The notes beneath the pieces are model-generated. The model searched no databases. It saw only the letters and a list, made by a program, of their open reading frames with translations, and was not told the DNA's origin. From a virus (Duplodnaviria > Caudoviricetes), in IMG/VR virus record IMGVR_UViG_3300032257_000041, positions 1 through 40,126 of that record: a stretch of DNA of 40,126 nucleotides; one strand, written 5' to 3'. The stretch's first letter is position 1; every line of letters begins with the position of its first letter. The position numbers and the translations under genes were made by a program. Shown one piece after another: positions 1 through 40,126 of the stretch.

Positions 1-370
1 GGGATGCTCGGGTGTCCGGGGATGCTCGGGTGTCCGGGGGTGCTTGGGTGTACGGGGATGCTCGGGTGTCCGAGGATGCTCAGGTGTTCGGGGATGCTCG
101 GGTGTTCGGGGATGCTCAGGTGTCCGGGGGTGCTTGGGTGTACGGGGATGCTCAGGTGTACGGGGATGCTCAGGTGTACGGGGATGCTCGGGTGTCCGGG
201 GATGCTTGGGTGTACGGGGATGCTCAGGTGTCCGGGGATGCTTGGGTGTACGGGGATGCTCAGGTGTCCGGGAATGCCCAGGTGTACGGGGATGCTCTGG
301 TGTACGGGGATGCTCAGGTGTCCGGGGATGCTTGGGTGTACGGGGATGCTCAGGTGTCCGGGGATGCTGA
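1..370 (+). repeat. 18-bp tandem repeat (GGG GAT GCT YDG GTG THC), about 20 units; 3' part of the array
   Basis: Directly visible periodicity; encodes GDA[RWQL]V[SYF] hexapeptides. Confidence 0.98.
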
Positions 371-578
371 GAAGACGCCGATCAATATAACGGGATTATA
401 CTATCCAATAACAATTACAGATTCACATATTAAAATCGGATGTGAATTTCATACAACACGAGAATGGAATGATTTTACAGATGCCGAAATACATAGCATG
501 GACAACGACAATGCTTGTGACTTTTGGGGAGTTCACAAAAACACGATCTTGAACTTAGCTAAATATCATCAGGAGTAA
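3..578 (+). CDS. C-terminal part of a hexapeptide-repeat (left-handed beta-helix-like) phage protein; continues from 39718 across the contig ends
   Basis: Only this frame runs on into a unique C-terminal domain (ITITDSHIKIGCEFH...W...MD...FW) of the kind seen after repeat tracts in phage proteins. Confidence 0.85.
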   Translation, partial: DARVSGDARVSGGAWVYGDARVSEDAQVFGDARVFGDAQVSGGAWVYGDAQVYGDAQVYGDARVSGDAWVYGDAQVSGDAWVYGDAQVSGNAQVYGDALVYGDAQVSGDAWVYGDAQVSGDAEKTPINITGLYYPITITDSHIKIGCEFHTTREWNDFTDAEIHSMDNDNACDFWGVHKNTILNLAKYHQE

Positions 579-581
579 TTT

Positions 582-683
582 ATGACCGATCCAATCGAAC
601 AAGCAAAGAAACTTGAGCTTATAGTCTGGGTTTGTGTGGTGTTTCTTATTGAGTTTCTTATCTATCAATTCTTTACGGGGTGA
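582..683 (+). CDS. 33-aa single-TM membrane peptide
   Basis: AGGAG RBS; MTDPIEQAKKLELIVWVCVVFLIEFLIYQFFTG (manually translated). Confidence 0.55.
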   Translation: MTDPIEQAKKLELIVWVCVVFLIEFLIYQFFTG

Positions 684-701
684 TTATTGCGGGTTAGCTA
701 A

Positions 702-815
702 ATGAAATACGATTTCAGAAAAGAAGACTTCGAGACAAAACCTAAACACACGCTAGTTCATTGGGTGGTTATGATTGCTCTTATTCTGGGTTGTGTTGCT
801 ATCGCAGCTTATTAG
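702..815 (+). CDS. 37-aa single-TM membrane peptide
   Basis: MKYDFRKEDFETKPKHTLVHWVVMIALILGCVAIAAY (manually translated). Confidence 0.5.
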   Translation: MKYDFRKEDFETKPKHTLVHWVVMIALILGCVAIAAY

Positions 816-936
816 CCCTTAAAACTAAAGAAGGATAAATTCTAATGTCGTTCTCGGCAAGGCTATATCTACGCAAACTTAAAGTCTTTCTCACTCTCAT
901 ATTGTAAGGTCTTGCTTTTGTGATTTTGAATATCAT
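799..936 (-). CDS. 45-aa basic hypothetical protein
   Basis: AGGAG RBS before ATG; manually translated. Confidence 0.4.
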   Translation of the reverse strand: MIFKITKARPYNMRVRKTLSLRRYSLAENDIRIYPSLVLRANKLR

Positions 937-964
937 AGTAGCTCCTTGCATTTTGCACGATATT

Positions 965-1264
965 TTAATTTAATGGCTCGATTATGATCTCCGTCTTTTC
1001 CTCGTCTTTCGTGAGGATGCTTTCAAAGGTGACTTTTCTGATTTCTTTGGTCGAATCATCTGGTAGTATTCCTGCCCGTATAATTCCATCCAGTACGGCT
1101 TTAACTGATATTCCGTCAGGGTCGTGCTTTCGGTTTCGGTAGCTGATAACTGTAATATTGACTCGTGAATCCAGTCTCGCAACTTTTTCCGCTCCCACGG
1201 ATGCATTGCTAGGATTCGATTCCAGGTCGGTAACGGATAGGGAAGCGTTATTTTTATCATTCAA
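965..1264 (-). CDS. RusA-like Holliday junction resolvase, catalytic part
   Basis: R..D.DG...K..LDG....G.LPDD pattern typical of RusA; only a TTG start. Confidence 0.7.
   Translation of the reverse strand: MNDKNNASLSVTDLESNPSNASVGAEKVARLDSRVNITVISYRNRKHDPDGISVKAVLDGIIRAGILPDDSTKEIRKVTFESILTKDEEKTEIIIEPLN
982..1260 (-). CDS. Overlapping ORF carrying a RusA-like N-terminus
   Basis: ATG directly after the upstream TGA; MIKITLPYPLPTWN resembles the RusA LP.PPS.N start. Confidence 0.55.
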   Translation of the reverse strand: MIKITLPYPLPTWNRILAMHPWERKKLRDWIHESILQLSATETESTTLTEYQLKPYWMELYGQEYYQMIRPKKSEKSPLKASSRKTRKRRRS

Positions 1265-1593
1265 AGTATATTCCTGATTTTATTATAAGCCTCTAAGTGT
1301 TTTTTGGTTTGCTCTAGTAACCAGTCCTCATTCCCATATCGTTCTTCGAATCGTTGCTTGTTGGGGTGTCTGGACGTGTATAACGGGCTTTTAGGATCGT
1401 TCTGGTCTGCCATATGGTGATAATAACAAAGCGACAGAGTCTTCATGTGTGCGTCTGGCTTGGTCTTGCCGTCTATGTGGTGGATTTGTGGTGGTGTATG
1501 CTGGTTTTTCTCCAGGAGGCATACAATACACCCCATTTCCCGGATACCGTCCATGTAATCCTTTTCTTCTGCTGTGGGTGTTCTGCCTTTCAT
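1261..1593 (-). CDS. Ref-like (recombination enhancement) HNH nuclease
   Basis: GCIVC...IHH...LCYYHH...H...FEERYG-E motifs. Confidence 0.8.
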   Translation of the reverse strand: MKGRTPTAEEKDYMDGIREMGCIVCLLEKNQHTPPQIHHIDGKTKPDAHMKTLSLCYYHHMADQNDPKSPLYTSRHPNKQRFEERYGNEDWLLEQTKKHLEAYNKIRNIL

Positions 1594-1596
1594 ACT

Positions 1597-1851
1597 CTAC
1601 AGGTCTTTTGTCTTGGCATTATTTGTCAGCCTTTGCGATACAATATCTTTTTTATATCTCTCTATTACATCTGACATTTCTGTTTTTCTCGGATCTTTCC
1701 CTTTATCCAGATCAATACAACAATCTACATAAGCCCATCCGATGGCCTCAAATCCAGCTATTTCTATTTTTTGTCTCATTTGCGTAAAAACCTGCTCGGC
1801 TGTTATTTTATGGCCTGCTATCGCGTCCTCTATTTCATCTATGGTCATCAT
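1597..1851 (-). CDS. hypothetical protein
   Basis: ORF in the minus-strand operon with GGAG RBS. Confidence 0.7.
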   Translation of the reverse strand: MMTIDEIEDAIAGHKITAEQVFTQMRQKIEIAGFEAIGWAYVDCCIDLDKGKDPRKTEMSDVIERYKKDIVSQRLTNNAKTKDL

Positions 1852-1870
1852 TATTTACTCCTTTGTTTCT

Positions 1871-2113
1871 TCAAAATGGGATGCATCCATAATGATCGCC
1901 GTATCTTTTCCCGCAATCCTTACATTTCTCTGGCAACCATTTCCTAAAAAACCAATACTTCATCCATTCTTTAAATTCATTATATTTACTAATCCCTATT
2001 AAGTCCTCATAAGACAGCGATTTACCGCAGCGATCACAATGTAATGATTCTGGCGGGGCTGGATCTTGTGGGTGCGGCTCACAACCATACCACCAACACT
2101 TAATATTTTTCAT
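1871..2113 (-). CDS. small Cys-rich (zinc-ribbon) protein
   Basis: CDRC and CKDC pairs. Confidence 0.7.
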   Translation of the reverse strand: MKNIKCWWYGCEPHPQDPAPPESLHCDRCGKSLSYEDLIGISKYNEFKEWMKYWFFRKWLPEKCKDCGKRYGDHYGCIPF

Positions 2114-2178
2114 TTTAACCTTCCTTTGTTTCTTCGCTCGGAAAATGGATTGATACCCCGAATTCCTGACTTAACCAT

Positions 2179-2331
2179 CTATTTACTCCTCTTTAAAGTA
2201 ACCACTTTTTTATTACGCTCTTTCATTTCTTCCACTATCAACCTTTTGGCGTTCTCATGGAATCCTATTTTAGAGTTATGCCAGTCCATAGCGTTCTTTA
2301 GTTCTTGTTTGGTCATTAATTCAATTATCAT
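2179..2331 (-). CDS. 50-aa hypothetical protein
   Basis: ATGA-coupled to the upstream HTH gene; MIIELMTKQELKNAMDWH... (manually translated). Confidence 0.55.
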   Translation of the reverse strand: MIIELMTKQELKNAMDWHNSKIGFHENAKRLIVEEMKERNKKVVTLKRSK

Positions 2332-2531
2332 AATAAAACCTCCTTATGCCTATCTGGAAAGAGATCATAATGTAGGTCTAGTAACCTAATCCCCTGGCTG
2401 AACTTTGGTTCTGGTGTATCTCCCCTTGCTATTCTGCGTAGTGTTCCCGCGTCAATATCGGCCTGTATGGCTATCTTAGACAGTGGTTTGTGTCTTCTCA
2501 GGTTTAGGGTTAGTTGCTGCCAGTTAATCAA
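2328..2531 (-). CDS. small XRE/Cro-like HTH protein
   Basis: LSKIA...IDAGTLRRIARG...EP.FS.G pattern. Confidence 0.8.
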   Translation of the reverse strand: MINWQQLTLNLRRHKPLSKIAIQADIDAGTLRRIARGDTPEPKFSQGIRLLDLHYDLFPDRHKEVLL

Positions 2532-3277
2532 AATAGTTCCTTTGCGTTATTCTCTTGGTAGTGTTTTGGCGGTGTTTTTCGTTTAAGGATGCAGTCTTTT
2601 TTGGCGCTTGAGTGTATGAAATATAAATATCTAAACTGTCTTAACTTTTTTGATGTCGCGCTCTCTTTGTTTTCTTGTAGTTTTGCTGCGGCTTTACTTA
2701 AATTTGGGTTTCTAGTCATTAGGCTATTATGATAAATCTCGTTATCCAACTCCCAGAATATTGAAGTGTGCTCACCGTAATACCAGAAATTTGCCGCTTG
2801 GTACACAATTCCATTTTTCCCGCACCTTTCATCAGCGAAACTCTGTATCCAACGGATATTTGGATATTTGCGTTTTATGTATTTAATCGCATAACTTATT
2901 GCCATACTTTCACTGTTTTTTCTGCAATCGTCATGTAGCCACATTCGATTTAGCTCGAGGTAATCCTTTATTCCTGTATTTTTTACGACACTTGACTGGC
3001 TTGCTGGGTTCATTGCATAGCCAAACTGTAATATCCCGCTTAGTTTTTTTTCATAAAATACACCAAGATGTATGTAGGTTGCATTATAATATTTACCGCT
3101 GTAATGGTTTTCAATAATTATTTTATTAGCTAAATCCCTGTCCACTTCTTTTATATTGAAGTCGTCACGCCCAAACCCTACAACCTCAGTGTGCCCAAAC
3201 AAAGAGCCCTGCCCTGACATAATATAACCCTTTTTTATTTTTTCTTTCTTGGTTTCTAGTGCTTTCATTTCAATCAA
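2528..3277 (-). CDS. Mom-family (GNAT-fold) adenine modification protein
   Basis: NHYS, ELNRMWL, NSES..IS, IQSFADERCG..G.VYQAANF.YYG motifs of Mu Mom-like proteins. Confidence 0.85.
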   Translation of the reverse strand: MIEMKALETKKEKIKKGYIMSGQGSLFGHTEVVGFGRDDFNIKEVDRDLANKIIIENHYSGKYYNATYIHLGVFYEKKLSGILQFGYAMNPASQSSVVKNTGIKDYLELNRMWLHDDCRKNSESMAISYAIKYIKRKYPNIRWIQSFADERCGKNGIVYQAANFWYYGEHTSIFWELDNEIYHNSLMTRNPNLSKAAAKLQENKESATSKKLRQFRYLYFIHSSAKKDCILKRKTPPKHYQENNAKELF

Positions 3278-3900
3278 AACAAAGCCTCCTGCCTGGTTTC
3301 ATTATCAAACCGCTTTACCGCTGCGTCGTAATAGTCTTTATCAATCTCAATTCCTACGAAATCACAGCCGAAGTAATGAGCAGCTATTGCGCTGGAGCCT
3401 GAGCCTAGATGAGTGTCGAGTATCTTTTGGCCTGACTCTGCGTAGTTGGTTAGTAGCCAATCATAGAGTTTTACGGGTTTTTCGCATGGATGAATTGTGC
3501 TTGTTGGCCGGTTCACGTTCTGCCAAACAATGTCTACATATTCTACTTTTTTATGCTTTGAGCATGACGCGATTTCACATTTGCTCATGCTTGGGTGTCT
3601 TACGCTTTTATACCAAACGATTGCGCCGCCTTTGTTGGTAAAACAATTATAATAATTTGCGCCCCATATAATCTGATGCTCGGAAACCCTCTTAATCTCC
3701 CCGAAATAATTTTTATCAGGTATAGAATAATTCCAGTCTTGATTCCACTTCTTTTCCCATTTTGCGCCCCCATCACCATCTGTCATGCAAAACTCACCTA
3801 TCCCATAAGGCGGGTCTACACAAGCGAGGTTGAAGTAATTGTCTGGATAACGCGCCATCACGTCCATACAGTCTTCGTTAAGAAGTTCTATTTTTGGCAT
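3274..3900 (-). CDS. DNA N6-adenine/N4-cytosine methyltransferase (beta class)
   Basis: DPPY precedes HPCEKPV and ILDTHLGSGS. Confidence 0.92.
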   Translation of the reverse strand: MPKIELLNEDCMDVMARYPDNYFNLACVDPPYGIGEFCMTDGDGGAKWEKKWNQDWNYSIPDKNYFGEIKRVSEHQIIWGANYYNCFTNKGGAIVWYKSVRHPSMSKCEIASCSKHKKVEYVDIVWQNVNRPTSTIHPCEKPVKLYDWLLTNYAESGQKILDTHLGSGSSAIAAHYFGCDFVGIEIDKDYYDAAVKRFDNETRQEALF

Positions 3901-4349
3901 AAGGCATCGTCCAGTGTCATGTCGGATAGATAACGGCCACGAACAGGAGTATCTATATTTTCATCCCGATATGTGCCGCGCAGACTTTCCACCCTGAAAA
4001 ACATGGTTTGTTTAATATCTTTGTTTTTCATGTAACCAATCTGCTTCTCATCAAGAGCAACAAGTGCAAATATATCGCAGCTTTCACCCGTCCTCATTGA
4101 TCTATTGAACTTCCCGCAACGCTTAACATTAAACGCATAGGTATTCACATTGCTAACTCTTTGCGGTGTTTGCTTATGGGTTCTAGTCGCTTTCACCTGA
4201 ACTTTTAAAAGGACGCCGCCTGCATCTAAAACAACGTCATACGGCAAACCTTGTTCCGATGGATACGCTATAAACCCGCGCATTATTAAGTCAGCGCAAA
4301 CAAGGTACTCACCAGCCTTGCCTGCCGCCATATCGCTTATATCATTCAT
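3888..4349 (-). CDS. PD-(D/E)XK homing-type endonuclease (I-Ssp6803I-like)
   Basis: G..GE.LV...L...G, PYD.V.D, KVQVK, D.FALV motifs. Confidence 0.8.
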   Translation of the reverse strand: MNDISDMAAGKAGEYLVCADLIMRGFIAYPSEQGLPYDVVLDAGGVLLKVQVKATRTHKQTPQRVSNVNTYAFNVKRCGKFNRSMRTGESCDIFALVALDEKQIGYMKNKDIKQTMFFRVESLRGTYRDENIDTPVRGRYLSDMTLDDALCQK

Positions 4350-4450
4350 AAGTACATTATACTTATGTTTGCAACAATCGCCAGATCAAACTCATTATCC
4401 TTGCATGTTTTCATATATTCCATGCAGTCCATGTTTAATAATTCAATCAT
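4346..4450 (-). pseudogene. Orphaned N-terminal fragment of a DNA methyltransferase
   Basis: MIELLNMDCMEYMKTCKDNEFDLAIV aligns with the start of the intact MTase (IELLNEDCMDVMARYPDNYFNLACV) and diverges exactly where DPPY should begin. Confidence 0.85.
4347..4367 (-). promoter_or_regulatory. Hairpin sequestering the endonuclease start codon, overlapping a TATAAT
   Basis: Perfect 8-bp inverted repeat CATAAGTA-taatg-TACTTATG on the minus strand. Confidence 0.6.
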
Positions 4451-4517
4451 CTTCCATGTCCGGTTTTTGACCACCACGGAAGCCCGGTTGGTTCATCGTT
4501 TGGGTATTCAAGATTCA

Positions 4518-4736
4518 TTAGCCTGTACCTCGCAATATATCGAACTTAACGCCAAGTCTTTTTTGTGCATTTTCTGACGCCCTGTTTCTTGCTTCTCGGC
4601 CATCAGTAAAACCACGATAATATTCTGTGCTTATATCTTTGTTTTCGTGGTCGCCTTTTTTTGGATCTATTGCCCTAGTTGCTGCACCATCACGCCATCC
4701 GCTTGTGTAAGAGTAAAGCAAATCTTTTTTATTCAT
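4518..4736 (-). CDS. hypothetical protein
   Basis: ORF with Y..GW.DG / Y..GF.DG motifs. Confidence 0.7.
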   Translation of the reverse strand: MNKKDLLYSYTSGWRDGAATRAIDPKKGDHENKDISTEYYRGFTDGREARNRASENAQKRLGVKFDILRGTG

Positions 4737-5166
4737 TTCTTTCCTCAACCCCCATTGCTTCGTGATAATCCTCAGTCTTGCTCAGAATAATCTGTATTTC
4801 ATCATCTGTTGCAGCGTCGTGGTAGATCCTTTCTATAAAATCTGAAAACTCACCTACTTTAAGTTTAGTGGTTGATATAGGAACCCATGTAACCACGCCA
4901 CGTACTTCCTCCACACCCTCACCTAAAAACTTTTTCTTATAATATGCCGCCCAAGTATCCGGGGAATGAAATGTCCCGTGTGACGCTTCGTATTTTTTTG
5001 CCAGTTCGTTCATCATCGCCCAGAAAAGACGGTTTTGCGCAAGACTCCTGTCTTTTCTATAAAATTCTGATGTGATTTGAACTGGCTTGGTAACTTCCAT
5101 TGATTGAAGCCTGGATATTATTTTGGCTTTGTCGTGCTCATTTCTGATGATGTCGATATGCTTCAT
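4729..5166 (-). CDS. ninB: NinB-family recombination protein
   Basis: RSLAQNRLFWA and STTKLKVGEFSDFIERI motifs. Confidence 0.8.
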   Translation of the reverse strand: MKHIDIIRNEHDKAKIISRLQSMEVTKPVQITSEFYRKDRSLAQNRLFWAMMNELAKKYEASHGTFHSPDTWAAYYKKKFLGEGVEEVRGVVTWVPISTTKLKVGEFSDFIERIYHDAATDDEIQIILSKTEDYHEAMGVEERNE

Positions 5167-5206
5167 CACCACGCCCTCTGGAGTAACCCGCACTTATTGC
5201 AAGTCT

Positions 5207-5389
5207 TCATAGCTTGTTAACCGTTTTGTAGTAGTAAGATTCTAATTTAACCGCATCTGAGTATCTTGGATCTCTTAATTCCCCCCGTTTAATTCGTCGG
5301 ATAGTCCAGAAGTTGATCCCTGTCGCTTCTGCTACCTGCTTCATATTTGAAGTCCTGAGTAATTCAAATAACATCTTGTTCCAGTTCAT
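5207..5389 (-). CDS. small XRE/Cro-like HTH protein, paralog of 2328-2531
   Basis: NW...VAEATGI...TIRRIKRG...DP.YS pattern. Confidence 0.8.
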   Translation of the reverse strand: MNWNKMLFELLRTSNMKQVAEATGINFWTIRRIKRGELRDPRYSDAVKLESYYYKTVNKL

Positions 5390-5402
5390 ATCTCCCCCGG
5401 TT

Positions 5403-5457
5403 ATTTAACTTAAACGTTAAACCAGACCGCTTGCGGCTGGTTAACTTTATGTTATAA
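5403..5457 (+). mobile_element. attC-like recombination site 1 (55 bp)
   Basis: ATTTAAC-6 nt-GTTAAACC...GGTTAAC-5 nt-GTTATAA; imperfect palindrome with two extra bases on the left arm. Confidence 0.75.
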
Positions 5458-5652
5458 ACCATCAATAGAACGGTTTACTTGAACTATCGCTGTCATTGCC
5501 ACTTTAGGGAAGTCAGGGCATTTTGTGCTCCACTGCTCTGGTCGCCAGAGATACCCGCGCACTGCATTACAAGCGTCCTTGTACTCTTCTATTATTACTT
5601 TTAAATCTTCAATCTCTAATTGTTGTTTGGTAATCAATTCATCTTTAGTCAT
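5452..5652 (-). CDS. hypothetical protein inside the attC-bounded cassette
   Basis: MTKDELITKQQLEIE...; stop codon lies in the GTTA of site 1. Confidence 0.75.
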   Translation of the reverse strand: MTKDELITKQQLEIEDLKVIIEEYKDACNAVRGYLWRPEQWSTKCPDFPKVAMTAIVQVNRSIDGL

Positions 5653-5669
5653 AATATCCACCAGTTTGT

Positions 5670-5726
5670 TTATAACAAAACATTCAAGCCGACCTAAAAA
5701 CCAGTCGGATTATTAGGGTGTTAATG
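5670..5726 (+). mobile_element. attC-like recombination site 2 (57 bp)
   Basis: TTATAAC-AAAAC-ATTCAAGC-CGAC...GTCG-GATTATT-AGGGT-GTTAATG; L' box degenerate. Confidence 0.7.
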
Positions 5727-6080
5727 CGCCGCGTTATGTGGTAGATGTTCGTTAATTGCTTTATCAATCCCGCCCATCTCTTTTAGTTTTATTTTTGCTC
5801 GTTTTGCTACGCTCCAGTCTGGCTCGTTTCCTGCCTGATCTAGCCCTAATTCCTCGGTTTTCTCTCTTATCAACTTGTCCCGCCAGTCCTCGCGGTCTGT
5901 GCCTTTAATCTGGTGGTGGTAGCAGTCCCAACAATGAAAACCGTTATACTGAATCCTGGCCATTCTCCCGCATAGACACTTGATCCCGCCCTGTGCTTTT
6001 ACTGTGGATTTCCAGCCACACTCACAACGGGTTGCGCCTGCTAATAGTGGGGTTGTGCATTCAGGGCAACGGTTATCCAC
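5721..6080 (-). CDS. zinc-ribbon hypothetical protein downstream of the initiator
   Basis: CPEC, CECG, CLCG, CWDC. Confidence 0.75.
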   Translation of the reverse strand: MDNRCPECTTPLLAGATRCECGWKSTVKAQGGIKCLCGRMARIQYNGFHCWDCYHHQIKGTDREDWRDKLIREKTEELGLDQAGNEPDWSVAKRAKIKLKEMGGIDKAINEHLPHNAAH

Positions 6081-6798
6081 GTTCTACCTCCTGCTGTCCA
6101 AGTTCGCCAACGTATTGGGCGCATTTAGTTGCGTTGAATAGTGTCGCCGGTCTTAGGTAGGGTTCCATTTTTTCGTCGGTTCCCCACTCCCTGCACTTTT
6201 TAGCTATCACCTGCCGAAGTTGTGTTTTTGAATATTCTTTTAGTCTTGCAGAAATCATGGATAGATTTGATTTAACAGGCTGGTAGTTGCGCCCTGTTTT
6301 TTCGTTAAGGAAATTCAATATTTCTAATTCGTCGGGTTTGCCCGACATAAGTGTTTTAGATGGATCTGTATATGTATATGCATCTGTATGGGTCTTCTGC
6401 GGTCCACTGCGGTCTACATTGTCCACATTTTTATTTTTATTCCTGTATTCCCGTTGCTTTTCGGTCTTGTATGCGCGCCTTTCTTCTTCGTTGCGTATTG
6501 CTCGATACTTCCCGTGATTGAGAAGACGCCAGCCCCCTTCGATTTCCTCTATCCTGCGCCCTTCGTGGTCTTTGGTTCTACTGTATGGGTCTGGTGACAT
6601 AAACTTTTTTAAGGCTTTCTCTGCGTTCTCAATAGGCACTGATGCATATTTGGCTAGCCCTGGGATGCTTGCGAATACCCTACCGTTTTTGTCACACATA
6701 GCTAACATTGTGATCCATACGACTCTAATGTCTGAGTCTTCGCACCATATTGTTGAGGCAGTAATTGAAGAAAATAACTTTGTGAATGTGTGGCTCAT
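6073..6798 (-). CDS. Phage replication initiator (winged-HTH N-terminus, conserved phage C-terminal domain)
   Basis: TKLFSSI..S.IW.E N-terminus; ILNFLNEKTGRNY...YLRPATLF C-terminus. Confidence 0.85.
   Translation of the reverse strand: MSHTFTKLFSSITASTIWCEDSDIRVVWITMLAMCDKNGRVFASIPGLAKYASVPIENAEKALKKFMSPDPYSRTKDHEGRRIEEIEGGWRLLNHGKYRAIRNEEERRAYKTEKQREYRNKNKNVDNVDRSGPQKTHTDAYTYTDPSKTLMSGKPDELEILNFLNEKTGRNYQPVKSNLSMISARLKEYSKTQLRQVIAKKCREWGTDEKMEPYLRPATLFNATKCAQYVGELGQQEVERG
6401..6440. repeat. Candidate iterons/origin: three GTC(C/T)AC units at 9-10 bp spacing plus an AT-rich tract
   Basis: ggtccactgc ggtctacatt gtccacattt ttatttttat within the initiator gene. Confidence 0.5.
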
Positions 6799-6826
6799 AT
6801 CTATCCCTTATATATTCAATATGTCC

Positions 6827-6855
6827 ACTGTAGACAATTTAGTCCACACTGTCAA
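6827..6855 (-). promoter_or_regulatory. sigma70-type promoter of the initiator gene
   Basis: TTGACA-17-TACAGT. Confidence 0.7.
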
Positions 6856-6865
6856 CATATCTGCT

Positions 6866-7153
6866 TTATTCATCTTCAGGCCCCCATTTTTTTAATATTT
6901 CCCGCCCTCTTTTTAACACCTCTTGCGGATCTCTTAATGATTCAGGCAGCTCTATCTCCACTAAACCCATAATCTCCTGATGTACTTCGTCTGATACCTG
7001 ATCGCCTGTTTCGATATCAATGAGGGTTCCATCCTGAAAGTTAAGGTATGTTTTAAAGTTAACCCCGAATAATGCGTCTTTATGGGGAGATTCGCAGACA
7101 GATAATATTTCGCCGCCGTCTATTTCTATTAATTTTTCCAGTATTCTGTGCAT
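6866..7153 (-). CDS. hypothetical protein
   Basis: ORF with GGAG RBS. Confidence 0.7.
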   Translation of the reverse strand: MHRILEKLIEIDGGEILSVCESPHKDALFGVNFKTYLNFQDGTLIDIETGDQVSDEVHQEIMGLVEIELPESLRDPQEVLKRGREILKKWGPEDE

Positions 7154-7251
7154 ATCTATCTCCTGTTTAATTTAAAGGGATCTCTCCCAAGGGTGGATAG
7201 GGGTAAGGGTTTAGCCTTAGTTGCCTATCACCATATCCATATTACTTATCT

Positions 7252-7381
7252 GTAAAGGTACTTAGAAGAAAGGTTGATTGCTACCCCGATTCTCCACGAT
7301 AACAGTCTTCTCGCTTTCATGGTCGGGACGATTGGTGACTGTCCAACCGGCTAAACCAACCTCTCATCTAAATACCCTTAC
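7252..7381 (-). ncRNA. Candidate structured RNA with a pseudoknot
   Basis: 28-bp closing stem with 23 Watson-Crick pairs and 4 G-U pairs on the minus strand; internal hairpins; loop ACAGTC complementary to GACTGT. Confidence 0.6.
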
Positions 7382-7409
7382 CCGTAATACTAATATCCGC
7401 AAAACGGTG

Positions 7410-7712
7410 TTAACTTATCCGCTTATGGCCTTGTGTCTGCTCCAGAATCTTACCTAACTTTAAAATGAAAACTTGCTTTCCTTCTGGGGCGCCCCACTCG
7501 ATAATGCCAAGCGAAGAATAAAGCCCCTTACATTCGACCAACATTGTCGGAGAATCCTTTGAATATCCATTTCTAAACTGGATCACATCATAGCTTTTGT
7601 TGATAAGCCGCCTATTCCAGTAAGGCTTTATTTCGCGGTATTCCTCGCGCTTTTCGCCGCTGGCTATCATGTCAAACCATTTTTTCTTTAAAGTTAAGTG
7701 CAAAACCTTCAT
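7410..7712 (-). CDS. ASCH/PUA-like domain protein
   Basis: LHLTLKKKWFDMIASGEKREEYRE...F.NGY motif. Confidence 0.85.
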   Translation of the reverse strand: MKVLHLTLKKKWFDMIASGEKREEYREIKPYWNRRLINKSYDVIQFRNGYSKDSPTMLVECKGLYSSLGIIEWGAPEGKQVFILKLGKILEQTQGHKRIS

Positions 7713-7942
7713 CACATTCCACCTATAAAAACCTCTGCTTTTGTACCTCAGTAACACTCTGGATACGTCAACCTGCGCCTCAAGGGTGTATCGGCGCGAC
7801 TGGTGTTTTCTTCCTGGCGGGCCATTCAACCCCACTGCTAACGGGAGGAGTCCGGCGACTTATAGATAAATATCTATGGAATAACGGAAATATATAGGTT
7901 AAGATAATGGTAGTTGTTTGCATTCCGGTTAGTCGCATAACC

Positions 7943-7971
7943 AAGATATGACATATCTATAAACCTGTCAA
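7943..7971 (-). promoter_or_regulatory. sigma70-type promoter with an internal palindrome (AGATATG-A-CATATCT, 7944-7958)
   Basis: TTGACA-17-TATCTT. Confidence 0.65.
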
Positions 7972-7973
7972 TA

Positions 7974-8004
7974 GGGGGTCTCAATCGAGGCTCCCTTCTT
8001 TTTT
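7974..8004 (+). terminator. Intrinsic terminator-like hairpin
   Basis: GGGGGTCTCAATCGAGGCTCCC followed by a T-rich tract. Confidence 0.5.
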
Positions 8005-8157
8005 GTCGCACTTACTGGCATTACAACTTAAACATAGAAATCTTAGATTATTTATGTTGTCTGTTCCGCCTTTCGATAAAGGATATATGTGATCGATTGT
8101 AATGTTATCTGCGCTACCACAAACAGCACATATATAGTCATGACCCAAATCAAGCAT
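7981..8157 (-). CDS. Minimal or 5'-truncated HNH endonuclease (58 aa)
   Basis: CAVC...IDHIYPLSKGG...NL..LC.SCN..K (manually translated); frame open upstream to a TAG at 8221-8223. Confidence 0.75.
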   Translation of the reverse strand: MLDLGHDYICAVCGSADNITIDHIYPLSKGGTDNINNLRFLCLSCNASKCDKKEGSLD

Positions 8158-8234
8158 TTGTAGTGTTAGCCTGGCTTTATTCGCAGCAAACTCCCTGCGC
8201 CTTACCTTTATGGCTTCCCACTAGAAGCGCAATT

Positions 8235-8258
8235 AACCCGGCTTATGTCGGGTTTTTT
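8235..8258 (+). terminator. Intrinsic terminator
   Basis: AACCCGGC-ttat-GTCGGGTT then TTTT. Confidence 0.65.
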
Positions 8259-8282
8259 GTGCCTTATGGTTTGCTGCAATCC

Positions 8283-8537
8283 TTAAAAATATATCAATGG
8301 AGAAGTCTCCTGATTTTCAGTTGCGCCAACGTCTGAGAGGTATTCTTTAGTGATCCAGCGTCCCTTTTTGTTTTTAGACATACCTTTTTCTCTCATTTCC
8401 TCGATAGGCAGACATTTTCTGCGGTCTTTCTTAAAAGATCCGGTTCTGTGCTTATCGAATGCATGCGTAGAATTAAACACCTCATAACATGCTGTGCATT
8501 GACATATATCTGACCCGTTGGGTAGTAATTTACTCAT
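8283..8537 (-). CDS. Phage FDxHR-type zinc-binding protein
   Basis: CTAC..VF.S..AFDKHR.G....R.C motif. Confidence 0.75.
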   Translation of the reverse strand: MSKLLPNGSDICQCTACYEVFNSTHAFDKHRTGSFKKDRRKCLPIEEMREKGMSKNKKGRWITKEYLSDVGATENQETSPLIYF

Positions 8538-8731
8538 TTCTTCAACCTATAACCTATAGTTTTAATCACCCCGATTTCATCCAATACGGGCTTAGTTGGT
8601 GCCTCTTTCCCGCCTATCATGCGATTGAGTTGCGACCTATCCATATCTAAATGCCTAGCAAATTCCGCCTGGCTTTTGTAGTGCTTATTAATATGTCGCT
8701 TTAGCCTTGTTATTACATTATCAAACGTCAT
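8534..8731 (-). CDS. small XRE HTH regulator
   Basis: SQAEFARHLDMDRSQLNRMI.G...P. Confidence 0.85.
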   Translation of the reverse strand: MTFDNVITRLKRHINKHYKSQAEFARHLDMDRSQLNRMIGGKEAPTKPVLDEIGVIKTIGYRLKK

Positions 8732-8756
8732 TTATTTGTCCCCTTCGTTTTATTGT

Positions 8757-8855
8757 AGTATAAGGGAAATATTGTTAATGTCAATATATAATCTCAACAT
8801 TGTTGATATATTTTCTTGACATTGGTTTGATGTTGGCTTAAGCTTAATCTCAACA
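8757..8855. promoter_or_regulatory. Divergent promoter pair with candidate operators
   Basis: Minus: TTGACA(8784-8779)-16-TATACT. Plus: TTGACA(8816)-17-TAAGCT. Palindrome TCAACA-T-TGTTGA at 8794-8806; TAATCTCAACA repeated at 8845. Confidence 0.7.
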
Positions 8856-8884
8856 GTTACAGATTAATAACTAGAGGAAACAAA

Positions 8885-9142
8885 ATGAAAAAATTAGTAG
8901 AACAAGTAGAGGGCGAAGGTTTTGAGGCATTAATGGGTGAAGCGATCACCGTGTTTTGCCTGAATTACATTTATACAGGAAAGCTTGTCGGCGTGAATGA
9001 TACCTGTATTTTGCTGGATGAACCAAAAATCGTCTATGAAACCGGATCATTTGAAGATGACGCATGGAAAGACGCGCAAAAACTCCCTAATCAATTATAC
9101 ATCCAGACCGGATGCGTTGAATCATTTGGAATTATTAAATGA
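8885..9142 (+). CDS. Sm/LSm-like fold protein (putative)
   Basis: helix-G-strand...Y.G.L.GV....ILL.E...LYI....V.SF matches the Sm1/Sm2 pattern; GAGG RBS. Confidence 0.65.
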   Translation: MKKLVEQVEGEGFEALMGEAITVFCLNYIYTGKLVGVNDTCILLDEPKIVYETGSFEDDAWKDAQKLPNQLYIQTGCVESFGIIK

Positions 9143-9405
9143 TTAGGGGAAAAAAACAAAAGTGGTCGCGGTCGCGGTCGCTGTCGGGGTCGGGGTCGTG
9201 GTCGTGGTCGGGGTCGTGGTCGCGGTCGTGGTCGCGGTCGCGGTCGCTGTCGGGGTCGGGGTCGTGGTCGTGGTCGTGGTCGGGGTCGTGGTCGCGGTCG
9301 AGGTCGCGGTCGCGGTCGCTGTCGGGGTCGCTGTCGGGGTCGCTGTCGCGGTCGCTGTCGCGGTCGCTGTCGGGGTCGTGGTCGCTGTCGGGGTCTACCC
9401 AATGA
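9139..9405 (+). CDS. (Ser-X)n repeat peptide 1, leader MIRGKKQK
   Basis: ATGA-coupled to the Sm-like gene; TCG-NGG/CTG hexamer repeats. Confidence 0.7.
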   Translation: MIRGKKQKWSRSRSLSGSGSWSWSGSWSRSWSRSRSLSGSGSWSWSWSGSWSRSRSRSRSLSGSLSGSLSRSLSRSLSGSWSLSGSTQ

Positions 9406-9578
9406 TTAGGGGTAAAAGGCAAAAGTTGTCTAGGTCTAGGTCTGGGTCTAGGTCTAGGTCTAGGTCTTGGTCTGGGTCTGGGTCTGGGTCTTGGTCTGGG
9501 TCTGGGTCTTGGTCTTGGTCTTGGTCTTTGTCTTTGTCTGGGTCTGTGGGATGGTTGACGTTACCAGAGTATTACTGA
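9402..9578 (+). CDS. (Ser-X)n repeat peptide 2, leader MIRGKRQK
   Basis: ATGA-coupled to peptide 1; TCT-NGG/TTG hexamer repeats. Confidence 0.65.
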   Translation: MIRGKRQKLSRSRSGSRSRSRSWSGSGSGSWSGSGSWSWSWSLSLSGSVGWLTLPEYY

Positions 9579-9678
9579 GTAGCAATCCAGACCAGAACCA
9601 TTGCAGATCATTTAATTCTGGTATGCCCTTCTCTTTTCTGATCTCCTTAAGTCTGTTTTCTGTGTAAGCACTTCTCAT
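9460..9678 (-). CDS. hypothetical protein running antisense into the Ser-repeat (TQ/TK tail)
   Basis: GGAG RBS within the 29-bp repeat; last gene of the minus-strand operon. Confidence 0.45.
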   Translation of the reverse strand: MRSAYTENRLKEIRKEKGIPELNDLQWFWSGLLLSNTLVTSTIPQTQTKTKTKTKTKTQTQTKTQTQTQTKT

Positions 9679-9963
9679 ATCACTCTCCATTATCTTTGGT
9701 GGGGCTTGATTGTTTAAGCTTCTCGGCGCATTCATCACTACACGCTACCCAGGTAATATCAATTCTCCCGCAATTATCACACTCTAGTTTTGAGTAGTTT
9801 GACCATGACTTATTCCACGTTTCCTCTTTTCCGCAATTAGAGCACGTCCAGAGCCTTTTTGATGGTGCATATATATCTTCACTTATTTCCCTTCTCATGA
9901 AATCGTCACTTGTCTTATGAGTGCATTGCTTATACATATCACTCTCCATTATCTTTGGCGGGG
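9676..9963. repeat. 29-bp direct repeats (9676-9704, 9935-9963) flanking one gene
   Basis: catatcactctccattatctttggYgggg, 28/29 identical. Confidence 0.9.
9680..9937 (-). CDS. zinc-finger hypothetical protein
   Basis: CSNC, CDNC, CSDEC. Confidence 0.7.
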   Translation of the reverse strand: MYKQCTHKTSDDFMRREISEDIYAPSKRLWTCSNCGKEETWNKSWSNYSKLECDNCGRIDITWVACSDECAEKLKQSSPTKDNGE

Positions 9964-9967
9964 TTAT

Positions 9968-10135
9968 TCAATGCCCGATTTCTTTTAATTTGGCACATAA
10001 ATCATTATCGCAAAGAGGATTTTTTAAACTGATGCTAGATGAATCACCAATCACAAACTCAAGCCACTCCTTGAACTCTTCTTTTGAGTGGCTTGGGAGC
10101 ATCTTCTCATCAACACTTATTACTATTAAAGACAT
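9968..10135 (-). CDS. 55-aa hypothetical protein
   Basis: AGGAG RBS; MSLIVISVDEKMLP... (manually translated). Confidence 0.6.
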   Translation of the reverse strand: MSLIVISVDEKMLPSHSKEEFKEWLEFVIGDSSSISLKNPLCDNDLCAKLKEIGH

Positions 10136-10147
10136 AGCACTCTCCTA

Positions 10148-10348
10148 TTAAGGTTTATTCTTAAAGCCATCCCTTACCCATCGACGGACAGACAGTTCAC
10201 AGCCCATTGTTAGACAGACACAATTTGCCATACCTAAATATGTAGCTCTGGCTTTGCATCCGCAGCAGCACCGTCTACGGCTTTTAGGATCTGCTTTCCC
10301 CATGTATCGCTGATGCTCTGTTACTGATCCGAATTGCCCGAAGCTCAT
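10148..10348 (-). CDS. small Cys-rich protein
   Basis: RRRCCCGC..RAT..GMAN.VCL..GCEL; start within the 22-bp repeat. Confidence 0.7.
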   Translation of the reverse strand: MSFGQFGSVTEHQRYMGKADPKSRRRCCCGCKARATYLGMANCVCLTMGCELSVRRWVRDGFKNKP

Positions 10349-10653
10349 CCTTCTGTCTCCTTTGGCGGCCATATATTGCAGTGATTTATAATGTCTGCAG
10401 TATTGATCCTGATTCTTCTAAAACCTTCTGGCGTCCGCATTTCTTCGCCTATTTTCAGGCTTTCACCATTATCGTTTTCTATTTCGCTAAAGATCATCCC
10501 GTTTTCATCCTGATTATCAATTATGATATTTATAGCCGCGTCCTCCTCCTTATGGCTGTAAAGATCATCATTAAGCCTATTAAGACCTTTAATCGCTGTG
10601 TCCATTAAATCTATTATTTTCTTTAGCCCTTCTTCTCTGTTTGTGTAATTCAT
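10345..10653 (-). CDS. hypothetical protein
   Basis: ORF with GGAG RBS. Confidence 0.7.
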   Translation of the reverse strand: MNYTNREEGLKKIIDLMDTAIKGLNRLNDDLYSHKEEDAAINIIIDNQDENGMIFSEIENDNGESLKIGEEMRTPEGFRRIRINTADIINHCNIWPPKETEG

Positions 10654-10671
10654 CCTTCTGTCTCCTTTGGC
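10345..10671. repeat. 22-bp perfect direct repeats (10345-10366, 10650-10671) flanking one gene
   Basis: tcatccttctgtctcctttggc twice. Confidence 0.9.
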
Positions 10672-10676
10672 TCTAT

Positions 10677-10892
10677 TTACATTAATGTGACCCTGTTTTT
10701 CTTGGGGAACAGAACCATACTTGCGATCGGAAAATCTACTTCATCATCAAATTTCGGTCTTTCTCCGTTAATCTGAACAGCCTTATTTTGCAACCATCTT
10801 TTTAACTCGCTATTTGTGGCCTTGCCTTTTCTTTCTCTGCTCATAAAATGGCAGACTGTGTTTAATTCTTTTAAAAAGTCCCAATAAGTCAT
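10677..10892 (-). CDS. stand-alone S4-like RNA-binding domain protein (putative)
   Basis: TNSELKRWLQNKAVQINGER resembles the S4 motif S.SEARRLI..GAV.INGE. Confidence 0.55.
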   Translation of the reverse strand: MTYWDFLKELNTVCHFMSRERKGKATNSELKRWLQNKAVQINGERPKFDDEVDFPIASMVLFPKKNRVTLM

Positions 10893-10895
10893 AAT

Positions 10896-11063
10896 CTATT
10901 TATCCTTTGGTGGTTCTGGCACAAAGCAAGAAGATATACTGTACCCACCTGTACCATTCTCAATAAATGACTCATACACCCATCCGCCAATGACGCGCAT
11001 TACCGTACAACCTTCATTTATGTGTATTACTTCGTGAAGCTTCAATAAATATAAGTCTTCCAT
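10896..11063 (-). CDS. 55-aa hypothetical protein
   Basis: MEDLYLLKLHE...MRVIGGWVY...FVPEPPKDK (manually translated). Confidence 0.6.
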   Translation of the reverse strand: MEDLYLLKLHEVIHINEGCTVMRVIGGWVYESFIENGTGGYSISSCFVPEPPKDK

Positions 11064-11253
11064 ATCATTCACCTGTTTTGCCAGACACCAAAATTTTAAT
11101 GGTTGTTTTATCTTTCATGATAATCTCCACAAAATTTCACGTTTCTACGCTTTGATTTAACGACTCGGTTAAAACGGCTTGAATCTTTATTCCTGCATAT
11201 AAAGATCCCGTGTACCTCAGAGGGTGAAATGTGCTTGCACAACTCGCAATCGG

Positions 11254-11388
11254 TTACTTTCTCGGCCATTTTATTATCTCCACATCAGTTTTCCCGAACT
11301 TCTCTGATAATTCCACGATGAAATCGGCCAAGTCAGGGATTTCTTGCTTAATGCGGCTCCAATACTCGCGCTTTTGTTTTGGCGTCAT
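11254..11388 (-). CDS. 44-aa hypothetical protein
   Basis: MTPKQKREYWSRIKQEIPDLADFI... (manually translated). Confidence 0.5.
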   Translation of the reverse strand: MTPKQKREYWSRIKQEIPDLADFIVELSEKFGKTDVEIIKWPRK

Positions 11389-11399
11389 TCTGGACGAGT

Positions 11400-11627
11400 T
11401 CACCCGCTTATCTCCCTGGAAGCCTCTATGACTTCTTTAATCGTACATTTAGCCAGCTTTGCAATAATCCTGGCGTGTTCGCTTCGTTCGCCCGGCGCGG
11501 TATGTGGCAACCCTCTCTTAAAGTATTCGTTTAAAGAGGATTGTCTGATCCCTAGCGCATCAGCAACGGCAACCTGTCCCCCTGCCTTTTTAAATAGTTT
11601 AAATAGTTTTAAATGGTCATATTTCAT
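11400..11627 (-). CDS. Cro-like HTH regulator
   Basis: AGGQVAVADALGIRQSSLNEY...GLP. Confidence 0.85.
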   Translation of the reverse strand: MKYDHLKLFKLFKKAGGQVAVADALGIRQSSLNEYFKRGLPHTAPGERSEHARIIAKLAKCTIKEVIEASREISG

Positions 11628-11653
11628 GTATATTCCCCTAATTGGTTTAGTAT

Positions 11654-11720
11654 AGTATAGGTAATAGCTGTAAAATAATCAAGAAATATTATTGACTTTA
11701 CCTATAATTTAACCTAAGAT
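11654..11720. promoter_or_regulatory. Divergent promoters for the Cro-like gene and the recombination operon
   Basis: Plus: TTGACT(11692)-17-TAAGAT. Minus: TTGATT(11682)-17-TATACT. Confidence 0.75.
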
Positions 11721-11742
11721 TAATTACACATTAGGAGGACGT

Positions 11743-12255
11743 ATGAGCGAAGAAACCAAAACACATTATAGGAAGGCGTTTAAATCACCGTATCTGAGTA
11801 GTGCTGATATTGTTGATCCTACAGTTTTGACGATTAAGCATGTAAAGCTTGAGCTGGATAAAACCAAAAAAACAAAAGATTTCCATAATACAGCTTATTT
11901 CAATCAATCAGAACTACGACCGGGCGAACCATTAAAGCCGATGATCCTTAATGTTTACAATTCTAAAGTTGTTTGCAATATGACCGGATCAAAGTTTATT
12001 GATGACTGGAATAATGTCCCTGTGACCGTATACGTCGAAAGTAATGTAAGGTTTGGCAGAGATACCGTAGAAGGGCTACGGTTGAGCACAGAGCCACCAG
12101 CCACCCGCAGAAAATTACAAAGGAATACGCAGCAGTGGAATAACGCTATAGCGGCTTATAAGCGTGATGGCAATCTTGACGCTGTGGTGGCGCGTGTAGA
12201 CGTTTCCGATGAAGATGTGCAGCTTATCAAAGAGCAAGCTAATAATGTGGCATGA
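11743..12255 (+). CDS. Putative ssDNA-binding/annealing partner of the exonuclease
   Basis: Position before a YqaJ exonuclease and SSB; function inferred from context only. Confidence 0.55.
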   Translation: MSEETKTHYRKAFKSPYLSSADIVDPTVLTIKHVKLELDKTKKTKDFHNTAYFNQSELRPGEPLKPMILNVYNSKVVCNMTGSKFIDDWNNVPVTVYVESNVRFGRDTVEGLRLSTEPPATRRKLQRNTQQWNNAIAAYKRDGNLDAVVARVDVSDEDVQLIKEQANNVA

Positions 12256-12862
12256 CATCGAACAGAACACGGATGAATGGCTAGATTTAAGAGCCGGTAA
12301 AATAACCGGCTCGAGTATAGGAAAAATAATGGCCAACTATGGGAAATCCTTCGGAGAACCAGCCAAAAAATTAGCTGTTTCTATTGCTCGTGAGCAAGCA
12401 ACAGGAAAAAGAAGCTTGATTGAACAATACAGTAACAAACATATGGAACGCGGCCACGAACAAGAGCCAATTGCAAGACGCATATATGAAGATCAGTATT
12501 TTACAGAAGTTACAAATGGTGGTTTTTTTGATTGCGGTTATACCGGCTGTTCACCAGACGGACTTATTCTAAACGAAGGCGTTATAGAGATTAAGTCTGT
12601 TGTCGATCATATTCATTATGCAAATATAGTAAGGGGAAGTTTTGACCCTACTTATAAGTGGCAGCTTGCATTTAATCTTAAAAATTCAAACAGAGAATGG
12701 ATTGATTTTGTTAGTTTTTGCGCCGACTTTCCAGAAAAAACAAAACTATACGTGCATCGCACATATAAAGGTGAATTTAATGATTTATTTGAAATGATGA
12801 ATAAAAGGATCGACGAATTTCTTAAGTTGATTAATGAGGCTAAATTAATAATCGAGGGTTGA
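12245..12862 (+). CDS. YqaJ/lambda-exonuclease family protein
   Basis: EQ.T.EW...R.G.ITGS, G...[17 protein letters not shown]. Confidence 0.92.
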
Positions 12863-12866
12863 GAGG

Positions 12867-13310
12867 ATGGCAAGAGGCATAAACAAAGTAATTTTAATCG
12901 GCAACCTGGGAAAAGATCCCGAGGTGCGCTATTCGCCGAATGGTGCAGCGGTAGCAAACTGCACTATTGCAACATCTGAAAGCTGGAAAGATAAGAATAC
13001 TGGCGAACAGGTCGAAAAAACCGAATGGCACAGGGTTGTATTTTTTAAACGTCTTGCCGAGGTGGTTGGTGAGTACTTAAAAAAAGGCTCTAAGGTTTAC
13101 ATCGAAGGCAAGCTACAAACGCGGAAATGGCAAGACAAGGAAGGCAAAGACCGCTACACCACTGAAATAGTGGCAAATGAGATGCAAATGCTAGATAGCC
13201 GAAGCTTGCCGCCACAAGACAGACATAACCAGCAAAAAAGCGATGGTTATGCACCTGATAACTCAGTTAATCAGAATGATGGTGATTTTGACGACGACAT
13301 ACCATTTTGA
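12867..13310 (+). CDS. ssb: single-stranded DNA-binding protein
   Basis: [14 protein letters not shown]...DDIPF C-terminus. Confidence 0.97.
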
Positions 13311-13331
13311 CCCTTACCATAGAGGTGAATT

Positions 13332-13586
13332 ATGAGCTTTGAAAAAGCAGAATCTAACTACCTGAACGAACCATACAAGCAGTCATTAAGCGATGCAGAA
13401 GACGAGCTTATGAAGGACAAGGAGACGCTCAGAGACGCCGTATTGACGCAGTTCTCGCAAGAGTATACCGATTATCTGTATGAGGGGATCGTGGCTTGCA
13501 GGAAGGGTGATAACGCTATGGCCGGTCATTACTTTAATAGAATGGTCAACACAGCCATTGAAAAGGAGTTAGATCATGACATTTGA
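13332..13586 (+). CDS. hypothetical protein
   Basis: GAGGTG RBS. Confidence 0.7.
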   Translation: MSFEKAESNYLNEPYKQSLSDAEDELMKDKETLRDAVLTQFSQEYTDYLYEGIVACRKGDNAMAGHYFNRMVNTAIEKELDHDI

Positions 13587-13764
13587 GGACAAAATGAAGG
13601 CTGTTAGAGGGCTGCTAAAGAACTATTATCAAGATATCTACGCGAAGCAAAACGCACTGTGTGAAGCGGCCTCAAACAATGAACCAACCGAGGATCTAAG
13701 CATTGAACTATTCAACTCAGTAAGTGAGTTTGAAAGGGTATCGAAGGATATTATTAAAAGCTGA
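13576..13764 (+). CDS. hypothetical protein
   Basis: AGGAG RBS. Confidence 0.65.
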   Translation: MTFEDKMKAVRGLLKNYYQDIYAKQNALCEAASNNEPTEDLSIELFNSVSEFERVSKDIIKS

Positions 13765-13796
13765 TGAAGCCCTGACAAGGTGGAGGCAATAGAACT

Positions 13797-14019
13797 GTGG
13801 CAAGCTAAAGTAAGGGATATATACCTTGCGGAAGGGTCTCTACTGACGATAGAGACTAGGAGAGGATGGGTTAAAGGGTCAGACTTGCCGCCCTTGACCA
13901 AGGGGGATGATCGTCAATCATCGGGAAGACGCTCCCAAGGCTCCCCGGCCACTTACAATGGCATGAAGGAGTGTAATCCGGACTTGACCGGATACTGGTC
14001 TGTATCTCCCGATTGCCAC
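13797..14019 (+). ncRNA. Candidate multi-hairpin structured RNA (~220 nt)
   Basis: Closing stem GTGGCAA/TTGCCAC enclosing at least six hairpins. Confidence 0.55.
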
Positions 14020-14043
14020 CCATTTAACAAAAGGTAAATAGAT

Positions 14044-14304
14044 ATGAGCGACAGAATATATAGAGAGGTACACATTAATATGAGCACCAAAAGACTCAGT
14101 GACATGCTGTATTGGTGCGTAATGCTAAAGGTTAAAATTTCCAGTCATTCAACATTAGCAAGAGGGTTTACCCGTAAACAAAATGCGTATAACACCGCTT
14201 TCTTTATGCTCGGCTTTACTGATACCGGCTCTATGGTTGATTTTGAGAAAGAAACTGGTTTTAAATTAATGCTGCCGCCGAATGTGAGACTTAACAATGA
14301 ATAA
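14044..14304 (+). CDS. hypothetical protein
   Basis: ORF in the plus-strand operon. Confidence 0.65.
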   Translation: MSDRIYREVHINMSTKRLSDMLYWCVMLKVKISSHSTLARGFTRKQNAYNTAFFMLGFTDTGSMVDFEKETGFKLMLPPNVRLNNE

Positions 14305-14346
14305 TTTAATAGAAAGAACAGCCTACGTCCTACTGAAAGAGGGTGA

Positions 14347-14595
14347 ATGATGAGTGATTTAGATTTATCTGATGAATCAGTAAATGATGCTATAGCGCAT
14401 GTTACAGGCTTTCAAAAATTGCTCAAGTTAAACAATGCGGAAGCCGCACATTATCTTGATATCGTAATTGCTAAGGCGGCATTTTCTCAACAAGAAATAA
14501 ACAATCTTAAGCGGGAGCGGGATGATTGCAAAAAAGCACTGGTACTTGAAAGGAATTTGAGTGATATCCAAAGAAGGATAATGATTAATAGGTGA
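14347..14595 (+). CDS. hypothetical coiled-coil protein
   Basis: ORF with GAGGG RBS. Confidence 0.65.
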   Translation: MMSDLDLSDESVNDAIAHVTGFQKLLKLNNAEAAHYLDIVIAKAAFSQQEINNLKRERDDCKKALVLERNLSDIQRRIMINR

Positions 14596-14598
14596 GAT

Positions 14599-14811
14599 AT
14601 GGATCATTATTGGTTTATCGTCCTTCGTTGGGCTGAGGTTTGTATATTCGTGTTTGTTATCGGTTTTAGTCTTATCGTTATTTTCGAGGCTGAGTGGTAT
14701 ACATGGGCTAAAATGCCCGGGGCGTACTTATTTTTACTTATGGGTTTTTGTGCGTCTATTATCGGGTTGTTTGCAATGGCGCGTGAAGTTATTATTTATT
14801 CTAAGGATTAA
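14599..14811 (+). CDS. two-TM membrane protein
   Basis: Two hydrophobic segments. Confidence 0.65.
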   Translation: MDHYWFIVLRWAEVCIFVFVIGFSLIVIFEAEWYTWAKMPGAYLFLLMGFCASIIGLFAMAREVIIYSKD

Positions 14812-15028
14812 CACCCGAATTATGCTTATTAATCGTCCTGACACACTGTTCATAAGACGCTTCCACGGCCTTTCTACCCTTCCCTGCCGGGTTTTCAGGT
14901 AATTCAAGTATCCCACAGGCTTTAACCTTAATAACGCCTTTATACGGTTTAGGGCAGGTACAGGCGCTTAATATCATCAGGAGGATTATACTTGTAAGTA
15001 CCTTTACACTTTGTTTCGTTAAGTTCAT
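14801..15028 (-). CDS. Lipoprotein, o-spanin (Rz1-like) candidate
   Basis: Signal peptide with LSAC lipobox; overlaps the upstream TM gene in another frame. Confidence 0.6.
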   Translation of the reverse strand: MNLTKQSVKVLTSIILLMILSACTCPKPYKGVIKVKACGILELPENPAGKGRKAVEASYEQCVRTINKHNSGVNP

Positions 15029-15164
15029 CTAATTGTCCTTTAAAATCAATGGCCTTTCCCCATCCTAACCCACCAAAAATGGCAAGTATAAATAAGACCA
15101 TCTTAATATACCCGCTAGCCTTATCAGACGAGAATGATTTTATAAATGTGTTTACCAGTCCCAT
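14949..15164 (-). CDS. Single-TM protein, i-spanin (Rz-like) candidate
   Basis: N-terminal TM segment; overlap geometry with the lipoprotein gene. Confidence 0.5.
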   Translation of the reverse strand: MGLVNTFIKSFSSDKASGYIKMVLFILAIFGGLGWGKAIDFKGQLDELNETKCKGTYKYNPPDDIKRLYLP

Positions 15165-15505
15165 GTGAACGTCGCACCCACCCCATAAGCTGTGCTTTCG
15201 TCAAAGTCTGTTATCACATTACCATGAAGTAAGATTTTATCGCCACATGATGAGCAGACAGTTTTTGCAGCCGATAGCCCTGCGGCTCCGCTTCCTTTAA
15301 AGTCTGTCGCGCCTGATATAGATCCTTGCCATTTATTAATAATGGGCGAGAAATGATGCTGAATTGCCTCGAATACTTCCTTTTTGTCTTGTGCGTTCTC
15401 CCCTGGTATTCCTTGCGGACCTTGTGGGCCGGGAATTGGCCTATGATAACCCCCCGCAAAACACAATGATGGCAATAGTAATAAAGCAATAATAGTTTTA
15501 ATCAT
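15152..15505 (-). CDS. Exported protein with a short collagen-like motif and a YadA-anchor-like C-terminus
   Basis: Signal peptide MIKTIIALLLLPSLCFA; GPQGPQGIPGEN; amphipathic strands ending YGVGATFTWDW. Confidence 0.6.
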   Translation of the reverse strand: MIKTIIALLLLPSLCFAGGYHRPIPGPQGPQGIPGENAQDKKEVFEAIQHHFSPIINKWQGSISGATDFKGSGAAGLSAAKTVCSSCGDKILLHGNVITDFDESTAYGVGATFTWDW

Positions 15506-15509
15506 TCTT

Positions 15510-15704
15510 TTATCCTCTTTTTGTCTTTTTTCTTGTGGTTTTCTTAACCTGCCGTTTACCTGGCTGGTAGTGCGGATTTTTGGGTGGCGTTGATTCGTCA
15601 AGGATCTTTTTCATCCTCGCCTTACGCTTTGCGGCCATCGTTCTGCCAGTTCTGCTTGCGCTTCCGTTCTTGATTCTCAAATTGTCGCCCATATTACCTC
15701 TCAT
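15510..15704 (-). CDS. small highly basic protein
   Basis: K/R-rich ORF coupled to neighbours. Confidence 0.55.
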   Translation of the reverse strand: MRGNMGDNLRIKNGSASRTGRTMAAKRKARMKKILDESTPPKNPHYQPGKRQVKKTTRKKTKRG

Positions 15705-15925
15705 GTTTCCATAAATTTAATACTGATTTTAGCCAAGAATATTAAAATGGCCGCTATTGTTACTGCTGTAAAACTGGTCTCGTTCCAATCTGGCGCATTT
15801 AGTTTAAAATATTCTCTTGTGGTCCATTCAATGTAATAAATTCCATAACCTGCATAACCCAGAATCACTATCCTGGGGAATATTTTCAGTCTATCTATTG
15901 TCTCCGCGAGTTCTTTATAATCCAT
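15701..15925 (-). CDS. two-TM protein, holin candidate
   Basis: D.L.IFPR motif and two TM segments, located after the tail genes. Confidence 0.55.
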   Translation of the reverse strand: MDYKELAETIDRLKIFPRIVILGYAGYGIYYIEWTTREYFKLNAPDWNETSFTAVTIAAILIFLAKISIKFMET

Positions 15926-15936
15926 CTTTCACTAAT

Positions 15937-16302
15937 TCAGCCTCCAAAAAGCCCCGTAATTTTCTTAAAAGCTTCATTAGTAAGTAATAATATTATAGCG
16001 TATATTGAGCCAGCTATACTTGCGGTGAATACAAGCACATTCTTAAACCAACGGATCGAGCGTTTAGCGTCAATAAACGTCTCCATACTGTCATTCAGCT
16101 TGGTCAGCGTTTCGCTCAACTCTCTCACAACGGCCTCATTCCGCATAACTGCCAGTCCGTTCTCTTCTACCGCCTCGCGGTATTTACCAAGCGTTTTCAC
16201 CAAATCACCCTTGCATTCATGCAGTGCTATGATCTCTTTCATCATACTGGTCTGCTCCTTTGCCTGCCTGCTCTGTTCTTTTTTAATTTCTTCAATATCC
16301 AT
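15937..16302 (-). CDS. coiled-coil protein with C-terminal TM (lysis region)
   Basis: Heptad N-terminus plus one TM. Confidence 0.6.
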   Translation of the reverse strand: MDIEEIKKEQSRQAKEQTSMMKEIIALHECKGDLVKTLGKYREAVEENGLAVMRNEAVVRELSETLTKLNDSMETFIDAKRSIRWFKNVLVFTASIAGSIYAIILLLTNEAFKKITGLFGG

Positions 16303-16330
16303 TCTAAACTACTCAAGTTAGGGGGTTAAC

Positions 16331-16447
16331 TTATGGAAAAAGTGTGAAAAATCCTATGCCTTTGTCACTTACGTCATATAACATAGCCAATATAAGAACT
16401 ATAATTGACAGTGATAGGGCTATTATCATCAGTATGTTTATTTTCAT
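16331..16447 (-). CDS. 38-aa TM peptide
   Basis: MKINILMIIALSLSIIVLILAMLY... (manually translated). Confidence 0.4.
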   Translation of the reverse strand: MKINILMIIALSLSIIVLILAMLYDVSDKGIGFFTLFP

Positions 16448-16471
16448 CCTTTCATTTGTCCGTTATTTTCC

Positions 16472-18628
16472 TTAAATCACATCGATTATATGCTTACCGC
16501 CTAATGTAGATTCTGGATCGGCGATAACCGCAAAAGTAAACGCTACACTGTACCCGATTGTGGCAGAAGCACTAGCGCCAGAGTCGTAAAAAAACCTAAA
16601 CGATGTAGGTGTGTTGTAATCAGGCGTTCTGATGTAGTTGGTTCTTAATGCAAACCGCTTCTGGTTTGTAAAGTTTAGGGTTGCGCTGTTCATTATTAGC
16701 GCGTCCGCTTTTGCTGTATCTTGTTCGAGGTAAAAAGTAACTGTATCTAGAGGATCGGTTTCTGCTGTGACAGTAAACGAAACAGGGAGTATCTGGGTGA
16801 TATTGTCAACAAAGTAAGCCGCAAACAGTCGATAATTAAAATTTGCAGCCGCTCCAGTCTGTCCAGCTAAAATAGTAAAATCTCGACTAGTCACAGTGAT
16901 ATATTGAACGTCCTCACCATATATCCCGCCTAACCAAGTACTTTTGTCAGATACCGAGACAAACCCATCAGGATAATGAATCATAGGATTATCAGAAGTT
17001 TCTCTGAAGTTGTTCGAGATACTTAATTTTCGAGGCGGATTTGCAGTTAAGTCAACCGCTGAGATAGTTGTCCCTGTTGTATTACCATAGGCGAACTCGT
17101 TATCCCTTAAAGATAAATTATGTATAGCGCCAGCAGTGCCTTCGGTCCTAATGATTCGACCAACAAAGGTTCCGGCTACAGTGGAAGACCTTACAAAAGA
17201 GTTTCTATTAATGCTCATGAATTTACATGGCGTTGATGTGTTGGTAACTTTAATAACGTCCTTGGCTGGTCCCGTAACGCCAGGATATTCAAGTTTATTT
17301 CGGTCAAATGATATCCCGCCGCAATTCTCAAAATAAAAACCGTCTCTTATATCGTTAGAGTCCGCTAGTACGTTGTCTGTGATCCGGGTATTTGTTCCAC
17401 GGATAAATACACATGCGTCGGCGTTCGACGCTTCCGGAGAAAAGCCAGCGTTGATGATATTCTCAAATGTGTTTCGGTTAATAACTGGTTCACCTTCCCC
17501 GTTAATCGCTAGCGCCTGGGCTATTCTAACATTCACGTTACCAATGTATTCTCCGTAAGTTTCCCCACCAAGACTCAGGCAAGTACCACCAACGTCATAG
17601 AATGTATTGAAATTAATAAAGAAGTTGCCATCCGCTGAATTCTGATCGGTATTACCACTTCCTAACGTGGCGACCTTACAGATCCCCCATTGCTCGGTAT
17701 TGTCTGAGGTACTAAATATATTCCCTATAATATTAAGATGGGCGTGTGTTCCTGTGGTTATCATGTATTCGATAACTGCCGGGGTGCCTGTGAATTCAAT
17801 CTCAGATACTTTTTTACCTGTAAGCGCTTTAAAGCCTGCAGCATCACCAATAACTCTCAATGTTGTTGAGTTTGGCGTTGTGACTAGTCCTGATTTGAAT
17901 TTAGTAAAAGTATTCTTGATTGTCAGGCTTTCATTACAAGCCAGATCAATCATGTTCTGAAAAAATGGCGTGTTGAATGCGGGGGTTTCAGACTCTTTAA
18001 CACCTGACCATCTTATATTTAATTCATGCCCGTAGACTCGCTTCCATCTACCCGTAGGGACGCCTGCAGCCTGCCATATAGTGATATTATTCGCGGTTTC
18101 TACTGATGCATCGTCCCAGTAGAACTCACCTCCCCCGCCGTCTCCTGACTCGTAATAACCGTTAACAAAGGCTTTTTGCGCATCTGCCCCACTGATTAAT
18201 ATTAATGCTGCGAAATTCTCAACATCTAGCGCCCTTAATGCCGACTGAACGTTTGTTGTCGTGCCTGGGTCCGGGGTGTAGGGGATTTCTGATGCGTCGT
18301 TGATAAACTCAAAAGAATCAGGTACATAATAGACTTGTGATCCACTCTGGTTTAGTACTTTTATCGAATACTGCCCGTCGATAACTACTTGAACCGGCGA
18401 TCCGTTGTAAATAATCACCCCGCCTGGCCCGGTCAGTAATGGTTGAGCGGCAGGAAGGATAGGAACTTGTGTGCCGTCTTCCTCGATTAAAGTAAGGTTT
18501 TTTCGGTTGGCTTCGATTTCCGGATCTGTTCCAACGTTTCCGAAATAAACCGACCCATTAAATACAGGCCGTCCCTGGGTAGGATCTGGATAGTATTGTA
18601 AATTTAGTTCAGCGTATCTTAATGACAT
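16472..18628 (-). CDS. Tailspike: P22-type head-binding domain plus right-handed beta-helix
   Basis: NG.VYFG...TDP...QPL....GG...YNG......YSIKV....GSQ.YY; GYY..GDGGGG.FYWD; Asn-ladder repeats. Confidence 0.88.
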   Translation of the reverse strand: MSLRYAELNLQYYPDPTQGRPVFNGSVYFGNVGTDPEIEANRKNLTLIEEDGTQVPILPAAQPLLTGPGGVIIYNGSPVQVVIDGQYSIKVLNQSGSQVYYVPDSFEFINDASEIPYTPDPGTTTNVQSALRALDVENFAALILISGADAQKAFVNGYYESGDGGGGEFYWDDASVETANNITIWQAAGVPTGRWKRVYGHELNIRWSGVKESETPAFNTPFFQNMIDLACNESLTIKNTFTKFKSGLVTTPNSTTLRVIGDAAGFKALTGKKVSEIEFTGTPAVIEYMITTGTHAHLNIIGNIFSTSDNTEQWGICKVATLGSGNTDQNSADGNFFINFNTFYDVGGTCLSLGGETYGEYIGNVNVRIAQALAINGEGEPVINRNTFENIINAGFSPEASNADACVFIRGTNTRITDNVLADSNDIRDGFYFENCGGISFDRNKLEYPGVTGPAKDVIKVTNTSTPCKFMSINRNSFVRSSTVAGTFVGRIIRTEGTAGAIHNLSLRDNEFAYGNTTGTTISAVDLTANPPRKLSISNNFRETSDNPMIHYPDGFVSVSDKSTWLGGIYGEDVQYITVTSRDFTILAGQTGAAANFNYRLFAAYFVDNITQILPVSFTVTAETDPLDTVTFYLEQDTAKADALIMNSATLNFTNQKRFALRTNYIRTPDYNTPTSFRFFYDSGASASATIGYSVAFTFAVIADPESTLGGKHIIDVI

Positions 18629-18657
18629 ACATCACCTTTTGATTTTGGTTTATGGTG

Positions 18658-20646
18658 TTATCTCTCTTTTGCTTGCTCAGTAGAACCACCCACAGTAGAC
18701 GGGATTAAGTAAGGTTTCACCGTTCTGTGTTTAGAGTATGATTCTAGCGCGGCCTTTATCTGGTCCTTTGAGCCGCTTCTAAGTATCTTTTGTATTCTGT
18801 TAGGTTCCATGCCTTTAATTAAAAGGATATCCCCCGCCTTTTCTAACGCCTCTATATTTGTGGCCTCTGATCTTTTACCTGTTAATCGGCTCATTATTTT
18901 TGATATTGTTCTGGCTGCTGCCCTTGGATTTGATACGGACTCAGCCGCATCCCCTACCGCTGACATAAACGAGTCTAAATCGGCCTGCTGTTGAGCTGTT
19001 GTCGAGTTTGCCTGTGCCGCCCTTCTTGTTAGAAGAAAGTCAGATTCTTTTTTAAGGGTGTCCGAGAAATTCTTAAACGCCTCGTCATTTCTAAATAAAT
19101 AACGTAACTTCTTAACGTCTCCATTCTTCCCAAATAACCGTTTCACGGAGTCGGCACTGGTTTGTAGGTCGTCGATCTTGTCTAAAATGGCCTCTTTTGC
19201 GCCTAGCTTGAACATTCTCAATTCGCTATCACCTAAAGACTGTGTAATTTCTCTCATTTCTCTAGGTTTGAGCTTTAGAAAATTTCTACCCTGATCGGTG
19301 GCTTGCTCCATTGCTGCCTTTCCTGCGAATAGATCCCTGGCCTGCTTGTATTCGGGGATAGACTTATCCGCTTCGGCAACCATTCTATTTTTCAATCTTA
19401 CAAGATCTCTGACTGTGTTTTTTTCTCCCTGTCGAATAGCGCGGCCTATTTGATCATCAAGTTCTTGTTTTGTGGCGTCGATTAAATCAATATTTGTGAT
19501 CTCATCACCTGCAGCCCTTTTATTAGCAAGCCTCTTTTGTACTTTCTTTTGTGATGACCCTATTGCATTTTTACCACTAAAAAGGCTCTTTAGTGATTGG
19601 CTCATTTTCATCGGCTTGCTTCTAGCTTCTGTATATAACCGATCTATCTCTGGTTTTGTAGCTGCGTTTAGCCTTATGATTTCATCATCTGCATTTAGGG
19701 AAGGAATGCCAGCCGCATCATCAAAAGACGAAGTGATCCTGCCCGCTTGTCCGGCGTGTCTTTGTTTGAATACGTTGCTTGCTACGCCTTGTATTCTAGG
19801 TATTTTATTTGATGACGCTCTTAATAGCCTTGCAAAAGTGTTTCCTAAATCTGCTGGGATTGCTTCTGGACCTAAGTCAGCCATCATTTTAACGACATCA
19901 TCAGGGTCTAGCCCTTCCCTTGTCATTGCTTCGGCAAGTAATTGACTGGCGCCCTCGTCTGACATTTGCGATAAAGATTTTGTAAGTGCCTCTATGCCTT
20001 TTTTGCCTGATTTTACTAAATTAGTTAATGACTTAACCCCTGCGGTAGCGGCTACCGGCGCAAGAATAGAACCCACCATCGCGCCTGTATCTCCACCGAT
20101 TTCTTCACCTATTTCAGCGCCTGCGCCTGATGCCATTGCTAGTCCTACATCACCCGCCGCAGTGCCTCCTGCAGCTTGCCTAAGCACACTTTGTCCGATT
20201 GTCTCGGTTGATGGTGTAGTTAATGGAAGTGTCTGCGCAGCGCCCCTTATTGCGGCACCACCTAAAAGAGCAGGTCCGACCATCTCCCCGCCAGTCTGTA
20301 CAGCTTCTCTGATAATTCCGGGTTCCATATAATCCCCAGTAACCACGCCTGGAGCGATTTCCTCTACTGTAGGGACAGGACGACCTTTTCCGGCTAATTG
20401 AGCGATATTATTTATCTGGTCTGTAGTTAGAAATTCACCAAAATTAACCAGTCCGCGATTAATAGCAGTGATTACCTCCATGCCTAGCTCCCTTGCCAGT
20501 TGAGGTTGTTCTGAATATACATCCTTCATCATCTCGAGAGCGGATGTACCACGTGGAACGGGTTGGGTTGGGGTAATACCTAGATATTCATCAGGATCAA
20601 AACCTGTTGGCTCTTCAGCTAGATATTCGTCTGGATCAAAAGCCAT
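18658..20646 (-). CDS. Ejection/DNA-transfer protein (P22 gp16 position)
   Basis: Large helical Ala/Gly-rich protein; FDPDEYL repeats; synteny. Confidence 0.7.
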   Translation of the reverse strand: MAFDPDEYLAEEPTGFDPDEYLGITPTQPVPRGTSALEMMKDVYSEQPQLARELGMEVITAINRGLVNFGEFLTTDQINNIAQLAGKGRPVPTVEEIAPGVVTGDYMEPGIIREAVQTGGEMVGPALLGGAAIRGAAQTLPLTTPSTETIGQSVLRQAAGGTAAGDVGLAMASGAGAEIGEEIGGDTGAMVGSILAPVAATAGVKSLTNLVKSGKKGIEALTKSLSQMSDEGASQLLAEAMTREGLDPDDVVKMMADLGPEAIPADLGNTFARLLRASSNKIPRIQGVASNVFKQRHAGQAGRITSSFDDAAGIPSLNADDEIIRLNAATKPEIDRLYTEARSKPMKMSQSLKSLFSGKNAIGSSQKKVQKRLANKRAAGDEITNIDLIDATKQELDDQIGRAIRQGEKNTVRDLVRLKNRMVAEADKSIPEYKQARDLFAGKAAMEQATDQGRNFLKLKPREMREITQSLGDSELRMFKLGAKEAILDKIDDLQTSADSVKRLFGKNGDVKKLRYLFRNDEAFKNFSDTLKKESDFLLTRRAAQANSTTAQQQADLDSFMSAVGDAAESVSNPRAAARTISKIMSRLTGKRSEATNIEALEKAGDILLIKGMEPNRIQKILRSGSKDQIKAALESYSKHRTVKPYLIPSTVGGSTEQAKER

Positions 20647-21887
20647 TACTGAACACCTAATTTTTGTAAAATTTGTGCGGATCGTGGATCGTCAGGGTTG
20701 GATCTAGCCCACTGTAACGCTTGATCGTCCTGGTTTGCTGCTGCTCCATTTTGGTTGTCATCGCTTAAACTGAACTCTAAAGCGTCCCGTATTTCCTGCG
20801 CTGTATCTTCATCCCCTGCCTTTTCTGCCGCTCTTATTGCTCGGTTCGCACTTCTCAGGATGATCCTTTCAGTTTGTTGTAATAATCTCTTATTGCCTGC
20901 AGTGGATTTGCCGAAACTAGCCTCAATCCTTTCCAGTTTATCCCCTTCTGTTTCAGTGAAGGCAGCGCCGAAAGTCTCTCTTAATTGAGACAATACGGCT
21001 TTACTGAGTCGATTTGATAGTTCGGCTTCATCTGCACCTTCCACACCAAAAATTTGCTTGGCTCTCATAGATACAGCGTCAATCCCTCCGGTTTCGATAC
21101 TGTTTAATAAATCTAAGCCGCGCTTAACATTAGCGTATGAATCTGCAGCTTCTAGCCCTTTATCTATAATATCTTGCTGTCTTCCCGCTTTGCCTTTTTC
21201 GGTTATTTCTCTCGCTTTTCCAGCTCCCTTAGCTAGTACATCAGCCGCGCGCTTTTCTGCGGTTGTTTCGGTTGAAACTTCATACCCTTCTGGGATTTCT
21301 AGCGGGCTTAATTCCGCCGCGCCTGTTCTTGGATTTCCGGTTGGCATCCTAAGTATCTTTTCGCCAGTTTTTTTATTTACTAGCGTAATTGGTTGAAACT
21401 GTTTTAAATTGGCATCTTTGCCACCTATTCCGGTTTGCGCTTTGTAAGCCTCCCACGCTTTCGGATCTTGGCTAGCGAGCATGAGTTCCATTTTCTTGCG
21501 TGAGCCTTCCGGATCGTTTCGGTACATCTCCAGGGCATTAACAGAGTCAGACGGATCGCCACCTTCTGCAATCACTTTGTCTATTCTGTTTTGCATGTAC
21601 ATTTCAGCATTATCAGGATCGGCCAGTGCGCTCATAGTCGTGTCAATTAGGTTCTGACGAGATCGGTCGCTTTTAAAGGTGACAGCCTGGTTCATTATCT
21701 GGGAAAGCTCTGGGTTTTCAATTGATAATCTGGCCACGGCATCAGTATCACCGTCCGCATAAGCTTGCTGAAAATCAGAAGTCACTTTCTGTTTTCTTTG
21801 CGCTTCCCTGTTCTGCTGAATCACCGATCCGACACCAGTTAGAACAGGATTAAGATTTGCGGGATTGACTGTATATTCGTTAGCCAT
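20646..21887 (-). CDS. Ejection/DNA-transfer protein (P22 gp20 position)
   Basis: Synteny; helical Q/A-rich composition. Confidence 0.7.
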   Translation of the reverse strand: MANEYTVNPANLNPVLTGVGSVIQQNREAQRKQKVTSDFQQAYADGDTDAVARLSIENPELSQIMNQAVTFKSDRSRQNLIDTTMSALADPDNAEMYMQNRIDKVIAEGGDPSDSVNALEMYRNDPEGSRKKMELMLASQDPKAWEAYKAQTGIGGKDANLKQFQPITLVNKKTGEKILRMPTGNPRTGAAELSPLEIPEGYEVSTETTAEKRAADVLAKGAGKAREITEKGKAGRQQDIIDKGLEAADSYANVKRGLDLLNSIETGGIDAVSMRAKQIFGVEGADEAELSNRLSKAVLSQLRETFGAAFTETEGDKLERIEASFGKSTAGNKRLLQQTERIILRSANRAIRAAEKAGDEDTAQEIRDALEFSLSDDNQNGAAANQDDQALQWARSNPDDPRSAQILQKLGVQ

Positions 21888-22733
21888 TTAACACCTCAAT
21901 AACTCGGTTGTCTGATCAATGCCTAGTGAGTCCATATCAACCCCTATAAACCCGTCGATATTCACAATTGAATCGGGTTGATAGTTATAGACAAGATGCG
22001 CCATAACACCCTCAGATCGGCCATTTAACCCGAGCTCGTTGGCTAATTCGTTCCATTCCCACGAATACCACTCATGATTGTTTTTGGTACCTTCATGTTT
22101 AATATCTGTCTTTAGGCGTATATCTGAATAGTTAGCCATGCCGTAGTTTTGTATCCCTTGCCCGATAGCAGATGCGGCATTTTGCCATCCTACCTGCTGC
22201 GCGTTGGCTGCTGCAATGTCACCCGCCGCCCTGGTTCCGCCGATGTTGCTCATCTGATTAGCAATAGCGTTCGTATTTAAAGGCATTCCGGCAAGCTGTT
22301 GAATCCCGCCTAATTGTTGATTATAGGACTCTAATAAAGCCTCATTTTCTAAGCGTGTATTGTAGTCATAAAGATTAGCCTGCACATCACCGGATCTTAA
22401 CCCCCCAGTGGCTGCGGCGTTTCTTGTGATCGCATCTTCGCCTAGCTGCTGATTACCGATGATCTGCTGATAAAGGGGTGATGCTTTGGCCCGGTCAATA
22501 AGCTCTTGCTGTGAGCCTGTCCCGCCCTCATATCCGGCGATACCACCTAAATTAGAAAGCGCCTGATCCCTAAACTGTATAGGTAGTTCTTCGCGTGCCA
22601 TCTGATAGTTTAAGGCATTCTGTTGTGCTTGCGCCTGCGTTTCTGCAGCCCCCTGAGAGGCTTTTCCGGCTTCGTTAGCGGCGTATATAGAACCACCTGC
22701 GACGACTGCCGCCGCTGCTACTGCCCAAGGCAT
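21888..22733 (-). CDS. Ejection protein (P22 gp7-like) with a C-terminal S74-type domain
   Basis: AAATGGLRSG motif; SDIRLKTDI...Y.W.W...GVMA. Confidence 0.8.
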   Translation of the reverse strand: MPWAVAAAAVVAGGSIYAANEAGKASQGAAETQAQAQQNALNYQMAREELPIQFRDQALSNLGGIAGYEGGTGSQQELIDRAKASPLYQQIIGNQQLGEDAITRNAAATGGLRSGDVQANLYDYNTRLENEALLESYNQQLGGIQQLAGMPLNTNAIANQMSNIGGTRAAGDIAAANAQQVGWQNAASAIGQGIQNYGMANYSDIRLKTDIKHEGTKNNHEWYSWEWNELANELGLNGRSEGVMAHLVYNYQPDSIVNIDGFIGVDMDSLGIDQTTELLRC

Positions 22734-22743
22734 ATTTTTATCC

Positions 22744-23325
22744 TCATTGTTGTGTTTCCTTATATCGTGGTTGCCCTTCGTGTCGAATACAGACAACCAT
22801 CGCAATACGGTCGTGATTTGTTTCGTTATTAACCCAATGTAATTGGGAGTTATCAAATTGATAAACTTCACCCAATTCTGGATCAATCACGCCAGTTTCA
22901 AATTCAAACGTCGCGCCCGGATAGTTTTCTACCGGGATATAAAACTTGTCATAGTACTCAGCATGCCATCCCGCATCAGTGTGTGGATGTATCTTGCCGC
23001 CGGGCGGTAGTTTTGTTATTAAGATCCCGCCCAGTCGCTCACCATTAACGGCGCGCATAATCTTAAAAATAATATCTTTAACCTCTGGAAGCATGTAATA
23101 GGCCGGATACCACACAGAATCATGCTCTTCGACAAAGCCGGAAAAATCACCCGATTCTTCATAAGGCTTAATGTCGTTAAACCTCACCCAGATATCCTCC
23201 ATTTCCATATGCGGACCACCCTCAGCGGCTCGATGTTTATATTGTCCGAATAAATAAGCGTTCTGCTTTAACGCATATTGCAAAGGCAAAGGATTAACTT
23301 TTAAATTTAATTTAGAGAAACTCAT
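22744..23325 (-). CDS. Asp/Asn beta-hydroxylase family 2OG-Fe(II) dioxygenase
   Basis: L.PGG.I.PHTD...GE...FDN...H.V.N....DRI. Confidence 0.85.
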   Translation of the reverse strand: MSFSKLNLKVNPLPLQYALKQNAYLFGQYKHRAAEGGPHMEMEDIWVRFNDIKPYEESGDFSGFVEEHDSVWYPAYYMLPEVKDIIFKIMRAVNGERLGGILITKLPPGGKIHPHTDAGWHAEYYDKFYIPVENYPGATFEFETGVIDPELGEVYQFDNSQLHWVNNETNHDRIAMVVCIRHEGQPRYKETQQ

Positions 23326-23809
23326 GTGATATGGCCGTGGCCGCCTCCATATTAAAAATATAAGGGTTATGGACCTGTATATTTAACGGTCTTAACATCT
23401 CCGCACGCTCATAATTGAAAGGCTTATCAGTAAGATAGCCCCAAATCGACTCAAGGTTACGATCTATATCATCATAGTGAACACGTAGCCCCTTTTGAGC
23501 GCTTAACCTGTCTTCTAAGTGGTGAATCCAGCCAATATTGGCCTCCCCATAAGTCTCTATGGAATAATCAATTGACTTTTGAGGGTCACTTTCAATAATG
23601 ACCTTTTTCGAGTCAGGAAAGTATTTATCTAAATCAAGTAAGGCCGCGCCTGTGGTGCTGTCGCCTTTACCTTTTAGCTTTTCTCGGTACTTATCCACTG
23701 AATAACAACCATTAATACCCTCGTGGTAACAAAACGAGCCATCATAGGTCATAAAATTAGCCAGCCATGCAGTACGGGACCGCGGGAGCCCAAGGATAAA
23801 AAAGCTCAT
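23312..23809 (-). CDS. Sulfotransferase-like P-loop protein
   Basis: FFILGLPRSRTAWLAN...HE resembles the PAPS-binding loop. Confidence 0.7.
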   Translation of the reverse strand: MSFFILGLPRSRTAWLANFMTYDGSFCYHEGINGCYSVDKYREKLKGKGDSTTGAALLDLDKYFPDSKKVIIESDPQKSIDYSIETYGEANIGWIHHLEDRLSAQKGLRVHYDDIDRNLESIWGYLTDKPFNYERAEMLRPLNIQVHNPYIFNMEAATAISHEFL

Positions 23810-24141
23810 TAGTCGCCCTCCGTGTATTGAGTTACGGTAATGGATGCCTTGACTCCTGCTGCTGCAGCTTTAGCAATAATGTACAGGTTTGCATATCCTT
23901 GACCCACAATAGCGTTAATATCTAGCTCAAGATTTTCCCCGATACTAGTAAAGTCAACTCTGTCACCACTCGCAGAGGTAGCGTTAGGACTGATAAAAAA
24001 CTCAATCGTTGTACTTGCTGATGTGTTATGGATATTTAAAGCGGTCACATGATATCGGTCTATCCCTCCAGGAGAATAGATCACCGTGTCGGACGTTAAG
24101 ACGTCAATCGGACCTGATCCAACATTTCCTTTAATGGCCAT
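23809..24141 (-). CDS. small beta-rich virion protein (putative)
   Basis: Position in the tail operon. Confidence 0.6.
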   Translation of the reverse strand: MAIKGNVGSGPIDVLTSDTVIYSPGGIDRYHVTALNIHNTSASTTIEFFISPNATSASGDRVDFTSIGENLELDINAIVGQGYANLYIIAKAAAAGVKASITVTQYTEGD

Positions 24142-24142
24142 A

Positions 24143-24589
24143 TTATTTCGGCAATAATTCGCCGCCCCCTGCGTTTACTAATAATGAAAAACTAACCGTA
24201 TCAGACGCTATAACGTCATATGGCTGTTTTGTTAACCTGGTCCCTGCTCCTTGAATAACCTCATTTACAGTAATATCAAAATCAGAAGGTGTAGAAAATT
24301 TCCCATCAATAGAGAAAAGGTCACTATTTGCTGATGGTGTCACAAATGACCCGTGTGTTAAAACCGCTATACTGGATATATCAATACCGTAAATAGTCCC
24401 TTGCTTTAATGTTGCCCTATACGCTCCAACCCCTGTCCTTGTTAAGCTTGCTATATTGTACTCAGTCACAATAGTCGGATTTGCCGCCCCGTTGCCTGTA
24501 AAGGTCAACATCATCCCCTTTAATGCTGTGAATTCTAGAACATCCTTTTCTAGATTGGTTATCATTGATTTGAGCTTACCTTGCTGCAT
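24143..24589 (-). CDS. putative tail-needle knob / virion protein
   Basis: YNIASLTRTGVGAY motif seen in tail-fibre C-termini; position. Confidence 0.5.
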   Translation of the reverse strand: MQQGKLKSMITNLEKDVLEFTALKGMMLTFTGNGAANPTIVTEYNIASLTRTGVGAYRATLKQGTIYGIDISSIAVLTHGSFVTPSANSDLFSIDGKFSTPSDFDITVNEVIQGAGTRLTKQPYDVIASDTVSFSLLVNAGGGELLPK

Positions 24590-24592
24590 AGA

Positions 24593-24913
24593 TCACCATG
24601 AATAAATCATCTGTTCCAGTTTCTTGCGCTCAATCGTCGCAAGCTCGGCATACTGTAGAAACTCTCTTCTGTTGTTTGTTATCATGCTTTTGTTTTTCGA
24701 TATCGAGCCACTGTTGTTATAGTGTAATTGTGTCAATAACTTGTCTATCCGATCATCTCTTTCTTCTACGTTATCAACAGAAGCGGAAAGCAACGCGAAG
24801 TTACGGATAATATTTAAGTAATCCTCCACCATTGCATCGGGCCACCCGGTCAAGGTCTGAACCTCGCTGGCCGATAGGACTAGACTATTTAATCTTTCAG
24901 ATGTACTAGCCAT
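24593..24913 (-). CDS. putative tail-needle (gp26-position) protein
   Basis: Directly follows the gp10-like gene; helical. Confidence 0.5.
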   Translation of the reverse strand: MASTSERLNSLVLSASEVQTLTGWPDAMVEDYLNIIRNFALLSASVDNVEERDDRIDKLLTQLHYNNSGSISKNKSMITNNRREFLQYAELATIERKKLEQMIYSW

Positions 24914-26327
24914 GAGCTATTTTTGCAGCACCAAATCCCATTCGGGAGCGTGTTGCACCTCTTAACTTAATACCCACCCAGTCGCGAACATAACCAAGGC
25001 GACGAATAACAAAACGTTTCCCATAATCAGATGGCAAACCGTACATTTCAAACCATTCTGTTCCGTGGGTTATGCCATCATATGTCAAAGATATAGAAAC
25101 AACCCCGTCAGATGTGGTGGTATGGCCTGGCATGGTTTCAATCTCAAGCTCATCAATAGAGCTGTATTCAAGCTTCATAAACGGCGTGTTTAGCGTCCAT
25201 TCTGCTATCTCTTCGTATTGGGTCGATACAGTCTCATCCAGGACACCTATATTTGTACCCTGTTTGTCACCGTACACCCAGACCCCTTTCCTCGGCTCAA
25301 ATACCCCATGTATTGCTCTCCAAGGGGTTTTTTCTGTTCCTGTCTTTAGTATGGACCATGCATATTCATTACCTAAAACAGATGCAACTTTGGAGTTAAA
25401 CAGTAAAACCTCACTTGGAAGGTGTAATATTAAATACTGGTAATCATCTTCTACCCTGGCTTCGAGTGTGCAGGTACTCAATTCATTTTCGGTATATTTT
25501 CCTATGACCTTGTCCACTTCTCTGGAAGAGACTTTATTCACCGTTCCGACGCCGACTACATGAACCGCGACACCTTCCTCCTTTCTACCACCTAAGATAT
25601 AGAACTTATCCAGCATTTCAGCTTTGCAATGGGTCCCTACAATTCCTGCTTTTACCGCCCTGGTTTGGACTCTTTGAAAAGCAAAGTTTTCAGATGCGTC
25701 ATTAATAAAGTATTCAATAGTGTATCGTCCAAAGGCCATCACCTTGTTATCGATGGTCTTTGCAACCCCAATGGTAGGATCAGGAGAGAACTCAGCGGTA
25801 GCGAACTTAAGCGGGTCAATTGCGGATTCATCCGCTAAATCAGTATGATATAGGTATTCGCCATCAGTAAAAAAGTAATATCCGTCTACCCATACACAAT
25901 CAATCGGATCACCTAAATCTGGATCGGTTACTTCCCTAAACCCGTTAGATGGGTCATAGAGGTAAAATCGACCATCTGCGACAATCCCCTGAGTATTGAA
26001 CGAATAAGGCATAGAGACTTTATCAGTCCCGCTGATAGCGCCTAAAATAGCAGTATTTCCGCTGGCGTCTATTTCAATCAATGACCCGCCATCAATCGGA
26101 TTGGCTCCAGATACGCGAAAATGGTTTGATAGTCGCTCATTCCACAAACCACCACGGTCAAGACCCACGCCATCGCTGTACTTTGTGAGTCCTGGCTGTT
26201 GAAGCATATACCCATCAGCTCCAAGAATAGGACGTACAACACCGGACATATTCTCTGGCAAATAGTCTCGATAATCGGTTTCAAATCCGATTTTGTCGCC
26301 TTTTATGAATGTGATTGGTGATTCCAT
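24906..26327 (-). CDS. Packaged-DNA stabilisation / tail hub protein (P22 gp10-like)
   Basis: DY.D.LP.NM, PGL, AE.SPD, TIEYF, RRLG.VR motifs; 473 aa. Confidence 0.9.
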   Translation of the reverse strand: MESPITFIKGDKIGFETDYRDYLPENMSGVVRPILGADGYMLQQPGLTKYSDGVGLDRGGLWNERLSNHFRVSGANPIDGGSLIEIDASGNTAILGAISGTDKVSMPYSFNTQGIVADGRFYLYDPSNGFREVTDPDLGDPIDCVWVDGYYFFTDGEYLYHTDLADESAIDPLKFATAEFSPDPTIGVAKTIDNKVMAFGRYTIEYFINDASENFAFQRVQTRAVKAGIVGTHCKAEMLDKFYILGGRKEEGVAVHVVGVGTVNKVSSREVDKVIGKYTENELSTCTLEARVEDDYQYLILHLPSEVLLFNSKVASVLGNEYAWSILKTGTEKTPWRAIHGVFEPRKGVWVYGDKQGTNIGVLDETVSTQYEEIAEWTLNTPFMKLEYSSIDELEIETMPGHTTTSDGVVSISLTYDGITHGTEWFEMYGLPSDYGKRFVIRRLGYVRDWVGIKLRGATRSRMGFGAAKIAHG

Positions 26328-27112
26328 CAGAACGAATTCGCTAAAGATTGGAGGAATTTATTCTCTATTAGCTGGACTGTGTAATTGATTCTTACTTGTG
26401 CATTTTGCGCATTTGCTTTCGCGACCACTTTTACATCTGTTTTTTCTTTTAAATTCCCCACAAACGGATCGAAACTAATTGCAGCGAAAGTGCCTGATAT
26501 TTCAACATCGTTTCCATAAACGAATATTTCATCAGGTATTCTTGTACCAAAGGCAAGAATAAATGCGTCATTAACGCCGCCCGAGGTATGGGCCTGAGTT
26601 ATGAATCCAGTATAACCAAGTGGAATAGTAGTCATTGATAAAGTAGAAATATTATCACCTACAGCAATTTGAGCCTGTAAAACGGCTCCCGCTGATGCGG
26701 TTATCGTCCCAACGGCTGTGACATTTGGATCGGTTGCGTTCGGTTTGGATGCGATTACCTCAAAAACACGTAAATATGAATTAACTGTGTTTACTGGGGT
26801 AATACCGTTTAGGGCAACGGTTTCAGAGATGGGAATGTAATTACCGTCCAAACCTCTGACAATTACATACTCTATCCCTGCCCCGCCTACCGTGTCGCTG
26901 GCACTGGTAGAAACAATCGTCAATATAGAGGCTGCGCTTAAATATTGAAGTCTTCCACCTGGCCCCCATACGTCCTCAAGTGTTGTTGTGTCTACCTCGG
27001 GGTTAGATCCTAGTACGCTATATGAGTAAACCTTGTTAGATAGACTTGAAGTAATGGCGGCTTTTGCTAAATGTCCGTCTAACGATCCATAGTTCCTGAT
27101 ATTACGATCCAT
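26327..27112 (-). CDS. beta-rich virion-associated protein (putative)
   Basis: Inserted between the gp4-like and gp10-like genes. Confidence 0.6.
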   Translation of the reverse strand: MDRNIRNYGSLDGHLAKAAITSSLSNKVYSYSVLGSNPEVDTTTLEDVWGPGGRLQYLSAASILTIVSTSASDTVGGAGIEYVIVRGLDGNYIPISETVALNGITPVNTVNSYLRVFEVIASKPNATDPNVTAVGTITASAGAVLQAQIAVGDNISTLSMTTIPLGYTGFITQAHTSGGVNDAFILAFGTRIPDEIFVYGNDVEISGTFAAISFDPFVGNLKEKTDVKVVAKANAQNAQVRINYTVQLIENKFLQSLANSF

Positions 27113-27833
27113 TGCCTATCACCTGAAATTCAACCACGCGGGTTGTCTTTCGTCCTGTGTTGGTTGTTATGTCAAAAGTGACAAATTGAAGGCTTCCTGT
27201 GACTGTGTTGCCACTTATAGCCTCTACTCTATAGTCAATGTTGTTTCCATTGATAACGTCATTAGTTACGGTCAAACCGTTTGTAGCTTCCTTAGTAAAG
27301 GACTGGATTGTTTCCCCTGACAGATAAGCCTCGAATGGTTCGGTAAAGTCCTCGATATTCCCTACAGCAAGTGTGTGGCTCGAGCATGAATTATCAGGTA
27401 GTACGGTATGAGGATAAAAGCGCCTCCACCATGAGTATCTTAATGAGTTTGCATTCCCTACAGGCTGTCTGCTTGGGTATGGAACCTGGTTCATCCTTTG
27501 TCTAGCGCTGTATCCAGAAGCGTTAGAAAGCGACTGACTAGCTTGAAATACTAAAGTTGTGGTGGGTTCTTTGTTAAAATCGGGTACTACACGGACCGCG
27601 AGATTAGTCTGCATCATGTGATCAAACTGCCGACTTACTCCGGTTTCTGAATTGGCGTCCGGCACTTCTTCAAAATTGTAATTAAGACAGATATTTCTTG
27701 AATAAAGCTCGGCCATCATAGTTTCAAGACGTTCTAATGCAAGTTCTACGTCTTCTGGCCCTGGCTGTATCGTTAGCCCAGATATGCGCACTTGGCTGTA
27801 TGCGCCTTTGACCACCTCTATTTTTGTAGACAT
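27102..27833 (-). CDS. Head-tail adaptor (P22 gp4-like) with a C-terminal extension
   Basis: TK..VV..A, LE.MMAE, NLAVR..PD, YP.R.P.G. Confidence 0.85.
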   Translation of the reverse strand: MSTKIEVVKGAYSQVRISGLTIQPGPEDVELALERLETMMAELYSRNICLNYNFEEVPDANSETGVSRQFDHMMQTNLAVRVVPDFNKEPTTTLVFQASQSLSNASGYSARQRMNQVPYPSRQPVGNANSLRYSWWRRFYPHTVLPDNSCSSHTLAVGNIEDFTEPFEAYLSGETIQSFTKEATNGLTVTNDVINGNNIDYRVEAISGNTVTGSLQFVTFDITTNTGRKTTRVVEFQVIGNGS

Positions 27834-28022
27834 TTATTCGGCCTTTTTTGAGGCTTTCTTTTTACTTGTCTTTTTCGGTGTTTCGTCATAAAGGCCGTCT
27901 AATTCTGTACTCCAGCCCTCTTTTAACATGGGTTCCAGTTCGTTTGCATCAAACAGACCCATCTCACACTTAACACCTTTAACCGTGTGTTTAATTCCTG
28001 GTTTATATAGGACGATAGACAT
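27834..28022 (-). CDS. small protein following the coat gene
   Basis: LYKPG...L.EGW, basic tail; common at this position in P22-like phages. Confidence 0.7.
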   Translation of the reverse strand: MSIVLYKPGIKHTVKGVKCEMGLFDANELEPMLKEGWSTELDGLYDETPKKTSKKKASKKAE

Positions 28023-28034
28023 ATTAACTTCCTT

Positions 28035-28060
28035 AAAAAAGAACCCCGCCGAAGCGGGGC
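28035..28060 (-). terminator. Intrinsic terminator after the coat gene
   Basis: GCCCCGC-TTCG-GCGGGGT followed by a T-tract. Confidence 0.85.
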
Positions 28061-28066
28061 GTTAGT

Positions 28067-29347
28067 TTAAAGCGTAGTGAATACGCCGTTAGCAGATGGG
28101 TTTTTGTTAGTTAACCCGTACCATGTGAAGATCCTGAAACGCACATTTAATGTGGCGATGTTGCCATCGTAAATCATGTACATATTGAGGCCGTTCTTTA
28201 AGGTGTGTGGAATAACGCGCATACCATCGAACTGACTTAACAGCTCCATAGGAACGTCACCACCTGTCACTTCAACAGAAGACTTATCAAAGAAGATATT
28301 AGTCTTTGCTGATGCTGTGGTGTTGACACGGTTCATTGTTGCGCCTGATCCGATCTGCGTGTCGATGTTTGCATAAGCTTTCTCTATTGTAGAAAGAGCG
28401 GCATCATCGGCGGCGATTGGTTTAGGCCATACAGTAACAGAGGTTCCGTTAGGAATCGTCATAATAGTGAACGTCATTGCTTGGCCAGATGGGTTTTTGT
28501 CGGCAAGTCCTAAAGACTGAACCGCCGCGCCACTATTTGCGAAGGTAACGCGATCCCCTACTGCGTAGCCTGCTGATGCAGTTACCGCAATAGCTCCAGA
28601 GGTACGATAATCAACGTTTGTGACCACTAACGAAAGAGGGTCAACCGATCCGCCTTCTGGCTTTTCACTTACTGCCGCTGTAGTGGTAGTTGCTGGATCA
28701 GCGCCACCGGCAAGGTTAGGCAAGAAAGACCCCGTAAACACATCAAACTCGGCGATATTCTGACCGATTTGACCTGTTGACCAAGTATCCTCAGGGCGTC
28801 CCTGTAACGTCTGACGGGCTGCCAGGTCTTTGCCGTATTTAAGGGTATCACGGTCATTTAAAACCGTATAACGCATATCGGCCATTGTTTGACGCTCGTT
28901 CATAATGGCTTGAGCTTCTGCAATTGCATCATATCCACTGGTAGCGTTGGTCTGAAAAAACATTGAACCAGTATTAGCGATTAATGCGGCAATACCTTTG
29001 TTTAACTCTGTTGCCTGACGTTTGCCGGACTGTTCGCCGCGTCGTTCCCAGAAGGTACGGTCGCGCATATTATCAATGCGCTGTTCAACAAAGTCATTTT
29101 TGGGAGTGCCAAGAATCGCGGGGTAGGTTTCTTCGATGATTCCGGTTTCTTGTCCGGTCAAATCAAAGCCTTCGATGATTGGCGCGTGTTGTTGGACTGG
29201 ACGCCATACGACGTTGCCAGCATTTTGTGATGTTCCGCTGTCCGGTTTGAAAAAGTCAACCATATCAAGCATTTGCATTTGATGCTCGTATGTTTCAATC
29301 ACCTTTTCAAAATAGACTTCTGCGATCTTACCTGTACTTAAAGCCAT
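28067..29347 (-). CDS. Major capsid protein (P22 coat-like)
   Basis: 426 aa; WRPVQQ, G.D.T, P.ND, AYAN, WYG motifs; synteny. Confidence 0.92.
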   Translation of the reverse strand: MALSTGKIAEVYFEKVIETYEHQMQMLDMVDFFKPDSGTSQNAGNVVWRPVQQHAPIIEGFDLTGQETGIIEETYPAILGTPKNDFVEQRIDNMRDRTFWERRGEQSGKRQATELNKGIAALIANTGSMFFQTNATSGYDAIAEAQAIMNERQTMADMRYTVLNDRDTLKYGKDLAARQTLQGRPEDTWSTGQIGQNIAEFDVFTGSFLPNLAGGADPATTTTAAVSEKPEGGSVDPLSLVVTNVDYRTSGAIAVTASAGYAVGDRVTFANSGAAVQSLGLADKNPSGQAMTFTIMTIPNGTSVTVWPKPIAADDAALSTIEKAYANIDTQIGSGATMNRVNTTASAKTNIFFDKSSVEVTGGDVPMELLSQFDGMRVIPHTLKNGLNMYMIYDGNIATLNVRFRIFTWYGLTNKNPSANGVFTTL

Positions 29348-29362
29348 GATGAGCCCCTATTA

Positions 29363-30391
29363 TTACCAGTTAGAAGTATCGGCTCCTGAGTTTTTCGCTT
29401 GCAATTTGAGATTGAAGGCATCAGAGAATTTACCGTTTTTATGGGCCGCATCGTATTTCTTCTTCAATGCGCTTGAACTCTCTGTCAGCTTTGCGTCACC
29501 TTTTAATTGCGTGCTTGGCTCTGGGGCCGTCGTTTTACGCTTTTTAGGTGCAATCAAGTCTTTTTTAAGTTCCCCAAGGTATATGCCTGCAGCTATTCCG
29601 CTGGTATCGTCTTGCAGTAAAGCTTTAAACTTTGCGCGACGTTCTGCGTTAACTCCAAGGCTGTAAAATACCTTTTCTGAACCATCCCCGAGCTTTGATA
29701 TAAATGCATCTGTTACCACATCACCGGAGCCAGGAAAAATGGTGTCTACCATCTGTCTCACCTGATAATCGGCGTTTTGATAAGCTTCGGCACTAATACC
29801 CGTTTTCTCGGATAACTTAACTGCTGCCTCGTAGTGCTTCTCAACGGCTTGCTCAGTCTGTTGCTTAACTTGCTGCTGTTTTTCGCTTAACTCTTCATTG
29901 GCTCGCTTCGCGTCCCGTTCTGCGTTGGCTTTTTTAACCTTGTAATCCGTTAAGGCTTCAAAATACGCCTCATCAGGATCGTCAGACTCATAAAAGTCCT
30001 CGCGTTTTGGTCTGTTTAGCTCGCCTGGCTGAGTCTTCGGTTTTTCCAGCTCGGCAATTCGTGCTTTTAACTGTTCATTCTCGTCGTTTTTCCGTTCCAG
30101 TTTCGCTCGGATTTTGGCTTTAGCCTTTCCGATATCGCTATCTGTAAACTTCTTTTCAGCACCGTCTGATGTATGGCCATCAGGTTTCATCCAGTCTTCA
30201 GTTTCAGATTCTTCGGTTTCTTCCTCGGTAGGTTCCGCAACCCCGTTGGCTTCTTCCGTTTCCTCGTCTACCGCGTCAACTTCCTCTTCCGTTTCAACCT
30301 CTTGCGGTATTGGTTGATCTTCCGTTTCCGTTTCTGCGTTTTCCGCTTTCAGTTCTTCCAGCGTTAGCATTGCGCTTTCAGTTTTAGCCAT
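29363..30391 (-). CDS. Scaffolding protein
   Basis: Acidic N-terminus, coiled coil, C-terminal helix-turn-helix; located before the coat gene. Confidence 0.85.
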   Translation of the reverse strand: MAKTESAMLTLEELKAENAETETEDQPIPQEVETEEEVDAVDEETEEANGVAEPTEEETEESETEDWMKPDGHTSDGAEKKFTDSDIGKAKAKIRAKLERKNDENEQLKARIAELEKPKTQPGELNRPKREDFYESDDPDEAYFEALTDYKVKKANAERDAKRANEELSEKQQQVKQQTEQAVEKHYEAAVKLSEKTGISAEAYQNADYQVRQMVDTIFPGSGDVVTDAFISKLGDGSEKVFYSLGVNAERRAKFKALLQDDTSGIAAGIYLGELKKDLIAPKKRKTTAPEPSTQLKGDAKLTESSSALKKKYDAAHKNGKFSDAFNLKLQAKNSGADTSNW

Positions 30392-30486
30392 AATTTTCAC
30401 TCGTTTGGTAACGATAAAGCCCTATATGCCTTATAGGTAAGGTCGCTTTTGCCTGTGTGCTCAGTACTTATATTATGTACTATCGT

Positions 30487-30515
30487 TTGAAAGTTGTTGT
30501 TTTAAGTCATATACT
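30487..30515 (+). promoter_or_regulatory. sigma70-type promoter, antisense to the head operon
   Basis: TTGAAA-17-TATACT. Confidence 0.6.
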
Positions 30516-30546
30516 TATACCTGACTTCCCCTACAGGTACGCGCAT

Positions 30547-30714
30547 ATGGAACAACTAAAGAAGCCTAAGAAATTCACAGCATTCAATTTCAAACTACAG
30601 CCAGCCATCGTCTACAGGACGGCTGATTTAGAAGGGGTTGTCGAGATAGAACATTCACATTACCCACATAAGCAGATATTTTTAGTATCAAAGAATAGAG
30701 AAACCAATGAATAA
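30547..30714 (+). CDS. 55-aa hypothetical protein
   Basis: ATG downstream of the promoter. Confidence 0.6.
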   Translation: MEQLKKPKKFTAFNFKLQPAIVYRTADLEGVVEIEHSHYPHKQIFLVSKNRETNE

Positions 30715-30874
30715 GCCAACAATAGAAGAGATTGAAACACACATAGAAAAAACCGGAAAAGCAATCAAGCAATTCCGGGAGCTCTCAAAGGAATACGGCC
30801 ATAAAGCCGAAGAGTTAGCGAGAAGTAGAAAACAATTAAAACGACAATTAAAGACCGCTATTCGACTGACTTAG
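30707..30874 (+). CDS. 55-aa basic coiled-coil protein
   Basis: MNKPTIEEIETHIEK... (manually translated); overlaps the previous ORF end. Confidence 0.5.
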   Translation: MNKPTIEEIETHIEKTGKAIKQFRELSKEYGHKAEELARSRKQLKRQLKTAIRLT

Positions 30875-31151
30875 TGTCAACCGTGATTGCTGGATCTGGC
30901 GTTGTTGTTCCAGCTACATTCACCATTAATTCTGCATCACGTCCTACGCCCTCAAGGAATGGCGTACCCGCGCCCGTGAAGGTTATTGGTGAGCCTGCCA
31001 AATCTGTTAGAGCTTGAAACGAACCAGAAGCGCCACGAATACCGACGGTTAAAGTCGTCCCCGCAAATGTACCGCTGATATATACAGTAGTAGACTTGGC
31101 TTTATTGCTCTTAATCAGCGTGTAATCGCCGTCTCCTGTGATTGTAATCAT
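30858..31151 (-). CDS. small beta-sandwich virion/decoration protein (putative)
   Basis: SGTFAG.T motif; coupled to the portal gene. Confidence 0.6.
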   Translation of the reverse strand: MITITGDGDYTLIKSNKAKSTTVYISGTFAGTTLTVGIRGASGSFQALTDLAGSPITFTGAGTPFLEGVGRDAELMVNVAGTTTPDPAITVDTKSVE

Positions 31152-33259
31152 TGTGCTACCTCGTATCTTTGGTTAATTTGCGCTCTAAATGAGGCAGTTT
31201 TAGTCAAATTATCAATCTTTTTACCCATCGCATCAGCCCGTTTGTAGTCGATTTCTGCCCCGGCTTTCTCGGCGTTCACCTGGGCATTTGCTCTGTCTGT
31301 CTGTGCTTTGTAGGCGTTTATCTGGGTGTTCGCATTATCATTCTGTGCTTTCGCTGCAGCCGTCTGAGCGTCTAGCTGTACCTTCATCTGGTCGGCTTTT
31401 GCTTTTTCCATTTCGGCCATTGCTAACAGTGTGGCGGCATCAGGCTTTTGATTCTGCTGTGACTGCATAAGGAGTTGCTCTTCCTCTGGCGTTTCTGGTT
31501 TTTTATGTCCGCTTATGATTAATTCTTTACGCGCATTTTCCCGGATATCGTCCATTGCTATTCCGTCCATCAATGTAAGCTGTTGTAATCTCAATGATTT
31601 ACTCATAGCCGGATCGGTTGCGGCTAGTTCGTTTGCCATCTCACCCAATTGCTCTCGGGTTTCCTCTTTCTTGGTTGAATAACTGGGGCCGATTTCTGCA
31701 AAGACATCAAAGGCAGAATTTGTCAGATCGTTTAATACAACCATTTCGCCCGAGTCCTTGTCTAAAGTAGCTTCCATCACCTCAACAGACTTGCGCGTAC
31801 CATCAGGGAGCGTGATATTAACCTTTCGTGGGGCGTCATATACTACCGAAGCCATAGACGCATAAATGACCGCATCCCTTCGTTTAGCGTGCTTCCTGTG
31901 GTCTTGGTAGAGCGTAGTTTCCTGATCCATCATCGAATTAAGCTCTCGTAGTGCCTTACCGCTCAAATCAATGTCGGCTAAATCTTTAGGCATACCGGGA
32001 GAGAGAACATCATTAAAAGCGTTCCTGGTTTCTCCAATGGACATGATTAGCGAATCAGGAACTTTTTGTTCTGGTAGCTCTCCGGGTGGTCCTGGTGGTA
32101 ACGGTTCACCATTTGCCGTGGTGCGATTCATCAGAAGATATGGGTAGTTATTATCCGCCCCTGATGTTTCGTACATGTACTCGTATCCTTGAACCTGTTC
32201 AGGATAGAATATTGGTTTGTTACGTGGAGACCGAGAGACAATATCAGCCAAATAGGAAAGCTGGAAATCTCTCAATCTCTGAGGGTCTTTGGCTATTCTG
32301 GTTATGCCTTCGTAGTGCTCCTCGTCTTCGATGTACGCACGCTCTCCATAAATCGGTACAACTGGGATTTCTTCACCTGCAATCACTTGAGAGTCGAGGA
32401 TGCGTTCGCCTGATGCGATGTAAAGCGTAACTTGATAGCGTTCGATTACTTTCTCATTAACAATCCTATAACCGTCTTCTAGCAGGTCATCCATAATATC
32501 ATCTAGATCGGACTCCCTGAGGATAATCGGCTGACCGAGCGGGTCTTCAAAGGTTAAAACTTTGTCTTTTACCTTCTCCCGGTGGTGGAATCGGGTCACA
32601 TAGATGACGGCGCTTTGACCACCTAACCACGGGAATGTGTAGGATATTTGCGGCGTATTAAACGATCCGGCATCTATTCCGGTTATCTCTTCCCCGGTTA
32701 ACTCAAATACCAGTGATTTATACCCATCTTCTGAGTAAGAGACTAGTTCTGATACATAATCGGCGTCTGATTTGTCTAATAGCTTGGCGTTTGGGTCCCA
32801 GAATAATTTATTATTAGCCTCGTAAATAGGTTTACGTCTAATCACCTGGTTATCATCACCAGCCCGGTTAGTTTCGTATTTCGTACACAGTTCCCACGCA
32901 CCCACGCCACAAACAACAGCCTCCTGCTCGGCGTTCTGGTACGATTCCACTGATTCATTTCGTCTATCATCTGCCCTGTACAGCCCATCAAGGAAGTCTG
33001 CGCCGTCGCTTCTCTCTTCGTCTACTGGCTCGAAGTCTACCTGTGTTGGGTTGGCGTTAAGCATCTGTTTGATTCTTCGGCCTGCCTTCTTGAGCATGTC
33101 GAATTCGCCACGATAGGCCAATTGTGATTCGTCAAGGCTTGTCGCATCCCAGTGTGTCACATGGTAAAAAACAAGATCGTCTGATGCCCGTTCTCTTGTG
33201 ACCTTATTGTTTGTATATGCTTTGTCATGTAGTCTTTTTAGTTCGTCAAGTTCAAGCAT
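31148..33259 (-). CDS. Portal protein (P22 gp1-like)
   Basis: YRGEFD, G.GAW.L, IAGE.IP.VP.YGE, KDPQRL, GPSY motifs; long helical C-terminus. Confidence 0.95.
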   Translation of the reverse strand: MLELDELKRLHDKAYTNNKVTRERASDDLVFYHVTHWDATSLDESQLAYRGEFDMLKKAGRRIKQMLNANPTQVDFEPVDEERSDGADFLDGLYRADDRRNESVESYQNAEQEAVVCGVGAWELCTKYETNRAGDDNQVIRRKPIYEANNKLFWDPNAKLLDKSDADYVSELVSYSEDGYKSLVFELTGEEITGIDAGSFNTPQISYTFPWLGGQSAVIYVTRFHHREKVKDKVLTFEDPLGQPIILRESDLDDIMDDLLEDGYRIVNEKVIERYQVTLYIASGERILDSQVIAGEEIPVVPIYGERAYIEDEEHYEGITRIAKDPQRLRDFQLSYLADIVSRSPRNKPIFYPEQVQGYEYMYETSGADNNYPYLLMNRTTANGEPLPPGPPGELPEQKVPDSLIMSIGETRNAFNDVLSPGMPKDLADIDLSGKALRELNSMMDQETTLYQDHRKHAKRRDAVIYASMASVVYDAPRKVNITLPDGTRKSVEVMEATLDKDSGEMVVLNDLTNSAFDVFAEIGPSYSTKKEETREQLGEMANELAATDPAMSKSLRLQQLTLMDGIAMDDIRENARKELIISGHKKPETPEEEQLLMQSQQNQKPDAATLLAMAEMEKAKADQMKVQLDAQTAAAKAQNDNANTQINAYKAQTDRANAQVNAEKAGAEIDYKRADAMGKKIDNLTKTASFRAQINQRYEVAQ

Positions 33260-34941
33260 TATCTAAGCCCCATAGGTTTAATCGGTCTTGGTCGAACGAC
33301 TTTTGTTTGTGTTTGTGGCATATATCTCATACTCATCATGACAGGATCGACCAGATTCGGGCTAACTATCTGAAATTTAGTCTTCATTTCTGGCTTAGGG
33401 TATAGCTGAAGATACCCGTTACCATTGGGTTTTACAGGTAATCTACATATTTGTGATTTTAATTTACTTAATAGCTTAATATCTGAGCTGAAACTAATCA
33501 ATGTGGCAGGGTCTTGATACCGCTCATCAGGGAACATTACCGCTCGATAGGTTCTGTATATTCTGTCTCGCAACTCCCAGTAATACTGATTCTTTTTGTT
33601 TTTAAACACGTCTTTTATTTTCTTCTGGTCAATTGTGCTTGAGTCTACCGGGGAATTATAAGCGGCTTCTGGGCTGTCTGGTGATTCTGAACCCTTAAAC
33701 ATGACCTTAAGGGTGTGTTTTCCGGCAAAGTCTTTGTTTATTTGCTCGTTAAGCCCCACCCCCATTCCGTCACAATCCCATGTGTAATAGTCCGCGCCTT
33801 GTTGTATGGCTCGACCTACTGACCAATGACCGCCCTCGTTTACGTCGCCATCAAGCTTTTCGGTTACATCAAGGAATACTGATCCATGTCTAAATGCATG
33901 GCCTTTTGTATCAAATCCCGTATCAGAGGGGTCGTGCGAGGCTATCTTCGCGCCTTGTGGTGAAAAACCTAGTTTTATATGGGCATCGATACAGGCTTCG
34001 AACCATTCGCCAAGGATTAGCGCATCCTCCACTGAGTCGTTAAATTCTCCACCCCACTGGTGATCATTAAATGCGTCAGATCGGTGTTCTATATCCCATT
34101 GCCTCTCGTCCTCAAGTCCTGAATCATCAAACCACGGATTATCCTGGTAATTCATTTTGACTATCAGGTGTAAATCGTCCTCATAGAATCCGTCGCGGTC
34201 TATGACTTCTTTGTATGGATTAATAAATCGCTTACTGAATGGGTCTTCTGAGCTTCCAGGGTTGGCGATAAATACCACCTGGGCGCTTTTTTTCTCAATC
34301 TCCTGCCCCATCTGCTCAATAATGTCATCATCAATAAACTTTGATGGAAGCCCGTTTTTAGGTTTGTTTCGTGCTGTAGGGGTTAAGGTGGTTAATGATT
34401 TCTCACTGATAAATTGTGCTTCTTCGACTACGTACCGCTTGAATCCATGTGCTGACTTAACAGAGTCTACGTTCCTCGATAGCCCGGTGAATTCGAATGC
34501 AGGTTTATCTTTGTATTCAATAGATTGGTTGAGGACATTAAAATCCTTGAACTTAAACCGGCTTATCTCTTCCTCAATTAGACTGTGGACAGAGTTTTTA
34601 ATCGATGATTGGTACTCACGAAGGAAATATGTTTTTGTTTGGTTGTCTTTGGTGTCAATCACGCAGATATCAGCTACCCCAACCGACTTAGCACTACCTC
34701 GTCCACCAATGACCACAATAAAGCGTTTGTTTGATTTAAGGACTTTTTCCAGCTTGAGAGGTAGATATACATCAATATCCTCCTGGGTCTCTACCCATTC
34801 ACCTTTTTCGTTTGTGATTGCTTTGATTAGACCCTTTTCAGGACAAACTATACCTACAACAGTATTACGATCAGACTTACGTTTTTCGAGTTCTCGTTTC
34901 AGTTCGACTCTTCTGCGTAATGTGGCTATGCTGGCTGACAT
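33259..34941 (-). CDS. terL: Terminase large subunit
   Basis: GGRGSAKS Walker A, REYQ.SI..SV, VEEAQ Walker B, DPSD.G.D, SPNL.D. Confidence 0.95.
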   Translation of the reverse strand: MSASIATLRRRVELKRELEKRKSDRNTVVGIVCPEKGLIKAITNEKGEWVETQEDIDVYLPLKLEKVLKSNKRFIVVIGGRGSAKSVGVADICVIDTKDNQTKTYFLREYQSSIKNSVHSLIEEEISRFKFKDFNVLNQSIEYKDKPAFEFTGLSRNVDSVKSAHGFKRYVVEEAQFISEKSLTTLTPTARNKPKNGLPSKFIDDDIIEQMGQEIEKKSAQVVFIANPGSSEDPFSKRFINPYKEVIDRDGFYEDDLHLIVKMNYQDNPWFDDSGLEDERQWDIEHRSDAFNDHQWGGEFNDSVEDALILGEWFEACIDAHIKLGFSPQGAKIASHDPSDTGFDTKGHAFRHGSVFLDVTEKLDGDVNEGGHWSVGRAIQQGADYYTWDCDGMGVGLNEQINKDFAGKHTLKVMFKGSESPDSPEAAYNSPVDSSTIDQKKIKDVFKNKKNQYYWELRDRIYRTYRAVMFPDERYQDPATLISFSSDIKLLSKLKSQICRLPVKPNGNGYLQLYPKPEMKTKFQIVSPNLVDPVMMSMRYMPQTQTKVVRPRPIKPMGLR

Positions 34942-35154
34942 TTAGTCGCGCTCTATCAGCTTATGTTCTGTTACTTCTTTATATTCAGCGTCATAGCATT
35001 GACCTTGATCGCCGTAGAACTTTTCACGTTCCTGGCGTGTTTCCCATTCCGCTTTTAGTCTTTGCTGGTGTTGTTCTTCTTCCATTGCGCGTCTGTTACC
35101 TTCACGCATACAAGCATCAAGGATTACTTCATCTAATGATGGAAAAAATATCAT
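34942..35154 (-). CDS. hypothetical protein between terS and terL
   Basis: Abuts both neighbours. Confidence 0.6.
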   Translation of the reverse strand: MIFFPSLDEVILDACMREGNRRAMEEEQHQQRLKAEWETRQEREKFYGDQGQCYDAEYKEVTEHKLIERD

Positions 35155-35567
35155 TCTTCTAACTCCCGTTTTAGTGCTTCCTCTTCTTCTTTTATTTCTT
35201 CGGTTGTCATTGTGCTGACGTCTCGGAAGCTAACAAGGCCTGAGTGCTTATTGTTCTGGTCTATTTTGTCATGCAATCCGTGTTTTCCTAACACCAGTTT
35301 AGCAATATTAGAATTGAATTGATTGTTAAGTCCTTTATTTATTAGGACATTTTTTTGTGTGGCGTTAATTTTCTCTAATATGTCGCTAAATTCTTCCTTG
35401 TCTTCTTCGTTTGCCCACCTGTACGCTGTGGCGCGGTCTATATCGATAGTAAGCACTAACCCCTCGACACTAGGAATCATGTCTCCCTTGTCCTCGTAGG
35501 TTTTAAGGTAGTCCCGGGCGTTGTCTAGTAATTCTTTGGTGTATTTTGTAGGTCTACCGGCTGGCAT
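35151..35567 (-). CDS. terS: Terminase small subunit
   Basis: GRPTKY, PS..GL, T.Y.W, F.DI, GL...FN..I.KL.L. Confidence 0.88.
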   Translation of the reverse strand: MPAGRPTKYTKELLDNARDYLKTYEDKGDMIPSVEGLVLTIDIDRATAYRWANEEDKEEFSDILEKINATQKNVLINKGLNNQFNSNIAKLVLGKHGLHDKIDQNNKHSGLVSFRDVSTMTTEEIKEEEEALKRELEE

Positions 35568-37357
35568 TATTTAACTACCCCTTTAGCAATAGTTTTAGTA
35601 AGGCTTACCGCTGGCGATCTGGTCATGCTATCACCTGACGAGGGTACGTAATTTGTCGTAGTAAAGATAGTATACGCCTCTACTGGGCTGGTGTCGTTTG
35701 GTGTTGCTGTTAATCTTAGCGTCATTTTGCTTTCTGCGTCTGGCGTAAAGGTTGGGTTTGTTATTGTTGCATTGCTGAATGTTCCCGTACCACCTCCGAC
35801 AACTTCCCACAATAGGGTGGGTGATGGGTCGTCTCCAGGTGTTACTGTGCCGGTTAACTGTGTGTCTACCAGTATGTCACCTGTATATGGTCCACCTGCG
35901 CTCACCGTAGGAGGGACAACGGCTATAGAGTTAAATACTGCGGTGTCTGTTACAGGCAAAGTATCTATAGTCGATACAGTTAAAAGTAGCGTGTAAGTAC
36001 CTGCTGAATCTGGGGTAAAGGTACTTGAAAGGCTCGTAGCATCGCTAAAAGTGCCAGCTCCTCCACTTTGTATGGTCCATAAGTAGGTGGGGGCAGGATC
36101 GGAACCAGCAACGACTAAACCGTCTAACGTTGTAGCTGCGTTTTCTTTGCCTTCGTATGGTCCGTTAGCATTTACGCCTGGTGGAACTGGTTCATCTGCC
36201 AGAGTGGTAAATGTTCCGCTCAGTACATTACTAAATCCTGATGCAACTGATTCAAGGTTGGCTGTGTCTGTGACATCTGCCGTGTCCGTCGTGGATACGG
36301 TGAGCAGTAAGACATATGAACCAAGCGCGTCAGGTGTAAAGGTGCTCGTTAAGCTTGTCGCGTCGCTGAAAGTACCAGTCCCTCCGCTTTGAATAGTCCA
36401 TAAATACGTAGGAGCGGGATCGGTTCCTGGTGTTACCGTGGCACTTAATGAGATTGCGGTAGATACCGCCCCATTATACGGGCCTCCAGCGTCTACGGTT
36501 GGTACTGTGGGGGCTGCGTTTGATGTTAAATTAGCTGTGTCAAATACATCCGCCGTGTCGGTTGTGGATGCGGTCAACCTTAATACGTAAGGGCCAGAGC
36601 TATCAGGCGTGAAAGTTGGATCGGCGATCGTTGCACTACTGAAAGTCCCCGTTCCGCCTGAGTCTATCGTCCATAGAAGAGTGGGGGAAGGATCGCTTCC
36701 TGGGGTTACGGTTGAGTTTAACTGTATTGGAGTGCTGACTAATCCGCTATATGGTCCGCCTGCTTCTACCGTGGGAGATGTGCCGCCTCCTATTTCCGCT
36801 ACGACTAGATTGTCATATCTTGCCCTTGAGTTCTGGGGCGTGGTCATCATGAAGCCAGCCGATCCGCCTGCTGTCAGGTCGGTGTCTGTGGCCTGTAATA
36901 TCTGTGTGCTATTCAGCCTTACAGTTATTGTGCTGCCGTCTACCTCTAATTCGTAGGCATCTAAAACGTCAACGGTCGGAGTATGGGCGAATCGTGAGCT
37001 TGGTGTTAATTCTGTAAATACCCCACTAATACGCTTATAAAGACTGATTTCAGTCGCAAAGTGAAACATAAAGTAGCCGTCTACATCGTCGCCTGCTACC
37101 TCTGGAACCATTCTGGCACCAATTAGCCAGTTTTGCGTAACTGAGGCGATCACCATTCCAGCATCTACAGAAACGATATAGTCTGCTGATGTTAGGGCGG
37201 CGGGATCTTGATAAACGTGCGGTACGCCACTTGTTCCTGCTGTTGTCCATCTGCACTGATTGTTTGAAACTGTATAGTCTGATCCGTCATTGGTGAACCA
37301 GTTAACACTATCTATTATCGTGCCGTCTGCGCGGTTAAAATCGTCTGAAAATGGCAT
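35567..37357 (-). CDS. Lectin-like N-terminal domain plus four PKD/Ig-like repeats (putative surface fibre/adhesin)
   Basis: FSDDFNRADG start; four ~95-aa repeats PTV.AGGPY.G...WT...GG.GTFS.AT....FTPD..G.Y.L.LT. Confidence 0.8.
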   Translation of the reverse strand: MPFSDDFNRADGTIIDSVNWFTNDGSDYTVSNNQCRWTTAGTSGVPHVYQDPAALTSADYIVSVDAGMVIASVTQNWLIGARMVPEVAGDDVDGYFMFHFATEISLYKRISGVFTELTPSSRFAHTPTVDVLDAYELEVDGSTITVRLNSTQILQATDTDLTAGGSAGFMMTTPQNSRARYDNLVVAEIGGGTSPTVEAGGPYSGLVSTPIQLNSTVTPGSDPSPTLLWTIDSGGTGTFSSATIADPTFTPDSSGPYVLRLTASTTDTADVFDTANLTSNAAPTVPTVDAGGPYNGAVSTAISLSATVTPGTDPAPTYLWTIQSGGTGTFSDATSLTSTFTPDALGSYVLLLTVSTTDTADVTDTANLESVASGFSNVLSGTFTTLADEPVPPGVNANGPYEGKENAATTLDGLVVAGSDPAPTYLWTIQSGGAGTFSDATSLSSTFTPDSAGTYTLLLTVSTIDTLPVTDTAVFNSIAVVPPTVSAGGPYTGDILVDTQLTGTVTPGDDPSPTLLWEVVGGGTGTFSNATITNPTFTPDAESKMTLRLTATPNDTSPVEAYTIFTTTNYVPSSGDSMTRSPAVSLTKTIAKGVVK

Positions 37358-39117
37358 CAGGCTTGTCTCTCATATGCGCCCATATCAACGGCAGCGCCAA
37401 AGGGTACAGTGTTACCAAGAATATCCCTGTTTGGATGTCCTGTTTGAGTTTTAGCAAGATTTATGCATAAAGTACTAGAGGCAGTTAGTTGATTGTCTGT
37501 TAATGGGTTTGCTAGGTTTGGATTACCTTGATTACTGTTAATATTTTGTAGTGGGTAAGCGGCTTGCCATGCTGCCAGATTCCCGTAAGTTACGCCGCCT
37601 ATATCTGCTATTGATCCGGTATTTGTATAGTAATTATTATAATCAAACATCATGTTTGTTTGAGTACCGCTGACCTCTACGACTTCACGAGTGGAGGTTG
37701 TAGAATTTTTGTATAAGATATTGTTTTCAAAGAATGCATTGTTTACATTGTTTGCATTAACTTCTAAACATACCCCAGTAGGTCGGTCAGTTGTTACTGT
37801 ATTATTATAGACCTCTACATTTCTCCATCTGTCGGTTAAACGAATACCACGACAAACGGAAACATTTGTGTCCATAACGATATTGTTGTATCGAACAATT
37901 ACACCGTCACCTTCTACGAGTGAAGTCGTTGAGTCCTGATTATCAATAGCTATATAATAATTTCCACAATCAATAATATTATTATTCTCTGCCAGATAGT
38001 TAGTGGAGGCCCCAAATTCTAACCCGGCATCATTCCCCATCCCCATTGACAGCCCGACATTATCAATATTTGTGATCGTATTATTCGATGCGGTGTAGTT
38101 GTTTCCATCACGCATCTTAATCCCGCCTGAACTTGCAGATATGTTATTTCCGTCAAGCACAACATTGGTACATTCTTTGGAGATATACATCGCCCATTCT
38201 CGGTTTGTCACACCGATATTAGTGAAGGTTGAGTTTTTAACCGTTAAATCTGAGACGTGATAGGGGATAAATCCGTTTACTGAGATATTCGAGAAAGTGC
38301 AGGCGTCAATTATAATATTATTTAATGACGTAATATCAATATCGTTCCTCATTGAGATACCAGAACCACCCGCATCCCTGAAAGTAACATTAATAAAACT
38401 AATATGATGCATGATGTTTGCGGCATTGTTTGACCAGAAGAAGAAACAGACGTTATTCGATCCTGTCGCTCTTAGGTCTATGTCTTGCATGGTGAAATAG
38501 GACATTATTGATGAATTGGTGCAATTAACCGTAATTCCAGTGCCGCCATCTATTATGGGTAAAGCTCCGGACCCATAAGCGCCTAAAACAACATGATTAT
38601 TTAATGCCCCGTTTGGACTACCCAGTGATCCGAAGCTTCCGTTCCATGTGTTCCCGCGCTCCATAAGTACCTGATCGCCTGGGTTGGCTGCTGATAGTAA
38701 CGATTGCGCCCCGCTTAAGGTCTGTTTTGGGCCTGTACCTGCCGGGGCATTGGTTTGATTTTCTCCGGTCCAGGCATCATTACCATTAGTAAACGACACA
38801 TAATAAACATTACCGACGACGACGGCGGCAGCCTCTTGTACGTAGTGGGTGTTATATTGTGTGTTTTGGGTGAGACCCGTTATTGCGGGGTATATGATAT
38901 TTGTACTAGTAACTGTGGTGTTGGCTGCGCCTATTGCCGGGGTGCCTGCTGCGTTTTGGCCGTCTTTGATTTGTTGCGCCGTGGGGGTTGGGTCGCCAAA
39001 TGGCACAATCACAACATAAGCCTGCCCGGTTGGTGTATCTGTAACGCAACTTAGCACGACGCTGGTTTGCGTTATGTTGCTTTCGTTATCAGACGAAATA
39101 ACCGCCACGTCGAACAC
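37357..39117 (-). CDS. FN3-like N-terminus plus right-handed parallel beta-helix (pectin-lyase-like) protein
   Basis: YYVS...GND...G, PGD.VL..RG.TW, GAYG.G..P, Asn ladders, C-terminal DMGAYE. Confidence 0.85.
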   Translation of the reverse strand: MFDVAVISSDNESNITQTSVVLSCVTDTPTGQAYVVIVPFGDPTPTAQQIKDGQNAAGTPAIGAANTTVTSTNIIYPAITGLTQNTQYNTHYVQEAAAVVVGNVYYVSFTNGNDAWTGENQTNAPAGTGPKQTLSGAQSLLSAANPGDQVLMERGNTWNGSFGSLGSPNGALNNHVVLGAYGSGALPIIDGGTGITVNCTNSSIMSYFTMQDIDLRATGSNNVCFFFWSNNAANIMHHISFINVTFRDAGGSGISMRNDIDITSLNNIIIDACTFSNISVNGFIPYHVSDLTVKNSTFTNIGVTNREWAMYISKECTNVVLDGNNISASSGGIKMRDGNNYTASNNTITNIDNVGLSMGMGNDAGLEFGASTNYLAENNNIIDCGNYYIAIDNQDSTTSLVEGDGVIVRYNNIVMDTNVSVCRGIRLTDRWRNVEVYNNTVTTDRPTGVCLEVNANNVNNAFFENNILYKNSTTSTREVVEVSGTQTNMMFDYNNYYTNTGSIADIGGVTYGNLAAWQAAYPLQNINSNQGNPNLANPLTDNQLTASSTLCINLAKTQTGHPNRDILGNTVPFGAAVDMGAYERQA

Positions 39118-39152
39118 CCCTAGAAATAGTTCAAGTATAGATTGTATCTATG

Positions 39153-39329
39153 CTATGTCACTATTTCAATAGAGTTTTTCTGTTGCTTCTCTTTGAGATA
39201 ATCTTGAATTTTAACTAGGACGTTTTCTGACACAAGCACGTCTCCAGCCTGTAGACCTGGATACTGATTAGGGCTTTCCACCTTCTGAGCGGTTTCTCCC
39301 TGCAATGCTTGGTGCAAAATCAGTTTCAT
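39153..39329 (-). CDS. 58-aa hypothetical protein
   Basis: MKLILHQALQGETAQKVE... (manually translated). Confidence 0.45.
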   Translation of the reverse strand: MKLILHQALQGETAQKVESPNQYPGLQAGDVLVSENVLVKIQDYLKEKQQKNSIEIVT

Positions 39330-39429
39330 AATTGTTAATTGGTTGACTCATAAGGGTTAGTCTACCAGATAATAAAAATAGTTCAATTAATACACTTACT
39401 TTTAGTTGTGCTTATTGTGCTTATTATGC

Positions 39430-39457
39430 TTGCTTATTTATAGGTGTTAACTATAAT
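39430..39457 (+). promoter_or_regulatory. Early promoter candidate preceded by TGCTTAT repeats
   Basis: TTGCTT-16-TATAAT in an AT-rich divergent gap. Confidence 0.55.
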
Positions 39458-39500
39458 TAACTTACTAGCTACTTAATACATAACCAAAGAGGGTAAGACG

Positions 39501-39674
39501 ATGAGAATTAATATACATGACATTATTAATGTTTTGCATTGTGATGAATCGCACGCTGAAAAAGTAGAGCGCCAGATTGACCGACTATCACTCATTGATT
39601 GGTCAGAGGCTGCCAGCAAGGAAATTAAGATTGCGGCTATTGAAGCAGATCAACTATTAAAGCAAGAGGATTAA
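39501..39674 (+). CDS. 57-aa hypothetical protein
   Basis: GAGGG RBS; MRINIHDIINVLHCDE... (manually translated). Confidence 0.6.
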   Translation: MRINIHDIINVLHCDESHAEKVERQIDRLSLIDWSEAASKEIKIAAIEADQLLKQED

Positions 39675-39717
39675 ATAATGACGATGAAAGCAAGATATCC
39701 AAAAAGAGGGTAAGGCA

Positions 39718-40126
39718 ATGAAATTTGAATTAACAACAAATACAAAAGTTGCTTTTGATAAAACGCTTTTTCAGATTAGGGCGTTAATTGATTTCTCGCA
39801 TGTTAAAGCCGGTGATCTTGGTGGATGGGTTGAAAAAGTAAATAATCTGAGCCAGTCCTGGGATGCTTGGGTGTCCGAGGATGCTTGGGTGTCCGGGGAT
39901 GCTCAGGTGTCCGGGGATGCTCAGGTGTCCGGGGATGCTCGGGTGTACGGGGATGCTCGGGTGTCCGGGGATGCTTGGGTGTCCGGGGATGCTCGGGTGT
40001 ACGGGGATGCTCGGGTGTCCGGGGGTGCTTGGGTGTACGGGGATGCTCGGGTGTCCGAGGATGCTCAGGTGTTCGGGGATGCTCTGGTGTTCGGGGATGC
40101 TCAGGTGTCCGGGGGTGCTTGGGTGT
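39718..40126 (+). CDS. N-terminal part of the hexapeptide-repeat protein (joins the window start)
   Basis: MKFELTTNTKVAFDKTLFQIRALIDFSHVKAGDLGGWVE...NLS then GDA.V. repeats, open to the end. Confidence 0.88.
   Translation, partial: MKFELTTNTKVAFDKTLFQIRALIDFSHVKAGDLGGWVEKVNNLSQSWDAWVSEDAWVSGDAQVSGDAQVSGDARVYGDARVSGDAWVSGDARVYGDARVSGGAWVYGDARVSEDAQVFGDALVFGDAQVSGGAWV
39859..40126 (+). repeat. 18-bp tandem repeat, about 15 units; 5' part of the array
   Basis: Same unit as 1-370. Confidence 0.98.

Follow-up and report, generated by a model that had tools for sequence, protein, structure and literature searches.

A likely worn integron cassette of reversed polarity in an integrase-free phage

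It has long been asked by what means phages swap small genes precisely at gene borders, and the question is raised in concrete form by a short gene that lies between two attC-like hairpins in a virus record of 40,126 nt. This record, analysed in full and called the window below, represents a whole virus (CheckV, 100%), and its gene content combines P22-like head, connector, and ejection genes with a lambdoid early region (PHROG). The closest relatives of its capsid are found in Pseudomonas phage AH02 (65%) and then in a Vibrio phage (55%), and the named homologues of the protein encoded between the hairpins belong to Shewanella and Zhongshania; a gammaproteobacterial host is therefore likely. 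The locus is most likely a real but worn integron cassette of reversed polarity in an integrase-free phage, a variant of the phage CALINs that are already known.

In terms of recombinases, none of the 40,126 nt matches PF00589 (tyrosine recombinases), TIGR02249 (integron integrases), or PF00239 (resolvases and serine recombinases); in control searches PF00589 exceeded its cut-off in 14 of 14 genomes and PF00239 in 12 of 14. The initial annotation, which had seen neither an IntI nor any other tyrosine recombinase, is thereby borne out, and the intI–attI pair of a complete integron is absent from the record. The recombination genes that the phage does carry encode a RecE-like exonuclease (12209–12862), SSB, and NinB (PHROG). 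Lambdoid repressors and recombination genes are thus present, yet an integrase or resolvase is missing, in a record that is rated complete.

The two hairpins, site 1 (5403–5457, 55 nt) and site 2 (5670–5726, 57 nt), both have their top strand on the + strand, and they were judged by the definition of attC that calls for two or three extrahelical bases on the R''–L'' arm (PMC2727003, PMC5027507). The core sites of site 1, ATTTAAC and GTTATAA, contain exact AAC and GTT triplets with flanks that depart in part from the consensus RYYYAAC...GTTRRRY. Its extrahelical bases are two A residues that stay unpaired in the left arm when the + strand is read, and that are T on the bottom strand; the first of them is a T there, not a G, which we count against reading the locus as a cassette array. 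Site 1 folds into a single hairpin (−10.7 kcal/mol, z −3.84) that is equalled by 1 of 200 shuffles. Letters and fold together confirm the position, the AAC...GTT cores, and the two extrahelical left-arm bases that had been assigned to this site. The spacers of 5 to 6 nt were also correct in length, but it had been missed that in site 1 they stand in the order 6 left and 5 right, the inverse of the usual 5/6.

Site 2, the attC that would belong to the cassette itself, has the classical 5/6 spacers, a degenerate L box, core sites TTATAAC and GTTAATG (AAC and GTT again exact, flanks again partly off consensus), and a left arm that carries the extrahelical bases on the + strand. Its fold is at chance level (z −0.61; 44 of 200 shuffles as good); attC1 of phage PH101, a site active with IntI1, likewise leaves its R box unpaired when folded at minimum energy. 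The aadA-type stretch that had been noted in this site is there, in the left arm: ATTCAAGCCGAC recurs in class 1 attC sites and in attC-aadA7 (Qi 2023 Table S3, PMC9892861). Also present is the further half-site reported beside it: the remnant at 5720–5739 (+ strand) is a second right-hand half-site that ends in GCGTTATGT at 5731–5739, is read through by the upstream gene, and resembles the right ends of Vibrio attC sites in locus L067.

Both sites were scored on a home-made covariance model, trained on 21 bacterial attC sites that were picked by eye from parser output in integrons that adjoin an intI gene (class 1, class 2, Shewanella, and Vibrio, with most long Vibrio sites excluded). A covariance scan, of the kind that the initial annotation had called for, hits both sites on the + strand; with this 21-sequence model site 1 reaches 11.2 bits and site 2 reaches 15.6 bits (E 0.28). 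These values lie under the threshold of 20 bits that Qi 2023 applied with a different model (PMC9892861), and we count this against the array reading as well. A CALIN consists of at least two close attC sites with no intI nearby; here intI is absent and the two sites are 213 nt apart, each below 20 bits. Taken alone, the site scores are not significant. Two phages listed by Qi 2023, Shewanella phage 3/49 and Vibrio phage H188 (PMC9892861), gave no match to our model at E ≤ 1; some sites escape the model. The top score in the window, 16.5 bits (E 0.18, + strand), falls on 5366–5422, which overlaps the start and ribosome-binding site of a neighbouring gene and may be an older attC remnant; this assignment is uncertain, and the fold is unlike attC (z −0.31) although the score is the highest. 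Scanning 4500–7000 against Rfam gave a chance snoRNA match only, and blastn searches of each site against plasmids and of 4700–6800 against cultured phages gave nothing beyond chance.

The cassette defined by the two sites is a 269-bp unit (5452–5720), bounded on the left by the G|TT crossover point of site 1 (5451|5452, + strand) and on the right at a position placed from site 2. It contains one gene (5452–5652, − strand) for a 66-aa protein that is predicted to be all-helical. The stop codon of this gene, TAA, lies inside the core site, and as had been noted earlier each of the two minus-strand genes has its stop within the GTTA of one of the sites, the cassette gene at 5452–5454 and the 119-aa upstream gene (5721–6080, − strand; no family in PHROG, Pfam, or NCBIfam) at 5721–5723 in site 2. 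With the genes on the − strand and both sites on the + strand, the cassette gene is antisense to its attC, which upholds the earlier statement that the genes run against the usual, though not universal, cassette polarity. The 66-aa protein belongs to no Pfam, PHROG, or NCBIfam family and has no match among cultured phages. Its structure model has a pLDDT of 95, a fold search with this model returned nothing at E ≤ 0.001, and its atlas neighbours are unnamed, mostly viral clusters.

The cassette sits between two genes of the same strand whose functions can be named. Upstream, the replication initiator (6073–6798, − strand; PHROG 428, E 7.6e-21) is the first gene of an operon that likely reads through the cassette, and it is preceded by a sigma-70-like promoter candidate (6827–6855, − strand) that matches 10 of 12 consensus positions, a consensus match only in a region where eight such sites were found against 7.0 by chance, so that the count is at chance level. 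Two mutually related inverted repeats, at 6818–6851 around the promoter candidate and at 6405–6429 within the initiator gene, are possibly operator or origin sites. Downstream of the array lies a gene for a 60-aa Cro-like HTH protein (5207–5389, − strand; PF01381, E 7e-5; PHROG 6223), for which a homologue search gave two proteins only; this gene is constant and is matched by contigs of all four related strains described below.

The left end of the cassette (5451–5459) is the exact 9-nt reverse complement of its R'' end (5668–5676), as had been pointed out; the value placed on this as the signature of an integrated circle is weak, however, since five 9-mers that start with GTT have such a partner 150–1000 nt away in the window. 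This count, together with the weak model scores and the dozens of weaker hairpin candidates that our ad hoc parser found in the window, is what speaks for a chance palindrome or a transcription terminator beside an ordinary phage gene. We consider that explanation highly improbable: site 1 is the highest-scoring hairpin in the window on the same parser and is not called as a terminator, and the junctions in related strains and the surroundings of homologous genes both indicate these very sites. The junction data in particular already largely refute it.

Nine runs contain part of 4700–6800, and six of them, X1 to X5 and X9, were compared with the window; X5 gave no matching contig, X9 gave short unlike pieces only, and four, X1 to X4, are informative (X1 to X3 are mat samples from one year, perhaps from one campaign). 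In X3 (study P3) a 396-nt contig with a depth of only 4.1 is identical to the window over 5451–5652 and then continues into 194 other letters to the left of 5451, 30 of which were read and resemble one arm of a further attC; X3 additionally has the left arm of site 1 as far as 5435. In X1, possibly the source sample, the assembly graph forms a bubble from 5366 to 5480, with the window path of 115 nt at a depth of 18.8 and a minor path of 694 nt at a depth of 6. The minor path departs after 5411 and rejoins at 5451, where its overlap with 5451–5480 amounts to 30 letters only. Its letters 304–333 are a copy of 5427–5456 with two differences, in other words a right half like that of site 1 with its GTT, and the spacing would leave room for two additional cassettes, one near 280 nt and the other near 340 nt in length.

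X2, represented by a 20.5-kb contig, and X4 match the window from the HTH side up to 5411 and then share 11 letters, CGTGTTATACG, which complete a simple site of the form TAAC–5 nt–GTTA. Site 1 is absent from both; the short simple site stands in its place and is followed by two mutually unrelated sequences, other cassettes, each with an open frame that by eye ends at the core TAA. The nine letters 5403–5411 (+ strand), the box ATTTAAC plus 2 nt, are constant, and X2, X4, and the minor path of X1 all diverge directly after them. The arrangements in X1, X2, X3, and X4 show that at least four arrangements exist at this one locus, for which a small variable array with its anchor at 5403–5411 is the better description, a larger picture than that of one cassette. 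The expectation that boundaries in relatives fall at G|TT holds on the left, at 5451 in X3 and X1, but no junction at 5720 occurs in any strain contig, and the contig of X1 runs unbroken from 5451 to 6753. Most of the cassette gene is uncovered in X2 and X4, but as no contig spans the gap we do not count this as absence; one contig of X2 retains 5728–5750. From the anchor box to GTT, the window and X2/X4 have different letters, a difference that crossover at G|TT alone leaves unexplained. Searches of viral contigs for further relatives by the flanking proteins or by an 18-nt anchor pattern gave none that was useful.

The reversed spacers of site 1 count against the array reading but are compatible with these junctions. 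Inverting this spacer in a Vibrio attC site lowered recombination 470-fold and kept the cut in R' (PMC2727003), which fits a junction that is still at 5451. Site 1 itself we infer to be a hybrid of the anchor and the attC of a lost cassette, an origin that would explain both why its left spacer has 6 nt and why the minor path of X1 contains a right half that resembles it; a pattern search for the parent site returned three chance loci and no parent. As for site 2, it appears to be decaying, and the present copy of the cassette may be heading to fixation.

Other genes are swapped among the same relatives at positions outside any att site (4517–4742, 5186, 5206, 5752, and 6874–6956), which also counts against the array reading. 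Two of these events, a 224-nt skip at 4517–4742 and a 120-nt insert at 5186, were considered as cassette events and rejected, as neither lies at G|TT; the skip removes a 76-aa gene (4518–4748) cleanly from X2 and X4, at a stop/start overlap. The methylase slot is variable too, with contigs of several strains departing from the window at 4450 into differing letters. Close by, a 43-codon piece at 4346–4477 looks like the beginning of a DNA methylase gene and lies directly upstream of the region with the intact methylase, 3274–3900, which is adjoined by a Mom-like DNA modification gene (2528–3277; PHROG 1384, E 1e-56).

Exchange at non-att points, in a phage that encodes the exonuclease, SSB, and NinB, is what would be expected if old integron relics now served as short shared linkers for the phage's own homologous recombination and no integrase acted today. 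The degenerate scores and folds of the sites agree with this as well, and so does the GTTATA core common to most of these cassettes, since micro-homology would place the apparent junction at the same spot. We nevertheless regard this explanation as unlikely, because the shared sequence starts exactly at the G of 5451 in two samples with no longer homology to the left, because cassettes with homologous genes diverge directly after TAAC, and because intact sites of 35–41 bits flank the same gene elsewhere.

The last two observations come from homologues of the cassette protein, of which 76 (mostly 64–72 aa, its own sequence included) were found at E ≤ 0.001 among 143 candidates. Fifty-four loci were retrieved; partial or weaker ones were dropped, which left 14 non-self loci whose homologue is at least 55% identical across nearly its whole length. 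The gene ends in TATAAC in 11 of these 14 loci (6 of 9 near-identical groups), against 2 of 102 other ORFs at the same loci, and the ending is missing in three. In three copies that are 94–96% alike (L011, L014, and L015) the 60 nt upstream are common (92–97%) and the sequences diverge directly after TAAC (10–33%), as would be expected of crossover at G|TT on the other strand. The homologue at L008 lies in a unit that is also 269 bp long, with complementary ends (8 nt), between sites of 40.9 and 35.2 bits on the strand opposite to the gene; the L008 site has no blastn match among phages. L014 is a small array with sites of 29.1 and 26.2 bits, again on the strand opposite to its genes. Against the array reading, sites of at least 20 bits stand behind the gene in only 2 of the 14 loci and in front of it in only 1, and most other loci retain only a half-site or TAAC, which suggests that decay after insertion is frequent. 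In the genome collection, two loci hold a homologue and neither has an attC or a true IntI; the gene was thus not found there in a chromosomal integron.

Two further features were seen around these genes. At L012 (2306–2434), at L014 (15–145), and after the homologue at L050, long attC-like sites have a loop that contains the start of the following gene together with its ribosome-binding site. Around more distant homologues, the flanks carry short repeated linkers, of the TAACCAACCA type at L025, L026, L036, and L038 and of the TAGCTAACGATTATATATAGG type at L022 and L023, which are not attC hairpins and are possibly another class of gene-swapping linker.

Reversed polarity recurs in other phages. 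When viral contigs were searched with an IntI from Shewanella, two loci were obtained, one of which, L068, encodes a true IntI (TIGR02249, 296.6 bits; cut-off 265). Just upstream of it (6883–8987), a cytosine methylase gene ends in TATAAC inside an attI-like site and is preceded by, and antisense to, an attC of 27 bits, so that L068 appears, judged from its sequence, to be a complete reversed phage integron in which the intI–attC relation is normal and the gene is flipped. Of the CALIN phages of Qi 2023 we examined five records (PH101, ctTUS972, TJE1, H188, and 3/49). PH101 (L082, 25919–27987) has four sites on the + strand, one of them the tested attC1 (Table S3), and annotated genes on the − strand; ctTUS972 (L088, 2069–3738) has four sites on the − strand (15–29 bits) and genes on the + strand; and TJE1 has classical polarity. 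Two attC sites of PH101 recombined with attI1 under IntI1, the bottom strand better than the top (Qi 2023, PMC9892861), and reversed-polarity sites can therefore be substrates of IntI.

Phage attC clusters are thus known, and the window resembles those CALINs in having attC-like sites around a small gene and no integrase, with PH101 and ctTUS972 reversed too. It differs from them in that its sites are weaker than their 20-bit threshold (models differ), and in the accessible part of that paper (PMC9892861) genes antisense to attC go unmentioned, PH101 is called typical, and strain-level exchange data do not appear. A description of phage cassettes antisense to attC was likewise not found in the literature covered, mostly that outside subscription journals. 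With classical integrons (class 1 intI1/attI1/attC and the chromosomal integrons of Shewanella and Vibrio) the locus shares core sites, L boxes, complementary cassette ends, extrahelical bases on the R''–L'' arm, and the junction at G|TT. Unlike them, it has no intI and no Pc, its gene is on the bottom strand with the attC in front, transcription would head towards the anchor, and the spacers of site 1 are reversed.

The simple site of X2 and X4 has counterparts in Δ-attI cassettes such as blaOXA-10, where a short simple site with a box 5 nt before G|TT replaces a full attC (PMC12901181); the box is in this position in the oxa10 junction that we read directly. IntI can also insert cassettes at short GWT sites outside integrons (attG; Loot et al., bioRxiv 10.1101/2022.09.11.507474). 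In contrast to Δ-attI and attG as these sources present them, the left box of the X2/X4 site contains a complete inverse core, and several cassettes within a single phage lineage make use of this site in turn. L068 resembles the "reverse" integrons of Treponema, with inverted integrases (PMC4889954), in that its cassette gene points in the same direction as intI, whereas in L068 intI is normal to attC and the gene is flipped instead.

The near-perfect inverted core pair of the X2/X4 anchor is unlike characterised attI sites, whose L boxes, as far as the available source describes them, never match the core (PMC2727003). This would suit the same cassette system run by a tyrosine recombinase other than IntI, for example a Xer-like host enzyme, or acting at a double-stranded simple site. 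We hold this to be quite improbable, as the model built from IntI integrons has matches in site 2 and in the sites that flank the homologues, and as a reversed cassette occurs beside a true IntI in L068. In a dif site the cores are 14 nt apart; here the spacing is 5–6 nt, on which ground a dif/Xer site was rejected.

The explanation that we favour, and consider probable, is that the locus holds a 269-bp reversed integron-type cassette with neighbours that differ at the left G|TT, and that an integron integrase is likely provided in trans, either by the host or by a second phage in the same cell. Of the earlier proposal that the phage uses a host integron integrase to gain and shuffle genes, the integron-type cassette, its reversed polarity, the lack of an integrase of its own, and the exchange of left neighbours at G|TT 5451 stand; neither the boundary at 5720 nor a 269-bp circle was seen. 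By analogy with classical integrons, the bottom (minus) strand of attC would fold and be cut at AA|C, and each gene would therefore travel with a hairpin in front of it and contribute nothing but its stop codon to the site that follows. Cassettes would be gained and lost beside the fixed anchor at 5403–5411, and their genes, being on the bottom strand, would be transcribed from the replication-operon promoter (candidate at 6855–6827) through the initiator and towards the anchor. The window would then show a reduced array, in which site 1 arose by deletion between the TAAC of the anchor and the attC of a lost cassette.

These contigs place exchanges between strains at the integron crossover point in a phage that lacks a recombinase, which, together with the minimal anchor site, gives the locus its particular value; they also name a testable route, a host IntI acting on phage DNA, with short sites for an assay. 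A reversed cassette would be silent from Pc if captured by a bacterial integron and expressed in a phage operon. Such silence would keep the phage and bacterial cassette pools largely apart, and this separation may explain why these cassettes are under-described by surveys that assume the usual polarity. More tentatively, as a possibility that we put somewhat short of probable, phages keep their own cassette pool of mirror polarity, and the present lineage is an integrase-free phage integron in which a fixed, minimal simple site within the replication operon takes the part of attI, and to which host IntI adds different cassettes again and again in living populations. If true, integrons would be an engine of phage mosaicism besides one of bacterial adaptation.
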